Translations under genes and position numbers: made by a program
Part shown: positions 1 through 64,000 of the stretch, piece by piece
Layout: every line of letters begins with the position of its first letter
Numbering within the stretch: position 1 is the stretch's first letter
The notes under the pieces: generated by a model
Databases searched by the model: none
What the model saw: only the letters and a program-made list of their open reading frames with translations
Told to the model about the DNA's origin: nothing
DNA from: an archaeon
GTDB taxonomy: Archaea; Nanobdellota; Nanobdellia; SCGC-AAA011-G17; GW2011-AR17
NCBI GenBank assembly: GCA_018656555.1
Contig: JABHZQ010000012.1
Location: forward strand, 28,080-92,079
Reading direction: 5' to 3'
DNA length: 64,000 bases

Positions 1-1111
1 TTTTATCTTTGCTTTTATTCCAAATTTTATTAACCTAACAATAAATCAAATTTCCTTACAAGTTATGTTTGTACCCTTAATGTTGTTGTTTATTTACTCT
101 CTTTTGAATATACAAAAAAGAATGGGCTTATTTTTGATTGTTTCTTTGTTGATAATAGTCTTAGAACCTATGAACTTTTTATTCTTTTTAGCTCTTTTAA
201 TATTCCTTATTTTAATGATTGTAAATGATTTGTCTATTTTGAAAGCAACTAAAGAGGGGGTTTTGTTCTATGTTTTACTTTTGATCTTATTTAATCTAAT
301 CTTGTTTAAGAATCTGTATTTTGATCAAGGATTGTTGGCAGTCTGGCAAAATATACCTAGTCAGTTGTATAGTGACTATTTTCAAACAATAGATATCTTG
401 GGAGTTATTGCTAACATAGGGATTATTCCTATCATTTTAGGGATTACTGGTTTAGTTTTTGGATTTTTTACTGAAAATAAAAGAAATATCTATCTTTTTA
501 CTTCTATTATTGCATCTTGTTTAATTTTATTATTGCTGGAGCTTATTCCTTTTGAGTTGGGTATGATGTTGCTTGCTGTTATGTTGTCTATTACTTCTAT
601 CATTAGTATGGATAGGTTTATAGCCTATATCAAAATTACAAAATTTAGTAAATTTAGATTTTGGATTGTGGGTGGAATTATGATTATAACTATTGTAAGT
701 CTGATTATTCCTTCTGTTGTTTATGCAAGAGATAAAGTTAATGGAGGGGTTTCTTATACAGAGATAGAGGCTTTAGAATGGTTAAGGGACAATACACCAG
801 AAGATAGTGTTGTTGTGGCAAGTGTTTATGAGGGACATTTGATAAGTACTATTGCTAATAAGATTAATGTTATTGATACTCAATTTATACTTGCAGATGA
901 TAGGTATTTAGATATCTCTAATCTGTATAAAACTGAATCTTTAGTCAAGGCTCAAAGAACTTTAGAAAAGTATGGGGTTGATTATTTGTATTTTTCAGAT
1001 AAAGCAAAGGAACTATATGATGTTGAAGTTTTAAGATATGCAGATGAGGAGATTTGTTTTAAGAATATATTTGAAAATGAAGAAGTTGTTATTTACGAAG
1101 TGGTATGCTAA
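1..1111 (+). CDS. Polytopic membrane protein with a C-terminal extracytoplasmic domain; paralog of the next gene, possibly a divergent STT3/AglB-like GT-C. The frame is open to the window start, so the gene may be 5'-partial.
   Basis: ORF 65..1111 has no in-frame stop back to nt 2. The N-terminal half is multi-TM. The C-terminal soluble domain resembles the C-terminal domain of ORF 1038..2483 (…EALEWLRDNTPEDSVVVASVYEGHLIS… vs …AAMDYLETREKGVVFSDYERGVYINYAG…), including a degenerate WWDYG-like 'VYEGHLI'. Confidence 0.35.
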   Translation, partial: FIFAFIPNFINLTINQISLQVMFVPLMLLFIYSLLNIQKRMGLFLIVSLLIIVLEPMNFLFFLALLIFLILMIVNDLSILKATKEGVLFYVLLLILFNLILFKNLYFDQGLLAVWQNIPSQLYSDYFQTIDILGVIANIGIIPIILGITGLVFGFFTENKRNIYLFTSIIASCLILLLLELIPFELGMMLLAVMLSITSIISMDRFIAYIKITKFSKFRFWIVGGIMIITIVSLIIPSVVYARDKVNGGVSYTEIEALEWLRDNTPEDSVVVASVYEGHLISTIANKINVIDTQFILADDRYLDISNLYKTESLVKAQRTLEKYGVDYLYFSDKAKELYDVEVLRYADEEICFKNIFENEEVVIYEVVC

Positions 1112-2483
1112 GTATTTGATTTTACTAGCTTGTATAGGGGTTTTGTTAGTTGTACCTCTGTTGCGAGATGATGAGGCAGGGTGGGTAGGGAGTGATTCTT
1201 ATTTGAATTATAGGTTAGCAGAAGATCCAAGTATGTATGATGATCTAAGTTTTGGTGGGAGATTTGCAGCTTATGAATGGGGGACGCCATTAGTCATGAG
1301 TCTTGCTCCCAATCTTCTAATTAGTGTCTTGCCTTTTGTATTTGGAATATTAACATTTATACTGGTTTGGTTAATTATAAAGAAGTTATATCAAAATAAG
1401 AAGATTGAAAAATTGGCAATGATTTTGTTCTTATTATCGCCGACATTTGTTTATTTGTTTAGTTTTGGAAATAGTTTATTTATTCCTACATTTTTTTGTG
1501 TTTTAGCATTTTATCTATTTATTCAAGATAAACATTCATGGTTGAGTGTTCCACTAATCTTGGTCTTGCCTTTTTTTAACATTATTTTGTTAGCTAGTTT
1601 AATGATTTGTATGTTTTTCTATGCCTTTTTTCAAGATAAAAAGAAAAAGAATCTATTTTTTATATTGCTTGTATTTGGGTTAATTGTTAGTATTGCTTAT
1701 TATGGATTTATATTTAGTCAAACAGGTTTACCTCATCAACTAGATTTGAATGAAGGAAGTTGGACTACATTTTTACAAAAATGGATTTATGATTTTGGGA
1801 GTGAATATGGGATAGGTCTTTTCCTTTTAACCCTAAGTGTAATTGGGATGGCTTATATGTGGAAGAAGAAGTATGATAGTTTATTTTTATTTTTCTCAGT
1901 CTTGGGTTTGCTCATATTTTCATTCTTTAGAATGGAAGTTTTAATCATTTTAAACATATTCTTGTGTGTTTTGGGAGCTTCAGGAATAGAGTTTTTCTTA
2001 GATAAAAAAAGAACTGGGGCTGTGGTCTATACTCTTATTATTATCATTTGTGGAGTGGTTTTTTCAGGAATTTCTCAATTAGATAATCTTACAGAATCTG
2101 TGCCAACAGAAGGAATGGTTGCTGCTATGGATTATTTAGAAACTAGAGAGAAAGGAGTTGTATTTTCAGATTATGAAAGGGGTGTGTATATCAATTATGC
2201 TGGCCATAAAAATTTTATTGATGAGAACTATTTATTTGTTCAAGATGCTGGAGAAAGGTTTGAAATTGCTAATGAACTGTACTATTATAGAAATTTGGAG
2301 GATGTTGAAACTGTATTTGATGAGTATGATATAAAGTACATTTGGATTGATCAAGAGATGAAAGATGAGCTTTGGGAGTATGACACAGAGGGTTTATTGT
2401 TCATATTAGAGTATACAAGAGATTTTATAAAAATCTATGATAAGGAGGGAGTAGAAATATGGATCAAGGAGGATTTAGATTAA
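1038..2483 (+). CDS. STT3/AglB-like oligosaccharyltransferase-type membrane protein (divergent, short), paralog of the upstream gene
   Basis: Multi-TM N-terminal domain carrying an acidic loop 'GSDSYLNYRLAEDPSMYDD', reminiscent of the AglB/STT3 EL1 region. C-terminal soluble domain with 'SDYERG' (a degenerate WWDYG-like). The start could be ATG 1038, 1044 or 1077; the gene overlaps the upstream ORF by 35-74 nt. Confidence 0.35.
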   Translation: MQMRRFVLRIYLKMKKLLFTKWYAKYLILLACIGVLLVVPLLRDDEAGWVGSDSYLNYRLAEDPSMYDDLSFGGRFAAYEWGTPLVMSLAPNLLISVLPFVFGILTFILVWLIIKKLYQNKKIEKLAMILFLLSPTFVYLFSFGNSLFIPTFFCVLAFYLFIQDKHSWLSVPLILVLPFFNIILLASLMICMFFYAFFQDKKKKNLFFILLVFGLIVSIAYYGFIFSQTGLPHQLDLNEGSWTTFLQKWIYDFGSEYGIGLFLLTLSVIGMAYMWKKKYDSLFLFFSVLGLLIFSFFRMEVLIILNIFLCVLGASGIEFFLDKKRTGAVVYTLIIIICGVVFSGISQLDNLTESVPTEGMVAAMDYLETREKGVVFSDYERGVYINYAGHKNFIDENYLFVQDAGERFEIANELYYYRNLEDVETVFDEYDIKYIWIDQEMKDELWEYDTEGLLFILEYTRDFIKIYDKEGVEIWIKEDLD

Positions 2484-2484
2484 T

Positions 2485-3744
2485 ATGCTACTCAGATCAT
2501 TTGATGTTGTTGTCTTTGTAATTTACTTTATCCTATTATTTCTTTCTGTGTTTTGGCTTACTGTTCTATACACTGTTAGAGATCCAAAAAAACCAAAACT
2601 AAAAGGAGAACTTCCTAAATTCACAGCAATTGTTCCAGCATATAATGAAGAGAACACGATTATTGGTACAGTCCAATCTTTAGTAGCTTTAGACTATCCT
2701 AGAGATAAAAAACAGATTATTGTTGTTAATGATGGTTCTAAGGACAAAACAAGAATTAGGATGGAAGAGTTTATTGCTAAGCATCCAGAGGCAGGAATCA
2801 TTTTAATAAATCAAGAAAATCAAGGTAAGGGAACTGCTTTGAATAATGCACTTAAAATAGCAACAGGAAAGTTTTATGCTTGTTTAGATGCAGATTCTTC
2901 TGTTGAATCTAATGCAGTTAAAGAAATGTTACCTTATTTTGAGGATAAGAATATTGCTGCAGTTTGTCCTTTGTTGAAGATTGATAATCCTCGTTCTATG
3001 ATTGAAAAAGTACAGTGGTATGAATATATTGTTAATATGTTTTACAAATATCTTAATGCAAAGATCAATTGTATTCATGTTACACCTGGACCATTTAGTG
3101 TTTATAGAACTGACTTGATTAAAGAATTAGGCGGTTATGATACAACAACAATTACAGAAGATTTAGAAATTGCAATTAGATTACAAAAATATCAGTACCA
3201 AATAGCTCAAACTTTTGATGCTACTGTGCATACAAAAGGACCCAAAACATGGAAGGCTTTGTTTAGGCAGAGAGTGAGATGGTATAAAGGTTCTGTAGAT
3301 AACTCATTAAAATACAAAAAACTTATGTTTAACAAGAAATATGGGGATTTTGGTTTTATTCGGATGCCTACAATTTTATTAGCAGGTATATTGACTATAA
3401 TCATAAGTGCATTTCTGTTTAGAGAAGTTATAATCAAACTGTACAAAGATCTGCTTTGGATGATTGGGATTAACTTTGATATATGGCCATTGATACAGAA
3501 TTTTTCTTTTGACTTCAGTATTTTGAGTTTGCCGTTCTCTAAATTATTTATTGCAACTCTTTTGATTTCATTAGGATTATTTGTTATGTTTTATTCTTAT
3601 CAAGTTATTGGAGAGAAGATTACAAATCATGGAAGAACATTCTTTTCTTTAATCTTTTATTTATTACTATACTCCTTGTTCTTGTCTACTGTTTGGATGT
3701 ATATTGCTTTTATTTTCATTCTAGGTAAGCAATCAAAATGGTAG
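2485..3744 (+). CDS. GT2 family glycosyltransferase with C-terminal TM helices (Dpm1/AglD-like polyprenyl-phosphate glycosyltransferase)
   Basis: 'FTAIVPAYNEENTI', 'IIVVNDGSKDKT', 'QENQGKGTALN', 'YACLDADS' (DxD) and 'QRVRW' motifs typical of GT2. The C-terminal ~120 aa are hydrophobic helices. Confidence 0.8.
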   Translation: MLLRSFDVVVFVIYFILLFLSVFWLTVLYTVRDPKKPKLKGELPKFTAIVPAYNEENTIIGTVQSLVALDYPRDKKQIIVVNDGSKDKTRIRMEEFIAKHPEAGIILINQENQGKGTALNNALKIATGKFYACLDADSSVESNAVKEMLPYFEDKNIAAVCPLLKIDNPRSMIEKVQWYEYIVNMFYKYLNAKINCIHVTPGPFSVYRTDLIKELGGYDTTTITEDLEIAIRLQKYQYQIAQTFDATVHTKGPKTWKALFRQRVRWYKGSVDNSLKYKKLMFNKKYGDFGFIRMPTILLAGILTIIISAFLFREVIIKLYKDLLWMIGINFDIWPLIQNFSFDFSILSLPFSKLFIATLLISLGLFVMFYSYQVIGEKITNHGRTFFSLIFYLLLYSLFLSTVWMYIAFIFILGKQSKW

Positions 3745-5018
3745 GTAAAAAATGGATTTATGTGTTGATTATCTTTCTAATAGTTGCACTTAGATTTACT
3801 TACATGGATGTTAATCATGAAAATTACTATTGGGATGAAGTTGTTTATTTACATTTGGCAGAGAATATAAACAATGGAGGATATTATTCTCATATTGGTG
3901 AAGAGTTTAGGGCTCCGATGTTTCCTTTTTTATTGTCTTTATTTGGCTATGGACATTTCTTTGTATTTTGTTTAGTGGTTATAGGTATTGTTTTAATGTA
4001 CTTTTTAGGGAAAGAGATATTTAATGAAGAGGTAGGGTTGATCTCTGCTGTTATTTTGGGAAGTATGTCTTTGTATTTTTTCTATAGTTTCAAACTTTTA
4101 ACTGAACCCTTAACACTTATACTTCTTATTGGTGCTATGTTGTTATTGTATAAATATGAGAAGCTGAATAAAAATTATCTTTTATATTTGGGAATGATTT
4201 GTGCTGGCTTGGCTGTTTTGACAAGGTATGTTGCTGGAGCTATGGCTTTAAGCATATTTTTGTATTTGTTGTATAAAAAGAAATGGAAGGAAGTCCTTAT
4301 TTCTGGATTAATCTTCTTGGTTGTATTAAGTCCATTGTTTATTTTAGGAATGTTAAATTATGGTAATCCTTTAGGTATGTTAATTTCAAATTTAGTGGAT
4401 AATACTTCAAAACACGGAGGATTATTTTATTATTTTATACATATCTATCCCATACTGGGTTGGTTTATTCCTGCTGCATTTGTATATGGTTTATTTTCTA
4501 AAGAGAACAAAAAACCAATGTTATTTTTTATTATCACTTATTTTATTGTTTTGGAGATTTTAGCTTTGAAATATGATCGGTTCTTTATTCTTATGTTTCC
4601 TTTTATAGCAGTTATTGCAGCAAAAGGAATCTACAAACTTAACAAGAAATACAAGGTGGGAATGTTATTTTTGGCTATTTGGGTTGTTGTTAATCTTACT
4701 GTGGGTTTAGTCCATATTGATATGGATCGGAGTAATACTGCTCTTTTGGTTAATTCTGCAAGTGATTTTGACTTAGAAGGAAATATGGTTTCTAATTCTC
4801 CAGTTTACTTTAGCTATTTTGGAAATCAAGAAGTGGATTATATCCCCATAGTTGAAACAGATATTAGCCATATTGATTATTTTATAATAGACAATTATCA
4901 TCCAAGAGAAGAAGAGTATTACTTGATTTACACAAATTATATAAAAGAGAATGGAACTTTGGTTTACAACATGACAGAAGGACATAGGGAGGTTTTGGTT
5001 TATGCAACGAAGAGCTAG
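3738..5018 (+). CDS. GT-C fold glycosyltransferase (ArnT/PMT-like, GT39/GT83-type)
   Basis: About 11 predicted TM helices. The first extracytoplasmic loop 'YYWDEVVYLHLAENINNGGYY' resembles the ArnT/PMT N-terminal region. A soluble C-terminal domain follows. Confidence 0.5.
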   Translation: MVGKKWIYVLIIFLIVALRFTYMDVNHENYYWDEVVYLHLAENINNGGYYSHIGEEFRAPMFPFLLSLFGYGHFFVFCLVVIGIVLMYFLGKEIFNEEVGLISAVILGSMSLYFFYSFKLLTEPLTLILLIGAMLLLYKYEKLNKNYLLYLGMICAGLAVLTRYVAGAMALSIFLYLLYKKKWKEVLISGLIFLVVLSPLFILGMLNYGNPLGMLISNLVDNTSKHGGLFYYFIHIYPILGWFIPAAFVYGLFSKENKKPMLFFIITYFIVLEILALKYDRFFILMFPFIAVIAAKGIYKLNKKYKVGMLFLAIWVVVNLTVGLVHIDMDRSNTALLVNSASDFDLEGNMVSNSPVYFSYFGNQEVDYIPIVETDISHIDYFIIDNYHPREEEYYLIYTNYIKENGTLVYNMTEGHREVLVYATKS

Positions 5019-5688
5019 TTGGCAATTGTATATATTTTCATTTCTAATTACCTTATTGGTCTTTTCTTTAGGTTTGTCTATTGGACTTGTTATTGAAAAG
5101 GAAAGATTACAAGAAGTGGATAAAATCAATCTAGAACAACAGGTTGGTTTGAAAAGTCTGCAATTGCAACAGTTATACTTAGAATCAGGGGATGCTAATT
5201 GTGATGCTATGAACAAAATTCTAGAAGCCAATATCCAAGACTTGTTTGAATCTATGAACAGAGTTATTGAATTTAATAAAAAATCTATTATTGATGAAGA
5301 GCTCTTTGACTATCAATTGAGAGACTACTTTTTAACAGAAATGCAATTCTTAATGTTTTCCAAAGAGATAGGGGAAATTTGTGGTAGTGATTCAGTAACA
5401 GTAGTATACTTCTATAATGCAGATGAAACAGATGTTCAAGGAGAAGTATTAGATTATTTGAAGAATATCTTTGATGAGAGACTATCTGTATTTTCTTTTG
5501 ATTCTAATTTTGAAGAAGAACCAATGATCGAGGTTTTATTGGAAAGTGAGGGTGTTGAAGTATTTCCTACTTTGATTGTGAATGATGTTGTGTACTCTGG
5601 TGGATTGGGGGCTGAGGAGTTAAAAGAGATTATTTGTGAGGAATTAGAGGAAAAACCAGTAGAATGCCTAATTGAGACCTTACAGTAA
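5002..5688 (+). CDS. N-terminally membrane-anchored acidic extracytoplasmic protein, function unknown
   Basis: A single N-terminal TM (LYIFSFLITLLVFSLGLSIGLVI), then an acidic soluble domain. Confidence 0.4.
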   Translation: MQRRASWQLYIFSFLITLLVFSLGLSIGLVIEKERLQEVDKINLEQQVGLKSLQLQQLYLESGDANCDAMNKILEANIQDLFESMNRVIEFNKKSIIDEELFDYQLRDYFLTEMQFLMFSKEIGEICGSDSVTVVYFYNADETDVQGEVLDYLKNIFDERLSVFSFDSNFEEEPMIEVLLESEGVEVFPTLIVNDVVYSGGLGAEELKEIICEELEEKPVECLIETLQ

Positions 5689-5705
5689 GCTATTTAAACA
5701 GGTAT

Positions 5706-6221
5706 TTGATTTCTAATGTTATGAAAAGGTTATTAATTTTGTTTGTATTGTTATTAATTGTAGGTTGTACTGGACCTTTGCCAGCTACTCCACAAGCTTC
5801 TGGACCTTATACTAATGCATATTATGGCTTTTCAATTGTACCTCCTGAAGGTTGGTATATTGCAGAAGCATCTCCAGGAGTTAGTTTTCTAGGAGATTAT
5901 GACTATTTAGCTAATATTGTTATTTCTGTTGATGGGGATGCTACAACTTTGCTTGAATATTGGGCAGAAGAAAAAGATAGATTAGAAAGATCTGAAATTA
6001 TGGTTGGAACTCAAACAGATCAAGAATTAATGACAACTGTAAATGGATACACTGCTATTTCTGTAGATTATACTTATACTTTAATTGAGGAAGTTAAAGC
6101 TAGAGAGATTATAATTGTTGAGAATGGTAATGCTTATCTTATTACTTACCAAACAGAAGTTGATATGTTTGATGAACATCTTCAAATGTTTGAAGACAGT
6201 TTAGTTACTTTTTCTATTTAA
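5706..6221 (+). CDS. Lipoprotein (lipobox), unknown function
   Basis: N-terminus 'MKRLLILFVLLLIVGCTG' is a signal peptide with a lipobox Cys. Confidence 0.5.
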   Translation: MISNVMKRLLILFVLLLIVGCTGPLPATPQASGPYTNAYYGFSIVPPEGWYIAEASPGVSFLGDYDYLANIVISVDGDATTLLEYWAEEKDRLERSEIMVGTQTDQELMTTVNGYTAISVDYTYTLIEEVKAREIIIVENGNAYLITYQTEVDMFDEHLQMFEDSLVTFSI

Positions 6222-6772
6222 GTTAAAACTTCTACTAATGCACTAATCATATCACATAAACCTACTCCAGTTAACCATAAGATTATTGCTGGGAAGATTA
6301 AGTTTAAACCTGCCAATAATACAAGAACAACAACTGGTGCAAAACAAGCAATATTAGCATAATTTTCATCCCCCAATCCCCAAGCAATTGCAGTTGTAAG
6401 TCCAGGTAAAGGTATTGGTATTGCTCCAATGATCGCACCCACAACTAAGAAAAATGGAGTTGCTACAATTTTAAGAATCCAATTTGCTTCTGAACTCCAA
6501 AGGATTGCTACCCACAATATTCCAACTAATATAGCTCCAATAATCATGAAACCAATAAGACCAATTACTGTTTCAAAAAGTGCATCACCAACTAAATCTG
6601 TTAAGGCATCTAGCACATCAACTAAAAAACCAAGTATGAATCTAAATTTTTTTAATAAGAAAACTATTACTGCTGCAGTAACAATAAAACTTAAAGTCCA
6701 ACCCCAATTTTTAACAAAGAAAATTAAGATTACAAAAAATAATCCAAGTGTTTCACCAATACACAAATCCAT
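6218..6772 (-). CDS. Small polytopic membrane protein, unknown function
   Basis: 184 aa with 4-5 predicted TM helices and an acidic loop 'LVDVLDALTDLVGDALFE'. Confidence 0.45.
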   Translation of the reverse strand: MDLCIGETLGLFFVILIFFVKNWGWTLSFIVTAAVIVFLLKKFRFILGFLVDVLDALTDLVGDALFETVIGLIGFMIIGAILVGILWVAILWSSEANWILKIVATPFFLVVGAIIGAIPIPLPGLTTAIAWGLGDENYANIACFAPVVVLVLLAGLNLIFPAIILWLTGVGLCDMISALVEVLT

Positions 6773-6818
6773 ATTTTAGTGAAAAGGTTTAAATATTAAT
6801 AAAGTTATTTATTTTTTA

Positions 6819-8174
6819 ATGAAAAAGAGGATGATTAGAGAAGAAATTCTTGATTTTAATAATAGAGGGATGGCTGATGAAGGGAGTGTTGCTGGTGCTG
6901 TAGGTTCTGCTGCAGGTGGATTTTTTAATAAAGTGAGAACATCAAAAACAAATAAGCACCTTAGATCATTAGGTAGTGAAAGTTCTGATGGTGCACCAAC
7001 AGAAAAAAAACCAATAAAATTATCCACCGTTGTAACAATAATTATTATTGCTCTTTTGCTTCCTATTATGTATGTAACTTTTAATGCTTATTCAGGTACA
7101 GAACAAGGAGAGACTCTTTGGTTAAAAATTTCAGATGCTATTAAAGAGTATAATCCAATTAGTTGGTATGGTGATTTAGTTAGTGAGCAAAAAACATTAG
7201 ATGTTTGGAGTTCTGAGACTAATAGAAGTAGTACTATGAAAGGTATAGAATTGGATGGGATGAGTTCTATTAGTGGGGGGACGATACCTCAAGGTTCACA
7301 ATTTGAAGTTGTTTATGATATTGAATATCATGAGATTGGTTCGGATGGGGTGGAAGATGTTAATTTTGAATGTGTTTTGCAAGATGGAGATGATGAAGAT
7401 ATTGTTCATGGAGAAATTATTCCTCAAAAAACTTTTACCTTAAGAAAGAATGATTTTGTAAGTTGTAGAATTCCTTCAGAATATACTCAAGACTTAGATG
7501 GGTCTTTCTCTGTTGTGGGTTGGTTTGAATTTCCTTTTTCAACAGAAGATGTTACATTAAAAGTCTATTATACTACTTCAGATGTATTTGATCAATTAGT
7601 AGAAGATGATGTTGATTTCTTCGATAGGTATGATATTGATGGTGGATCTCCAAGGGCAGTGTATAATGGGGAACCAGTTAGGGTTGCTATAGGTGCTACT
7701 GCTTCAAATCAAGATCAACCAGTAATTGTAGGTAGTGATAGATCTTCCTTCCCCATTTTAGGAATTCATTTAGAGAATGAATGGGCAGGTGAAGTTGTAG
7801 ATATAACAGACATGAAAGTATACTTACCTGAAGGTGTTGAGATTAACGAAGAATTATCTTTAAATCCAGATAGTTTTAGTTGTCCTTTTGAACATTTGGG
7901 AAAATCTGATGGGAAGAATGTTTATAGATTATATAGACCAACAATGGAGGAAATGTTTAAATCTTTGATTGATGCAGAGATTCCTATTTTAGGAGATTCA
8001 AAGTATAGTGAAAATGAAAGGAATTTTAATTGTTGGTTGGATGTAGCTCCTGAATTTGTTGGAAGTTCATTATATAAAGTAGATGAATATAGTGTTAGTT
8101 TAGATTATCTTTATAGAGTAAATGATAAAGAAGATCAAGTGGTTATAAGGGCACCAGGAGAGGTAGTTACATGA
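6819..8174 (+). CDS. Type II membrane / cell-surface protein (cytoplasmic N-terminal tail, one TM, large acidic ectodomain)
   Basis: ~65-aa N-terminal tail, a TM 'LSTVVTIIIIALLLPIMYV', then an acidic ectodomain poor in Lys. Forms a tight operon with the next two lipoprotein genes. Confidence 0.5.
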   Translation: MKKRMIREEILDFNNRGMADEGSVAGAVGSAAGGFFNKVRTSKTNKHLRSLGSESSDGAPTEKKPIKLSTVVTIIIIALLLPIMYVTFNAYSGTEQGETLWLKISDAIKEYNPISWYGDLVSEQKTLDVWSSETNRSSTMKGIELDGMSSISGGTIPQGSQFEVVYDIEYHEIGSDGVEDVNFECVLQDGDDEDIVHGEIIPQKTFTLRKNDFVSCRIPSEYTQDLDGSFSVVGWFEFPFSTEDVTLKVYYTTSDVFDQLVEDDVDFFDRYDIDGGSPRAVYNGEPVRVAIGATASNQDQPVIVGSDRSSFPILGIHLENEWAGEVVDITDMKVYLPEGVEINEELSLNPDSFSCPFEHLGKSDGKNVYRLYRPTMEEMFKSLIDAEIPILGDSKYSENERNFNCWLDVAPEFVGSSLYKVDEYSVSLDYLYRVNDKEDQVVIRAPGEVVT

Positions 8175-9112
8175 AAAGAATAATTTTATTGTTATGTTTA
8201 TTATTGTTAGTAAGTTCTTGTGGCTTTAGTCCAAGTGGTGATTCTGAACAAGAAATAACTGGTTGTCCATATTCATGTAGATCGGGAAGTAGTGGGGTTG
8301 AATTGGAAATCTTAAATCCAGATACTAGTATAGGGGATTCAGAAAAAAGAATTATTCCTGCTGGTTATGAATTCATTCCATCTTTAATTGTGCATGATGA
8401 AGGAATGAGCGATGCGGATGGAGAGGTTTGTGTTACTGGTTTAGACTCTAGTACTTTTTCAGGTGTTGGAGGATGTGATTGTGCTGATTATTATATTGTA
8501 GTTGAAGAAGAGGAAGATTATTTTTTGAATGATCAAGTGGTTGATATATTTCCAGGATATGGTGTTGCTAGTGGTACCGAAGGAGATTACCTTATGACTT
8601 TTATTAATAGATATAAGTATAAGACTTATGCAGTTGTTGATGCTTGTTTAAAACAAGATCCAGCAGATAAAGAAGGTTGCTCTTCTAGTGGAAGTATTTT
8701 GGATGTTTCATCTAGTGCACCATTAACTGTTAAAAGTGTAGATCAAACAATTACAAGACCCGGACAGGGAACTAATGCGATTAATTTAATTCTAACTTAT
8801 GAAGTAAGTGCAAAAGGCAATGCTGGTTCTGGTTTGATAAATGATGAAGTTTTATTTAGTGGATTGTGTTATGATCCTAATGATGAAGATCCTTGGATTG
8901 ATGTTAAATTTGTTATTTTAAACCAAGAGTATAGTTGTGAATCAATACAACTAATAGCTGGAGAGGGAACTGGAAGTTGTATTGCTGATTCAATTATTAC
9001 TGAAGGTAGCTCTGGAGAATATCTATTTGAAGATCAAAGTACTCACCAAGGATACTTAGAATTTAGTTATTTATGGGAAGATATAGAGACTGTAGAGTTT
9101 AGAGTACAATAG
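8171..9112 (+). CDS. Cys-rich lipoprotein, unknown function
   Basis: 'MKRIILLLCLLLLVSSCGFS' lipobox, many Cys, acidic. Overlaps the upstream gene by 4 nt (ATGA). Confidence 0.5.
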   Translation: MKRIILLLCLLLLVSSCGFSPSGDSEQEITGCPYSCRSGSSGVELEILNPDTSIGDSEKRIIPAGYEFIPSLIVHDEGMSDADGEVCVTGLDSSTFSGVGGCDCADYYIVVEEEEDYFLNDQVVDIFPGYGVASGTEGDYLMTFINRYKYKTYAVVDACLKQDPADKEGCSSSGSILDVSSSAPLTVKSVDQTITRPGQGTNAINLILTYEVSAKGNAGSGLINDEVLFSGLCYDPNDEDPWIDVKFVILNQEYSCESIQLIAGEGTGSCIADSIITEGSSGEYLFEDQSTHQGYLEFSYLWEDIETVEFRVQ

Positions 9113-9161
9113 AAAGTTTAATAAATAAATATTGCCATTTTAAATCAAAGGAGGGTTTGCT

Positions 9162-10082
9162 ATGAAACTAAAAAATTATACTATTGCTGTTATTTTACTT
9201 GGAATCTTATTCATAAGTGGATGTGGGGGTCAGACTACAACTACAACTGAAGGTTATTATGGTTGTTTTTCTGGAGAGACTTCAATGATTGATGCTTATT
9301 TCTATGAATATGCACCTTTTAGTTCTGAAGCAAGTCCATATAGACCTGGAGAGGAGATTGATGTTAATGTTATTTTAGAAAATAAAATGCCTGAAGATCT
9401 AGATGCTGGAAAGGTTATGATTAGATTGAAAGGTGATGCTGCAATTGAATCCATTTTTACAGGTTCTAGTATTGTAGAAAATCCATCATTATATTCTATT
9501 GATAAAGATACTTGCACTGTTTCTGATGAAGAGGTTGAATTAGGTCCTCTTCTTTATGAACCTGAATTGACTACTAAAATTACTAAAGAAATTGCAGGTA
9601 CTTATTGTTATGAACATCCTGTAGAAGTTCATGGTTATTTATTCTTTACAGAAGATCCTACTGAAGTGGGTGTAAATTTACCATCTGGTGCAAATCCACC
9701 ATCTGGTGTACAAGTTACTGCAATTGAGCAAGATCCAGTTGATGTTTCTGGTGATGGTCAAACTGCTACATTAAGATTTAAAGTTTATATCCAAAATGTA
9801 GGAACTGGAACAATTGTAGATACTTTGGATGATTGTTTTGCCTATAGAGAATTAGGATATAGAGAAACCTTGAATGTAGAAGTTGATACTGCTTATGATG
9901 AGCAGGATTGTACTGAAGAGATAAGGTTATCTAAGGATGCACAAGAAGATGTAATTACTTGTGAAGTTACTGGAATTGATCCAAATAATCTTGGACCTCA
10001 ATCAAGTGAATTAACTGTTACTTTGAATGGTTTTGCTTATGAGGATGAGATTACTGGTGTAGATATCTGGTTAGAACCTTAA
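9162..10082 (+). CDS. Lipoprotein, unknown function
   Basis: 'MKLKNYTIAVILLGILFISGCGGQ' lipobox; an acidic extracytoplasmic protein. Confidence 0.5.
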   Translation: MKLKNYTIAVILLGILFISGCGGQTTTTTEGYYGCFSGETSMIDAYFYEYAPFSSEASPYRPGEEIDVNVILENKMPEDLDAGKVMIRLKGDAAIESIFTGSSIVENPSLYSIDKDTCTVSDEEVELGPLLYEPELTTKITKEIAGTYCYEHPVEVHGYLFFTEDPTEVGVNLPSGANPPSGVQVTAIEQDPVDVSGDGQTATLRFKVYIQNVGTGTIVDTLDDCFAYRELGYRETLNVEVDTAYDEQDCTEEIRLSKDAQEDVITCEVTGIDPNNLGPQSSELTVTLNGFAYEDEITGVDIWLEP

Positions 10083-10158
10083 TTTTTCTTTTATTTATTT
10101 TATATTAAAGAAATTCTTATAAAGGGTAGCAATATTGGGTTGATTGAGGGAAGATTTT

Positions 10159-11145
10159 ATGAATGGATTAAAATATGAAGATATTCTAGCAAAAATAGAA
10201 AAAGAGAAAGGTTTGTCTAAGACTGAAGTTGAAGATAAGATTAAAGAGAAACTAAAACAGTTATCAGATCTTATTTCTAAAGAGGGTGCAGCCCATATTA
10301 TAGCTAATGAATTAGGTGTTAAGTTATTTGATGTAGGCATTAAGAAAGCTAAAGTTAACCAATTGAATACTATGTTAAAAGGTGTGGAATTGGTGGGGAA
10401 GGTTATTAATATTTATGAGATAAGAGAATTTAAAGTTGCTGCCAGAGAAGGGAGAGTTGTTAATATGTTGGTGGGGGATGAGACGGGTTCTTGTAGATTG
10501 GTTTTATGGGATGAAAAACAGATCAAAGAAGTTGAGGAAGGAAAGCTTAAGGTTGGAGATGTTGTAAGAGTTAGTAATTGTTATGTTAAAGAAAATAATA
10601 GAGGTTATATGGAACTTCATATGGGTAAGAATGGTGAATGGGTGATAAATCCAGAAGGGGAAAGTATTGAAGTAAAAAGTTTTTCTGAGGCTGAAAGGAA
10701 AAATATTAAAGATTTGAAAGAGAATGATAATGCTACACTTGTAGGTACATTAGTTCAAGTTTTTGAACCTAGATTCTATGATTCTTGTCCAGAATGTAGT
10801 AAGAAAGTAGAATACAAGGATGATGGATTTTATTGTGCGGCACATGGCAAGGTGGAGAGTAAACCCCAAGGAGTTTTGAATCTTGTTTTTGATGATGGTA
10901 CAGATAATATTAGAATTGTGTGCTTTAGAGATAATGTTAACAAAGTTCTTGAAGTTGAGGATGTTGTTGATTTGAAAGAAAATCATGAGAAGTTCAATGA
11001 AATCCAAAGAAAAGTAGCAGGTAGACAATTAGAAATTTCTGGAAGAGTTACTAAAAATGATTTCTTTGATAGATTAGAGATGGTTGCAAATTCTGTTAAG
11101 GAAGCAAATCCAAAGGCTTTAGCTATGGAGTTAAAGGAAAATTGA
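10159..11145 (+). CDS. rpa: Replication protein A (archaeal RPA/SSB, OB fold plus C-terminal Zn ribbon)
   Basis: N-terminus '…LSKTEVEDKIKEKLKQLSDLISKEGAAHIIANELGV' is typical of archaeal RPA. An OB fold 'RVVNMLVGDETGSCRLVLWDEK' follows, then a Zn ribbon 'CPECSKK…YCAAHGK'. The ORF track begins at an upstream TTG; the first ATG is at 10159. Confidence 0.65.
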   Translation: MNGLKYEDILAKIEKEKGLSKTEVEDKIKEKLKQLSDLISKEGAAHIIANELGVKLFDVGIKKAKVNQLNTMLKGVELVGKVINIYEIREFKVAAREGRVVNMLVGDETGSCRLVLWDEKQIKEVEEGKLKVGDVVRVSNCYVKENNRGYMELHMGKNGEWVINPEGESIEVKSFSEAERKNIKDLKENDNATLVGTLVQVFEPRFYDSCPECSKKVEYKDDGFYCAAHGKVESKPQGVLNLVFDDGTDNIRIVCFRDNVNKVLEVEDVVDLKENHEKFNEIQRKVAGRQLEISGRVTKNDFFDRLEMVANSVKEANPKALAMELKEN

Positions 11146-11166
11146 AAAGTATAGAAAAAGTTTAAA

Positions 11167-12429
11167 TTAAGATGTGATTTCTATTTCTCCATAAGTATAA
11201 TCTTCGTGGATATCTAGATTATACATTGTTTGGTAATCTAATGGAATTATTGATACTCCGTTGTTATTCCCCCCATTAGCAGAGAATAAATAACTATTTT
11301 GTACTGTTAATTCTCTTGATTGATATTCATCTCTAAATATGTATGCGGTTAATCCTTCAGCAGTATAGTAGGAAGGATTATCCAGAGGGTCTAGTCCTGC
11401 TAGAATATCATACATCACATCTTGATAGGGATCGGCATCAACTAAAGGAAAGACTATCAAATCACCATAGGAATTTTCTAGTTGGGTAATTGAATCATCA
11501 TCACCTAAATCTCCACAAATTACAGGTATTATTGTAAATATATTTCCATGTAAATCTATTAGATCATAAGCTTGTATTGTTGGTAATGCTTCCATTCTAA
11601 TATCTTCACATAGGGCTGGTTCTTCATTACATCCTATGTCTCCTTCTATGTAAAAGTCATAAGGTGAAGATTTTCTTTGTTTACCAATAATATCTCCATT
11701 TCTATCTAGGATCAATAAGGTATTGTAAGAAATATCATAACCATTTACTACAGATCTTTCTGCAACAGTTCCTAATACTATGTACACATGATATTGTTGT
11801 GCAAGATTTTGTATGGAACTAATATAATCTACTAATTGATCACTCTCTTGTGTTCCAATTGAAGAAATAGTGCAAGGAGTAGTTTGGCAATCTACAATAA
11901 CTGGATTATCTTGGTGAGTTTGGTCTTGATAAAATATGTACTCTGGTGTTAATATCAAATCTAATTCTTGGTGGTTTGTTAGTACTGAATCAAATTTTGC
12001 TTCTAAGTTAGTAAATGAATAATCATTATTAGATAAATTTATACCTGCTATTTTTACTAAGGGTGTTGTACATGCCCCATTTTCACAAATTGTTCCTGTT
12101 GGACAATTAGATCTATGAAATTGCATCCATTCACTGTCAAAACAGAAATATTCTACTATCTGACCTTGATAGGGTCCCCAATTTATGCACCTATCAGTAA
12201 ATGTTTTAGCCCCTGCAACTCCATATCTGCCTGAAGTTGTTCCTTGGTTTTCTAGATCTAATCCACCATCTGTTTCTATACAAAGGATGTTTTCATTCTG
12301 AATTCCATTTTTAATTAAATCAAAAATATTTAAACCAATTATTTGATTATCTGATAGACCAAATAATCCAGCCGATACTAATGGAAGAGATAATATGATT
12401 ATGAACAGAACTAAAATCTTCTTTTTCAT
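11167..12429 (-). CDS. Secreted Cys-rich protein with a C-terminal nitrilase-superfamily (CN-hydrolase) domain
   Basis: Signal peptide 'MKKKILVLFIIILSLPLVSA'; a Cys-rich N-terminal module. The C-terminal half carries an ordered E/K/C triad in nitrilase-like context ('LILTPEY', 'YNTLLILDRNGDIIGKQRKSSPYDF', 'FTIIPVICGDL'). Confidence 0.5.
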   Translation of the reverse strand: MKKKILVLFIIILSLPLVSAGLFGLSDNQIIGLNIFDLIKNGIQNENILCIETDGGLDLENQGTTSGRYGVAGAKTFTDRCINWGPYQGQIVEYFCFDSEWMQFHRSNCPTGTICENGACTTPLVKIAGINLSNNDYSFTNLEAKFDSVLTNHQELDLILTPEYIFYQDQTHQDNPVIVDCQTTPCTISSIGTQESDQLVDYISSIQNLAQQYHVYIVLGTVAERSVVNGYDISYNTLLILDRNGDIIGKQRKSSPYDFYIEGDIGCNEEPALCEDIRMEALPTIQAYDLIDLHGNIFTIIPVICGDLGDDDSITQLENSYGDLIVFPLVDADPYQDVMYDILAGLDPLDNPSYYTAEGLTAYIFRDEYQSRELTVQNSYLFSANGGNNNGVSIIPLDYQTMYNLDIHEDYTYGEIEITS

Positions 12430-12518
12430 AAGAAACTTAGTGTATTTGGGGTATATAAAATTACCTCAAGGAGTTCTGTTAAATAAAATTTATAAAGGCT
12501 TTTTCTTGAGATTGTTTT

Positions 12519-13997
12519 ATGGGACTAAAGTTTGGTACAAGTGGTTTGCGAGGACTTGTTACTGAGATGACTGATAAGGAGTGTTATGTTAACACTAAAG
12601 GATATATTAAATTTCTTGAGTCTATTAAGGGTGTTAAAGATAGAGTAGCTATTGCAGGTGATCTAAGAGAGAGTACTAGGAGAATTCTTAAGGCTGTTGC
12701 AAAAGCTATAATAGATTGTGGTTATGAGGTTATTTATTGTGGGAGAATCCCCACCCCAACTTTAACTTATTATGCTATGAAAAATAATATCCCTAGTGTT
12801 ATGGTTACTGGAAGCCATATCCCTTTTGATAGAAATGGAGTAAAGTACATTAAAATTGAAGGTGAAGTTTTGAAAGAAGATGAAAAACCGATTTTAGATT
12901 CTGTTGAAAAAGTAAGATTAGAAGAAAGTTATTTGTTTGATGAGAAGGATATGTTTAAAGAATTTGATATTAATTTAATTGAAAATAAAGATGCTAAAAA
13001 AAATTATATTGAAAGATATGTTAATTTCTTTGGAAATTGTTTAATTGGTAAAAAGATTGTATTGTATGAACATACTGCTGTGGGAAGAAATCTTATCAAG
13101 GAGTTGTTTATGGAAATGGGGGCAGAAGTTGTTTGTGAAGAAAGATCTAGTGAATTTGTTCATATTGATACTGAGAAAGTTTCAGGTATTGTTGAAGCTA
13201 AATTAAAGAACTTTTCAATGAAACATAATCCAGATGCTATTATTTCTACAGATGGAGATAGTGATAGACCCCTTCTTGCCGATGAAAATGGGAGATTTTT
13301 ACCTGGAGATAAGTTAGGAGTATTATGTTGTAAGTTTTTGAAACCAGATTTTGCTGCTATTACAGTTAGTTCTAATGATGCAGTTTGTAATTCTTTAGAA
13401 AGTATGGGAATTAAAGTTGTAAAAACTAGAATTGGTTCTCCTTATGTTATTGATGCCATGAATAAGGCTGAAGGTAAAACAGTTAGTTGGGAAGCTAATG
13501 GTGGATTTTTAACTGGTTGTGATTTTATTATTCAAGATAAAAAATTAGAAGCTCTACCCACTAGAGACGCAGTGTTACCTTTAGTTATTGCTTTGGTATT
13601 GGGTAGAAAGTTATCTGAAGTTATTGAAGAAACATTTAGAGGTTATGATTCTTACTCAGAAGCTAGTTATATTGAAAATAATGATGAAGGTTGTGAACAG
13701 TATACTGCTGAAATGGGTAAAAGGATTGTTAAGAGTTTAACCCCTCAAGGAAAAGAAGTTGATTTTAGATTGAAAGCAAGACTAGAGAGTTATTTTTCTA
13801 AAGAGATTGTAAAAGTTAATTATGTTGATGGTTTTAGAGTTTATTTTTCTGATGGTGAAGTTATTCATTTAAGGCCTTCAGGTAATGCTCCGCAATTTAG
13901 GATTTATTCTGTAGGAAGAAGTCCTGAAAGAGCAAGAGAGATTATTGAAGAGACAAAAAAGATTATACCTTTGATAATAAAAGATTTTATTAAGTAG
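12519..13997 (+). CDS. Phosphohexomutase (phosphoglucomutase/phosphomannomutase family)
   Basis: 'KFGTSGLRG' N-terminal motif, active-site loop 'TGSHIP', and 'TDGDSDR' metal-binding loop typical of alpha-D-phosphohexomutases. Confidence 0.7.
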   Translation: MGLKFGTSGLRGLVTEMTDKECYVNTKGYIKFLESIKGVKDRVAIAGDLRESTRRILKAVAKAIIDCGYEVIYCGRIPTPTLTYYAMKNNIPSVMVTGSHIPFDRNGVKYIKIEGEVLKEDEKPILDSVEKVRLEESYLFDEKDMFKEFDINLIENKDAKKNYIERYVNFFGNCLIGKKIVLYEHTAVGRNLIKELFMEMGAEVVCEERSSEFVHIDTEKVSGIVEAKLKNFSMKHNPDAIISTDGDSDRPLLADENGRFLPGDKLGVLCCKFLKPDFAAITVSSNDAVCNSLESMGIKVVKTRIGSPYVIDAMNKAEGKTVSWEANGGFLTGCDFIIQDKKLEALPTRDAVLPLVIALVLGRKLSEVIEETFRGYDSYSEASYIENNDEGCEQYTAEMGKRIVKSLTPQGKEVDFRLKARLESYFSKEIVKVNYVDGFRVYFSDGEVIHLRPSGNAPQFRIYSVGRSPERAREIIEETKKIIPLIIKDFIK

Positions 13998-14017
13998 AAA
14001 GGCATTATATAATTAAA

Positions 14018-14476
14018 ATGATGTTTAAGACCCACTTGGTGATTGCACTTTTGGTTGGTATTGTTCTAGTTCAATGGTTAAATCCAATTTATCCTTTAGT
14101 GTTTTTGGCTGTTCTTTGTTTAGCTGCAGCTTTACCGGATATAGATACTCCAAAAAGTAAAGTTGGGAAAAAAGTGGGGTTCCTTTCTAATATTTTGAAC
14201 TACACTCTGGGTCATAGAGGAGTTATGCATAGTCTTTACATACCTGCAGGATTCTTATTATTAAGCATACTCTTGGGTTTTCCATTGATAGGATATGCTT
14301 TTGCTTTTGGGTATGTAATTCATTTACTATCTGATATGCTGACTAAAGATGGTGTTCATTTACTTTACCCTTTTTTTCATGTAAAGGGTTTTATTAGTAC
14401 TGGAGGTATTTGGGAAACTGTGGTTTTCATTTTAGCTTTAGGTTTAATTGTTTTGAAAGTTAGTGCTTTCTTTTAG
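14018..14476 (+). CDS. Membrane-bound metal-dependent hydrolase (DUF457/YdjM-like)
   Basis: Small polytopic protein with conserved 'LPDIDTP' and 'HLLSD' His/Asp motifs. Confidence 0.45.
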   Translation: MMFKTHLVIALLVGIVLVQWLNPIYPLVFLAVLCLAAALPDIDTPKSKVGKKVGFLSNILNYTLGHRGVMHSLYIPAGFLLLSILLGFPLIGYAFAFGYVIHLLSDMLTKDGVHLLYPFFHVKGFISTGGIWETVVFILALGLIVLKVSAFF

Positions 14477-15015
14477 AATATATCTTGAATAAGAGGTAAC
14501 CATTTCTCTTGATGTTCATAAGCAAATACTCCTGCTGCAAATAGTAGTCCATATTTTGAGTAGTTAACAGCTCTTCTTTTTACAGATGGTTTATACTGTT
14601 GTTTTGATCTATCTCTAACTATCTTAGAAAGAGAAGCTTTTTTGTGATTTTTAGGTAAAAGGAATCTTGATTTTCTATATAATTGCTTTAATTTGGGCCC
14701 ATTTATGAGTTTTACACCATATTTATGGGCATCATGGTAGCATCTACCTTCAAAATCAGAGGTTGTCACCATTACCCTTTCTGATGGGTTAAAAGTCTCA
14801 CAAACGCCCACAAACTTCATAAAATCAGCATAGGATACAAGGGAAGAGTAGTTCTTACATTCAACAAAAGAGGGCCTAATAAGCCCATAGACTAGATCTA
14901 TCTGAGCCCTATAGCTCCCTCTCTTGTATGTTTTATTTCTCCTTACTCTTTTTTTCCCTAGATCTTTAAAGAGGTGCTCTGTGAAGATCTCTAGGGAATC
15001 TCCCTTTTTCTTCAT
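14473..15015 (-). CDS. Restriction-endonuclease (Mrr-cat, PD-(D/E)xK) domain protein with a basic C-terminal tail
   Basis: 'GDSLEIFTEHLFKDLG', 'AQIDLVYG', 'VECKNY' and 'VMVTTSDFEGRCYHDAHKYGVKLING' match the Mrr catalytic-domain pattern (D…ExK). Confidence 0.45.
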   Translation of the reverse strand: MKKKGDSLEIFTEHLFKDLGKKRVRRNKTYKRGSYRAQIDLVYGLIRPSFVECKNYSSLVSYADFMKFVGVCETFNPSERVMVTTSDFEGRCYHDAHKYGVKLINGPKLKQLYRKSRFLLPKNHKKASLSKIVRDRSKQQYKPSVKRRAVNYSKYGLLFAAGVFAYEHQEKWLPLIQDIF

Positions 15016-15100
15016 AGGAGTTATAAGAATTAAAGTTTTAAAATGAGTTTTGTAGAAAAAGCTGAAAGATTTTCAAAAAAAAATAAAAAAAAAGAAAAGT

Positions 15101-16027
15101 TTATCTTCGCACGATTAAGATCAATGCTAGGATAACAATCAATACCGCTAAGATACCGAATCCTAACTTAAGTGCTGTTGAGAAGTCTTTTGTTTCTTCT
15201 TCAGAATCAGCATCTGTTACTGTAACAGTAACTTCGCCTTCATCAGCTTCAGCACCTTCGACGTTCAATGTAATAGAGTCTGAAACAACACTATATCCAT
15301 TGTTATATGTAACAGTTACATCCAGTGTGTATGATGCTGTAGCAGCTTCATCGCCAACTTGGAAATTTAGGGTTACATCGCCTGAGGATTCTTCATCTTC
15401 GTTATCGACTTCAGGTAGGGTGTACAACTCGTCTAAGTAAGTTGCAACATCAACACCAAGCTCTGTGCTTGAAACTTCTACCTTGATATCTTCTTCTTTA
15501 TTGTCACCTTGGTTTTCTAATCTAACTGTAACTGATGCATAATCACCAGCTTCAACTGAATTGTCAACCAAAATGTCTTGAATTCTCACATCATGTCGAG
15601 CATTACTTACTCTCAATGTTGCTTCTTCTCTCACATAGTCTTCATCATCATATGCTTCCACATATAAAGTGTAGTCTTGTTCAGAGTCCATATCATTAGG
15701 TAATTCTAAGTAAAGTGTTTTCTTATAGGAAACACCATCTTCAATATCAAACATACTTGATGTAGCTTGAACAGTTGAATATTCATATCCACCTAGCCAT
15801 GTCTTAACGTTAACATCGGTTGTTTCGCCAAGACCTTCAAGGTAAACTTCAACTGCAATAGTTGCGCCTTCTTCTACGTAGACTGTGTTTGCGTATGATA
15901 AATCATCAACTTTGATATCAGTGATTTCATAGTTGGTTGATTCAGCAGCTAGTGCTGGAACGCATAACAGGCATAGTACAAACATTATTGCAAGTACAAT
16001 TTTTTTCATTTTATATTTGACCTCCAA
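15101..16027 (-). CDS. Acidic cell-surface (S-layer-like) protein with a signal peptide and a PGF-CTERM-like C-terminal anchor
   Basis: Signal peptide 'MKKIVLAIMFVLCLLCVPALA', a highly acidic Thr-rich body, and C-terminus '…TVTVTDADSEEETKDFSTALKLGFGILAVLIVILALILIVRR' (Gly-Phe, TM, then RR). Confidence 0.5.
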   Translation of the reverse strand: MEVKYKMKKIVLAIMFVLCLLCVPALAAESTNYEITDIKVDDLSYANTVYVEEGATIAVEVYLEGLGETTDVNVKTWLGGYEYSTVQATSSMFDIEDGVSYKKTLYLELPNDMDSEQDYTLYVEAYDDEDYVREEATLRVSNARHDVRIQDILVDNSVEAGDYASVTVRLENQGDNKEEDIKVEVSSTELGVDVATYLDELYTLPEVDNEDEESSGDVTLNFQVGDEAATASYTLDVTVTYNNGYSVVSDSITLNVEGAEADEGEVTVTVTDADSEEETKDFSTALKLGFGILAVLIVILALILIVRR

Positions 16028-16218
16028 ATGATCACATTTGTTACCATTTGAAAATAATAAAACCTTTATAAACCTTTCGGTGTGTTATAACTCCCGAGTG
16101 GTATTTTGTCTAAAAATGACTGTTTTTGGTCATTTTGAAGGTTTTTTAAGAAAAGTGCAATAATCTTTATAAAAAATCAAGGAATAATTAGGTTGTGACA
16201 AGGCATCTGCGCGCAGGG

Positions 16219-16226
16219 TTTATATA
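16219..16226 (+). promoter_or_regulatory. TATA-box-like element (tttatata) embedded in nested palindromes upstream of the small ORF/radA operon
   Basis: TATA-like octamer ~36 nt upstream of ATG 16262. Flanked by the perfect palindrome CTGCGCGCAG (16207-16216) and the inverted repeat AGGCAT/ATGCCT (16201-06 / 16229-34). Confidence 0.3.
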
Positions 16227-16261
16227 GCATGCCTAAGTATATAGCACAAGGAGGGATCAAA

Positions 16262-16513
16262 ATGCCAGCACCTATGAAAAGCTTTAAATCTGGAAATTTC
16301 GAAGGAAGTATCTGGAAGAATGAAAAAGACTTTGGTGAGGGAGGAGGAGTTGTAACTTTTAAGTCTGTAACAATAAGGAAGACTTGGAGAGATAATTCTA
16401 ATGTTCTTAGGGAACAAAGACTAAATCTAAGAAAGAATGATGTTGAAAAGATGATTGTTATATTAAGAAAGATCCAAGAACATTTACATCTAGAAGATAT
16501 AAAGGAGGAATAA
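16262..16513 (+). CDS. Small conserved protein translationally coupled to radA; possible PC4/YdbC-like ssDNA-binding fold
   Basis: Strong RBS 'aaggaggg' 7 nt upstream of ATG 16262; its stop lies 1 nt before the radA ATG. 'VVTFKSVTIRKTWRD…QRLNLRKNDVEKMIVILRKI' is reminiscent of PC4/YdbC. The ORF track's upstream extension is probably not translated. Confidence 0.35.
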   Translation: MPAPMKSFKSGNFEGSIWKNEKDFGEGGGVVTFKSVTIRKTWRDNSNVLREQRLNLRKNDVEKMIVILRKIQEHLHLEDIKEE

Positions 16514-16514
16514 A

Positions 16515-17468
16515 ATGACAAAAGAACTGCAAATTGAAGACCTACCAGGAGTAGGGGCTGCTACTGCTGAAAAATTGAAGGATGGTGGTTTTGATAGTTT
16601 AATGGCTATTGCTGTTGCAACACCTGGAGAGCTAATTGAAACTACTGGAATGGGTGATTCTGTTGCAAGAAAGGTGATTAATGCTGCTAGAAATAATTTA
16701 GATATGGGTTTTGCCTCAGGCGATGAACTTTTAGCTAAAAGAGCCCTAATTAAAAAAATCAGTACTGGTTGTAAGGCTTTTGATGAACTGGTCGGTGGAG
16801 GATTTGAATCTGGAGGGATTGCAGAGTGTTATGGAGCCTTTGGTTCTGGTAAGACCGCTTTAGCCCACCAATTGGCTGTAAATGCCCTGGATATTGATGA
16901 GGAAGGAGAACCCCATGCACATTCAGTCTGGATTGATTCTGAGAATACATTTAGACCTGAAAGGATTAAACAGATTGCTGAAGCTGCAGGTTATGATCCA
17001 ATTAAAATACTAAAAAATATTAAAGTGGTTAGAGCCTATAATTCTGATCACCAGATGATGTGTGCTGAAAAAGTAGAGGATTTGATTACTAAAGATGGTT
17101 TGGCTATTAACCTAATTATTGTTGATTCTTTAATGGCCCATTTTAGAGCTGAGTTTATAGGGAGAGGAACTTTAGCAGATCGGCAACAGAAATTGAACAA
17201 ACATATGCATATATTAATGAAAGTTGCTGATGTACAGAACCTATGTGTTTATGTCACTAACCAAGTTATGGCTAAACCAGATATGTTCTTTGGTGATCCT
17301 ACAGCTGCTATTGGAGGTAATATTGTAGGTCATAATTCCCAAACAAGAGTTTACTTGAGAAGAGGGAAGAAGAGCACAAGAGTGGCAAAGTTGGTAGATA
17401 GTCCCCATTTGCCAGATGGTGAGTGTTGCTTTATGATTTCTAATGAAGGAATCATAGATGTCAAATAG
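16515..17468 (+). CDS. radA: DNA repair and recombination protein RadA
   Basis: N-terminal HhH 'LEDLPGVGAATAEKLKDGGF', Walker A 'GAFGSGKT', and Walker B 'LIIVDSLMAHFRAEF'. Confidence 0.9.
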   Translation: MTKELQIEDLPGVGAATAEKLKDGGFDSLMAIAVATPGELIETTGMGDSVARKVINAARNNLDMGFASGDELLAKRALIKKISTGCKAFDELVGGGFESGGIAECYGAFGSGKTALAHQLAVNALDIDEEGEPHAHSVWIDSENTFRPERIKQIAEAAGYDPIKILKNIKVVRAYNSDHQMMCAEKVEDLITKDGLAINLIIVDSLMAHFRAEFIGRGTLADRQQKLNKHMHILMKVADVQNLCVYVTNQVMAKPDMFFGDPTAAIGGNIVGHNSQTRVYLRRGKKSTRVAKLVDSPHLPDGECCFMISNEGIIDVK

Positions 17469-17507
17469 AACAAAAGCTTTATAAATATTTTAAAGTTTTT
17501 TAGAACG

Positions 17508-17681
17508 ATGGAAAAGAAACTTAAATGTACATCTTGTAAAAAAGAATTAATCAATGATCGAGGATCTACTGTTTTTACCTGTCCTACATGTAATAAGACC
17601 CAAATTGTTAGGTGTTCACAATGTAGAAAATTAGGTACAAAATATCAATGTCCAACTTGTGAAACTGAGGGTCCTAATTAA
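17508..17681 (+). CDS. Zn-ribbon protein (COG2888-type, usually found upstream of aEF-1beta)
   Basis: 57 aa 'MEKKLKCTSCKK…FTCPTCNKT…CSQCRK…YQCPTCETEGPN' with four CxxC pairs. Not in the ORF track (<60 aa). Confidence 0.55.
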   Translation: MEKKLKCTSCKKELINDRGSTVFTCPTCNKTQIVRCSQCRKLGTKYQCPTCETEGPN

Positions 17682-17682
17682 A

Positions 17683-17955
17683 ATGGTACAAGCGGGAGTA
17701 ACAATAAAGGTAATGCCTAAAGGTGTTGAAGTTGATAGAGTAGCACTTAAAGGTAAAATGGAAGAGAAAATAAACTCAGCTTATGGCGATGTTGGTGAAA
17801 TCAGATTTGAGGAAGAACCTGTTGCTTTTGGTTTAGTTGCTTTAAAATTTACTTTTATAATTGATGAAGCAAAAGGAACTGATATGGTTGAGGATTGGGA
17901 AGTTGAAGATGCTTCAGATATCTCAGTTATTGACTTTAGAAGAGCATTAGGTTAA
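17683..17955 (+). CDS. Translation elongation factor aEF-1 beta
   Basis: 'MVQAGVTIKVMPKGVEVD…EEEPVAFGLVALKFTFIIDEAKG…' matches aEF-1beta over its full length. The first ATG is at 17683. Confidence 0.8.
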   Translation: MVQAGVTIKVMPKGVEVDRVALKGKMEEKINSAYGDVGEIRFEEEPVAFGLVALKFTFIIDEAKGTDMVEDWEVEDASDISVIDFRRALG

Positions 17956-18392
17956 TGTTTGTAAAATTCATTATCTAAATAATTCTTTATTATTTTTTTA
18001 CTTGGGAAAAACATATTATTAGGTAGATCTTCAAGTGAGAACCATTTCCATTCTGTTATTTCATCTGGTTCCATAACTTGTGGTTCTCCTTCAAATTCTT
18101 CTGTAAGGAATCCAATTGTGACAAAATGTGCATCTGGAACTCTGTCATTTGTTAAACTTATTAATTTTAGTTTTTCTTTATTTAATTTTAGACTAGTTTC
18201 TTCAAGTGTTTCTCTAAATGCAGAGTTTTCAAAGGTTTCTCCAAAATCCATCTTGCCACCAGGCATTGTCCAGGTTCCTTCTCCATGTAGTTCTGAATCT
18301 GCTTTCTCTGGATCTTAATGTCTCCTACCTAGAAGAACTTGATTACCTTTTAGAATCATTACACCAAAACCCACCCCCACTTTATTAGCCAT
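17952..18392 (-). pseudogene. Nudix hydrolase interrupted by an in-frame TAA (pseudogene, sequencing error or recoding candidate)
   Basis: The minus-strand frame reads 'MANKVGVGFGVMILKGNQVLLGRRH*DPEKADSELHGEGTWTMPGGKMDFGETFENSAFRETLEETSL…'. This is a Nudix N-terminal beta-strand and Nudix box, with a TAA at 18315-18317. The ORF track keeps only the part downstream of Met 18266. Confidence 0.45.
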
Positions 18393-18422
18393 AAGAATGA
18401 TTTGTTATTTTAATTTAAATGA

Positions 18423-19169
18423 TTATTGGTACTTTTCTAATAGTTTTGTATATTTTTTATTTAATCCACCTAGTCGGAATAGAACCACTTCTCTTAATCT
18501 ATGTTTCTTTGCTAAATCTAGATCTCTTTTTAAGAGTTTTATTGAAATTGTTTTTTCAGTACCTTGTGCACCTGTGGCTAGGACACCATAAGCTATTATG
18601 AATTTATTTCCATATTCTTCTTTACATTTAGTTAGTTCTCTATTCATTATATACTCTCCAAAGTCATGCATAGAACTATAAGCCATAATCATGGGATGAG
18701 TGTTTTTTCTATCTTTGAAAGATAGATTTAAGAATTTATAGAGGCTTTCTAGGGGCTTATTTACAAAGAAATACTCTGCCACATATACTTTTTTATGTTT
18801 TTTTATGAAATTGTTTATTAGTTTTTTATTTGAGAAGAAAAAAGGTAATTGAGTTATATAGAGTAGGGGATTTGGGTGGGTTGGAAGCTCTGCATCCCAC
18901 ATGATAGGTATTTTTGTGTGTTCGATTTCTCCTATTGTTCTCTTTAGTGCTTTTCTTTGAGTAAATGGTGAAAACCAATAGCCCTCTTTTTTCTTTAGTA
19001 ATGGCCAGTAAGCTATTTCTTTTACATGTTTTGATTTTATAGATTTTTTTAATTTTTTGAATTCATCTAAAGAATGTGCACCGAGGTAGAGCTTTGTTGG
19101 AAACTTGATTAGTTTTAGTTTTTCTAGATTCCTTTTGGTTGGAAATTCTTCATAAAAAGAGATTAACAT
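18423..19169 (-). CDS. Hypothetical protein (248 aa), function unknown
   Basis: Long ORF with typical local composition and no motif I can recognise. Confidence 0.35.
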   Translation of the reverse strand: MLISFYEEFPTKRNLEKLKLIKFPTKLYLGAHSLDEFKKLKKSIKSKHVKEIAYWPLLKKKEGYWFSPFTQRKALKRTIGEIEHTKIPIMWDAELPTHPNPLLYITQLPFFFSNKKLINNFIKKHKKVYVAEYFFVNKPLESLYKFLNLSFKDRKNTHPMIMAYSSMHDFGEYIMNRELTKCKEEYGNKFIIAYGVLATGAQGTEKTISIKLLKRDLDLAKKHRLREVVLFRLGGLNKKYTKLLEKYQ

Positions 19170-19211
19170 AGTATAGAAAGGTTTTTATTAATATAAATAA
19201 TTTTTCCTTAC

Positions 19212-19838
19212 ATGGTATCTGATGAAAAGGTAATGGAAATTGCAAAGGCGCTGCAGGGTTTGAGCCCTGAAGAGCAACAAGATAAATTCAATGAGTTAGT
19301 TCAGGGTTTGAGCCCTGAAGAGCAAAAAGAGGTTATTGAGAAATTAACTGGTGGTAATGGTGGAGGGGGAGAGTGTCCTTTTTGTGGTATGGTAGAGGGA
19401 AAAATTCCTGTGAAGAAGGTTTATGAAGATAATAAAGTAATGGCAATTTTGGATATTAATCCAGCTACAAAAGGTCATGTATTAGTTTTTCCAAAGAAAC
19501 ATGTTGCACTTATGACTCAACTTGATGAAACTATTGCAGGACATTTGTTTGATGTAGCCAATAAATTAAGTGGTATTTTATTCGAAGAGCTTGGTGCTCA
19601 AGGAACAAATGTTGTTGTTTCTAATGGTGCTATTGCTGGTCAGAAGGCTCCACACGCATTGATTAATATTATACCTCGGTTCGAAGGAGATAAAGTTGCT
19701 ATTAGTTGGCAAGGTGAGAAAGCAGAGGAAGGAGATCTTGAGGAAGTGAGAGAGAAGATCTCTAATCGGGCCAAAAATATATCTATGAGTGAACCAAAAG
19801 AAGAGAAATTTGTTGAAGAAGAACCTAGAATCCCATAA
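19212..19838 (+). CDS. HIT-family protein with a degenerate histidine triad and an N-terminal duplicated 16-aa motif
   Basis: 'CPFCGMVEGKIPVKKVYEDNKVMAILDINPATKGHVLVFPKKHV' is a classic HIT N-terminal half. The triad position reads 'APHALINIIPR' instead of HxHxHxx. Confidence 0.55.
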   Translation: MVSDEKVMEIAKALQGLSPEEQQDKFNELVQGLSPEEQKEVIEKLTGGNGGGGECPFCGMVEGKIPVKKVYEDNKVMAILDINPATKGHVLVFPKKHVALMTQLDETIAGHLFDVANKLSGILFEELGAQGTNVVVSNGAIAGQKAPHALINIIPRFEGDKVAISWQGEKAEEGDLEEVREKISNRAKNISMSEPKEEKFVEEEPRIP

Positions 19839-20673
19839 TTGATACTAAAATAGTAACGATTGTTGCTATTAACATTGCAGGGACAAAAGGAATACCTATC
19901 TTTACCCATGCATTTCTTATTTTATTCTTTTTCATTAATTTAATATCTTTTAGAGTTAAGCAAGGGTGTTTTTTTGAAATTAAAACTTTATTTTTATAAT
20001 AAACATCTTTTGCTAACCAATCTCCTTCAGTTACTCTTTCTAATGGAAGTTGCTTGATAAACGATAGTTTCTCTACAATCTTTACAAATATACTAATATA
20101 GAAATAAGCCATTAGGAAAAGAGCTAAGATAATTAGTAATGCTTTTATTGTTAAGATAGGAATTAGTATACTTGAAATTAAAATCATAACTGCTATCATA
20201 AGTATTATGTTCCTTAATCTTCTTTTTTTTATTAATTCTTTTTTTAGTAAGGGGTTTGCTTTCTTTCTATTTTTAAAATATAGTACTATTGCAAAAATTA
20301 ACCCATAAAGACCTCCAATGATTATTACATTTAAAAAAAGTATTAGCAAGAAGGGCAAAGTTAGATTGGAAAAATAAGGTGCTGTTCCAAATGCAGCCCC
20401 AAATCCCATCAAAAGCTTTGCATCTGCTCCACCCCATTGTTTTGTTCTATACATTATAAGAGCTATTATGAACATTATTCCAAACCCTAGTAATCCATAT
20501 AGGAAGAAAGTGTACTCTCTTGTGATTATAGAATGTATTAATCTTATGACTAAAGCTATGACAATTAAGCCGATTGTTAGGTTATCTGGTACTTCTCTGG
20601 TTCTTAGATCCCATATAGAGGATATAATCAAAATAAGTAGTGCAACTGAAATTAAGATAATGTCTGTGATCAT
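19825..20673 (-). CDS. A24-family aspartic peptidase (prepilin/preflagellin peptidase, PibD/FlaK-like) with a C-terminal extension
   Basis: Polytopic protein. The first Asp motif is 'SSIWDLRTREVPDNL' and the second is 'KQWGGADAKLLMGFG' (GGxDxKL). Confidence 0.6.
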   Translation of the reverse strand: MITDIILISVALLILIISSIWDLRTREVPDNLTIGLIVIALVIRLIHSIITREYTFFLYGLLGFGIMFIIALIMYRTKQWGGADAKLLMGFGAAFGTAPYFSNLTLPFLLILFLNVIIIGGLYGLIFAIVLYFKNRKKANPLLKKELIKKRRLRNIILMIAVMILISSILIPILTIKALLIILALFLMAYFYISIFVKIVEKLSFIKQLPLERVTEGDWLAKDVYYKNKVLISKKHPCLTLKDIKLMKKNKIRNAWVKIGIPFVPAMLIATIVTILVSIMGF

Positions 20674-20749
20674 ATAAGATTTGTAAGAAATAATGTTTAA
20701 AAATGTTTTGAAAAAAATAAAAAAAGATAAATCCGTGAAAAGTCAGATT

Positions 20750-21019
20750 TTACCTTTTTTTCTTAACTTTTCTTTTTTTAACTTTTCTTTTTACAGCTTT
20801 TTTCTTCACTTTTCTTTTCTTTGCTTTTTTCTTCACTTTTCTTTTCACTGCTTTTTTCTTTTTAGCTTTTCTTTTCACTGTTTTCTTTTTAGCTTTTCTT
20901 TTCACTGTTTTTTTCTTCACTTTTCTTTTTACAGCTTTCTTTTTCACTTTTCTTTTTACAGCTTTCTTTTTCACTTTTCTTTTCACTGCTTTCTTTTTAG
21001 CTTTTCTTCGAACAACCAT
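20750..21019 (-). CDS. Lysine-rich tandem-repeat protein (approximately 9 copies of the AVKRKVKKK motif), probably nucleic-acid binding
   Basis: 89-aa ORF 'MVVRRKAKKKAVKRKVKKKAVKRKVKKK…'. SD-like 'gaggtgaggtg' lies 8 nt upstream of the ATG on the minus strand. The motif also occurs in the S3 C-terminal tail. Confidence 0.45.
   Translation of the reverse strand: MVVRRKAKKKAVKRKVKKKAVKRKVKKKAVKRKVKKKTVKRKAKKKTVKRKAKKKKAVKRKVKKKAKKRKVKKKAVKRKVKKRKVKKKR
20755..21000. repeat. Imperfect 27-bp tandem repeat array (~9 copies) underlying the Lys-rich ORF
   Basis: Repeated unit 'cttttctttttacagctttctttttca' and variants, contiguous with no spacers. Confidence 0.7.
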
Positions 21020-21232
21020 TTTATGAACACCTCACCTCTTTTTTTTTAGATTGCAGTATGCAATTTAATAATAAACATAGGTGGTTAATAGTTTAAAAAT
21101 GTTTTGATTTTAAAATTAACTAAAAGTTTTAATTATTGAAAAAATAACTATTGTTAAAATAGATTATTAACTATTGTTAAGAGGAATTTTTGATGCGGAA
21201 AACATATAAATTGATCAAAAATTGAAATAAAA

Positions 21233-22294
21233 ATGATTACAATTGTTGGTGCTGGCCCCGTCGGTAATTATCTTGCATATAGGTTTGCAAAGCAAAATAA
21301 AGATGTGAGGGTAGTGGAGGAACATAAAGAGATAGGTAAGCCTGTACAATGCACAGGGATTGTTACTAGTGAATTTGGAAAAATAATCAAGCCATGTAAG
21401 AAATTTTTAATTAACAAAGTAAGTAGAGCTAAAATATTTTCCTCAACAAATAAATTTACTGAAGTAAAGTTAACAAAAGAAAATCTTATCTTAGATAGAA
21501 CAAAACTTGACTTTTATCTACATGAACAGGCTAAAAAAGAAGGAGCAGAGTATATTTTAGGTAAAAGATTTGAAGGTAACCATAAAAACAAAGTAAAAAT
21601 TAATAACAAAGTCATGAAAACTGATTATTTGGTTGGTGCGGATGGACCTTTTTCTACTGTTGCTAAGAAAAATAATATGTCTCAAGGAAGAAAATTCATT
21701 ATAGGCAGTCAAGTAAGAACCAAAGTTAATTGTGAAAAAGATCTTGTTGAGTTTTATCTAGGTGTTGGTAGTTTTGCTTGGTTAGTGCCAGAAAGTGAGG
21801 ATATTGCTAGAGTGGGAGTTGTATCTTATGATAATCCTAAACCCCACCTAGATAAATTGCTAAAAAATAGATGTCCTGGCTGTAAGACTATAGATAGACA
21901 GGGTGGTTTTATACCTATTTATAATCCTCAACAGAAGTTAATGAAAGATAATGTACTATTAGTGGGAGATGCTGCAACCCAAGTTAAAGCTACAACTTTT
22001 GGAGGTTTAGTCCCTGGATTGATTGCAGCTGAAACTATGGTAGATAATATTGAAGACTATCATAAGAAAGCAAGAAAGAGACTACACAAGGATCTTTATC
22101 TGAATTTGATGATAAGAAGAGTTATGGATAGGTTTAAAGAGAAGGATTATGATGATTTGGTTGGCATGTTTATGAAAGATAAAGTTAGAAAGATTATAGA
22201 AGAGAAAGATAGAGATTTTCCTAGTAAGTTTATTCTACAATTATTGTTAAAAGAACCTAGATTGTTAAAATTTTCTTCAAAACTAATAATTTAA
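21233..22294 (+). CDS. Geranylgeranyl reductase family FAD-dependent oxidoreductase
   Basis: Rossmann 'MITIVGAGPVGNYLAYRFA', 'VVEEHKEIGKPVQCTG', and 'LVGDAA'. Confidence 0.65.
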   Translation: MITIVGAGPVGNYLAYRFAKQNKDVRVVEEHKEIGKPVQCTGIVTSEFGKIIKPCKKFLINKVSRAKIFSSTNKFTEVKLTKENLILDRTKLDFYLHEQAKKEGAEYILGKRFEGNHKNKVKINNKVMKTDYLVGADGPFSTVAKKNNMSQGRKFIIGSQVRTKVNCEKDLVEFYLGVGSFAWLVPESEDIARVGVVSYDNPKPHLDKLLKNRCPGCKTIDRQGGFIPIYNPQQKLMKDNVLLVGDAATQVKATTFGGLVPGLIAAETMVDNIEDYHKKARKRLHKDLYLNLMIRRVMDRFKEKDYDDLVGMFMKDKVRKIIEEKDRDFPSKFILQLLLKEPRLLKFSSKLII

Positions 22295-23350
22295 ATTATA
22301 TCTTAGAATTGCACCAATCCCACCCAGCCCTTGGAGTTTCTTTCCTGCCTCATGGTCGGTAGATATTATATGTACATCTCCTTTTTGTTGATCAACTGCT
22401 TTCATTATTTTATCTAATTCCTCAAATTTATTTTCTTCTCTTAATTTATGTATGATTTCATCAGTAACTAGCAGTTTTTTAATTGCACCAGCATCTGATG
22501 CCTGTTTAACCTCTTTAATACCATAAGCACCTTCTTTGTTTGCTGCTATTTTCTCTAATAATTCTTCTACATATTGTGTTTCCCTTGTGGTTCTATCTTT
22601 TTTTAGTACAGACTCCACTTCTTTTCTCTTTAGAACTTCCTCGATTGCATTTTTTCCCAAAGTGTTACAGGTTGCTAGAGTAATTTTGTTTGTTAACTGA
22701 GAATATTTCTTTTTTATTTCTTTCATTAGATCTTCTTTCCAAAAAGCAGGGCTTGCAAGGATTATACTTTCTAAATTATACCTATCTACATATTCTTTCA
22801 TAATCTTTGCTATATCTAAATAGAAATCCTTAGTATTTTTGTTTTCTACTTCTTTCTTTTGAACTTGGCCTTCTATTTCGGTTAATATTTTATAACCTGA
22901 TGGAGTTAATAGTGCAAATGTTGCTTGTTCTCTATCTAATGCACAGATTAAAATGTTGGATATTTTTTCCTCTGTTGATTCCTTTAATCTTTGTAATTGG
23001 TATTTGGGCCAAACTAATTTTCTAATTTTAATTGTTGTTTTATCATCAATATCAAATGTATGATAAAATCCTCTAGGTATATCTTCTGGTGCTTGAGTTA
23101 TTTTCCCAGATACTCTTAGGGAATTAGAATATTTATGAAATTCTATTTTTTCTGCTTTTATTTCAAGAGTTACAACTTTTTTGATTATTTTAGTATTTCT
23201 TTCATCTTCACCAAGTCTAATTTTTCTAATGGTCTTTCCAGTAATTAAATCATTTTCATCTATTATATTAGAAAGAAACCACAAATCATCTAATGAGTTG
23301 GTTAATAATTTTACTTCTCCTTTCTTTATATCTTGAAAAATTATTTTCAT
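22283..23350 (-). CDS. pelA: Pelota (aPelota/Dom34, mRNA surveillance factor)
   Basis: 355 aa with an eRF1-like three-domain organisation; the N-terminal region is Pelota-type. Confidence 0.75.
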   Translation of the reverse strand: MKIIFQDIKKGEVKLLTNSLDDLWFLSNIIDENDLITGKTIRKIRLGEDERNTKIIKKVVTLEIKAEKIEFHKYSNSLRVSGKITQAPEDIPRGFYHTFDIDDKTTIKIRKLVWPKYQLQRLKESTEEKISNILICALDREQATFALLTPSGYKILTEIEGQVQKKEVENKNTKDFYLDIAKIMKEYVDRYNLESIILASPAFWKEDLMKEIKKKYSQLTNKITLATCNTLGKNAIEEVLKRKEVESVLKKDRTTRETQYVEELLEKIAANKEGAYGIKEVKQASDAGAIKKLLVTDEIIHKLREENKFEELDKIMKAVDQQKGDVHIISTDHEAGKKLQGLGGIGAILRYNLNY

Positions 23351-23395
23351 GCAAATTGAAAAAGTTTATATATTAATAAGTTTATTTATTCTAGC

Positions 23396-24571
23396 ATGAA
23401 TAGGAAGGGAGTACAGTCTGCAATTGAAGTATCAATTCTAATTTTTATTATTGCTGGAATTTTAGTAGGTTATGTTATACTAATTCCTGAAGACCAAAGA
23501 AATGAACTATTAGATGATGATGATGATACTTCTACCGACGGAACAGAAAGTACTTCTACAGATTCAGGAACTACTTTATTATCTGCAAGTCCGGGTGAAG
23601 TTGAACCAAGAAAATCAGAAACAATGATTTATGGTTTAGATCCTACCAAGTTATATTCAAAGATTGAAACTGAAACTCAGACTCTTGCAAATTCTTTAAC
23701 TATTTCTAGGAGTCTTATCCATAATGACTATAAGAACATCTATTTTGATATAGATAGAGATAGTTTGGATAAACTAGAATTATTATTATTAATTGTAGAG
23801 TCTAAAGGCAAGTTAAAAGTGGAAATAAATGATCAAGAGATTTATTATGATGAATTAACTAGTAATGAGTTACCATTAGAAATCCCTAAAGCTTATTTAC
23901 AAGATGAAGATAATATTTTGAAATTAACTTCAAACTCACCAGGTTGGAGGTTATTTTCTTCCAATTACTATACAATACAAGATGTTGAATTGATTAAAGA
24001 CTATTTAGTAGAGGATACTTCTAAAATAAAGACATTTAGTGTTGATGAGGTAAGCACATTAAAGAGTGCTACTCTAAGTTATTATATCACATGTAATACT
24101 CCTGAGGAGGGTAGATTAACCATTACACTAAATGAAAGAGAAGTGTTTGATGATGATATTTTTTGTGAGTATTTAGAAAAAAGAGAATTAGTATTAGATG
24201 ATGATTATTTGAGAACTACAAATACATTAATCTTTGAGATTGATGAAGGAGATTATAATCTAGATGAAATAGAGGTTGCATTGCTATCTCAAGGTAGAGA
24301 TTATCCAACCTATACTTTTGAATTAGATTCTGATGATTATGAAGACGTATCTTCTGGGGAAAAAGAGGTGTTCCTAGAGGTGAGTTTTGGCGATGACTCA
24401 AGTCATAAAGAAGCTACTATCTATGTACAAGAATACAGTTTTAACATAAATACCTATAGTACTGATTACGAGAAAGAGATAAGTAGCTATGTAGACAATG
24501 GAGCCAATACAATAAAAATACAACCAAGTGTTACTTTTGATATTGAGAACTTTAAAGTGGTCTTAAAATGA
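23396..24571 (+). CDS. Surface protein with an N-terminus resembling an archaeal class III (type IV pilin-like) signal peptide
   Basis: 'MNRKGVQSAIEVSILIFIIAGILVGYVILIP' resembles KG followed by QxSxE(Y/F)-type prepilin signals. An acidic linker 'DDDDDTSTDGTESTSTDSGTT' follows, then a large ectodomain. Confidence 0.4.
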   Translation: MNRKGVQSAIEVSILIFIIAGILVGYVILIPEDQRNELLDDDDDTSTDGTESTSTDSGTTLLSASPGEVEPRKSETMIYGLDPTKLYSKIETETQTLANSLTISRSLIHNDYKNIYFDIDRDSLDKLELLLLIVESKGKLKVEINDQEIYYDELTSNELPLEIPKAYLQDEDNILKLTSNSPGWRLFSSNYYTIQDVELIKDYLVEDTSKIKTFSVDEVSTLKSATLSYYITCNTPEEGRLTITLNEREVFDDDIFCEYLEKRELVLDDDYLRTTNTLIFEIDEGDYNLDEIEVALLSQGRDYPTYTFELDSDDYEDVSSGEKEVFLEVSFGDDSSHKEATIYVQEYSFNINTYSTDYEKEISSYVDNGANTIKIQPSVTFDIENFKVVLK

Positions 24572-24606
24572 AAAAGTAATTAAATAATTCTTTATTATTT
24601 TTTATT

Positions 24607-25827
24607 ATGGGAGATATTGTTGCTGATTTACACATACATTCTAGGTTCTCTAGAGCTTGTAGTAATAAGATAAGTATTGAGACATTAGAGAAGTATGCAA
24701 AGATCAAGGGTTTGGATTTATTGGGCACTGGCGACTTCCAACATCCAGAATGGTTTAAAGAATTGGATCAATTAGATGAGAGAGATGGGATGTTGTATAC
24801 TAAAACTGGTTTTCCTTTTGTTTGGCAAACAGAAATCTCTTTGATTTATACCCAAGATGGCAGATGTAGAAAGGTCCATCAGCTTGTTTTTGCACCCAAT
24901 AAGGATGTTGTTAAACAGATTACAGAGTTTCTATTATCTAAAGGGAGAATTGATTATGATGGTAGACCCATCTTCGGTATGACAAGTATTGAATTTGTAG
25001 AAAGTTTGAAGAAGATTTCTAAGGATATTGAGATTATTCCTGCACATATCTGGACACCATGGTTTAGTCTTTTTGGTTCTAACTCTGGGTTTGATTCAAT
25101 AAAAGATTGTTTCCAAGATCAACTAAAACACATTTATGCTTTAGAGACTGGGTTGAGTAGTGATCCGGAGATGAATTGGAGGATTTCTGAACTAGATAAT
25201 TATAACTTGGTATCATTTTCAGACATGCATTCATTGTATCCTTGGAGGATGGGTAGAGAGGCCACACTATTAGATATTGATCTTAACTACAAGGATTTAA
25301 TAAAAGCCATAAGGACAAAAAAAGGATACAAAGGTACTATAGAGGTTGATCCCAATTATGGGAAGTATCATTGGGATGGACATAGAAATTGTAATGTGGT
25401 TTTATCTCCAAAAGAAACTGTAAAGGCCAAAGGGATCTGTCCAGTGTGCAAAAAACCATTGACGATTGGTGTGGATTATAGAGTAGAAGAGTTGGCTGAT
25501 AGACCTCTAGGGTATAAACCTAAAAATTATACCCCTTACAAAAAATTAATACCTATTGCTGAACTTGTCTCTATGTACTTACAAAGAGGAATAGCTACAA
25601 AAGGAGTAAGTGAGATTTTTGATAGACTGATAAAAAGATTTGGTTCTGAATTAAATATCATGTTAAATGTAGATAAAAAGGATCTTGTTGATGAAGTTGG
25701 AGAGAAATTAACTCAAATAATACTTAGAAATAGAGAGAGTCAAATAAACATAAAACCTGGTTATGATGGAGTTTATGGTGTTCCTTTATTAGAAGAGAAA
25801 AAACAAAAATCTTTAGTTGAATTCTAA
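24607..25827 (+). CDS. PHP-domain nuclease, endonuclease Q (EndoQ)-like
   Basis: 'ADLHIHSRFSRACS' PHP-type N-terminus; ~406 aa; C-terminal 'HWDGHRNCN…CPVCKK' Zn-binding segment. Confidence 0.45.
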   Translation: MGDIVADLHIHSRFSRACSNKISIETLEKYAKIKGLDLLGTGDFQHPEWFKELDQLDERDGMLYTKTGFPFVWQTEISLIYTQDGRCRKVHQLVFAPNKDVVKQITEFLLSKGRIDYDGRPIFGMTSIEFVESLKKISKDIEIIPAHIWTPWFSLFGSNSGFDSIKDCFQDQLKHIYALETGLSSDPEMNWRISELDNYNLVSFSDMHSLYPWRMGREATLLDIDLNYKDLIKAIRTKKGYKGTIEVDPNYGKYHWDGHRNCNVVLSPKETVKAKGICPVCKKPLTIGVDYRVEELADRPLGYKPKNYTPYKKLIPIAELVSMYLQRGIATKGVSEIFDRLIKRFGSELNIMLNVDKKDLVDEVGEKLTQIILRNRESQINIKPGYDGVYGVPLLEEKKQKSLVEF

Positions 25828-26585
25828 CCAAAGTAATTAACATCATTATTTTCTTTTTGTTCTTGTGTTGCTGCTTCTGCTAGCTTTTTTGTTTTAGTTT
25901 TGATTTCTTGCTCTAACTCGGCTATTTCTTCAGATAGTGTTTTTAAATTTAACTTGAAATTAAACTTTTTATCTAGTACTGCAAGAGTTTCTTTGGATCC
26001 TTTTATTCCTAAATATGCAGGGTGTCCAAATGTTTGTGTTAACAAAGATACAGCTTGTACATTTCTTTTAGCAGCTGCACCAAGTAGAACTCCAGTTACA
26101 CCCATTATTGGACCAACTACACCATAGATCTTACTTGAACAGCCTTTGAATGAAGATACCATTTCTTTATTATTACCTGTAATGTAAACTTTTGGTTTTT
26201 TTGGTATTTTTTGTAGACCTATACCTCCAAGAGTTACTATTTGTTTTCCTTCAAATTTATCCATAACATCTAAGACCACTTCACAAAACTTGTAACATGA
26301 AGCTTCATCAATAGGTTGAATATCTCCAACTAGGAAGAAAAAGTCTTGCTTGCTAACTTTTTTATGCCAAATTTCAACAACTGGCAAATTAATTAGATTA
26401 TCTTCATTAACAAAAACTGAGTGAGGAAAATAGTGAGAGTGAATTTCTATAATCTTCTTACATTTTAGACTTTCAACTAGAAAATCTGCTGCAACTTTAC
26501 CCACATTACCAATACCAGGTAACCCCTCTATCAATATGGGATTTTTTACCTTTGTTTTTGTAAGAAATTTTACTTCAAAACTCAT
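25824..26585 (-). CDS. PAC2-family (proteasome assembly chaperone-like) protein
   Basis: 'ILIEGLPGIGNVGKVAADFL' matches the PAC2/COG1938 N-terminal motif; a coiled-coil C-terminus follows. Confidence 0.55.
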   Translation of the reverse strand: MSFEVKFLTKTKVKNPILIEGLPGIGNVGKVAADFLVESLKCKKIIEIHSHYFPHSVFVNEDNLINLPVVEIWHKKVSKQDFFFLVGDIQPIDEASCYKFCEVVLDVMDKFEGKQIVTLGGIGLQKIPKKPKVYITGNNKEMVSSFKGCSSKIYGVVGPIMGVTGVLLGAAAKRNVQAVSLLTQTFGHPAYLGIKGSKETLAVLDKKFNFKLNLKTLSEEIAELEQEIKTKTKKLAEAATQEQKENNDVNYFG

Positions 26586-26608
26586 CTTGTTAAAAAAGAA
26601 TGTGTCTT

Positions 26609-26773
26609 TTATAAAGCTTGTTGTTGTTTTTTATACTCTCTACGGTATTTACCCCATTTATCTTCTGGGTTGAATTTAGCTGGCCGAGTAGTTACTGTCT
26701 TTTTACCACAACTACAGGTCTCTTTAAGAGTGTATTTATCACAGTTTTTACAATATAGTATTTTAGAACTCAT
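26609..26773 (-). CDS. nop10: H/ACA ribonucleoprotein component Nop10
   Basis: 54 aa 'MSSKILYCKNCDKYTLKETCSCGKKTVTTRPAKFNPEDKWGKYRREYKKQQQAL' has the Nop10 Zn ribbon and the RPAKFNPED motif. Not in the ORF track. Confidence 0.7.
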   Translation of the reverse strand: MSSKILYCKNCDKYTLKETCSCGKKTVTTRPAKFNPEDKWGKYRREYKKQQQAL

Positions 26774-27564
26774 TTTTTCTTTATTAATTCATAAGAACCT
26801 TTTGATTTTTTTATTCCCTTTTGAATTTTGTCACATACTTTTTCTAATTGTTCTTGTGCAGTCTTATAATCGGAAGAGTAAGATTCTATTCTATACCTTG
26901 GGGCTGAAATATAAACTATACCCATTTTGTATTCATTCTTTTTTGCAAACTCTTCAGCCGCAATAAGAACTTTTTTTATTTCTTCTATCCCATTTTCAGA
27001 GGGATTTTGTAGATTAACAAAAGCACCAACTAGAACCTCTGGAGGTTTTATTTTATCTTGAATTGTTTCAACCAGTAGTTTAGTATATTTGGATGGAAGT
27101 TCTAAGTCCGCTATTACTTCCTCTCCTTTTGCAGATATTTCAAAAAAAGCATGTGAGAGAAGATCAAACTCTTCTATTAATTTGAAACCTACATTTTTGT
27201 AATAATCTAATAATGTTGTCTTTTGTTGTTTTGCTACAGACTCCATTAATTTTTCAGCTTTGATTTCTTGTTTAAATTCATCATTTTTCTTGTTCCTTAA
27301 AGACATTGAAACCCTTCTTAAGGATAGATCTACTTGTTTTTGCTTTTCATTTACTCTTAGAACTACACAAACTAGTTTCTTTCCTTCTTTAACATAATCT
27401 CGAATGTTCCTTATTCTTCCAGGAGCTATTTCAGAAATGTGAATCATACCATCTTGTTTTTCATATTCATCTAGATCAACAAAAATAGAATGATATAGGA
27501 TTTTCTTAACTGTACAAATTACTATTTCATTTTCCCGAGGTAATCCTTTCTTCTTGTAAAACAT
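26770..27564 (-). CDS. Translation initiation factor aIF-2 alpha subunit
   Basis: N-terminal S1 domain 'LPRENEIVICTVKKILYHSIFVDLDEYEKQDGMIHISEIAPGRIRNIRDYVKEGK'; length 264 aa. Confidence 0.8.
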   Translation of the reverse strand: MFYKKKGLPRENEIVICTVKKILYHSIFVDLDEYEKQDGMIHISEIAPGRIRNIRDYVKEGKKLVCVVLRVNEKQKQVDLSLRRVSMSLRNKKNDEFKQEIKAEKLMESVAKQQKTTLLDYYKNVGFKLIEEFDLLSHAFFEISAKGEEVIADLELPSKYTKLLVETIQDKIKPPEVLVGAFVNLQNPSENGIEEIKKVLIAAEEFAKKNEYKMGIVYISAPRYRIESYSSDYKTAQEQLEKVCDKIQKGIKKSKGSYELIKKK

Positions 27565-27596
27565 AATAGAGAAAAAAGACTGTTTATTTAAAAGGT

Positions 27597-27773
27597 TTAC
27601 TCTAGAACTTCAATAACTTGAGCTTCTATCTTGCTTTTTCCACCAGTTGCTAAAGCAAGAGGTTCTCCACAAACAAGGCAATCTATTTTAGATGAACACT
27701 TGCCAAAGATTATTTGTTCATTTTTACACTTACAACGAACTTTTATGAATTTTCCTTTTGGTTCTTGAATCAT
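27597..27773 (-). CDS. Ribosomal protein S27e
   Basis: 58 aa 'MIQEPKGKFIKVRCKCKNEQIIFGKCSSKIDCLVCGEPLALATGGKSKIEAQVIEVLE' with a C4 Zn finger. Not in the ORF track. Confidence 0.75.
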   Translation of the reverse strand: MIQEPKGKFIKVRCKCKNEQIIFGKCSSKIDCLVCGEPLALATGGKSKIEAQVIEVLE

Positions 27774-27774
27774 T

Positions 27775-28089
27775 TTATTGTAACTCCAATTTTTTTGCTC
27801 TTCCTCTATTCAGAATATGGCCCCTGCTACAGACTGAACATCTTAGTACTAGAACATGTTTTTTTGTTTGTTTTGCTCCAGTTCTTTTGAATTTAGATAC
27901 AGCTGGCTTAGAATACTTGTTATAGTTACCAAAACCCCTTCTAAGGCCTCTTAACCTCATTCTAATTTTAGAACCAATGGATTGAGTATGAACAGAACTT
28001 CTTGTTTTTTGTTTTGCTTCTGTTACTGCCATCTCTACGTGTTTTTTACACTTTGTACAGTATCTTTTTATTTTCTTAGGATGTTTCAT
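27775..28089 (-). CDS. Ribosomal protein L44e
   Basis: 'MKHPKKIKRYCTKCKKH…' with a C4 zinc ribbon and a basic composition. Confidence 0.8.
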   Translation of the reverse strand: MKHPKKIKRYCTKCKKHVEMAVTEAKQKTRSSVHTQSIGSKIRMRLRGLRRGFGNYNKYSKPAVSKFKRTGAKQTKKHVLVLRCSVCSRGHILNRGRAKKLELQ

Positions 28090-28693
28090 TTTCAGCTTGT
28101 TTACTTCTTACCAATATACTAGCAATTTTCGGGTCCAAATGTATTGTTTCTCCAACCTCAAAAGGCCCATAATTCTTCATATCTGGACCAACAAACTCGG
28201 GAATGGATTTTACTACCTGAATAGCTATGGTATCGGTTTTATCTGGTGTTTTTAAATCTTTCTGTTCCTGTTTTTGGATAGTTGGGAGCTGATTCTGAAG
28301 TAATTTTATAAGAATATTCCCTTTATAAGTAGAAAAGGTTTTGTTTAACTCAGTATAGAAGGATAGTTCTTCTTGTAGCATCATAGAAGTATCTTGTGCC
28401 ATGTTGCTCCTCGAGGCAAAAAGTGCAGCCTGTATGATTTTGGATTCTCTTTTTTCATAGAGTTCCTTTAGTATTTTCCTCACATTTTTTAATTGAATCT
28501 GAGTTTTTTCCAATTCTTTTGAGGCAAAAATACTATCTTTTTTTGATTGGGAAGCTAAAATTGCCTCTTTTTCATTAAGATACCTTATAACATCTTGATA
28601 AAAAGTATGGTCTAATTTTTGAAGTTCGGTTCTATATTTTTCACTTCTTAAAACTTCATACAAATTTTCATAAGTTATTAAAACTTCAGACAT
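28076..28693 (-). CDS. GINS subunit (Gins51/Gins15-like)
   Basis: N-terminal 'YENLYEVLRSEKYRTELQKLDHTFYQDVIRYLNE' resembles the Gins51 A-domain (…REK.S.ELQPLP.DFY…). Confidence 0.4.
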   Translation of the reverse strand: MSEVLITYENLYEVLRSEKYRTELQKLDHTFYQDVIRYLNEKEAILASQSKKDSIFASKELEKTQIQLKNVRKILKELYEKRESKIIQAALFASRSNMAQDTSMMLQEELSFYTELNKTFSTYKGNILIKLLQNQLPTIQKQEQKDLKTPDKTDTIAIQVVKSIPEFVGPDMKNYGPFEVGETIHLDPKIASILVRSKQAENETS

Positions 28694-28723
28694 AAATACT
28701 AGAATTGAACAGAGCCTTTAAAT

Positions 28724-29962
28724 CTATTTCTGTAATAATTTCATTAGATCTTTTCCTTTTATCCTTCCTAATGATCCAGTTCTACACTCTTGTTCTGTGA
28801 ATCTTTCTGTTTTATCTGCTCCCTTCCCATAGATTAACAAAGGAACTGGGTGATAGGTGTGCCTCTTTCTATCACACGGAGTTGTATGATCACAAGTTAT
28901 TGCTATCTGAGCTTTAAATTTCCTTAATTTAGAGATAAAATCTCTATCAATTATTTCCAACATCTTCACCTTATGTTTAGGGAAGCCATCATGACCTGGA
29001 ATATCTGTTTCCTTTAGGTGTATGTAGAAAGTATCATATTTTTTGAACTGGGTTCTTAGGTATTTTATTGACTTTTTTATTGTTAGATCTAAACCCTCAT
29101 AAAGGTGTTTGTATACATTTTTAGAAGTTATTGGAGGATAATCAAAAGGTAGAACTTTAATACCTGCCAATCTGGCTATTCCTTTTTCTAAGGGGAAAGA
29201 AGTTACTGCTGCCCACTTTTTCTTTTGGGGGAATTTAGGAAGTTTATTTCCTGCGTCTCTTAATAGTATAACATTTGCTGGTTTGTATCCTTTTTTTTCT
29301 TTTTTCTTATTGATTGGATGATTCTTTAATACTTCTCTTGAATTCTCAACAAACTCATTAACTATTGCTGCTGCTCTTCTTGCTTCTTTTTTTAGAGGCA
29401 TGCATCTTTGTACATAATCATTATCTACATCCTGGGCAATACCAAATGCACCAATTCTTTTGTATGCTGGATCAACATTTGTTATTTCATCAGAAAATCT
29501 TCCTTTTAGAACTAAAACCCCCCTATGTTCTATAGTACTTTTGAATATAAACTTACAAGGAAGTTCTACTTTTTCATTAATTTCTTTGGCAAGGGCATGT
29601 GCTTCAGGTGTTGTTAGAGTTCTTCCTGCTCTTCTATCTGTTATTTCATTATCATCATCAGCTGTTGCAAAGTTTGCTCTTAAAGCAAGAAATGGACCCT
29701 TAAGAAGGATATCTGAGCCATGTGCTTCTAGGGGACCTCTACCTGTGAAGTATTTGTAAGGATCATAACCAAGTAGTGCAGTTACTGCTACATCTGATTC
29801 TGGAGCCACTGTGGGATTTACAGGATAGATTAAACCAGTCTTTCCATTTTTTGCAAAATAATCTAGATTGGGAATTTTAGCAGCCTCAAAAGGAGTTTTG
29901 TTTTTTAAGGAAGCTGTGGGTAGATCTGCTGCACCATCAAGAATAACAAAGATTGTTTTCAT
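28724..29962 (-). CDS. apgM: 2,3-bisphosphoglycerate-independent phosphoglycerate mutase, archaeal type (ApgM)
   Basis: 'MKTIFVILDGAADLP' N-terminus; ~412 aa; conserved metal-binding His/Asp positions of the COG3635 family. Confidence 0.8.
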   Translation of the reverse strand: MKTIFVILDGAADLPTASLKNKTPFEAAKIPNLDYFAKNGKTGLIYPVNPTVAPESDVAVTALLGYDPYKYFTGRGPLEAHGSDILLKGPFLALRANFATADDDNEITDRRAGRTLTTPEAHALAKEINEKVELPCKFIFKSTIEHRGVLVLKGRFSDEITNVDPAYKRIGAFGIAQDVDNDYVQRCMPLKKEARRAAAIVNEFVENSREVLKNHPINKKKEKKGYKPANVILLRDAGNKLPKFPQKKKWAAVTSFPLEKGIARLAGIKVLPFDYPPITSKNVYKHLYEGLDLTIKKSIKYLRTQFKKYDTFYIHLKETDIPGHDGFPKHKVKMLEIIDRDFISKLRKFKAQIAITCDHTTPCDRKRHTYHPVPLLIYGKGADKTERFTEQECRTGSLGRIKGKDLMKLLQK

Positions 29963-29999
29963 ATTATTTATAAAGTGGTTGTGATTTTTAAAGTTTTGT

Positions 30000-30854
30000 A
30001 TGAATATTAAAAAAACCCCAGAAGAGTTTATTGTTAAGGAAGAAGCACAATTAGAACTTGGTAGTGGAAAGTATGCTTACTTTCTTTTGGAGAAAAAAAA
30101 TTGGAATACTCTGGATATAATTAGAGATATTGCAAGAAGATTAAATATTAAAGAAAAAGATATTGGTTTTTCAGGTAATAAAGATAAAAGGGCTTGGACT
30201 TTTCAACATATTTCTATTCCAGTTTCTAAAGAAAGAGTTCTTGGTTTAAGGATTAGAGATGTTAGATTAGAATATTTGGGGAATGGAAGTAAAAGAATTA
30301 ATTTGGGAATGTTAAAGGGCAATCATTTTGAGATTGTTGTTAGAGATTGTAAGGGGATTGAAGAAAAAGAGTTTATTATCAATTACTTTGGTGAACAAAG
30401 GTTTGGGGTTGAGAAAAAAAATTGGAAAGTTGGAAAGTATTTGATATTGGGTAAATTTAAGGATGCTTGTGAACTTTTGAATTTAGAAGTTGAAAGGAAT
30501 GACTACCTCGGTGCTTTGAAAAGAGAGGGATTTAGGACTTTAAAATTTTATATTGCATCTTATCAAAGTTATTTATGGAATAAAGTGGTTGATGGAAAGG
30601 GTAAGGTTCCTATCTTGGGCTATTTAACAGAAGGAAAAGTTTATGATAAACTTATGAAAGAAGAGGGGATTAAAAAAACAGATTTTATGATTATGTCTTT
30701 TAGGGAATTAAGTGCTGAAGGGGGAGAAAGAGAGGGAGTTGTAGAGATTCAAGACTTTAAATCTGAGAAGATTGAAGATGGAGTGTATAGAGTTAGTTTT
30801 TTCTTGTCAAAGGGGGCTTATGCCACTGAAGTTTTAAGGCAGATAGTTTTATAA
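30000..30854 (+). CDS. truD: tRNA pseudouridine synthase TruD/Pus7 family (compact form)
   Basis: 'GFSGNKDKRAWTFQHIS' (catalytic Asp motif), 'INYFGEQRFG', and C-terminal 'GAYATEVLRQI'. Confidence 0.65.
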   Translation: MNIKKTPEEFIVKEEAQLELGSGKYAYFLLEKKNWNTLDIIRDIARRLNIKEKDIGFSGNKDKRAWTFQHISIPVSKERVLGLRIRDVRLEYLGNGSKRINLGMLKGNHFEIVVRDCKGIEEKEFIINYFGEQRFGVEKKNWKVGKYLILGKFKDACELLNLEVERNDYLGALKREGFRTLKFYIASYQSYLWNKVVDGKGKVPILGYLTEGKVYDKLMKEEGIKKTDFMIMSFRELSAEGGEREGVVEIQDFKSEKIEDGVYRVSFFLSKGAYATEVLRQIVL

Positions 30855-30871
30855 ATAAATTTACTATTTTC

Positions 30872-32026
30872 TTGAATATGTTTAAGTTTTTAAAGAAGAA
30901 GTTATCAGATGCTGTTGGAGTCTTTAAGAAAGGTGTGGAGGAGAAGGGTGAAGAGGTTGAGGCTCCAAAAGTAGAGAAACCAAAGAAAGAGAAAAGAGTA
31001 GTTGAGAAACCAAAGAAAAAAGAAGTGAAGAAAAAAGAGGTAGTGAAAGAGGAACTAAAAGAAGAAGTAAAGGAAGTTAAAGAAGAGCCTAAGGAAGAAG
31101 AGGAGAAGGTTGAAGAAGAAAAACCAGTTGTAAAAGAAGAACCTAAGGAAAAGAAAGGATTTTTTGGTAAAATAAAAGAAAAGGTAACTACAAAAAAAAT
31201 TAATGAAAATCAATTTGATGAATTATTCTGGGAATTGGAGGTTGCTTTATTAGAAAATAATGTTGCTTTTGAAGTTATTGAGAAGATTAAAGAAGATTTG
31301 AAAGTTGAATTAGTTAATACTCCTTTGCAAAGAAGGAAAATAGAGACTATTATTCTTGATACTTTGAAGAAAAGTGTTGATGAAGTTTTAGAGTATGAAG
31401 ATTTTGATTTGGTAACAGAATCTAAGAAGAAGAAACCGTATGTTATTGTTTTTATTGGTGTTAATGGTTCAGGTAAAACTACTTCTATTTCTAAAATTGG
31501 TCATTTGTTGCAAGAAAAAGGCATGAGTATTGTTTTAGCTGCTGCAGATACTTTTAGGGCAGCTTCTATTCAACAATTAGAAGAACAGGGTAAAAAATTG
31601 GGTGCTAAAGTAATAAAGCATGATTATGGTAGTGATCCAGCTGCTGTAGGATTTGATGCTGTTAAGTATGCAAAACAAAAGGATATTGATGTTGTTTTAA
31701 TTGATACTGCTGGAAGGCAACATAGTAATATTAATCTAAGAGATGAGATGAAAAAGATAATTAGGGTTGTAAATCCTGATTTAAAATTATATATTGGTGA
31801 AATGATTTCTGGTAATGATTGTATTGAACAGATTAAAGAGTTTGATAAAGCTATTGATATTGATGGTGTTATTTTATCTAAGGCAGATGTTGATGAAAAG
31901 GGTGGAACTGCTATTTCTGTTTCTTATGTAACTGGTAAACCAATCTTGTTTATTGGGGTTGGTCAAGAGTTGCAAGACTTAGAAAAGTTTTCTAAAGACA
32001 AAATATTAAAAAATTTAGGTTTTTAG
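30872..32026 (+). CDS. ftsY: Signal recognition particle receptor FtsY with a K/E-rich N-terminal low-complexity region
   Basis: NG domain 'FIGVNGSGKTTSISK', 'DTAGRQH', 'LSKADVDEKGG'. Confidence 0.85.
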   Translation: MNMFKFLKKKLSDAVGVFKKGVEEKGEEVEAPKVEKPKKEKRVVEKPKKKEVKKKEVVKEELKEEVKEVKEEPKEEEEKVEEEKPVVKEEPKEKKGFFGKIKEKVTTKKINENQFDELFWELEVALLENNVAFEVIEKIKEDLKVELVNTPLQRRKIETIILDTLKKSVDEVLEYEDFDLVTESKKKKPYVIVFIGVNGSGKTTSISKIGHLLQEKGMSIVLAAADTFRAASIQQLEEQGKKLGAKVIKHDYGSDPAAVGFDAVKYAKQKDIDVVLIDTAGRQHSNINLRDEMKKIIRVVNPDLKLYIGEMISGNDCIEQIKEFDKAIDIDGVILSKADVDEKGGTAISVSYVTGKPILFIGVGQELQDLEKFSKDKILKNLGF

Positions 32027-32084
32027 AAAAAACTTATAAATAAAAAGGATATATTAAACTATATAAAATTCGGAGGAATGTTCA

Positions 32085-32747
32085 ATGGTTAAAAAAGTAA
32101 AATCTGGAATGGACTTTAAATCTGCTATGAAAAGACCGTTTCAAGATACAACAAAACTCATAATTGGGTGTGCTCTTAATATTGTACCGATTGTTAATTT
32201 CTTAGCAACAGGTTATGTTCTTAAGAGTGGTAAATTGACACTAAATAAAAAAAATGATTTACCTGAATGGACTGACTGGGGTAATCTATTTATCATGGGC
32301 TTACTTGCAGCTGTAATTGGTCTTATCTGGATGATTCCGGCAATTGTTGTTGCTGTTATCGGTGGTGGAGCTGCAATTGCTTCGTTAGTAACTGCTGGTG
32401 CTACTGGTGCAACAGGATTAGGTGTTGGTGGTTTAGCTGGCGCAGGAGTACTATTAGTTATAGCCGCATTATTAGCATTGATCGCTGCTTACTTTGCTCC
32501 ATTAGCAGTTCTAGGTTATGTAGACAAAGGTAACTTTGGTGATGGATTTGATTTTTCAACAATCTTTAAGAAAGCCTTCACTGGTGACTATGCTATTGCT
32601 TGGTTGCTAACTGGTGTTGTTGCAATTGTTTTAGGAACTGTTGCAGGAATTATTCCATATGTGAACTTTATCTTAAGTCCAGCAGCTAGTTTCATCTCAA
32701 TGATGATTGGGATAACATTAATTGGTTCTGTTTATAGGAACCTTTAA
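32085..32747 (+). CDS. Gly/Ala-rich polytopic membrane protein (DUF4013-like)
   Basis: Four TM helices with a Gly/Ala-rich central region. Confidence 0.4.
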   Translation: MVKKVKSGMDFKSAMKRPFQDTTKLIIGCALNIVPIVNFLATGYVLKSGKLTLNKKNDLPEWTDWGNLFIMGLLAAVIGLIWMIPAIVVAVIGGGAAIASLVTAGATGATGLGVGGLAGAGVLLVIAALLALIAAYFAPLAVLGYVDKGNFGDGFDFSTIFKKAFTGDYAIAWLLTGVVAIVLGTVAGIIPYVNFILSPAASFISMMIGITLIGSVYRNL

Positions 32748-32771
32748 TTTTTTTATTTTAGGAGGTAAAAA

Positions 32772-32987
32772 ATGGCTGAAAAAAAATGGATTGTAACTTT
32801 ATTGCTTTCTATATTTTTAGGTACTTTAGGTGTGGATAGATTCTATATGGGTATGATTGGTACTGGAATCTTGAAATTGCTAGTAACCATTGTAACTATG
32901 GGTATTGGTGGAATGATTTGGTGGATTGTAGATATAATCCTAATTGCGACAAAGCACCAGTTTAAAGATATAGAATGGGTTGAATAA
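32772..32987 (+). CDS. TM2-domain small membrane protein
   Basis: 'WIVTLLLSIFLGTLGVDRFYMGMIGTGILKLLV' matches the TM2 domain pattern. Confidence 0.5.
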   Translation: MAEKKWIVTLLLSIFLGTLGVDRFYMGMIGTGILKLLVTIVTMGIGGMIWWIVDIILIATKHQFKDIEWVE

Positions 32988-33058
32988 ACCTTTTTTCTTT
33001 CTTTTTTAATTTATAAAAACCTTTTTAAATGGCCTTTTTATTCTAATTCTAAGGGAAA

Positions 33059-34405
33059 ATGGTATTAGAGAAGTTAGGTGGATCCTTGAAAAATACGCTG
33101 AGTAAGATAGCTAAATCTATGTTTGTAGATGAAAGACTGATAAATGAATTAGTCAAAGACATTCAAAGAGCTTTGTTACAGGCAGATGTTAATGTTAAGT
33201 TGGTGTTTGAACTTACAAAGCAGATTAAAGAAAGAGCACTAAATGAAAAGGCCCCTTCTGGAGTTACTCAAAAGGAATATCTGGTAAAGATAGTTTATGA
33301 AGAACTTGTAAAGTTCTTGGGTGGGGAGAAAAATGAAATTGAGGTTAATAAGAAGCCTTTCAAAATAATGATGGTAGGTTTGTTTGGTTCTGGTAAAACT
33401 ACTACTATTTCTAAACTGATAAAATATTATGCTAATAGGGGGCATAAAGTTTGTACTGTTGGTCTAGATGTTCACAGGCCAGCTGCACCAGAACAGTTGA
33501 AACAATTGTCCGATAGCTTAAATGTTCCTTGTTTTATTAAAAAAGGAGAGAAAGATGCCTTAAAAATCTATAAAGAGTTTGAAAAAGAACTAGAAAAATT
33601 TGATATGATTCTTGTTGATACTGCAGGGAGAGATGCACTTTCTGAGGATTTGGTTGAAGAGATTAAAGATTTGAATAATTATATTAAACCGGATGAGAAG
33701 TTGTTGGTTCTTTCTGCTGATATTGGTCAAGCTGCACAGAAACAAGCCCAGAGTTTCCATGATTCTTGTGGTGTTACGGGTGTTGTAGTTACTAAATTAG
33801 ATGGTACGGCTAAGGGTGGAGGTGCTTTAAGTGCTTGTGCAGTTACTGGGGCCCCAGTTAAGTTCATAGGTATTGGTGAAAAGCCAGAGGATTTAGAAAT
33901 ATTTAATCCCAAAGGATTTGTTGGAAGAATATTGGGGATGGGAGATATTGAAGCATTATTAGATAAGGCTAAAGAAGCAATGGATATGGAGAGTGCTGAA
34001 GATCTGGGTAAGAAATTATTGAAAGGAGATTTTAATTTTCTTGACCTTTATGAACAGATGCAAGCCATGAGTAAGATGGGGCCTTTATCTAAGGTAGTTG
34101 ATATGATTCCAGGACTGGGTGGAGCAAATATTCCTAAAGACATGTTGGATGGTCAAGAAGGAAAGTTAAAGAAATGGAAAATTATTATGCAGTCTTGTAC
34201 TAAAGAGGAACTAGAAGATCCAAGTCTATTAAGTAGAACAAGGATTGATAGGATTGCTAAAGGTGCAGGAGTTAAGGTTTCTGAAGTTAGAGAATTGTTG
34301 AAACAGTATAAGAAGAGTAAGAAACTGATGAAAATGATGAAGGGTAGTGATGATCCAAATAAATTAATGAAAAAATTAAAAGGTAAAGTTCCTAAGGGGT
34401 TTTAG
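33059..34405 (+). CDS. srp54: Signal recognition particle protein SRP54
   Basis: 'MVGLFGSGKTTT', 'DTAGR', 'TKLDGTAKGG', plus a Met-rich M-domain. Confidence 0.9.
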   Translation: MVLEKLGGSLKNTLSKIAKSMFVDERLINELVKDIQRALLQADVNVKLVFELTKQIKERALNEKAPSGVTQKEYLVKIVYEELVKFLGGEKNEIEVNKKPFKIMMVGLFGSGKTTTISKLIKYYANRGHKVCTVGLDVHRPAAPEQLKQLSDSLNVPCFIKKGEKDALKIYKEFEKELEKFDMILVDTAGRDALSEDLVEEIKDLNNYIKPDEKLLVLSADIGQAAQKQAQSFHDSCGVTGVVVTKLDGTAKGGGALSACAVTGAPVKFIGIGEKPEDLEIFNPKGFVGRILGMGDIEALLDKAKEAMDMESAEDLGKKLLKGDFNFLDLYEQMQAMSKMGPLSKVVDMIPGLGGANIPKDMLDGQEGKLKKWKIIMQSCTKEELEDPSLLSRTRIDRIAKGAGVKVSEVRELLKQYKKSKKLMKMMKGSDDPNKLMKKLKGKVPKGF

Positions 34406-34408
34406 ATT

Positions 34409-35017
34409 ATGAAATTACTAGAACATGGTGCTGAAGCCAAGATTTTCTTTAAAGATGGTACGGTAATAAAAGAGAGAATAAAAAAAGAATATAGGCATGA
34501 AGCTATTGATAGTTTTATTAGGAAGAAAACAACAAGAAGTGAAGCTAAATTATTACAAAAGGCTTCCAAACTAATTCCAGTTCCAGATGTAATTGATTCC
34601 TGCGACAAAGAGATGATAATCAAAATGGAATTTATTGAAGGGAAGAAATTGAGAGATATTGTTGATGGTATGAATGAGAAAGAGAGGAAGAAGATATTTG
34701 AAAGAGTTGGGAAAAAGATTGCAAAACTTCATAATGAACATATTATCCATGGAGATCTAACTACCTCAAATTTAATATTAAAAGATAAAGTTTATTTTAT
34801 TGACTTTGGATTAGGGTTTATTTCTACTAAAATTGAAGATAAAGCAGTTGATCTTCATTTGATTAAAAAAGCATTAGATAGTAAACATTACAAACACTCT
34901 AAGGAAAGTTTTGATGCTATTTTGAAGGGTTATAGGAAACAGAGTAAGGAATTTGATAGTATTTGGAAGAGGTTTGAGAAGGTTTGTTCTAGGGGTAGAT
35001 ATAAACAAAAACAATAA
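34409..35017 (+). CDS. Bud32/PRPK-type atypical protein kinase (KEOPS complex)
   Basis: 'LEHGAEAKIF', 'IIHGDLTTSNLIL' catalytic loop, 'YFIDFGLG'. Confidence 0.6.
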   Translation: MKLLEHGAEAKIFFKDGTVIKERIKKEYRHEAIDSFIRKKTTRSEAKLLQKASKLIPVPDVIDSCDKEMIIKMEFIEGKKLRDIVDGMNEKERKKIFERVGKKIAKLHNEHIIHGDLTTSNLILKDKVYFIDFGLGFISTKIEDKAVDLHLIKKALDSKHYKHSKESFDAILKGYRKQSKEFDSIWKRFEKVCSRGRYKQKQ

Positions 35018-35038
35018 ATTTTTTAAATCAAGCTAATT

Positions 35039-35881
35039 TTGTCCATTTCTATGGAATTACTGCAGTTTTATGGGGCAAGTGAAGGTTTTTTAAGAGGAGT
35101 TATAAGAGATACTTTTCTTGATCATGTATGGGTTAATGCTTATTTAGAAGAGAAAACTCATGGATTTCTACATGGAGATAGGGTGAGAAAAGGTAGTAAA
35201 AAACTTCTGGGTAAATTAACTGATGACGAAAGACAAAAATTGACCCTTGAAGGTGAAGAGTTTGATGGTGCTAGTCCATTTACTAGTGCTTGTGCAGTTG
35301 TTGAAATATGTTCTTTATTACATGATGGAGGTAGATTTGATGAAAGAGGTGAACAAACTGAAGAAAGTAATAAGATGCATCATATTATTGGTGCAGATAG
35401 GGCGGTTGAATTTTGTAAAAGTCTAGGATTAGATGCAATTATTCCTTATGTAGATAATACTATTTTATGTCATGATTTCCAAAGTCCCACAGATACTCCC
35501 TCTTTAGATTCTCCAAGTTATATGATTGGTAGTGTAGTCCAATCTTCTGATCAAATGGGGTGGATGCATCCAGGATCTGTAGAAAGAACTGTACAATATA
35601 GTTTGGTTGTTAATAGACCCATTTTTGATCCCACTGTACTTATAGAGGATAGAATTGGATGGCAACCTTTTGTGGGGGATGCTTTAGATGCCCTTACAGT
35701 TTTATTAAAACAGCTATATGGTAATACTGGTCCAGATAGATTTGGTGTGGAAGCTGCAAGAACAAAAGTTGAGAGATATAAACCACAAATAAGAGCAGGT
35801 ATTGTTGCCTTATCAGATAGGGAAGGTTTTAGACAAGAATTGGATGAGATTATGCAAGTCTATGATAATTTATCTGTATAG
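35039..35881 (+). CDS. Putative HD-domain phosphohydrolase; amino-acid and nucleotide composition differ from the neighbours
   Basis: 'THGFLHGDRV', 'SLLHDGGRFDE', 'KMHHIIGADRA' and 'CHD' approximate an H…HD…H…H…D arrangement. Local GC is ~40% against ~32% for neighbours; the protein is poor in Lys and rich in Gly/Arg/Asp/Gln. Confidence 0.35.
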   Translation: MSISMELLQFYGASEGFLRGVIRDTFLDHVWVNAYLEEKTHGFLHGDRVRKGSKKLLGKLTDDERQKLTLEGEEFDGASPFTSACAVVEICSLLHDGGRFDERGEQTEESNKMHHIIGADRAVEFCKSLGLDAIIPYVDNTILCHDFQSPTDTPSLDSPSYMIGSVVQSSDQMGWMHPGSVERTVQYSLVVNRPIFDPTVLIEDRIGWQPFVGDALDALTVLLKQLYGNTGPDRFGVEAARTKVERYKPQIRAGIVALSDREGFRQELDEIMQVYDNLSV

Positions 35882-35927
35882 TAAGTTTTTTATAAATTCA
35901 AAACAAATTATTTCTTGGTGAAACTAA

Positions 35928-36179
35928 ATGGATGAAAAGGAAATAGGTGTTGTAACTCACTTCTTTGCAAACCTTGGGGTGGGAGTTATAAAATTGTCTG
36001 GAAACTTAAAAATTGGAGATAAAATTCATATTGTGGGGGAAACAACTAATTTTGAACAAACTCTTGAATCTATGCAAGTAGATAAAAAGTATATTGAAGT
36101 AGCTAAACCTAGCGACGATATTGGAGTTAAATTTAAAGAAAGAGTTAGAGCTAATGATAAAGTTTACTTAGTAGAGTAA
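35928..36179 (+). CDS. Small beta-barrel protein (EF-Tu domain-2-like / TRAM-like), function unknown
   Basis: 'IGVVTHFFANLGVGVIKLSGNLKIGDKIHIVGETTNFEQTLESMQVD…' is an alternating hydrophobic pattern typical of a small barrel. Confidence 0.3.
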   Translation: MDEKEIGVVTHFFANLGVGVIKLSGNLKIGDKIHIVGETTNFEQTLESMQVDKKYIEVAKPSDDIGVKFKERVRANDKVYLVE

Positions 36180-36246
36180 GATTATTTTTTATTTTAGAAA
36201 AGTTTATTAACTAATTAATTTTGATTGTTCTCATTGGTGAAAAAAC

Positions 36247-37848
36247 TTGGTTCAAACTAAATTAACTGATGTAAAAAAAGGTAAAGTAAAAGCAGAAGAA
36301 CTTGCAACAAAGCAAAGAGAGATCTCAATTTCTGAATTTTTTACTAAAAATCGGCACTTATTGGGGTTTGACAATCCAAGAAAAGCATTAATTACTTCTG
36401 TAAAAGAGGCTGTTGACAATTCATTAGATGCTTGTGAAGAAATTGGTGTTCTTCCTGAATTATATGTTGAAATAAAACAAACTACAGAAACAAGATATGT
36501 TATGATTATTGAAGATAATGGTCCTGGAATTGTAAAAGAACAAATTCCCAAAATATTTACAAAGTTACTTTATGGTTCAAAATTCTTTAAACTATCCCAA
36601 TCAAGAGGACAACAAGGTATTGGAATTAGTGCTGCTGGTTTGTATGGTCAATTAACAACTGGGAAGCCAGTGAAGATTGTTTCTAAAACAAGTAAGAAAG
36701 GGAAAGCCCATTATTATGAACTATTACTTAACACAAAAACAAATGAACCAGAGATTGTAAAAGAGGCTGTTGAAGAGTGGGAAAAAGATCATGGTACAAG
36801 GATTGAGATTGAGATGGAAGGTAAGTACCATAAAGGGAAGTTGAGTGTTGATGAATATTTACAACTAACAGCAATTTCAAATCCCCATGCTACTATTATT
36901 TACAAATCCCCTATTCAGGATAAACCCATAGAATTTCCAAGAGTTATAAATGAAAGTCCAAAACAAGCTAAAGAAATTAAACCTCATCCATATGGTATTG
37001 AGTTAGGTATTTTAATTAAAATGCTTAAAGATACTAAACAAAAAACATTACAAGGTTTTTTGAAACATGATTTTTGTAGAGTTTCTTCAAAAGTTGCTAA
37101 AGAAATTTCTGATAAGGCAGGTTTGTATGAAAAAGCTAGACCTTCTAGAATTGCAAGACAAGAAGCAGATAATTTATTTCAAGCTATACAAAAAACAAGA
37201 ATAATGACTCCACCAACAGATTGTATTTCTCCAATTGGTGAAGAACAAATGATTAAAGGAATGAAAAAAGAGATTGATGCCGAGTTTTATGCTGCAGTTA
37301 CAAGGAAGCCTAGTGTTTATAGAGGAAATCCATTTGTTATTGAAGCTGCGGTTGCCTATGGTGGAACTTTACCTGGAGATGAGCTAGTTAAGGTGATTAG
37401 ATTTGCTAATCGGGTTCCTCTACAACATCAAGCTGGTGCTTGTGCTATTACTAAATCTACAATGCAAACAGCATGGAGATCTTATGGATTATCTCAATCA
37501 AGAGGTGCTTTGCCTTCTGGTCCGGCAATTATTATGATCCATATGGCAAGTGTTTGGGTTCCATTTACATCAGAATCAAAAGAGGCAATTGCTTCTTATC
37601 CAGAGATTATTAAAGAAGTTAAATCCGCATTACAAGAATGTGGAAGGAAATTAGCAAGCCATGTTAGAAAGATAAAAAAGGTTGAACATGAAAAGAAAAG
37701 AAAGAAAATATTTGAACTTTATATTCAAGAAGTTATTCATTCATTAAATAAAATTGATAAGATAGATAAAGAAAAATTAAAGAAAAAATTAGAAAATATA
37801 GCTGAAGAGAGGACAGTTGGAGAAAATGGTAAACAGAAAAAAGGATGA
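36247..37848 (+). CDS. top6B: DNA topoisomerase VI subunit B
   Basis: GHKL/Bergerat ATPase motifs 'EAVDNSLDA' and 'IIEDNGPGI', then a transducer domain; 533 aa. Confidence 0.85.
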
Positions 37849-38938
37849 AACTAAGCTAAAAATCAGAAGATTAGCTAAAGATGTTGTAAGAGATATTGAT
37901 AAACATAGTAATCCTTCTATTGAAATTCCAATTAGAGCTTTATCTAATGTTCATTTTAATGAAAAAAAGAGTATTATTGAACTAGGAAAGGAAACTCAAC
38001 AAAGATATTTCTTTAATGTTGGTCAAGCAAAGAAATTTATGCAAACTATACTTATTGCAAGTGCTTGTGATGAACTCCTTGATTCAGGTAAAACTACATC
38101 TATTAGGGACCTATACTACATGACTAAGCATACTATTGGTAAGAGTAAAGAAAATACTTTTGATGACCAGGCTGAATCTGATCCTATTATTGAAGATTTA
38201 GAGGTTACAATTGATTCCTTAAGAGAAGAATTAAACTTATTTGCTTCAAATAGGGGAGCCATGGTTGGACCAATGAAAGTAATTGATTATGGTATTAATA
38301 AGAAAGGAGATCAAATTGATTTAGCAAGGATGGGGTCTGGGGGTTGGTCTATACCTTCTATTGTTGAAGAGGATATAATTGAATTCAAAGATTGTAAAGC
38401 TAAGTTTATTTTAATGGTTGAGAAAGATGCGGTTTGGAGAAGGTTAAATGAAGATGGGTTTTGGAAGAAGCATAATTGTTTGTTAATTCATGGTCAAGGG
38501 ATGGCTCCAAGAGGGGTAAGAAGATTATTACATAGGTTAGTAAATGATTACAAACTACCTATGTATGTATTTGTTGACCAGGACCCTTGGGGATTGTATA
38601 TCTATTCTGTTATCAAACAAGGAAGTATTAATTTGGCTTATGAGAGTCAGAGGATGGCAGTACCATCTGCTAAGTTTATTGGGTTGAGTGCTTTTGATAA
38701 AGAGAAATATAAATTACCAGACAATGTTACAATTAAACTAAATGAACAAGATAAGTCAAGAGCTAAACAGATTCTTAATTATCCTTGGTTTCAGAAAAAA
38801 AGTTGGCAAAAGGAATTAAAGCAGATGCTGAAAAATGGTTTTAAGTTAGAGTTAGAGGCTTTAAGTGCTAAAGGAATTAGTTTTGTAACAGACAAATATT
38901 TGCCTGAAAAACTTAAAAATAAAGATTGGTTGGATTAA
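37817..38938 (+). CDS. top6A: DNA topoisomerase VI subunit A (Spo11-like)
   Basis: Winged-helix region and a Toprim domain '[10 protein letters not shown]…[16 protein letters not shown]…VFVDQDPWG'; overlaps top6B by 32 nt. Confidence 0.85.
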
Positions 38939-40800
38939 GCTGCTTTATCCATTTGTTCTCTTATCTCTTCTGCAGCGTGTTCATAGCCACCAAGTCCAAG
39001 AGTTAAAGTATAATCACTAGTCTCACCATCTCCTTCTGTAGCTTCATCTTCTGTAGGCTCTTGAGGTTCTTCTCTTAATTCATTTAATAATTCTACAGCC
39101 ATCCTATCAAGTGGATTTCTTTTTAGATCTCTATAGATTGTTGAATTTGAAATACCATAATCTGTAGCTAATCTACTTACAATTCCTGCCTCGCCTCTTT
39201 CTAACATCTCTTTGTAAGCTTCTTGAACTTCTAAAGCTCTTTGATCAACATATTCACCCTTCACATCTGAGTAAGTTTTACCACAAGTATCTTTCATATG
39301 TTCTCTTAGATCATTTTCATCTACACCTGCAAAATTTGCAATTTGGTAGAATTTAAATTGTGATACTGTTTCTTCATCACAAGCCTTCATCATTCCAGCT
39401 TCTAATCTTGAATCATAATCAATTGTTCGAGGTATGGTGATTCCTGATTCTTCATAATGGTTCCACATACCATCAACTAAGCCATCTAATTCTCCATCGG
39501 ATTCAATACTTCCATCAAATAATGGGCTTTCAAATTGTGCTAATGCTCTTTCTGAAACAATTAGATTGTATAAATATTCAAATTCTGTGGACAGTTCTTG
39601 CATTGCATAACCATCACCTGTTGAACTTGTATCTGGAAGTTGTATATCACCAAGAGCATCTTCTAAGTCTATCCCAAAAACAAATAGTTCTTGATTAGGC
39701 ACAATATGAACATGAGGTACTCCTTCTCTATCTTCAATTTCTAATTGATTATCATGAGCAACCTGTTTCCAATCTACACCATATTGTTTTGCAATTTCTG
39801 CAAGAGTATCTCCTTTTGCAACTTTGTGAGTTGTTGAATTAATAGGTAATTGAACTTCTTGATTGGTATATATCCAGTGAGTATTTTCGATTTCACTAAC
39901 ACTTGCAACATGTCTTTCCATTGCTTGGGTAAATGGATTTCTATATAGTTTACCAGTATGTTCTTTTAAAATTCTGGATAGGATCTCTCCTTTTTGAACA
40001 GAATGGGTAAGATATCTTTCTGATTCTGGAACATCTGAAGGTGGTGTGTAAGAATCTGCTTGCATTAATTCTTCTGCAGTTGCTAAAGCATGTTCTAAAG
40101 TAACAAGAATATGTTCATGGGTTGGTGTTGGTGGGATTATTAAATCATCTGCTGGATCACATTCACCATATAATTCATCAATAGCTGGTGTTGTTAAAAC
40201 TGGTTCATAAACCTCATCATCAAAACATTCACCAATAACAGTTACTCCACCAACAGTTAAGGATCTTGTTTCAGCTATTGTAGCCAAATCAGCTGTTGGA
40301 TTTGTTAATCTTCTTTGTGAATTAGGAAGTGTGATTTGAGAAGGTTTTGGACCCTCTGTGAGTAAAGAAGTATCATATCTTCTACCTTCAGGAATGGGAT
40401 TTAATTCTGAATCATCTACTGTTACTGTTAGTTCTGGAGGGTTTTGAGCTCTATAAATTCCTAAAGCTGTACCTACTGCTAATAAAGTTCCAAAAAGTAA
40501 ACCCCCAATTCTTCTCCTACTTCTTTTTCTTTGAATATAATCTGTTTGTGCAAGTTCTGATTCAGTAGCTCTGGCATCAATTTGATCTTCAAATTCATCT
40601 ACTGCAGTTGTAGCAGAAGTATGAGATGTTAGTGCATCTCCTTCAGCAAATACTTGTTGTTCAAGATCATCATAACCATCTGTATCAGCTGCATTAGAAA
40701 CTTCGGCCTCAACTGCTGCCATTCCACCAGTAATAGTTTTATCTACAGGTTTACCTCCACCTAAAGCCCTATCTTCTGGTTTCTCATCTTTCATATTCAA
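38935..40800 (-). CDS. Single-pass membrane protein with a large extracytoplasmic region containing a LysM domain and an IS30-like HTH-like motif
   Basis: Acidic N-terminal ~95 aa, then 'QRKRSRRR' and a TM 'IGGLLFGTLLAVGTALGIY'. LysM 'HKVAKGDTLAEIAKQYGVDWKQVAHDNQL' (nt ~39690-39830). Near the C-terminus, 'VSRLATDYGISNSTIYRDLKRN' (nt 39121-39180) resembles IS30-family transposase HTH motifs. Confidence 0.55.
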   Translation of the reverse strand: MNMKDEKPEDRALGGGKPVDKTITGGMAAVEAEVSNAADTDGYDDLEQQVFAEGDALTSHTSATTAVDEFEDQIDARATESELAQTDYIQRKRSRRRIGGLLFGTLLAVGTALGIYRAQNPPELTVTVDDSELNPIPEGRRYDTSLLTEGPKPSQITLPNSQRRLTNPTADLATIAETRSLTVGGVTVIGECFDDEVYEPVLTTPAIDELYGECDPADDLIIPPTPTHEHILVTLEHALATAEELMQADSYTPPSDVPESERYLTHSVQKGEILSRILKEHTGKLYRNPFTQAMERHVASVSEIENTHWIYTNQEVQLPINSTTHKVAKGDTLAEIAKQYGVDWKQVAHDNQLEIEDREGVPHVHIVPNQELFVFGIDLEDALGDIQLPDTSSTGDGYAMQELSTEFEYLYNLIVSERALAQFESPLFDGSIESDGELDGLVDGMWNHYEESGITIPRTIDYDSRLEAGMMKACDEETVSQFKFYQIANFAGVDENDLREHMKDTCGKTYSDVKGEYVDQRALEVQEAYKEMLERGEAGIVSRLATDYGISNSTIYRDLKRNPLDRMAVELLNELREEPQEPTEDEATEGDGETSDYTLTLGLGGYEHAAEEIREQMDKAA

Positions 40801-40919
40801 AAAAACTTAATATCTTATATTTAAACCTTTCTATGTTTATTAACTAAAAAGTGAGAACATTCTGGGATTTAGAGTCAATAGAAACGTTTTTAAAGCAAAT
40901 CAATTTTAAGGAAATTTAT

Positions 40920-40992
40920 GTCCCTGTAGCTCAGTTGGTGGAGCATTCGGCTGTTAACCGAAAGGTCGCAAGTTCGAGTCTTGCCGGGGACG
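40920..40992 (+). tRNA. tRNA-Asn (anticodon GTT)
   Basis: Folds as acceptor GTCCCTG/CGGGGAC, D-arm GCTC/GAGC, anticodon stem TTCGG/CCGAA with loop CTGTTAA, T-arm GCAAG-TTCGAGT-CTTGC, discriminator G. No encoded CCA. Confidence 0.85.
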
Positions 40993-40995
40993 TAT

Positions 40996-41070
40996 GGCCC
41001 CGTGGCTTAGCCTGGCTAGAGCACTCGACTGATAATCGAGAGGTCCTGGGTTCAAATCCCGGCGGGGCCA
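40996..41070 (+). tRNA. tRNA-Ile (anticodon GAT)
   Basis: Acceptor GGCCCCG/CGGGGCC, anticodon stem CTCGA/TCGAG with loop CTGATAA, T-arm CTGGG-TTCAAAT-CCCGG, discriminator A. Lies 3 nt after tRNA-Asn. Confidence 0.85.
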
Positions 41071-41077
41071 GATTCTA

Positions 41078-42919
41078 TTAACAGATTTTAGCACCAGTTT
41101 CAATATCTTGGTCTGGTTGTAATAGAGATACTTTTTTCTTGAATTCTGCTGCAAGAAGCATTCCATTACTTTCTATTCCTCTAATTTTGGTAGGTTGAAG
41201 ATTGGTAAATACAACTATCTTTTTTCCCACTAAATCCTTAAGTTTATAGTCATCCTTAAGACCTGAAACAATTTGTCTAGGGTTTTCTCCTTTACCCATA
41301 TCAACAAGTAGAACATAAAGTTTGTCTGCATCGGGATGCTTTTCTGCTTTTTTTACTTTCCCAACTCTAATTTGCATTTTTTCCCATTCTTTAAATGGAA
41401 TATAATGTCCAGCTTCTGGAGTAGATATAACTTGAGTTTCTTTATTCATTTTTTTCTCTCCTTCAATTTTAGTAAATAAGTATCCTGATTTTTTTACTTT
41501 ATTATTTCCCAATAATCCAAATTTAATATCTTTGAATGTTTCTTTTTTCTTTAATCCTAATTGTTGTTTAATTGTTTTTGCAGTATTGGGCATGAATGGT
41601 TCAATCAAAATAGAGATCACTCTTAGTGATTCTGCTAGATTGTATAAGATTATTTCAAGTTTTTTAGTATTGTTCTTTGCTAATTCCCATGGTTTGTTAT
41701 CATTTATGTATTTATTACATTCATTGATAAATTTCCAAATTTCATTTAAGGCATTATGTAATTCATAATTTAACATGTGATTATTTATTTTTTTGAAGTT
41801 TAATTTTTTAAATAATTCATTTTTATTTGTTCTTGGGATTTTTCCATTGAAATACTTTTCAATCATAGTTATTGTTCTTGATTGTAGGTTTCCTAGATCA
41901 TTCATTAATTCATTGTTATGTCTTTGATTTAGGGCATTTATAGAGAAGGTACCATCATGACCAAAGGGTATTTCTCTTAATAAAAAATATCTAATTGAAT
42001 CTGTAGGGTAGGTTTTTGCAAGTTCAAAGGGGTCTATTACATTTCCAATAGACTTGCTCATTTTTACTCCTCCTTCTGCATTTATGAAACCATGCACTAC
42101 TAATTTTTTTGGAGGTTTAATCCCTGCTGCATAGAGCATTGATAACCAGATAACAGAATGATGCCACATAATATCATGAGAAGTTACATGTGCAGCTGCT
42201 GGCCAGTACTTTGTTTTATCAACCCCAGAGGGATAATTTAGTAATGCATCGAACCAAACATAAGCAACATGTTTTTTATCAAAAGGTAGAGGGATACCCC
42301 ACTTAACCTTTTCTCTGGATATACAAAGGTCTTTTATTCCATCTTTCATTCTTTTTAATAGGAAAGTCTGTCTTTGTTTAGGAATTATATAATTATTATC
42401 TTTGATATATTTTTCAACTTTTTTTGCATATTTACTCATTTTAAAGAAATAAGATTCTTCTTCAAACCACTCTACTTTTCTCTTGTGTATTGGACAACAT
42501 CCATCTTCTAAATCTTTTTCATTGTAGTAAGTTTCACAATCTACACAATACCATCCTTCATACTTGCCCTTGTAAATATCTCCATTATCATAGACTTTTT
42601 GTAGAACCTCTTGACAATATTTTTCATGCTTTTTATCTGTTGTTCTTAGGAAATTATCATATTCCATTGAATAGAGTTTTGCTAATTTTTTAAATTCTGG
42701 GACTAATTTATCAACAAATTGTTTGGGGGTTATTCCTTCTTTTTCAGCCACCCTTTCAATTTTTTGACCATGCTCATCAGTTCCTGTTTGTAAAAATACA
42801 TCATCTCCTAGAAGTTTGTGCCATCTAGCTATTGTGTCTGACACTATATTTGTGTAGCAATGCCCTATGTGGGGCTTTCCTGAAGGGTAATATATTGGAG
42901 TTGTAATGTAGTATTTCAT
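41078..42919 (-). CDS. metG: Methionyl-tRNA synthetase with a C-terminal EMAP-II/Trbp111-like tRNA-binding domain
   Basis: 'PHIGHCYT' (HIGH), 'KMSKSIGN' (KMSKS), Zn knuckles 'CVDCE…CCPIH'. The C-terminal OB domain includes 'KLYVLLVDMG…IVSGL'. Confidence 0.9.
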   Translation of the reverse strand: MKYYITTPIYYPSGKPHIGHCYTNIVSDTIARWHKLLGDDVFLQTGTDEHGQKIERVAEKEGITPKQFVDKLVPEFKKLAKLYSMEYDNFLRTTDKKHEKYCQEVLQKVYDNGDIYKGKYEGWYCVDCETYYNEKDLEDGCCPIHKRKVEWFEEESYFFKMSKYAKKVEKYIKDNNYIIPKQRQTFLLKRMKDGIKDLCISREKVKWGIPLPFDKKHVAYVWFDALLNYPSGVDKTKYWPAAAHVTSHDIMWHHSVIWLSMLYAAGIKPPKKLVVHGFINAEGGVKMSKSIGNVIDPFELAKTYPTDSIRYFLLREIPFGHDGTFSINALNQRHNNELMNDLGNLQSRTITMIEKYFNGKIPRTNKNELFKKLNFKKINNHMLNYELHNALNEIWKFINECNKYINDNKPWELAKNNTKKLEIILYNLAESLRVISILIEPFMPNTAKTIKQQLGLKKKETFKDIKFGLLGNNKVKKSGYLFTKIEGEKKMNKETQVISTPEAGHYIPFKEWEKMQIRVGKVKKAEKHPDADKLYVLLVDMGKGENPRQIVSGLKDDYKLKDLVGKKIVVFTNLQPTKIRGIESNGMLLAAEFKKKVSLLQPDQDIETGAKIC

Positions 42920-42943
42920 TATGAAAAGAAAGGAAATGAAAGC

Positions 42944-43342
42944 TTAAAAGCTTTTCTCCATAAAGTTTAACTTTATGAATTCAATCATTTGGAAATTGCC
43001 AGTTTTTAAGAATAGATCGTAAGCTAATTGGTATTCATTCTCTTCAATACATCTTAATCCTGCTTTTTCTATTCTCAATCTGTCTTCTGAGAACATGTAG
43101 AATTTTGCTGCATCAACAAATCTTCCTTGAAGGAATAAGTAATCACCAGACTCTATTAATTTCATTTTGTTATTTGCCATTGCAAATGCTTTTGCAGAGT
43201 CCCTATACCTCTGTTCTTTGAAAAGAATATCTCCTACTTCAGTTAGAATATCATATTTTAAATGAGAGGGAAGCATTTCTAATTTAAGGTTTTCAAGTCC
43301 TTCTGCAAGGATTTTTCCAGTTATAGCAGGATATTTACTCAT
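42944..43342 (-). CDS. Hypothetical helical protein (132 aa)
   Basis: ORF with TPR-like helical character and no diagnostic motif. Confidence 0.35.
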   Translation of the reverse strand: MSKYPAITGKILAEGLENLKLEMLPSHLKYDILTEVGDILFKEQRYRDSAKAFAMANNKMKLIESGDYLFLQGRFVDAAKFYMFSEDRLRIEKAGLRCIEENEYQLAYDLFLKTGNFQMIEFIKLNFMEKSF

Positions 43343-43415
43343 TTTAAATATAAATCAGGATAGATTAAAAAGGATTAGGATAGTTTTAAATATGTGTTAA
43401 AAAATAGGTGATTTC

Positions 43416-44270
43416 ATGAAAAGCATGTCAGAATTGGCTGAAAAGCTGGATAAACGAATGCAAAAATTAACAAAGCATGATAATGTTCACTTTACAGATA
43501 GGGGAAATTCTGCTATTTTTATGGCACTTTCAATTGCAAAACAAATTAATAATAAACCCAAAATATTGATACCTGATCAAGGGGGTTGGTATTCATATAA
43601 GCGATATCCCAAATACTTAGGTTTAGAGATTGTTGAAGTTAAAACCGATTATGGAGTTATTGACTTAAAAGATTTGAAGAAAAAGTTGAAAAAAGATGAG
43701 ATCGGTTGTTTTATTTTTAGTTCCTTTGCAGGTTATTTCGCTGAGCAACCATTAAGGAAGATTAAAACTATTTGTAAGAAAAAGAATTGTTTGATAATAG
43801 AAGATTCTTGTGGCTCTATTGGAGACACTAAATTATGTAATGGAAAGTATTCTGATATGACTGTAGGTAGTTTTGGGAACTGGAAACCAATATCTTATGG
43901 TTATGGTGGGTGGATCTCTGTTCGAGAGAAAAGATGGTTGGATAATGCTAGAGAGGTTATGAGTATGTGTAAAGTTCATGAGAGATTCTATAAAGATATT
44001 ATGAAGTTTATTAGAAAGAACAAATTTAAGAAATTGATAAAGTTAAATAAAATTGTTAAGGAAGACTTGAAAGATTTTGATATTATTCATAGAGATAAAA
44101 GAGGATTAAATGTGGTTGTAAAGTTTGATCCTAAAATTACTGAATATTGTAAAGAGAAAGGATTTCAGCATATTCTTTGTCCAAATTATATTAGAGTTAA
44201 TGAAATGGCTGTTTCTATTGAGTTAAAGAGGTTAAATTTAGATAGGATTAAAGAGTTAACTTCAAACTAG
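43416..44270 (+). CDS. PLP-dependent enzyme fold protein, DegT/DnrJ/EryC1-like (short)
   Basis: 'RKIKTICKKKNCLIIEDSCGSIG' and 'MTVGSFGNWKPISYGYGGWISV' resemble the DegT-family motifs around the PLP-binding Lys. At 284 aa it is shorter than typical members. Confidence 0.35.
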   Translation: MKSMSELAEKLDKRMQKLTKHDNVHFTDRGNSAIFMALSIAKQINNKPKILIPDQGGWYSYKRYPKYLGLEIVEVKTDYGVIDLKDLKKKLKKDEIGCFIFSSFAGYFAEQPLRKIKTICKKKNCLIIEDSCGSIGDTKLCNGKYSDMTVGSFGNWKPISYGYGGWISVREKRWLDNAREVMSMCKVHERFYKDIMKFIRKNKFKKLIKLNKIVKEDLKDFDIIHRDKRGLNVVVKFDPKITEYCKEKGFQHILCPNYIRVNEMAVSIELKRLNLDRIKELTSN

Positions 44271-44318
44271 ATTGAACCTAAAACAAGGTTTATATAGTTT
44301 TAGAGTTCTATAAATTAT

Positions 44319-44882
44319 ATGAAAAATAAAATAATTATAGGAATAATCCTTTTGTCTTTAGTTTTTGTTGTAGGCTGTGCTCAAGAAGAACAGGTGCAAC
44401 AATACAGTTTAGGAGATTTAGATTATAAACTCGGAGAAGTTGTTGTTGGTTTTCCCGAAGGAATGGATAAAACAGAAGCTCAAGCTTTAATCGATTCTTA
44501 TGAATTAGAACTTGAATCTTGGTCTCCAAGAGATTTTACTACTATTAATCTGGTTGTTAATGAAGAATATCCTTCTGTATTAGAAAATCATGAAAGAATT
44601 GGTAGTTTAGAACAAATAGAGGGAAATGAGTATACTGTTTATTTTTATATTGAAGATTTTAATAATTTAAAACTTTCTGAAGTTGAGGAAATACTCTCTG
44701 AATTTGATGTTGAGATTATAGAGGATGAACATTACACAGAAGTTATGTCTGTAGAATGGGGAGTTTTAATTGTTTCAGAAGGTTCTGAGGTTGAATGGGT
44801 TAATACTCTTCAAGAGGATCCAAACTTTAAATATGTAGAACTAAACTATCTAGTTGAGTTGGAGGATGATGTTTTAGAATGA
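44319..44882 (+). CDS. Acidic lipoprotein, unknown function
   Basis: 'MKNKIIIGIILLSLVFVVGCAQ' lipobox. Confidence 0.45.
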   Translation: MKNKIIIGIILLSLVFVVGCAQEEQVQQYSLGDLDYKLGEVVVGFPEGMDKTEAQALIDSYELELESWSPRDFTTINLVVNEEYPSVLENHERIGSLEQIEGNEYTVYFYIEDFNNLKLSEVEEILSEFDVEIIEDEHYTEVMSVEWGVLIVSEGSEVEWVNTLQEDPNFKYVELNYLVELEDDVLE

Positions 44883-45307
44883 ATAAAATATATTTTTTAA
44901 GTTTTTTATTGATTTTCTTAGTTGGTTGTACTTGTTCTCAGGGTTTTCTTACCTACACTGGAGAAGAATTAGAACTTGATGAATTTGAAATAAGAAAAGA
45001 AAAAGTAGAAGTTAATCTTAATTTATTAGAAGAAGATAGAGTTAATATTGACCTTTTTGGTACAGAATATGTTATGATTAAAGAGAAAGTGGAATATAAT
45101 GAATTGAGTGATTCTTATTCTTGGCATGGAGAGTTAGAAGGGGAGTCATCTTCTTCTATAATTATAGTCTATGATGAAGACTCACTTGTAGGTAATATTT
45201 GGAACTATCTCCCAGGGGCAGTGTATACATACAAAATAGAAGGGAGTTTAGAAGAGGGATTTAGTTTGTCCGAAATTGATCAAAGTTTGATTACTGGTGA
45301 GGATTAA
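44879..45307 (+). CDS. Acidic lipoprotein, unknown function
   Basis: 'MNKIYFLSFLLIFLVGCTCSQG' lipobox; overlaps the upstream gene by 4 nt. Confidence 0.45.
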   Translation: MNKIYFLSFLLIFLVGCTCSQGFLTYTGEELELDEFEIRKEKVEVNLNLLEEDRVNIDLFGTEYVMIKEKVEYNELSDSYSWHGELEGESSSSIIIVYDEDSLVGNIWNYLPGAVYTYKIEGSLEEGFSLSEIDQSLITGED

Positions 45308-45338
45308 CCTTATATATTTCTAATTATTATTTTATTTC

Positions 45339-45650
45339 ATGGCTAAGAATAAGTTTGTCAAGTTTCTTTCAACTGTAATTAGATTTATAGGATTAGGGAT
45401 TTATCATATGTTGAAGTGGTTGTTTGTAGATTCTATAAAGACTCTTGCAAAAGCATTATATTTAGCTAGAAACCCTAATGAAAATGAAAAGATTAATAGA
45501 AGATTAGATTCTGAAAAGAAATTAGAAGTACATGATGAAAGAATTGAGAGAGTAGAAAGATTAATCTACTCTGTTTATAATGATCCAGAATATTCAAAAT
45601 CAGATAAAGGAAAGCATGATTTAAAAGTCCTTAAGGAGAGAGTAAAATGA
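45339..45650 (+). CDS. N-terminally membrane-anchored coiled-coil protein, unknown function
   Basis: TM 'VIRFIGLGIYHMLKWLF', then a charged helical region; overlaps the downstream gene by 4 nt. Confidence 0.35.
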   Translation: MAKNKFVKFLSTVIRFIGLGIYHMLKWLFVDSIKTLAKALYLARNPNENEKINRRLDSEKKLEVHDERIERVERLIYSVYNDPEYSKSDKGKHDLKVLKERVK

Positions 45651-46339
45651 ATTTTATAAGAAAAATGTGTGAAGGAAAGCATGATGAAGACGTACAACAA
45701 CAGATGAAAAGATTTTCAACAGGAAATTTTATCAACAAAGCAATTGTTGAAATAAAAAAGGGTAAAAAGATTAAAATTAAAACTACTTTTGAGTATGCTA
45801 ATTGGTTTGTAAAGTTTTTAGCTGAAAAAGGTAAGGGAAAGTATAGGGTTCAGGGTGGAGTACTCTCTAAAATAGACTTAAGAGAAGAATTGGGAGTGGA
45901 AGTAATTTCTTATAAACAATTTATGGGTGTTAAGAAGATGGAGATTAATGCAGACCTTCCCAAAGAGAAAATTTTGGAATTGTTAAATAATTATCCTGAT
46001 GCTCTGATGCTTTTTACTTTTGAAAATGATTATGGAAAAATAAAAACTAAAGTTAAGGCCCCAAAGTCAGGTAAGGAAAAGCCAGATGCAGAACCAAAAG
46101 TAAATTATTGTACATTTGTAACTGAAGATGAAGGGTTTTTAGAAGAGTTTGTATTTGACTTTACCCAGGAATTTAAGGCTGCAAAAATTAAACATACTTT
46201 TGCTATTAGTAATATTGAGGTTCCTGAAGAATACAAGAATGATCCTAAAATTGCTAGGATGAAGGCTATCCGTCATGGAAAATTAATTAGAGAAATTGAA
46301 GTTGATGGAAAAAAAGAAATAAAAGAATATTCTTTTTAA
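45647..46339 (+). CDS. Hypothetical soluble protein (230 aa), unknown function
   Basis: Coupled to the upstream small membrane-protein gene; I recognise no motifs. Confidence 0.35.
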   Translation: MNFIRKMCEGKHDEDVQQQMKRFSTGNFINKAIVEIKKGKKIKIKTTFEYANWFVKFLAEKGKGKYRVQGGVLSKIDLREELGVEVISYKQFMGVKKMEINADLPKEKILELLNNYPDALMLFTFENDYGKIKTKVKAPKSGKEKPDAEPKVNYCTFVTEDEGFLEEFVFDFTQEFKAAKIKHTFAISNIEVPEEYKNDPKIARMKAIRHGKLIREIEVDGKKEIKEYSF

Positions 46340-46341
46340 TT

Positions 46342-46554
46342 TTATTTTGTTGCCTCTCTAATGTCGGCAGATTTTACTGTTTTTCTTCCTGCATGTTTAG
46401 CCATTCTAATTGCTTTTTCACCAATTTCTTCTCCAATCTCTTCAAGTACTTCTCTTAATTTCTCTTTTGCATCAGCTGAAACCCTTACAGCTCCAACCTT
46501 CTTAAGCAGTTTTTCCATAGCAGCTGCAGGTAGTACATGTTTTCCTTTTTGCAT
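46342..46554 (-). CDS. Archaeal histone (HMf family)
   Basis: 70 aa '…LPAAAMEKLLKKVGAVRVSADAKEKLREVLEEIGEEIGEKAIRMAKHAGRKTVKSADIREATK' matches the histone-fold consensus of archaeal histones. Confidence 0.85.
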   Translation of the reverse strand: MQKGKHVLPAAAMEKLLKKVGAVRVSADAKEKLREVLEEIGEEIGEKAIRMAKHAGRKTVKSADIREATK

Positions 46555-46759
46555 TTTACCTTTATATTAGCTATAAATTATTTAAATCTTTCTTTTTTGG
46601 ACCCCAAATGACTAAATGGGGCCTATTTTAAGAGCGTTTATTAAAAAAATTAAAAATAGGTAATAGAGAACAATATAGAAATGTTTATAAATGGATTAAG
46701 ATTTTCAAAGGCCTATAAGATATGATTAAAGAATCATGTTTAATAGAAATAACAACTTG

Positions 46760-46850
46760 CTAGGTTCGCAACAGAGTTTGTAGAACCCCTTAGGTGACTA
46801 AGGTTCTAAAGCAGGCGAGTGCAGGTTCGACGTCTTTAAACCTGCTGTTT
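46760..46850 (+). other. Structured GC-enriched RNA-like element immediately upstream of rpl3 (candidate operon leader or small ncRNA)
   Basis: Three consecutive hairpins: GGTTC/GAACC (46763-67 / 46783-87); CCTTAG-GTGA-CTAAGG with a GNRA-type loop (46788-46803); GCAGGTT/AACCTGC (46821-27 / 46839-45). It sits in a 329-nt noncoding gap. Confidence 0.3.
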
Positions 46851-46883
46851 CGAGAGAAACATGTAAAAAGCAAAATAAGTAAA

Positions 46884-47846
46884 ATGCCGACAAAACATCA
46901 CCCACATCGAGGAAGTATGCAGTTTTGGCCAAGAGCTAGATGTAGAAAGCACTGTGCTAAGGTTAAGTCTTGGGTAGATTCTAAAGAAAATTCTGCTTTA
47001 GGATTCATTGGTTATAAGGTTGGAATGACTCACGTCTGGCTAAAAGAAGCTAACGCTAATTCTCCTCGTGCTAACATGAATGTTTCTACTCCAGTTACTG
47101 TTATTGAATGCCCACCAGTTAAGGTCTATTCAATAAGATTATACAAACAAGATGAAGATGGTTCAAAAATTATTTCTGAGATATTTTCTAAAAAAGTTGA
47201 TAAGGAATTAGCAAGAAAAACTAAAATTGCTAAAAAAAGTGGAGAAGAAAAAGAAGATTTTGATAGAGTTATGCTTACTATTTATACCCAACCGAAATTA
47301 ACTGGTATGGGAAAGAAAAAACCGGATTTGATAGAGGTTGGAGTGGGTGGAAAGGATAATAAAGAAAAATTAGAATTTGCTAAGGGATTATTAGATAAGG
47401 AAGTTAAATTATCTGATGTATTGAAGGAGGGGGAATTAGTTGATGTTCATGGTGTAACAAAAGGTAAAGGTTTCTGTGGTACAATAAAGAAATTTGGTGT
47501 TAAAAGATTACAACACAAATCAGAGAAGAAGATTAGAGGTATTGGTACACTTGGTGCTTGGACAACTAAAAAAGTTCAATATACTGTTGCTCAACCAGGA
47601 CGATATGGTTACCATTTGAGGACCGAGTACAATAAACAAATAGTTAAAATTGGAGATAAGGTAGAGGAAATAAATCCCAAAGGTGGATTTTTGAGGTTTG
47701 GTTTTTTGAAGAATGATTATGTTTTAATTAGAGGTTCTGTTCCAGGAGCTACTAAGAGGCCAATTACTTTAATTAAAGCTATAAGACCTAAGGGGCTAAT
47801 ACCTAAGATTGAACTCACCTATACAAGTTTGGAGTCTAAACAATGA
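46884..47846 (+). CDS. rpl3: Ribosomal protein L3
   Basis: 'MPTKHHPHRGSMQFWPRARCRKH…' is an archaeal L3 N-terminus. The ORF track's upstream extension is not L3-like. Confidence 0.85.
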   Translation: MPTKHHPHRGSMQFWPRARCRKHCAKVKSWVDSKENSALGFIGYKVGMTHVWLKEANANSPRANMNVSTPVTVIECPPVKVYSIRLYKQDEDGSKIISEIFSKKVDKELARKTKIAKKSGEEKEDFDRVMLTIYTQPKLTGMGKKKPDLIEVGVGGKDNKEKLEFAKGLLDKEVKLSDVLKEGELVDVHGVTKGKGFCGTIKKFGVKRLQHKSEKKIRGIGTLGAWTTKKVQYTVAQPGRYGYHLRTEYNKQIVKIGDKVEEINPKGGFLRFGFLKNDYVLIRGSVPGATKRPITLIKAIRPKGLIPKIELTYTSLESKQ

Positions 47847-48664
47847 AGGCAGAATTAAAAGGACTGGATGGAAAGAAAACTAAGGATATTACTTTGCCTA
47901 GACAGTTTGATGAAGAATTTAGACCAGATATAATTAAGAGGGCAGTTTTGGCTGTTCAGTCTCATAAAATTCAACCATATGGTACGTTTAAGAGGGCAGG
48001 ATTGGGTTATGCTTCACATCTTTCTAAGAGAAGAAAAGAATACAAGTCCTCATATGGACATGGAAATTCAAGAACTCCAAGAAAGGTTTTGACAAGAAGA
48101 GGTTTACATTTCTATTATCAAGGAGCTACTGTTCCTAACACAGTTGGAGGTAGGAGATCACATCCACCTAAGGCTGAGAAAGATTGGACTGAGAAAATAA
48201 ATATTAAAGAAAGAAGAAAAGCAATAAGAAGTGCTATTGCCGCTACTATGGTTTCTAGCTTAGTAAAGAAAAGAGGTCATACAACTGAATCAATTGTTAT
48301 TGACTCTAAAATTGAAAATCTAAATAAAACTAAAGAAGTTTTTACCTTATTCACTAATATTATGGCTAAGGAAATGAAAAGAGTTGAGTATAGGAAGGTT
48401 AGGGCTGGAAAAGGGACAATGAGAGGAAGAAAGTATAAATACAAAAAAGGTCCTTTGATTGTTATTTCAAAAATGTGTCCTTTAGTAAAATCTTCAAAGA
48501 ACTTACAAGGTTTTGATATTTGTATTGTTAGTGACTTAAATGCTGAATTGTTAGCTCCGGGTTGTGATGCAGGAAGACTTACTGTATGGACCGAGGGAGC
48601 GATAGAGCGACTAGGTAAAGAAGATTTATTTTATCAAAAGGCAAAAAAGGAGACTAAAAAATGA
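47843..48664 (+). CDS. rpl4: Ribosomal protein L4
   Basis: Position in the cluster and an archaeal L4-like sequence; 4-nt overlap with rpl3. Confidence 0.8.
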   Translation: MKAELKGLDGKKTKDITLPRQFDEEFRPDIIKRAVLAVQSHKIQPYGTFKRAGLGYASHLSKRRKEYKSSYGHGNSRTPRKVLTRRGLHFYYQGATVPNTVGGRRSHPPKAEKDWTEKINIKERRKAIRSAIAATMVSSLVKKRGHTTESIVIDSKIENLNKTKEVFTLFTNIMAKEMKRVEYRKVRAGKGTMRGRKYKYKKGPLIVISKMCPLVKSSKNLQGFDICIVSDLNAELLAPGCDAGRLTVWTEGAIERLGKEDLFYQKAKKETKK

Positions 48665-48924
48665 AAGATCCTTATTCAATAGTTAAATATCCACTAACTA
48701 CAGAAAAAAATGTAAAGGTTATGCAGGAAGAAAATAAATTAGTATTTATTGTGGATAGGAAAGCTAAAAAACCTGAAATAAAAATGGCTGTTGAAGAGAT
48801 ATTCAAAGTTAAGGTTGACAAGGTTAATACTGCAATATTACCTTCAGGAAAGAAAAAAGCATACTTAAAATTATCAATGGACACACCAGCAATTGATGTG
48901 GCTACACAACTAGGACTAATGTAA
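48661..48924 (+). CDS. rpl23: Ribosomal protein L23
   Basis: 'DPYSIVKYPLTTEKN…' L23 signature; order in the cluster. Confidence 0.8.
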   Translation: MKDPYSIVKYPLTTEKNVKVMQEENKLVFIVDRKAKKPEIKMAVEEIFKVKVDKVNTAILPSGKKKAYLKLSMDTPAIDVATQLGLM

Positions 48925-48925
48925 A

Positions 48926-49648
48926 ATGGGTAAGAGATTAATAACACAAAGGCGAGGAAGAGGAACAACTACTTACAAGGCCCCTAGTCATAGATATAAA
49001 GGTACTATCAAATATAGGCCTTTGGATGATATAGAAAAAGAAGGAGTTATCTATGGTACTGTTAAGGATATAATTGATTGTCCGGGACATAGTGCACCTT
49101 TAGTTTTAGTTAAATATGAAAAAGAGAGTATTTTAGTATCTGCACCATTGGGATTAAAAGTTAATGATGTTATTGCAGCTGGTGCTACTGCCCCAGTTCA
49201 AAAAGGAAATACACTTCCTTTACAAAATATCCCCGATGGAACATTAGTTTATAATATTGAATTAAGGCCTGGAGATGGTGGAAAATTAGTAAGAACTTCT
49301 GGAAGTTTTGCTAAGGTTTTTGGAAAGGCTGGAGAAAAAATAGTAATAATTTTACCTTCAAAAAAACAGAAGAAAATGGATGGTAGATGTAGAGCAACTG
49401 TTGGAGTTATTGCTGGTGGAGGTGCAAAAGAAAAACCTATCTTAAAGGCAGGTAAGAAAATGCACGCTATGAGAGCAAGAAACAAGTTATATCCCAAAAC
49501 ATCAGGAGTAGCTATGAACGCAGTAGATCACCCATTCGGATCTGGAAGAGGAAGACATGCAGGTAAGCCAAAAACAGCACCAAGGTGGGCTCCTGCAGGA
49601 AGAAATGTTGGTTTAATCAAAGCAAAGAGAACTGGGAAGAAAAAATAA
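48926..49648 (+). CDS. rpl2: Ribosomal protein L2
   Basis: '…[16 protein letters not shown]' C-terminus and L2 length; cluster position. Confidence 0.85.
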
Positions 49649-49649
49649 A

Positions 49650-50048
49650 ATGGCTAAAAAAGAATATACTTACAGAGGAAAATCATTGAAAGAATTGCAG
49701 GAGATGGATATGCAAGAATTAGCAAAGTTACTTCCAGCAAGAACTAGAAGAAGTTTGAATAGAGGTTTTACTGAACCCCAGAAAAAACTACTAGCTAAAA
49801 TTCAAAAATTTAAAGATGGTAAGACAAAGAAACCAATTAAAACCCACTGTAGAAATATGATTATAATCCCAGAAATGGTTAACTTAACAATTCATATTCA
49901 TAAAGGTAAGGGATTCGAACAAATATTAATTCAGCCAGAAATGGTGGGACATTATTTAGGAGAATTTGCTTTATCAAGACAAAGAATAGCACACTCAGCT
50001 CCAGGAATTGGAGCAACAAAATCAAGTGCTGCTGCATCAGTTAAATAA
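49650..50048 (+). CDS. rps19: Ribosomal protein S19
   Basis: '…[24 protein letters not shown]…' S19 core motif. Confidence 0.85.
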
Positions 50049-50050
50049 AA

Positions 50051-50500
50051 ATGGCAAAAAAAGAACATTCAGCAAGTGTAATTGGAAGCAACCTCGATAT
50101 TTCGAAGAAGCATACAATAGAGATCGGTAATTTTATTAGAGGTAGGCTTCTTGAAAAGGCTAAAACTTTAATGGAAGGAGTTATTGTGAAAAAAGTTGCT
50201 GTACCGTTTAAAATATTTAACATGGATGTAGGCCATAAAAAAGGAAGAATAGCTGCTGGAAGATATCCAGTTAAGGCTGCAACAAGAATCCTTGGATTAT
50301 TAAACTCTGCTGAGAGTAATGCAGAAGATAAGGGTCTTGATATAGATGCATTGTATATTTCAGAATTTATTGCTAATAAAGGAAATGGTTCATTACACCA
50401 CGGAAGGCACAGAGGAAGAGCGATGAAAAGAACACATATAAAAATAGTGTTAGAAGAGAAAGAGAAGAAAAAGAAAGTAAAAGAGGAAAAGAAAAAATGA
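50051..50500 (+). CDS. rpl22: Ribosomal protein L22
   Basis: Cluster position; L22-like basic beta-hairpin region. Confidence 0.8.
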   Translation: MAKKEHSASVIGSNLDISKKHTIEIGNFIRGRLLEKAKTLMEGVIVKKVAVPFKIFNMDVGHKKGRIAAGRYPVKAATRILGLLNSAESNAEDKGLDIDALYISEFIANKGNGSLHHGRHRGRAMKRTHIKIVLEEKEKKKKVKEEKKK

Positions 50501-51285
50501 TAGAAAGAAAATTTGTTGCGGAAAAAATGAGAGACTTTATGGTAAGAACTTATATGTCTCAACATTTAGGTAGTGGAAAGTATAGCTCTATCACAATTAA
50601 AAAAACACCTTTAGGTGAAAAAGTTGTTATTTATACTGCAAAACCCGGATTGATTGTTGGAAAGAAGGGTGAAACTATTAAAAGTCTTACAAGGGCATTA
50701 AAAAATAGATTCAAAATGGAAAATCCACAAATTGAAGTTGCAGAAATTGTTAAACCTGATCTAGATGCCCAGACCATGGCTGAAACTATTGCAAATGTAT
50801 TAGAAAGGTTTGGTCCTAAGAGATTTAAATCCACAGGCTATAGAACTTTACAAAGAATTATTGACGCTGGAGCTATTGGTGCTGAAATCTTAATTAGTGG
50901 AAGAGGACTGCCGGGAGCAAGAGCAAAGAGTTGGAGATTCTATGCTGGTTACTTGAAAAAATCTGGAGATGTTGCTGTTTCACAAGTAAGATATGGCCAG
51001 AGTATTGCTAATTTAAAGTCTGGAAGTGTGGGGATTAAGATTAGAATCTCTCCACCAGATATCAGATTACCCGATAAAATTATAATTAAAGAAGATCCAA
51101 AACTAACTGTACAAGTAGAAGAAGTAACTAAGGAAGAGGGTGGGGAAGAGAAAAAGGAAACAAAAGAAGAAAAGAAGAAAACAGTTAAAGAGGAAGAGAA
51201 AAAGACAGTTAAGAAAAAAGCTGTTAAAAAGAAAGTGAAAAAGACAGTTAAGAAAAAGGTAAAGAAGGATGAAAGTAAAAAATAA
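50497..51285 (+). CDS. rps3: Ribosomal protein S3 with a Lys-rich repetitive C-terminal tail
   Basis: KH domain 'VVIYTAKPGLIVGKKGETIKSL'. The C-terminal tail is '…KKTVKEEEKKTVKKKAVKKKVKKTVKKKVKK'. Confidence 0.85.
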   Translation: MIERKFVAEKMRDFMVRTYMSQHLGSGKYSSITIKKTPLGEKVVIYTAKPGLIVGKKGETIKSLTRALKNRFKMENPQIEVAEIVKPDLDAQTMAETIANVLERFGPKRFKSTGYRTLQRIIDAGAIGAEILISGRGLPGARAKSWRFYAGYLKKSGDVAVSQVRYGQSIANLKSGSVGIKIRISPPDIRLPDKIIIKEDPKLTVQVEEVTKEEGGEEKKETKEEKKKTVKEEEKKTVKKKAVKKKVKKTVKKKVKKDESKK

Positions 51286-51487
51286 CGAGCTAAGAAAACT
51301 ATCTGAAAATCAATTAGATGAGAAAATGATAGAGTTAAGAAAAGAACTAATTAAAATAAATGCTCAAATTTCAACTGGAACAGTTCCTGAGAATCCAGGA
51401 AATGTTAGAAATGTTAAAAAAACAATTGCAAGGATACTAACTATTAAAACTGAAAAGAAAAGGGAGGCAAATAAAACAAAACAATGA
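51269..51487 (+). CDS. rpl29: Ribosomal protein L29
   Basis: 'LRKLSENQLDEKMIELRKELIKINAQ' L29 helical signature. Confidence 0.8.
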   Translation: MKVKNNELRKLSENQLDEKMIELRKELIKINAQISTGTVPENPGNVRNVKKTIARILTIKTEKKREANKTKQ

Positions 51488-51816
51488 GTGAGATTTGCTC
51501 AAAATGTGGGCTCCCCATGGAGCTATGTGTTTGTGAGACAATAGCAAAAGAAGAACAAAAAATCACAATTAATGTTGTGAAAAGACGGTTTGGAAAACTG
51601 ATTACTCAGGTCACGGGCATAGATGAAAAGGACATAAATATTAAAGATTTGGCAAAAAAGCTGAAATCAAAATTAGCATGTGGTGGAACTGCAAAGGATG
51701 GAAACATTGAATTGCAGGGGAATCATGCTAACAGAGTAAAGGAATTCCTTGTGGAACAGGGTTTTTCGGCGGGAACTATTGTTGTCAAGAATATCTATCA
51801 AAAAGGTAGGAAATGA
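51484..51816 (+). CDS. Translation initiation factor aSUI1 (eIF1 homolog)
   Basis: N-terminal Zn knuckle 'CSKCGLPMELCVC' and SUI1 core '…ITQVTGIDEKDINIKDLAKKLKSKLACGGTAKDG…IELQGNH'. Confidence 0.75.
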   Translation: MSEICSKCGLPMELCVCETIAKEEQKITINVVKRRFGKLITQVTGIDEKDINIKDLAKKLKSKLACGGTAKDGNIELQGNHANRVKEFLVEQGFSAGTIVVKNIYQKGRK

Positions 51817-52073
51817 TAACTTCCAATAATATCAAAAAACATGAATTGATAGGATTGGATGTTGAGGTTGTTGATTCAATAAACAAAGACCTTTGTGGTT
51901 TGAAGGGAAAGGTGGTTGATGAAACAAGAAATTTGATTGTGTTGGCAACAAATAAGGGTGAAAAAAAAGTCTTGAAAAAAGATGCAACCTTTATGTTCAA
52001 ACTTGAGAATGAAAAGGTCGAAGTGGATGGAAAGGTTTTGGTGGGAAGACCGGAAGAAAGATTAAAAAAATGA
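51813..52073 (+). CDS. RNase P protein component 1 (Rpp29/Pop4)
   Basis: 'HELIGLDVEVVDSINKDLCGLKGKVVDETRNLIVLATNKGEKKVLKKDATFMFKL' matches the Rpp29 Sm-like barrel; the position between L29 and S17 is the canonical archaeal one. Confidence 0.75.
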   Translation: MITSNNIKKHELIGLDVEVVDSINKDLCGLKGKVVDETRNLIVLATNKGEKKVLKKDATFMFKLENEKVEVDGKVLVGRPEERLKK

Positions 52074-52399
52074 AACAGAAAAAAAATATCGGAATTGAAG
52101 TTGATTTACCTAAAGAGAAATGTGATGACAAACACTGTCCATTTCATGGTGAAATCAAAGTAAGAGGTAGAACCTTTGTTGGAACTGTTATCAAAAAAAG
52201 TATACACAAAACACTATTAGTAGAATGGTCTAGACCTTACTATATACCCAAATATGAAAGGTATGAAAAAAGAAGGACAAGAGTAAAAGTTCATAATCCT
52301 AAATGTATTGATGCAAAAATAGGAGACAAAGTTATGATTGGAGAAACAAGACCAATAAGTAAAACAAAAAACTTTGTTGTAATCAAAATTGAAAAATGA
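52070..52399 (+). CDS. rps17: Ribosomal protein S17
   Basis: 'CDDKHCPFHGEIKVRGRTFVGTV…' S17 OB-fold signature. Confidence 0.8.
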   Translation: MKQKKNIGIEVDLPKEKCDDKHCPFHGEIKVRGRTFVGTVIKKSIHKTLLVEWSRPYYIPKYERYEKRRTRVKVHNPKCIDAKIGDKVMIGETRPISKTKNFVVIKIEK

Positions 52400-52797
52400 A
52401 AGCACTAACATGTAAAACAGTTAAAGGACTGCCTGTAGGGGCTGAAATACCTGCTTGTGATAACTCTGGAGCTAAAGTTGTTAAACTTATTAGTGTAAGG
52501 GGCCATAAAACAGTTAGAAGAAGAATAGCTGCTGGTGGGATTGGTGATTTGATTAGTGCTTCAGTAATTAAAGGTAAACCAGATATGAGAAATAAGGTTG
52601 TTCTTGCTGTGATTGTTAGACAGAAGAAAGAGTATAGAAGACCAGATGGTTCAAGAATTAAATTTGAAGATAATGCTGTTGTTGTCCTAAAAGATGACAA
52701 GGGTAATCCTAAAGGGACAATATTCAAAGGAGCAATTGCAAAGGAGGCAACAGAAAGGTGGCCAGGTGTTTCAAAGGTCGCCAATATAGTGGTATAA
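52396..52797 (+). CDS. rpl14: Ribosomal protein L14
   Basis: '…ACDNSGAKVVKLISV…' L14 signature. Confidence 0.85.
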   Translation: MKALTCKTVKGLPVGAEIPACDNSGAKVVKLISVRGHKTVRRRIAAGGIGDLISASVIKGKPDMRNKVVLAVIVRQKKEYRRPDGSRIKFEDNAVVVLKDDKGNPKGTIFKGAIAKEATERWPGVSKVANIVV

Positions 52798-52798
52798 G

Positions 52799-53206
52799 AT
52801 GGTAGATTGGAGTAAAGATTGGATTTCAAGTAAAACTGTTGCAAAACAGAGAAAGTATAGCTATAATGCTCCATTGCATATTCGACAAAAGTTTATGGGA
52901 GTTCATTTAAGCCTAGAGTTAAGGAAAAAGTATGGAAGAAGGAGTATTACGGTTAGGAAGGGAGATACTGTTAAGATTTTGAGGGGACAATTCAGTAAAA
53001 AAAGTGGAAAGGTTACTGATATGGAACTTAAGAGAAGTAAGGTTTATGTTGAAGGTGCTGAACATATAAAGAAGGATGGTTCAAAAACACCCTACCCAAT
53101 AAATCCAAGTAATTTGATTATTACAAATTTAATCCTTGATGATAAAAAAAGAAAAGAAAAACTTAGTGTAAAAGAGAATAAGAAGGAGAGTAAAAAGAAT
53201 GGTTAA
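52799..53206 (+). CDS. rpl24: Ribosomal protein L24
   Basis: KOW motif 'RKGDTVKILRGQFSKKSGKV'. Confidence 0.8.
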   Translation: MVDWSKDWISSKTVAKQRKYSYNAPLHIRQKFMGVHLSLELRKKYGRRSITVRKGDTVKILRGQFSKKSGKVTDMELKRSKVYVEGAEHIKKDGSKTPYPINPSNLIITNLILDDKKRKEKLSVKENKKESKKNG

Positions 53207-53888
53207 AAATCACTTGAATAGATTGGTTGCACCTAAGAGTTGGCCAATAAGAAGGAAGGGTGTCAAATTTATCACAAGACCAGATGCTGGTGCACATACA
53301 TTAAAGGAAGGTATTCCATTAACTTTAGTAATCAGAGATCTATTAAAGTATGCAAAAACAACTAAAGAAGTTAAAAAAATCTTGAATGATGGAAAAGTCC
53401 TTGTAAATAACAAAATCAGAAAAAATCATACTCTTAATATGGGAATTATGGATATCCTTACTATCCCAGAATTAAAAGAAAGTTATGTTTTGTATAAAGA
53501 TATTAAAGGAAAATACAAATTAGCTAAAATTGATGAAAAAGAATCAATGAATAAGCTTTGTAAAATTCAAGATAAAGTTACATTAAAAAAAGGTAAAATT
53601 CAGTTGAAGTTTTTCAATGGTTACAACCTCCTTATTGATAAGGATGTTTACAAGACCGGAGATACTGTAATTATTAACCTTAAAGAGAATAAAATTATAA
53701 AACACTTGAAATTTGAAAAAGGTGCAAGTATCTACATTACTGAAGGAAATAAAGTTGGAATGTGTGGTAAGTTAGTAGAAATCACTGAATTAAATAAAGG
53801 TAGAGAAAATGTTATTTTTGAAGTTGAAGGAAAAAAATATGAAACTTCAAAGCATTATGCATTTGTTAAAGGAGATTTAAAACTTTAA
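53199..53888 (+). CDS. rps4e: Ribosomal protein S4e
   Basis: 'LNRLVAPKSWPIRRKG' S4e N-terminus. Confidence 0.85.
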   Translation: MVKNHLNRLVAPKSWPIRRKGVKFITRPDAGAHTLKEGIPLTLVIRDLLKYAKTTKEVKKILNDGKVLVNNKIRKNHTLNMGIMDILTIPELKESYVLYKDIKGKYKLAKIDEKESMNKLCKIQDKVTLKKGKIQLKFFNGYNLLIDKDVYKTGDTVIINLKENKIIKHLKFEKGASIYITEGNKVGMCGKLVEITELNKGRENVIFEVEGKKYETSKHYAFVKGDLKL

Positions 53889-53889
53889 A

Positions 53890-54414
53890 ATGAGTAGCAT
53901 GAAAGATATCAAAGTTGAAAAGATTACCTTAAATATTGGTGCAGGTAAGCCAGGAGCTGAATTAGATAAAGCTATCACCTTACTAAAAACAATAACTGGT
54001 AAAACTCCTGCTGAAACTAAAACTACTAAAAGAATTCCTGGTTGGGCAATTAGACCAGGATTAACTATTGGTTGTAAGGTTACATTAAGGAATAAAGATG
54101 CAGTAGAAACTGTAAAAAGACTACTTACTGCTATTGATAATTTAATTAGTATAAGATCATTTGATAAAAATGGAAATTTCTCTTTTGGTGTTCCGGAATA
54201 TCTTGAAATACCTAATATGGACTATATTCCTGAAGTAGGTATTATTGGATTGGAAGTGGCAGTTACTCTTGCTAGGCCAGGGTATAGGATTAAAAGAAGA
54301 ACTCAAAAAACAAAGAGTATTCCAGAGAGACATAAAATTTCAAAACAAGAAGGAATTGATTTTGCAAAGAAAGAACTTGGTGTTAAAATCAAGGAAGAGG
54401 AGGATGAAGAATGA
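53890..54414 (+). CDS. rpl5: Ribosomal protein L5
   Basis: '[10 protein letters not shown]…' L5 signature and cluster order. Confidence 0.85.
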
Positions 54415-54641
54415 CTGCTGGAAGTTATAAAAAAGTTTTCAAACAATTAAGAAGTAAGCCAGTAAAGTTGGCTAAATTCATTAAACATAATGCTCCTAAA
54501 CCAAGAAAGTTTGGTGTAAATAGTAAACCATGTAAATTATGTGGAAGAGTTGGAGGACATATACAAAAATATAACCTTAACTTATGTAGGCAATGTTTTA
54601 GAGATCATGCAACAAAGTTAGGATTCAAAAAATACTACTAA
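54411..54641 (+). CDS. rps14: Ribosomal protein S14 (Zn-binding type)
   Basis: '[32 protein letters not shown]'. Confidence 0.8.
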
Positions 54642-54642
54642 A

Positions 54643-55035
54643 ATGGCAATGAATGATACATTAGCAGGAACATTGAACAATATACAGAATGCTGAGACTG
54701 TTGGAAAAGGCAGTTGTAGAGCTAATCCAGTATCTAAAACAGCTAAAAAAGTTTTAGAGATCTTTAAAGATAATCTTTATATTGGAGAATTTAAAATTAT
54801 TGAAAACGGTAAAGGTGATATCTTTGATATTACTTTAATTGGTAGAGTGAATAAATGTGGAGTTATAAAACCTAGATTTTCAGTTAAATTAACTGACTAT
54901 GCAAAATTTGAGAAAAGATTTTTGCCTGCAAAGGACTTTGGTTTGATAATTGTTTCAACACCAAAAGGAATAATGACTCACACAGAAGCAAAAGAGAAAA
55001 GACTAGGAGGAAAGCTACTAGCTTTTATTTATTAA
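54643..55035 (+). CDS. rps8: Ribosomal protein S8
   Basis: 'DTLAGTLNNIQNAETVGK…' S8 N-terminus. Confidence 0.85.
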   Translation: MAMNDTLAGTLNNIQNAETVGKGSCRANPVSKTAKKVLEIFKDNLYIGEFKIIENGKGDIFDITLIGRVNKCGVIKPRFSVKLTDYAKFEKRFLPAKDFGLIIVSTPKGIMTHTEAKEKRLGGKLLAFIY

Positions 55036-55036
55036 T

Positions 55037-55588
55037 ATGATTGAAGCACGAAGGTTGATAAAAGAAATTGAAGTTCCTCAAGGTGTAGAGGTTAAGTTAG
55101 AAGAAAATATCCTAACTTTTAGCTCAAATGGGAAGGAACTTAGTAGAAAATTGTTTTATCCAACTCTTAGTATCCAAATAAAAGAAGGCAAGGTTTTAAT
55201 TGAACCTAAAAAGTTTTCAAAGAGAGAGAAAAAGATAATTAACACATTCCAATCACACATTTTGAATATGATTAAAGGTGTACAAGATGGATGGGAATAC
55301 AAAGTAGAGATATGTTCCAGTCACTTCCCAATGAATGTAGGTATAGAGGGAGATATGATTATTGTTAAAAATTTCTTTGGAGAGAAGGTTCCAAGGAAAG
55401 CAAAGATTAGAGAGGGTGTGGAAGCAAAGATAGAAGGAAATATTATAACTTTAAAAGGTATGAACAAAGAAATGGTTGGCCAAACCGCAGGTAATTGTGA
55501 AAAGGCGACACGAATCACAAACAGAGATAAAAGAAGATTCCAAGATGGTTTATGGATAATTCACAAAGCTGGAAAGGATTTAATCTAA
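55037..55588 (+). CDS. rpl6: Ribosomal protein L6
   Basis: Cluster position; duplicated alpha/beta L6 domains. Confidence 0.8.
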   Translation: MIEARRLIKEIEVPQGVEVKLEENILTFSSNGKELSRKLFYPTLSIQIKEGKVLIEPKKFSKREKKIINTFQSHILNMIKGVQDGWEYKVEICSSHFPMNVGIEGDMIIVKNFFGEKVPRKAKIREGVEAKIEGNIITLKGMNKEMVGQTAGNCEKATRITNRDKRRFQDGLWIIHKAGKDLI

Positions 55589-55589
55589 G

Positions 55590-56183
55590 ATGGTAGATAA
55601 AAAAATATTGGAACTGAGAAATGCAAGGAAAGCAAAGAAACCAGACTTTGTTAGACAGGAAGCTTGGAGAAGACCTAAATTAACTATAAAATGGAGACAA
55701 CCAAAAGGTGGTCAATCTAAATTAAGGAAAAAATATAGAGGTAAAAGAAAACAGCCATCACTTGGTTATTGTTCACCTTCAGCAGTTAAAGGACTAAATA
55801 GAGAAGGATTGAGAGAGAGAGTTATATACACCTTAAGTGAACTTGATGCTTTTGATGTAAAAACTGAAATTATAATCATAGGAAAAATAGGTAATAGAAA
55901 AAAGGTTGACATTTTAAAGAAATGTCTGGAGAATAAATTTAGGGTGGGTAATGTTAAAGATGTTCAAAAATATATCAAAGATGTTGAAGAAAAATTAGCT
56001 AAGAAGAAGAAAGATACAAAAGCTAGAGAAGACAAAAAAGAAAAAGCTATAGAAAAAGCCTTGAAGTCTAAAGAAAAAGATGAAAAGAAAGAAAATTTAG
56101 ATGAAAAATTAGAGGATGCAAAAGAAGAGACTAAAAAAGGCGACAAGAGTGATAAAATTAAAATACTGGAGAAAGGAGAATGA
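55590..56183 (+). CDS. rpl32e: Ribosomal protein L32e with a K/E-rich C-terminal extension
   Basis: '…WRRPKLTIKWRQPKGGQSKLRKK…' L32e core, then a tail '…KKDTKAREDKKEKAIEKALKSKEKDEKKENLDEK…'. Confidence 0.8.
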   Translation: MVDKKILELRNARKAKKPDFVRQEAWRRPKLTIKWRQPKGGQSKLRKKYRGKRKQPSLGYCSPSAVKGLNREGLRERVIYTLSELDAFDVKTEIIIIGKIGNRKKVDILKKCLENKFRVGNVKDVQKYIKDVEEKLAKKKKDTKAREDKKEKAIEKALKSKEKDEKKENLDEKLEDAKEETKKGDKSDKIKILEKGE

Positions 56184-56632
56184 ACATATCAAATCAAAGA
56201 AGGATTAGTGCACAGCTACTAAAAGTTGGAATTCATAGAGTTTGGTTTGATAATAATAGACTAGAAGAGATTAAGGAAGCAATTACAAAAGCAGATATCC
56301 AGGCATTAATTAGTCAACTTGCTATTCAAAAAAGACCATTTAAAGGTACATCCAGAGTTAGAGCTAGAAAAAGGGCTATGCAGAGAAGGAAAGGAAGACA
56401 ACAAGGAGATGGGCATAGAAAAGGAAAGGCTACAGCTAGATTATCTAGAAAGGCAAAATGGATGATTATGGTTAGAAATCAAAGAAAGTTTATAAAAGAA
56501 TTAAAGGGAAAACAATTGATTGAAGTAAGTATCTACAGAAATTTGTACCAAAAAGTAAAGGGTGGATACTTTAGAAGTAAAAGACACATTAAATTATACT
56601 TAACAGAACAAAAATTATTCAAACAAAAATGA
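56180..56632 (+). CDS. rpl19e: Ribosomal protein L19e
   Basis: 'QRRISAQLLKVGIHRVWFD' L19e N-terminus. Confidence 0.85.
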   Translation: MNISNQRRISAQLLKVGIHRVWFDNNRLEEIKEAITKADIQALISQLAIQKRPFKGTSRVRARKRAMQRRKGRQQGDGHRKGKATARLSRKAKWMIMVRNQRKFIKELKGKQLIEVSIYRNLYQKVKGGYFRSKRHIKLYLTEQKLFKQK

Positions 56633-57126
56633 GAAGACAAAAATTCGTAAAATATAGAAGGAAACGAGAAGGAAAAACTAACTACTCAAAGAGGCTAAGA
56701 ATGCTAAAGGGAGAGAAGGTTAGATTGGTTGCTCGTAAAACTTTGAGATATATAACTGCACAACTTATCAAGTTTGATCCTAATGGAGATAAGGTTTTAG
56801 TTGCAGCAAATACCCAAGAATTGAAAAAATATGGGTGGAAAGGATATGGAAGAAATGTTCCTGCAGGATACTTATTAGGTATGTTAATTGCAAAGAAAGC
56901 TAAAAAAGCAAAGGTGGGTGAAGCATTATTTGATATTGGATTGAATAATACAACAAGCACAGTACTATTTGCAATTTTAAAGGGTGCTGTGGATGGTGGA
57001 TTAAATTTACCTCACAGTGAAGAACTTTATCCTAAAGAAGATAGAGTAATTGGTAAACATATTTCAGAAGAAATGGTCAAAAACTTCAATGATACAAAAA
57101 GTAAGATAGAAAAGGGGGAGACCTAA
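56629..57126 (+). CDS. rpl18: Ribosomal protein L18
   Basis: '…RLVARKTLRYITAQLIKFDPNGDKVLVAANTQEL' L18 signature. Confidence 0.85.
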   Translation: MRRQKFVKYRRKREGKTNYSKRLRMLKGEKVRLVARKTLRYITAQLIKFDPNGDKVLVAANTQELKKYGWKGYGRNVPAGYLLGMLIAKKAKKAKVGEALFDIGLNNTTSTVLFAILKGAVDGGLNLPHSEELYPKEDRVIGKHISEEMVKNFNDTKSKIEKGET

Positions 57127-57891
57127 ATGGTAAGAGACCACAAATCAAAAAATAGATCTAGAAAAAGGGGAGAGAGTGGAATTAGTCAAGACAAGAGTTT
57201 TGATATGGAAGCTTGGCAACCTAAAACAGAAATAGGAAAGAAAGTTAAGAAAGGTGAAATCGTCAGTATTGATGAAGTGTTGGATAGAGGCCAGAGAATT
57301 TTAGAAGCTGGAATAGTTGATGCTCTTTTACCAGATCTACAGGCAGATTTAATTGAAGTTGGACAATCAAAGGGTAAGTTTGGTGGGGGTAAGAGTAGTA
57401 TTTGGAGACAAACCCAGAAAAAATCTAAAGAAGGAAATAAACCTTCATTTGGTACTGTTGCTGTTGTTGGTGATGGAAATGGTTATGTTGGAATTGGTAG
57501 AGGTAAAGCTAAAGAAACTGTTCCTGCAAGAGAAAAAGCAACAAGACAAGCAAAATTAAACTTAATTAAAATCAAGAGGGGTTGTGGCTCATGGGAATGT
57601 GGTTGTGGTATGGCCCATTCAATACCATTTAAAGTGGAAGGAAAATGTGGCTCTGTAAGAGTTGTATTAAGTCCTGCTGCTAAAGGTACAAAATTATGTG
57701 CTGAAAAAGAATGTCAAAAGATTTTGAAAATGGCAGGATTAAAAGATGTTTATGCAAAAAGTTTTGGACAAACAAAAACTAAATTGAACTTAGTTTATGC
57801 TTGTTTTGAAGCAGTTAAAAAATTAGCAACTATGAAAGTAAGTGAAAAAGATGTTAAAAGAGCTGGAATAGTTGGAGGCAGAAATGAATAG
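57127..57891 (+). CDS. rps5: Ribosomal protein S5
   Basis: dsRBD-like N-terminal domain; 'VGDGNGYVGIGRGKAKE' S5 signature. Confidence 0.85.
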   Translation: MVRDHKSKNRSRKRGESGISQDKSFDMEAWQPKTEIGKKVKKGEIVSIDEVLDRGQRILEAGIVDALLPDLQADLIEVGQSKGKFGGGKSSIWRQTQKKSKEGNKPSFGTVAVVGDGNGYVGIGRGKAKETVPAREKATRQAKLNLIKIKRGCGSWECGCGMAHSIPFKVEGKCGSVRVVLSPAAKGTKLCAEKECQKILKMAGLKDVYAKSFGQTKTKLNLVYACFEAVKKLATMKVSEKDVKRAGIVGGRNE

Positions 57892-58354
57892 AATTGTTAT
57901 TGTAAGGATTAGAGGAAAGAACCATGTTCAGAAAAAAGTAGCTGATACTCTAAAAATGTTGAGGCTTTACAAACCAAATGGTTGTGTTGTTGTACCTAAT
58001 AATCCAATATATCTTGGAATGATAAAGAAAGCTAAAGACTATATCACTTGGGGTGAAATTGATCAAGAGACTTTTACTATACTATTAACAAAGAGAGGTA
58101 AAATTATGGGAGATAAACCTCTTGAAGAAACTTATCTAAAAGAAAAAACAAAATTAGGATTTTCAGAATTCATAAAAGAATATTTCGAAGGTAAAAAAGA
58201 ACTAAAAGATATTCCGGGATTCAAAACATTCTTTAGACTATGTCCACCTTCCAAAGGATATGAACGGAAGGGTATTAAAAAACCATTTAGTATGGGTGGA
58301 GCTTTAGGATATAGAAAGGAAAAGATTAATGATTTAGTCAAAAGGATGATGTAA
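57872..58354 (+). CDS. rpl30: Ribosomal protein L30
   Basis: 'IVIVRIRGKNHVQKKVADTLKMLRL' L30 signature. Confidence 0.8.
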   Translation: MEAEMNRIVIVRIRGKNHVQKKVADTLKMLRLYKPNGCVVVPNNPIYLGMIKKAKDYITWGEIDQETFTILLTKRGKIMGDKPLEETYLKEKTKLGFSEFIKEYFEGKKELKDIPGFKTFFRLCPPSKGYERKGIKKPFSMGGALGYRKEKINDLVKRMM

Positions 58355-58355
58355 G

Positions 58356-58790
58356 ATGAAGCATAAGACAAAGAAAGATAGAAGATTAAGAGGAAGTAAA
58401 ACTCATGGTTGGGGTAGTATGAAAAAGCATAGAGGTGCTGGAAATAGGGGTGGGAGAGGAAAGGCTGGTACAGGTAAGAGAGCAGATACTAAAAAGCCAA
58501 CAATAATTAATTTATTTGGTAATGATTACTTTGGAAAGACTGGATTTACCAGTAAAATGAGAAAAATAGTTCGGAGTATTAATGTTTGTGAAGTGCAAGA
58601 CCGGGTGGAAAAAGGAATTCTAACAAATACTATTAATCTAAAAGAAATAGGTTACAATAAGCTGTTAGGAAAGGGCAATGTTAGTGGTAAATTAAACATT
58701 ACAGTAGAATCAGCATCAGTGAGAGCAATAGAAAAGATTAAAAAAGCTGGCGGTAATGTAGAATTATTAATACCAAATAAAGAAAAATAA
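58356..58790 (+). CDS. rpl15: Ribosomal protein L15
   Basis: '…RGSKTHGWGSMKKHRGAGNRGGRGKAGTGKR' L15 glycine-rich signature. Confidence 0.85.
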   Translation: MKHKTKKDRRLRGSKTHGWGSMKKHRGAGNRGGRGKAGTGKRADTKKPTIINLFGNDYFGKTGFTSKMRKIVRSINVCEVQDRVEKGILTNTINLKEIGYNKLLGKGNVSGKLNITVESASVRAIEKIKKAGGNVELLIPNKEK

Positions 58791-58792
58791 AA

Positions 58793-60196
58793 ATGTCTTT
58801 TTTAAGCAACCTAAGTATGAACTTGCCAGAGGTTAAAGGACCCCTGCAAAAGAGGCTAGCATTTAAAGAAAAATTAAAGTGGACTTTAATTGTTCTTGTT
58901 GCATTCTTCCTTCTAGGTATTATTCCTTTGTATGGTCTAGGTGAGAATGCCTTATCCCAATTTGAATTTTTATCTATTATTTTAGGGGCTAAGTTTGGTT
59001 CTATTATCTCTTTAGGTATTGGGCCTCTTGTTACTGCTTCTATTGTATTACAATTGTTGAATGGGTCTGGAATAATTAATTTTGATCTAACAACTCCAGA
59101 AGGTAAAAAGAATTTTCAAGGTTTACAGAAATTGTTGGCTTTGTTCTTTATAATATTTGAAGCTTTTATCTATGTATTTATGGGTGGATTGGCACCGTCT
59201 GCAACTTTAGCCCCCAGTGCATTTTTAACAATGCAGTTTATTTTAGTTGGGCAACTGATTGTGGGAGGTATTTTAATTATGTTTATGGATGAAATTATAA
59301 GCAAATGGGGATTTGGTTCAGGTATCTCCTTGTTTATTGCTGCAGGAGTTTCATCTGAGATTTTTATTAGAGCTTTTAGTCCCTTAACAACAGCAGGAAC
59401 ATGGGCTTTTGGTTCTGGTCAAGCTCCAGTTGGGAAAGTTTGGGTTTTATTCCTAAGTTTAGCAGGAAGAAATCCAGTTGGTGCTCTTTTAGCATTCTCA
59501 GCAATATTGGCTACTGTTGTTGTTTTTGTTATGAGTGTTTATGGTCAAGCAATGAAAGTAGAAATTCCATTATCTTTTGGTAGGATTAGAGGGCATGGAA
59601 TAAGATGGCCATTAAATTTTATTTATACTTCTAACATTCCAGTTATTTTAGTTGCTGCCTTGTTAGCTAATGTCCAATTATGGGCAAGATTACTCGAAAA
59701 TTGGGGGTATGCTATTCTGGGTACCTTTTCTGGGGGAACTCCCGCCAGTGGATTTGTTTTATGGGTTTCTCCACCAAACTTGGTTGAAAAAATAATTACC
59801 GGAGGAATTGTACCTATGGACTTTGCACATGCAGGAGTTTATGTTTTACTAATGGTGGGTGGAGCAGTTATATTTAGTCTATTTTGGATGCAAACAGCAG
59901 GAATGGATGCTAAGAGTCAGGCTAGACAGATGATGGCTTCAGGTTTACAAATTCCAGGCTTTAGAAGAGACCTAAGAGTATTAGAAACTGTTTTAAACAG
60001 ATATATTATGCCTTTAACTATTATGGGTGGAGCTCTTGTGGGAATATTAGCTTCGAGTGCAGATTTATTGGGTGCTTTAAGTTATGGAACTGGAATATTA
60101 TTAGCAGTTATGATTATCTATAAACTATATGAGGAGATTGCTAATCAACACATGATGGATATGCATCCTGCGTTGAGGAAAATGATGGAAAAATAA
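58793..60196 (+). CDS. secY: Preprotein translocase subunit SecY
   Basis: 10-TM protein at the end of the r-protein cluster; 'GIGPLVTASIVLQLL' TM2 plug region. Confidence 0.9.
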   Translation: MSFLSNLSMNLPEVKGPLQKRLAFKEKLKWTLIVLVAFFLLGIIPLYGLGENALSQFEFLSIILGAKFGSIISLGIGPLVTASIVLQLLNGSGIINFDLTTPEGKKNFQGLQKLLALFFIIFEAFIYVFMGGLAPSATLAPSAFLTMQFILVGQLIVGGILIMFMDEIISKWGFGSGISLFIAAGVSSEIFIRAFSPLTTAGTWAFGSGQAPVGKVWVLFLSLAGRNPVGALLAFSAILATVVVFVMSVYGQAMKVEIPLSFGRIRGHGIRWPLNFIYTSNIPVILVAALLANVQLWARLLENWGYAILGTFSGGTPASGFVLWVSPPNLVEKIITGGIVPMDFAHAGVYVLLMVGGAVIFSLFWMQTAGMDAKSQARQMMASGLQIPGFRRDLRVLETVLNRYIMPLTIMGGALVGILASSADLLGALSYGTGILLAVMIIYKLYEEIANQHMMDMHPALRKMMEK

Positions 60197-60639
60197 TGGC
60201 ATGGAATTCGTTTTTAGATCCTGTAATGGGACCAGTTATGAATTTACCTAATCCTTGGAATCTTTTATTGATTAGTTTTATTCTTACAGCTATAATTACC
60301 CTACTGTATAAGTTTCTAACTGATCAAAAGCTGATGAAGGAACTTAAAGCTGAGATGAAAGGTTATCAAAAAGAGATGAAAGATTTTAAAGATGATCCTA
60401 AAAAAATGATGGAAGTTCAGAAACTGGCTATGGAAAAGAACATGAAATACATGTTGCAAAGTCTGAAGCCTACTTTGTTTACTTTTATTCCAATTATTTT
60501 TATCTTTAGTTGGTTAAGAACTTATTATACAGATTTGGGTAATCCAGATGTGTTACTGGGATTAGGATGGATTTGGATTTATATTATATTCTCAATAGTT
60601 GTAAGTTTAACTCTTAGAAAGGTATTAAAGATTCATTAA
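60196..60639 (+). CDS. DUF106-family membrane protein (archaeal YidC/Oxa1/EMC3-like insertase)
   Basis: Three TM helices with a central coiled-coil cytosolic loop 'KLMKELKAEMKGYQKEMKDFKDDPKKMMEVQKLAMEKNMK'. Its position right after secY is the canonical archaeal one. Confidence 0.65.
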   Translation: MAWNSFLDPVMGPVMNLPNPWNLLLISFILTAIITLLYKFLTDQKLMKELKAEMKGYQKEMKDFKDDPKKMMEVQKLAMEKNMKYMLQSLKPTLFTFIPIIFIFSWLRTYYTDLGNPDVLLGLGWIWIYIIFSIVVSLTLRKVLKIH

Positions 60640-60972
60640 GGTGTTATTGTCCCACCATACCTTGCAATTCTACAATAATATAATGCTTTATCACTCGGGG
60701 ATTGGTAGGGACAGGAATGTTTGCTCAATAAACAATAGTCTATTCTATCAGGACCAGTTAGTACTTTCTTTCCAGTATGGAGACAGTCATTTACTTGATT
60801 ATCCAAGCTTTTCCAATCAATTTGTGGTAATCTTTTAATATTTAGAAGGAGCGCTCATCACTATTTTTCACTCCCTGCATTATTGAGCAATAAGATTGAA
60901 AGTTGGAGTTTTATTTATAAGCTTTTTTGATAGGACGAAAGGTTTATAAAGGGAACAAATTTTTGTGTGTGT

Positions 60973-61236
60973 ATGCCAAAAGCAAGATTACGAAATAAAA
61001 CATTTAGAAAAGTTAGGGTCAAAGTACCTACTGGTGTGACTACACACTATAAGAGGAGAACCCCTGCAAAGGCAAAATGTGCTAAGTGTGGAAAGGCATT
61101 ACTAGCTGTACCAAATAAAATTCCATCTAAGATGCAAAATATGCCAAAAACAGCCAAGAGACCAGAAAGGCCTTATGGTGGAAATTTATGTTCTAAATGT
61201 ATGAGAATAGTTATTAAAGAGGGAATTAGAAAATGA
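60973..61236 (+). CDS. rpl34e: Ribosomal protein L34e
   Basis: 'MPKARLRNKTFRKVRVKVPTG…CAKCGK…' L34e Zn ribbon. The ORF track's 2-codon upstream extension is unlikely. Confidence 0.8.
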   Translation: MPKARLRNKTFRKVRVKVPTGVTTHYKRRTPAKAKCAKCGKALLAVPNKIPSKMQNMPKTAKRPERPYGGNLCSKCMRIVIKEGIRK

Positions 61237-61574
61237 TAGAGATTGGAAGAGTTTGTGTTAAGATTGCAGGTAGAGATGCTGGAAGGAAGGCAGTTATAAT
61301 TGATATTCTTGATGATAATTATGTTATGATAGATGGTGAAGTTAGAAGGAGAAAATGTAATATTGCACATTTAGAACCCTTAAAAGAAAAAGTTGAAATT
61401 AAAAAAAATGCTTCTTCAGATGAAGTTTGTAAGATCCTAAATATTAAACCCAAAAAAAGTAAAGATAAGAAAGAGAAAACAGAGAGACCAAGAAGAAAGA
61501 GAATTAATAAAAAAGAGTTAGCAAAAGAGGAAGATAAAAAGGGAAAGAAAGCTAAGAAAAATGAATCAAAATAA
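61233..61574 (+). CDS. rpl14e: Ribosomal protein L14e
   Basis: KOW-like 'IEIGRVCVKIAGRDAGRKAVIIDILDDNYVMIDG' with a basic C-terminal tail. Confidence 0.75.
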   Translation: MIEIGRVCVKIAGRDAGRKAVIIDILDDNYVMIDGEVRRRKCNIAHLEPLKEKVEIKKNASSDEVCKILNIKPKKSKDKKEKTERPRRKRINKKELAKEEDKKGKKAKKNESK

Positions 61575-61968
61575 TGTTCTTGAAGGTTATCAAAATATGC
61601 AGGAGTTCAATAATCAACTTCAAGCAATGCAACAACAAGTAGATGTTCTTGAAAAACAAACTGTTGAATTAAATACTGTAAAAGAAGGCCTAGATAGTAT
61701 TGAGCAATGTAATGGTGATGAGGAAATTTTAATTCCCTTAGGTTCAGGTATTTTTTTGAAGGGGGGAATTAAAGATAAAGCCCAAGTTACTATGAATGTT
61801 GGTGCAGGGATTGTTGTAGAAAAAAGTATTTCTGGAGCCTTGAAATTAGTTGAAGAACAAATTGTTAAAATGGGCAGTTTTAAAGAAGAATTGACCAAAG
61901 AAATGGGTGAAATTTCTATGACCCTGCAAAAATTGCAACTAGAGATGCAAAAAACACAGAAAGAATAG
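61561..61968 (+). CDS. pfdA: Prefoldin alpha subunit
   Basis: Coiled coil, two beta hairpins ('ILIPLGSGIFLKG', 'VTMNVGAGIVVEKS'), coiled coil. Confidence 0.7.
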   Translation: MNQNNVLEGYQNMQEFNNQLQAMQQQVDVLEKQTVELNTVKEGLDSIEQCNGDEEILIPLGSGIFLKGGIKDKAQVTMNVGAGIVVEKSISGALKLVEEQIVKMGSFKEELTKEMGEISMTLQKLQLEMQKTQKE

Positions 61969-61999
61969 ATAAAAGCTTAAATATTTCTTTTGATTATGG

Positions 62000-63310
62000 T
62001 TGATTATGGTTGATAGCACTTATCTTAGATTCTATTCTAGGAAGGAAGTTCAAGAGAAAATCTTAGAATTAGCTAAAGATAGAGAGATAGGAGTTATGTT
62101 TAACCAGGGATTTGGTAAGAGACCAGATATACTTCAGTTTCCAGGAGATATTATGGAATTAGCAAGGAAAGGGGCTACTTCTTTTCATGTATCTGAGGAG
62201 AGATGGAAAGAACCCTTAGATTTAGTGCCAGGTATGACTAAGAGAAGTCTAGATGAAAATAGAAAAGGATGGGATTTGATATTAGATATTGATACTATCT
62301 ATTGGGATTATGCAAAATGGACTGCTTATTATCTTATAGAAGCTTTAAGATTTAATGATATTCATTCTATCTCGGTTAAATTTTCTGGTTCAAAAGGATT
62401 TCATTTAGGTATTCCTTTTGAGGCTTTTCCCGACGAGGTTAATGGTATTGAAACAAAAAACTTGTTTCCAGATGGTCTAAGAGTTATTGCTCTATACCTT
62501 CAAGAAATGATTAGAGATATGTTGGTAGCAAAGATTTTGGAGAAGAATAATATATCTGGTTTAATAAGTAGTACAGGGAAGAAAAGGGATGAACTTGTGA
62601 AGGATGGGCAATTAGATCCTTTTGTTTTAATTGATATTGATACTGTTTTGATATCTAATAGACATTTGTTTAGATGTGCTTATTCCCTCCATGAAAAAAC
62701 TCAACTAGTTTCATTACCAATTGATCCAGATAGTGTTTTAAAATTTGAGAAAAGTTTTGCAGATCCAGAAAAAATAAAAGCGTTTAGAGGTTTTTTGGAA
62801 AGAAAGAATGTGAATAAGAATGAAGCTAGAAATTTATTAATTCAGGCATTTGATTGGCATTCTAGACAGAATCTAAAAAATAAATCTATTGAAATTAAAA
62901 TAGACAGAGAATTTAAACTTCCAGAGAATGCAATTGATGAAGAGTTTTTTCCTGCATGTGTTACAAAGATCTTAGAAGGGAAGATGGAAGATGGGAAGAA
63001 AAGAGCTTTGTTTATTTTATGTAATTTTCTTAGGAAGATGGGTTGGAAATGGGATGATATTGAAAAAAGAGTTAAGGAATGGAATGACAAAAATCCAGAT
63101 CCATTAAAAGAAGCTTACCTTCGGGGGCAAGTATCTTGGCATAGAAAAAGGAAGGATGGAATTTTACCCCCTAATTGTTCTAATTCAATGTATTATAAAG
63201 ATTTGAGAATTTGTTGTAATAGTAAAGTTTGTGAAAGATATAAGAATCCTGTAAATTTTGCTTTGAAACAGTCTAAAAGAAAAAAAGTGAGGAAGAAGAT
63301 TAAAAAATGA
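62000..63310 (+). CDS. priS: DNA primase catalytic subunit PriS with a C-terminal Cys-containing helical PriL-CTD-like extension (fused compact primase)
   Basis: PriS catalytic motifs 'LILDIDT' (metal-binding DxD) and 'SGSKGFHL'. The C-terminal ~150 aa is helical with Cys residues (PACVTK…, CNFLRK…, NCSN…CCNSKVCERY). The start is ambiguous (TTG 62000 or ATG 62006) inside a 10-nt tandem duplication 'tgattatggt' x2. Confidence 0.65.
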   Translation: MIMVDSTYLRFYSRKEVQEKILELAKDREIGVMFNQGFGKRPDILQFPGDIMELARKGATSFHVSEERWKEPLDLVPGMTKRSLDENRKGWDLILDIDTIYWDYAKWTAYYLIEALRFNDIHSISVKFSGSKGFHLGIPFEAFPDEVNGIETKNLFPDGLRVIALYLQEMIRDMLVAKILEKNNISGLISSTGKKRDELVKDGQLDPFVLIDIDTVLISNRHLFRCAYSLHEKTQLVSLPIDPDSVLKFEKSFADPEKIKAFRGFLERKNVNKNEARNLLIQAFDWHSRQNLKNKSIEIKIDREFKLPENAIDEEFFPACVTKILEGKMEDGKKRALFILCNFLRKMGWKWDDIEKRVKEWNDKNPDPLKEAYLRGQVSWHRKRKDGILPPNCSNSMYYKDLRICCNSKVCERYKNPVNFALKQSKRKKVRKKIKK

Positions 63311-63594
63311 CTGAAGGAACAGAAGATAATTTTACTTACTTTTTAATGACTTTAAGTGGGTATGCTGTTACAAGGGCTGTGGATGAGAGTGTGGGGGTTG
63401 GTTATTATCACATTATTGATCCAAGAAAAATAGAAGAAGGAGAACCTCTTGAAATTAAGCAAGCATTTCATTTGGGCCCATTTAGACATGAAACCTTAGA
63501 AGGTATAATGGGAGAGTTAAAAGAATTTGTTGAAAGAGAGAAGACAGGGACGAGGTTTTTAGGTGGAGTATTTCATGGCCCAGAAAATTTATGA
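63307..63594 (+). CDS. Hypothetical protein (95 aa) coupled between the primase and the Cas4-like nuclease
   Basis: ATGA overlaps at both ends; no recognisable motif. Confidence 0.3.
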   Translation: MTEGTEDNFTYFLMTLSGYAVTRAVDESVGVGYYHIIDPRKIEEGEPLEIKQAFHLGPFRHETLEGIMGELKEFVEREKTGTRFLGGVFHGPENL

Positions 63595-64000
63595 TGTTAA
63601 GTGTTACTTATTTGTGTTCATATCTTTATTGCCCTAGAAAGTTATATCTTAATTTAGTTCTTGGTTTACAAGAAAAAGTAAAAGATGTTACAATTAAGGG
63701 GAAGATAAGACATGGTGCTTATGAACTTGCTTCTAGAAGAGAAAAAGAAGTGATTGTTGGTTTAGATTCTAAAAAAAGATATGAAGAGTTTGAGATGGAT
63801 TTTAGGAGAATGTATAATAAGGTTTTGATGTGGTTGATTTCACAAAATAAAAAAGAGGTTGATTCTGTGGGTTTGAAGACATTAGATTTGTATAAAGAAT
63901 TATGGCCTTTATTTGTTATTGAATGTAGGGAAAGAAGTCTAGAAGTTTTTGAGTTTGCACAGAAAAATAGTGTTTTTGGAGAGGATCTTTGGTTTAAGTT
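63591..64000 (+). CDS. Cas4-like / DUF83 RecB-family nuclease (5' portion; continues beyond the window)
   Basis: The translation 'MMLSVTYLCSYLYCPRKLYLNLVLGLQEKVKDVTIKGKIRHGAYE…' carries the Cas4 N-terminal YxCPRK(L/F)(Y/W) motif followed by G…H. Not in the ORF track because it runs off the window end. Confidence 0.55.
   Translation, partial: MMLSVTYLCSYLYCPRKLYLNLVLGLQEKVKDVTIKGKIRHGAYELASRREKEVIVGLDSKKRYEEFEMDFRRMYNKVLMWLISQNKKEVDSVGLKTLDLYKELWPLFVIECRERSLEVFEFAQKNSVFGEDLWFK

Follow-up and report, generated by a model that had tools for sequence, protein, structure and literature searches.

Layout of the primase locus

The 64,000-nucleotide stretch of DNA analyzed here (the window) ends in three genes on the same, plus strand: a fused, single-chain replicative primase gene (62006..63310, 434 aa), a 95-aa open reading frame (63307..63594), and a gene for a Cas4-family nuclease, of which the window includes the N-terminal 136 codons (63591..64000). 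The small ORF overlaps both of its neighbors through ATGA overlaps at 63307-63310 and 63591-63594, and this arrangement suggests that the three genes are co-translated. Contig L085, which is 100% identical to the window over 10,694 nt and extends past its end, contains the full nuclease gene of 267 aa. An earlier sequence-only reading had proposed the same three ORFs, with a primase of 436 aa, and had described them as tightly coupled; both junctions agree with that description.

A BRE/TATA-like element (AAAAGC TTAAATA; 61971..61983, plus strand) lies 23 nt 5' of the primase ATG, and the 'GCTTAAATA / GCTTATATA' element is kept 20-25 nt 5' of the primase ATG in loci L001 and L005-L009. Its sequence suggests a promoter function, and its position points to a separate, probably leaderless, transcript start for the primase. 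The primase start itself is spanned by a 10-bp tandem duplication detected with Tandem Repeats Finder (TTGATTATGG x2.5; 61990..62014, plus strand), which is missing in the 96%-identical relative L001. The duplication yields an out-of-frame ATG at 61996, an in-frame TTG at 62000 and an in-frame ATG at 62006. The primase ORF is open from the TTG, which would give 436 aa (62000-63310); the ATG at 62006 is the more likely start, based on the 434-aa gene call on the identical contig L085, the starts in relatives and the conserved BRE/TATA-like element. An exact database look-up of the 436-aa TTG-start protein returned no match, since public gene calls begin at ATG 62006. An Rfam scan of 60500-64000 gave nothing credible.

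Architecture and relatives of the fused primase

Residues 1-270 of the primase (62006..62815) form the PriS (AEP) catalytic domain, which matches PF01896 with an E value of 3.3e-6, above the gathering score; Pfam and NCBIfam matches both assign the gene as a primase. In an alignment of 37 homologs, the invariant columns include D94 and D96 of motif I (62285-62293), S127, G128, G131 and H133 of motif II (S127-H133; 62384-62404), and D212 of motif III (62639-62641). The DIDT and SGSKGFHL strings singled out by the sequence-only reading are present and coincide with the motif I and motif II columns. The AF2 model of the primase has a mean pLDDT of 88.8, and Foldseek matches its PriS part to human Pri1, the P. 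furiosus primase, yeast PriS, Prim-PolC and the LigD polymerase domain with probability 1.00.

The remainder of the protein (residues 271-434; 62816..63307) comprises a linker helix and a PriL C-terminal (Fe-S) domain, which tests showed to have the PriL-CTD fold and not that of a plasmid-type helix bundle. Four cysteine segments, all of which align to P. abyssi PriL, place the predicted [4Fe-4S] ligands at C318 in FFPAC (62957-62959), C391 in PPNC (63176-63178), C403/C404 in RICC (63212-63217) and C409 in KVC (63230-63232); all primase residue numbers follow the 434-aa protein. Three of these positions (C318, C391, C409) do not vary across the 37 homologs, and C403/404 is nearly invariant. 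A PriL-CTD-like domain had been suspected from the sequence, and the fold and the four-cysteine alignment to P. abyssi PriL bear this out. The cysteines that had been listed hold up as well, except that of ‘CNFLRK’, which is not conserved; the true first ligand, C318, had been left out. A further AEP or PriL-CTD was found neither in the window nor in an extra 10 kb downstream, and the lineage is reported to lack separate PriS and PriL (PMC7414124, PMC10250227). The fused gene is presumably the sole primase of the genome.

Comparison with canonical heterodimeric PriS + PriL (P. abyssi 9f26, human Pri1/p58C, yeast PriL-CTD 6di2) shows the same catalytic motifs and PriS fold, and the fold and ligands of the canonical PriL Fe-S domain match those of the fused primase. 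Unlike the canonical enzyme, it is one polypeptide, its PriS part has no Zn-knuckle cysteines, and the PriL N-terminal domain is missing. The latter domain normally docks onto PriS.

Single-chain primases of this kind are far more widespread than had at first been supposed, when they were ascribed to mobile elements and a few archaea with very small genomes: we found more than 3,500 homologs of the same length (about 430 aa), and at least 592 fused-primase loci at species level in GTDB genomes. The priS-priL fusion has been described as a synapomorphy of Undinarchaeota and DPANN cluster 2, where it is the standard primase (PMC7414124), and NEQ395 of Nanoarchaeum equitans, which has no other AEP, is an active monomeric primase (PMC10250227). 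NEQ395 and the DPANN cluster 2/Undinarchaeota fusions have the same AEP domain, long linker helix and four-Cys PriL-CTD (PMC10250227; PMC7414124; PMC3914693). Like NEQ395-type primases, the enzyme described here lacks the PriL N-terminal domain and is chromosomal, and its cysteine spacing is similar (318/391/403-404/409 versus 289/364/376/384 in NEQ395). This likeness is judged by architecture and cysteine spacing, and in contrast to NEQ395 the present primase belongs to a mesophilic, low-GC Woesearchaeota-type lineage. It also has a solo-Cas4 partner, which the papers on NEQ395 and the DPANN fusions do not discuss. The fused primase is thus not new: it is an ordinary housekeeping chromosomal primase in a single-chain form that is already known, and it adds one more sequence to a textbook feature of the lineage.

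Some more distant systems share parts of this organization. ORF904 of pRN1, RepB' of RSF1010 and PolpTN2 of pTN2 (PMC3973330) likewise carry an AEP domain on the same chain as a helical initiation domain, to which it is tethered. The CRISPR-associated Prim-Pols (CAPP), whose Prim-Pol domain is among the fold matches of the PriS part, are likewise AEP enzymes genetically linked to a CRISPR-type adaptation protein. CAPP, however, is a Prim-Pol-clade enzyme found in cas operons with Cas1/Cas2, whereas the locus here encodes a replicative PriS-PriL and has no cas1/cas2 or array.

The 95-aa ORF and the solo-Cas4 nuclease

The small ORF has no Pfam, NCBIfam, PADLOC or PHROG match, and when 1.84 billion proteins were searched exhaustively with HMMER, only two representative homologs were returned, with 68% and 58% identity. 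Its dN/dS is 0.24 and its dN is about 10 times that of its neighbors; nucleotide identity to L001 is 64-78% across the ORF versus 84-99% in the flanks. The slot between primase and Cas4 is filled by different small ORFs in relatives. A search for a wider family with a word index and HMMER, together with a jackhmmer comparison to the same-slot ORFs of relatives, gave genus-level homologs only, and kinship with the L005-L009 ORFs through a visual ‘GF..W.Y’ C-terminal resemblance was dismissed as it had no statistical support for the window's ORF. Judged from these sequence comparisons, the ORF is a fast-evolving, genus-restricted orphan. One guess is that it serves as a lineage-specific modulator; more generally, the hypervariable small ORFs between primase and Cas4 in the window's clade (clade A) could adapt or regulate the pair in a lineage-specific way.

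The 136-residue nuclease fragment inside the window falls below the Pfam and NCBIfam family thresholds. The full 267-aa protein, in contrast, scores 104.5 bits against TIGR00372 (cas4; cut-off 65), and the near-identical nuclease of L001 matches PF01930 with an E value of 5e-20. The full protein carries the RecB motifs D158, E171xK173 and Q189..Y193 together with the cysteines C14 (63630-63632), C255, C258 and C264, and therefore belongs to the Fe-S PD-(D/E)XK nucleases of the Cas4 family, as its N-terminus had suggested. D158, E171, K173, Q189, Y193, C14 and C255 are invariant across 15 subfamily members; C258 is nearly so, and C264 occurs in this protein and most members. Its best PADLOC matches are all Cas4 models, and matches to Pfam Dna2 (PF08696) within the subfamily range from weak to significant. 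Purifying selection on the gene is strong (dN/dS 0.067), as it is on the housekeeping genes around it.

We assign the nuclease as a solo-Cas4 because there are no cas1/cas2 genes within 10 kb downstream, the gene calls of L085 and L001 include no cas genes, and the 64-kb window has no CRISPR-like repeat array. Solo-Cas4 proteins are Cas4-family nucleases located outside CRISPR loci (Hudaiberdiev et al. 2017, PMC5704561), with an example from M. mazei (PMC12501428), and DPANN genomes typically carry them without CRISPR-Cas (PMC5704561; PMC12501428). Published solo-Cas4 proteins likewise have a Cas4/DUF83 domain with four Fe-S cysteines and no cas1/cas2 or array (PMC5704561; PMC12501428). Members of the subfamily described here are about 265 aa long, retain the complete set of RecB motifs, and have about 85 residues inserted where the N-terminal Cys motif gives way to the nuclease core. 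Neither of these papers reports the recurrent neighborhood seen here, with primase, PCNA and RFC. The iron-staple nuclease domains of Dna2 and AddB are homologous PD-(D/E)XK domains with a 4-Cys Fe-S cluster; unlike Dna2 and AddB, the present nuclease is much smaller and has no helicase domain. The substrates of Dna2 at the replication fork are 5' flaps, and the enzyme also takes part in end resection. The gene neighborhood alone suggests that the nuclease may be a functional analog of Dna2.

Conservation and possible role of the primase-Cas4 pair

The primase-(small ORFs)-Cas4 order is present in L001-L008 and L096, and at least 14 pairs of primase and Cas4 matches that fall on contigs of equal size were counted toward linkage. 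A distant clade B has PCNA next to primase-Cas4; primase and Cas4 overlap there by 4-8 nt in three loci and are separated by a 3-nt gap in L093. Relative to the window, the clade B Cas4 is 27-30% identical and the primase about 43% identical. Two further lineages have the order Cas4-PRC barrel-RFC. The window's clade keeps the primase-Cas4 pair, which had been regarded as unusual for a housekeeping primase, and a distant lineage has it too. Cas4 lies directly 3' of the primase in only 4 of the 80 sampled GTDB Woesearchaeota loci, which indicates that the pairing has often been lost. We found no paper describing primase-Cas4 pairing in DPANN.

Downstream of the nuclease, at a distance of 2.7 kb and outside the window, L085 encodes Mre11 and Rad50 in adjacent, co-oriented genes (L085 13776-16999). 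Their NCBIfam matches (E values of 5e-29 and 3.5e-45, respectively) are both well under the equivalog cut-offs, indicating divergent members. In four clade A loci (L001, L005, L008 and L096), one strand carries the order primase-small-Cas4-(0 to 3 small genes)-Mre11-Rad50. In the window's strain, a 496-aa minus-strand gene lies between the Cas4 block and Mre11-Rad50 (L085), so that the two do not form one operon here. The large genes that follow Cas4 in clade B were considered as divergent Rad50/Mre11 and rejected; they look like surface or membrane proteins.

Taken together, we consider it likely, with a probability of about 0.7, that a replication/repair transcription unit begins in this region of the chromosome of a DPANN archaeon of the Woesearchaeota type, and that in this unit a housekeeping primase is combined with a solo-Cas4 nuclease that acts at replication forks. 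The primase would be translated from a leaderless mRNA that starts from the BRE/TATA-like element. Its N-terminal PriS domain, with the catalytic acidic residues, would polymerize the RNA primer, and the long helix would tether this domain to the helical PriL-CTD with its four-cysteine [4Fe-4S] site, which, as in NEQ395, may hold the template and the initiating nucleotide while the dinucleotide is formed. The ATGA overlaps would couple translation from the primase through the 95-aa orphan protein to the 267-aa solo-Cas4. The nuclease would not take part in CRISPR adaptation here; it could be a fork-acting Fe-S nuclease of the Dna2/AddB kind, one that cuts back 5' ends or flaps either when primers are removed or when broken or stalled forks are processed. 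In clade A, it may pass substrates to the Mre11-Rad50 encoded a few genes downstream. Both the substrate of the nuclease and any physical interaction are inferred.

Several other explanations of the locus have to be weighed against this reading. The sequence-only reading had raised the possibility of an element-derived replicon, that is, a provirus- or plasmid-derived primase-nuclease module integrated in the chromosome. Archaeal plasmids and viruses often carry monomeric PriS-helix-bundle primases as well as Cas4-like nucleases (PMC10250227, PMC5704561), and the primase has a weak PHROG primase match (E value of 2.6e-7 over 60 residues). This origin is nevertheless already contradicted and extremely improbable: the primase directly follows a ribosomal-protein/SecY/L34e/L14e/prefoldin string, which also occurs upstream in 23 of the 80 GTDB Woesearchaeota loci, the other flank holds Mre11 and Rad50, the GC content of the locus is normal (0.318 versus 0.29-0.35 across the window), and no primase relatives were found in IMG/VR, INPHARED or PLSDB (virus, phage and plasmid collections). 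The window also encodes Topo VI, MetRS and SRP54, and the locus is core chromosome. A different concern is that the adjacency of primase and nuclease carries no meaning, compaction of a reduced DPANN genome having packed unrelated genes together with the ATGA overlaps as by-products. Overlaps in small compact genomes can arise without functional coupling. The genes here form a dense same-strand string with many overlaps of 1-8 nt, for example among the ribosomal-protein genes, and the nuclease is missing from 76 of the 80 sampled Woesearchaeota primase loci. We still regard mere packing as improbable, given that the overlapping or near-abutting pair occurs in lineages with wholly different flanks (prefoldin/ribosomal proteins versus PCNA) in spite of the low Cas4 identity between them, and that in two lineages a nuclease located apart from the primase adjoins another replication gene, RFC.

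The nuclease might instead be the 5'-3' end-resection nuclease of the Mre11-Rad50 double-strand break repair cluster, with the primase upstream by chance. NurA (with HerA) belongs to other archaeal mre11-rad50 operons, and the nuclease would stand in NurA's place: none of the genes in the next 10 kb was found to encode a HerA or NurA domain, and the one-strand order of four clade A loci reaches Mre11-Rad50. Cas4-family enzymes are also related to AddB, RecB and Dna2 (PMC5704561). We found no paper on a DPANN-specific loss of HerA/NurA. The end-resection role is unlikely, since the clade B unit of PCNA and primase-Cas4 is followed by surface or membrane proteins without Mre11-Rad50, the nuclease is paired with RFC in other lineages, the opposite-strand gene parts it from Mre11 in the window's strain, and L009 retains the primase and Mre11-Rad50 with no Cas4 between them. 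Cas4 is also a defense-system component, and the solo-Cas4, perhaps together with the hypervariable small ORF, could be an anti-virus module that lies beside the primase by chance. The best PADLOC hits, all to Cas4 models, would fit such a module, as would the fast evolution of the small ORF and the varying content of its slot, a pattern of arms-race genes; some DPANN solo-Cas4 genes are moreover tied to restriction-modification neighborhoods (PMC5704561). A defense function nonetheless appears very unlikely, as neither the locus nor the window contains another defense gene, a cas gene or a CRISPR array, the flanks consist of replication, repair and translation genes, and the nuclease itself is strongly conserved by purifying selection.

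The reading of the nuclease as part of the replication machinery thus builds on a pair kept in two deeply diverged DPANN lineages with different flanks and on RFC beside the nuclease elsewhere. More tentatively, the subfamily of about 265 aa may be a replisome-associated, helicase-less minimal counterpart of Dna2 with which archaea of reduced genome size process broken forks or 5' flaps that contain primers, a possibility that we hold at clearly less than even odds. What solo-Cas4 does in DPANN and CPR organisms is a recognized open question (PMC5704561), and the overlap-coupled pairing with primase, and elsewhere the association with PCNA or RFC, offers a testable hypothesis, namely a fork or 5'-end-processing nuclease. 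If true, the solo-Cas4 proteins present in most DPANN genomes would gain their first concrete role in the cell; such a role would bear on the recruitment of Cas4 into CRISPR adaptation from a replication/repair ancestor, and would show how minimal archaeal replisomes make up for lost components. Two sampled members of the nuclease subfamily adjoin methyltransferase or alkylation-repair genes and not replication genes.

Gene order and chromosomal setting of the locus

At the end of the window, three genes are encoded on the same strand: a primase-like ORF (62000-63310, +, 436 aa from a TTG), a small ORF (63307-63594, +, 95 aa) and a nuclease ORF that starts at 63591 (+) and runs past the window end, with 136 codons inside it. 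ORF listing and translation recovered all three as the sequence-only reading had described them, including the ATGA stop/start overlaps at the primase/95-aa ORF and 95-aa ORF/nuclease junctions. On an identical public contig (L085), the primase is annotated as a 434 aa protein starting at ATG 62006, and our alignment places the start of the relatives' primases at the equivalent Met. The apparent 436 aa length results from a perfect 10-bp tandem duplication (TTGATTATGG x2.5, 61990-62014) that spans the primase start and adds an out-of-frame ATG at 61996 and an in-frame TTG; it is missing in L001, a close, 96%-identical relative. ATG 62006 is preceded, at a distance of 23 nt, by a BRE/TATA-like element (AAAAGC-TTAAATA, 61971-61983), which recurs at the same distance from the primase ATG in L001 and in five further relatives (L005-L009). 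From this sequence arrangement, we infer that the primase has its own promoter and a leaderless transcript.

The surrounding region is core archaeal chromosome. Genes for L30, L15, SecY, an EMC3/TMCO1-like protein, L34e, L14e and prefoldin alpha lie immediately 5' of the primase, and the window also encodes Topo VI B, MetRS, SRP54, L3 and sugar-phosphate mutases. The topoisomerase VI subunit B gene (36247-37848) overlaps a 373-aa ORF (37817-38938), presumably subunit A, and this pair (36247-38938) is further evidence for a core chromosomal setting. GC content is low across the whole window (0.29-0.35), and the primase region (0.318) is not an outlier. It had been suggested that the operon could derive from a mobile element, which proved wrong: the r-protein to prefoldin to primase order is conserved in the 96% relative (357-kb contig), in a 59% relative (372-kb contig) and in 23 of 80 GTDB Woesearchaeota loci, and searches of IMG/VR, PLSDB and INPHARED found no viral or plasmid relatives of the primase. 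We found no integrase or virion genes flanking the locus, and no second AEP or PriL-CTD within the 64-kb window. A mobile origin of the primase-nuclease locus is thus effectively excluded.

Three further features of the window were noted. The genes for tRNA-Asn(GTT) and tRNA-Ile(GAT) (40919-41071) lie 1 nt apart, flanked by a LysM-domain gene and MetRS. A 265-nt single-copy insert (60636-60900) between the EMC3/TMCO1-like gene and L34e occurs in the window strain and on three identical contigs (L085, L086, L088) but not in L001. Rfam gave no match for it, the window contains no further copy, and it may represent either an element remnant or a small non-coding RNA. In a gap otherwise without genes, an ORF of 89 aa (20750-21019, -) is extremely rich in lysine and consists of about nine units of a 27-nt repeat, ((K)KKAVKRKV)n; it may encode a small basic nucleic-acid-binding protein or represent repeat DNA only.

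A primase of the known fused type

The earlier domain calls, a fused PriS and PriL-CTD primase followed by a Cas4-like nuclease, were correct. Pfam places PF01896 (PriS) above threshold at residues 110-242 and PF04104 (PriL) below threshold at 272-396, and NCBIfam gives a PriL match at 292-424. Across 37 aligned sequences, the AEP motifs D94xD96, S127-G128..G131-H133 and D212 are invariant, as are C318, C391 and C409, with C403/404 nearly so. AF2 gave a confident model (pLDDT 88.8) in which an alpha/beta domain of PriS type is followed by a long helix (275-297) and then by a C-terminal domain made of helices; as a whole, it matches PriS/Pri1, Prim-PolC and the LigD polymerase domain. The C-terminal module, which had been only likened to PriL, was identified as PriL-CTD by a CTD-only profile match to P. 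abyssi PriL (9f26_B, E 1.6e-4) and by the alignment of 'FPxC' and 'PPNC...C...C' with the PriL cysteines. Among the cysteines proposed earlier, that of 'CNFLRK' lacks conservation, and 'FFPAC' supplies the first ligand instead.

The fusion had been regarded as rare, and this view did not survive: more than 3,586 homologues, each about 430 aa long, were retrieved from Woesearchaeota and Nanoarchaeota MAGs in a database search, many with precomputed PriS and PriL matches, and at least 592 loci in GTDB species genomes encode a relative. Fused PriS-PriL was first noticed by Raymann et al. 2014 (PMC3914693) and has also been reported by Dombrowski et al.; the window primase is one more member of this type. 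Purified NEQ395, the single-chain primase of N. equitans and the only AEP of that genome, is an active, sequence-specific monomeric primase whose [4Fe-4S] cluster is dispensable in vitro (PMC10250227). In a distant DPANN lineage, two fused primases (L092, 6799-8004; L093, 6423-7997) no longer have any of the four Fe-S cysteines of the PriL-CTD (e.g. 'YPPS...', 'PPNYDK...'), and that of L091 from the same lineage keeps them. This naturally occurring loss agrees with the NEQ395 mutant data and is evidence for a dispensable cluster. The L093 primase also has a ~100-aa insertion with several CxxC pairs in its PriS part, and that of L095 (4410-6008) is similarly long at 532 aa.

A solo-Cas4 nuclease in replication-gene neighbourhoods

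L085 matches the window at 100% over 10,694 nt and extends past its end, thereby supplying the full 267-aa nuclease. The protein carries Fe-S cysteines (C14, C255-x2-C258-x5-C264) and catalytic motifs (D158, E171-x-K173, Q189...Y193), and these Cys and RecB-type residues are conserved in 15 subfamily members with identities down to 27%. It scores 104.5 bits against the NCBI Cas4 equivalog model (cut-off 65), which together with the full motif set bears out the Cas4-like call; its best PADLOC matches are all Cas4 models. Relative to 180-aa Cas4 models, it has an ~85-residue insertion after the N-terminal Cys motif. Since the locus contains no cas1 or cas2 and the window no CRISPR array, we classify it as a solo-Cas4, a type reported in most DPANN genomes (PMC5704561). 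The nuclease is followed on L085 by a 157-aa ORF, a 496-aa orphan, a 128-aa ORF, Mre11, Rad50 and a 479-aa ORF encoding a probable surface protein. The Mre11 and Rad50 homologues (13776-16999) are very divergent (NCBIfam scores of ~100-150 bits, where the equivalog cut-offs are 500-1000), and Rad50 is short (679 aa). The orphan (11769-13259, -), ~1.5 kb past the window end and without a family match, separates the Cas4 block from Mre11-Rad50 and is missing there in L001. No HerA or NurA was detectable in this downstream stretch.

The modest novelty of the locus is the recurrent pairing of primase and solo-Cas4, with a hypervariable ORF wedged into the pair; our literature search found no published description of this association. 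Within clade A (primases at least ~56% identical to that of the window), the order primase-small ORF(s)-Cas4 occurs in L001-L004, L005-L008 and L096, usually with Mre11-Rad50 next. At least 14 primase hits and Cas4 hits agree in the length of their longest contig, which in several cases is just 3-6 kb. When the sampling started from Cas4, it yielded four contigs of the distant lineage (clade B; Cas4 27-30%, primase ~43% identical), in which a divergently transcribed PCNA gene precedes primase and Cas4, followed by unrelated surface-protein genes. Two other lineages encode Cas4, an 87 aa PRC-barrel protein and the RFC small subunit (L089, 8001-10409; L090, 8001-10151), a second replication-linked context of the same subfamily. 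What these contexts share is thus a neighbourhood of replication genes, and the neighbour is most often the primase.

Chance adjacency through genome compaction is one rival explanation; of the 80 GTDB Woesearchaeota loci, the other 76 (primases 44-57% identical) lack a Cas4 gene beside the primase, and the neighbours of two subfamily members lie outside replication (a methyltransferase, a DNA-alkylation repair gene), while the pairing recurs in both clades. The nuclease could also be an end-resection enzyme tied to Mre11-Rad50 only, as the clade A order would allow, but that linkage is specific to clade A. A defence role, to which the Cas4 family assignment might point, is a further rival. 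Judging from neighbourhood and homology, the most plausible role of the nuclease is to trim flaps or 5' ends at forks. In the mechanism we propose, the PriS domain would polymerise the primer while the tethered PriL-CTD binds template and initiating NTP, as is established in NEQ395 and heterodimeric primases. All three genes would probably share one leaderless, translationally coupled transcript, the Fe-S PD-(D/E)XK nuclease would act in a Dna2/AddB-like manner, and in clade A its products may feed Mre11-Rad50-dependent repair, again as homology and gene neighbours suggest.

The variable ORF between primase and Cas4

The 95-aa ORF has no family match in Pfam, NCBIfam, PADLOC or PHROG, and a search of 1.84 billion proteins found no more than two representative homologues, at 68% and 58% identity. 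Nucleotide identity to L001 falls to 64-78% over this ORF, compared with 84-99% on either side. Its dN against L001 is 0.34 (~0.03 in neighbours) and its dS 1.4 (0.2-0.7); the resulting dN/dS of 0.24 indicates that it is coding and constrained, and the values imply either ~10x faster evolution than its neighbours or exchange by recombination. In clade B, primase and Cas4 overlap by 4-8 nt in three contigs and nearly abut in L093 (3-nt gap), whereas one or two small ORFs, different in each genus, fill the clade A slot; this makes the small ORF look like a variable insert in a pair of genes that is otherwise tightly packed. The slot ORFs of 79-120 aa (L005, 2187-2426; L006, 11409-11771; L007, 3436-4229; L008, 2623-3360; and, after the primase, L009, 2748-3011) have no detectable relation to the 95-aa ORF. 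Those of L007 and L008 are tandem paralogues with a common C-terminal 'EEGF...W.Y.P' motif.
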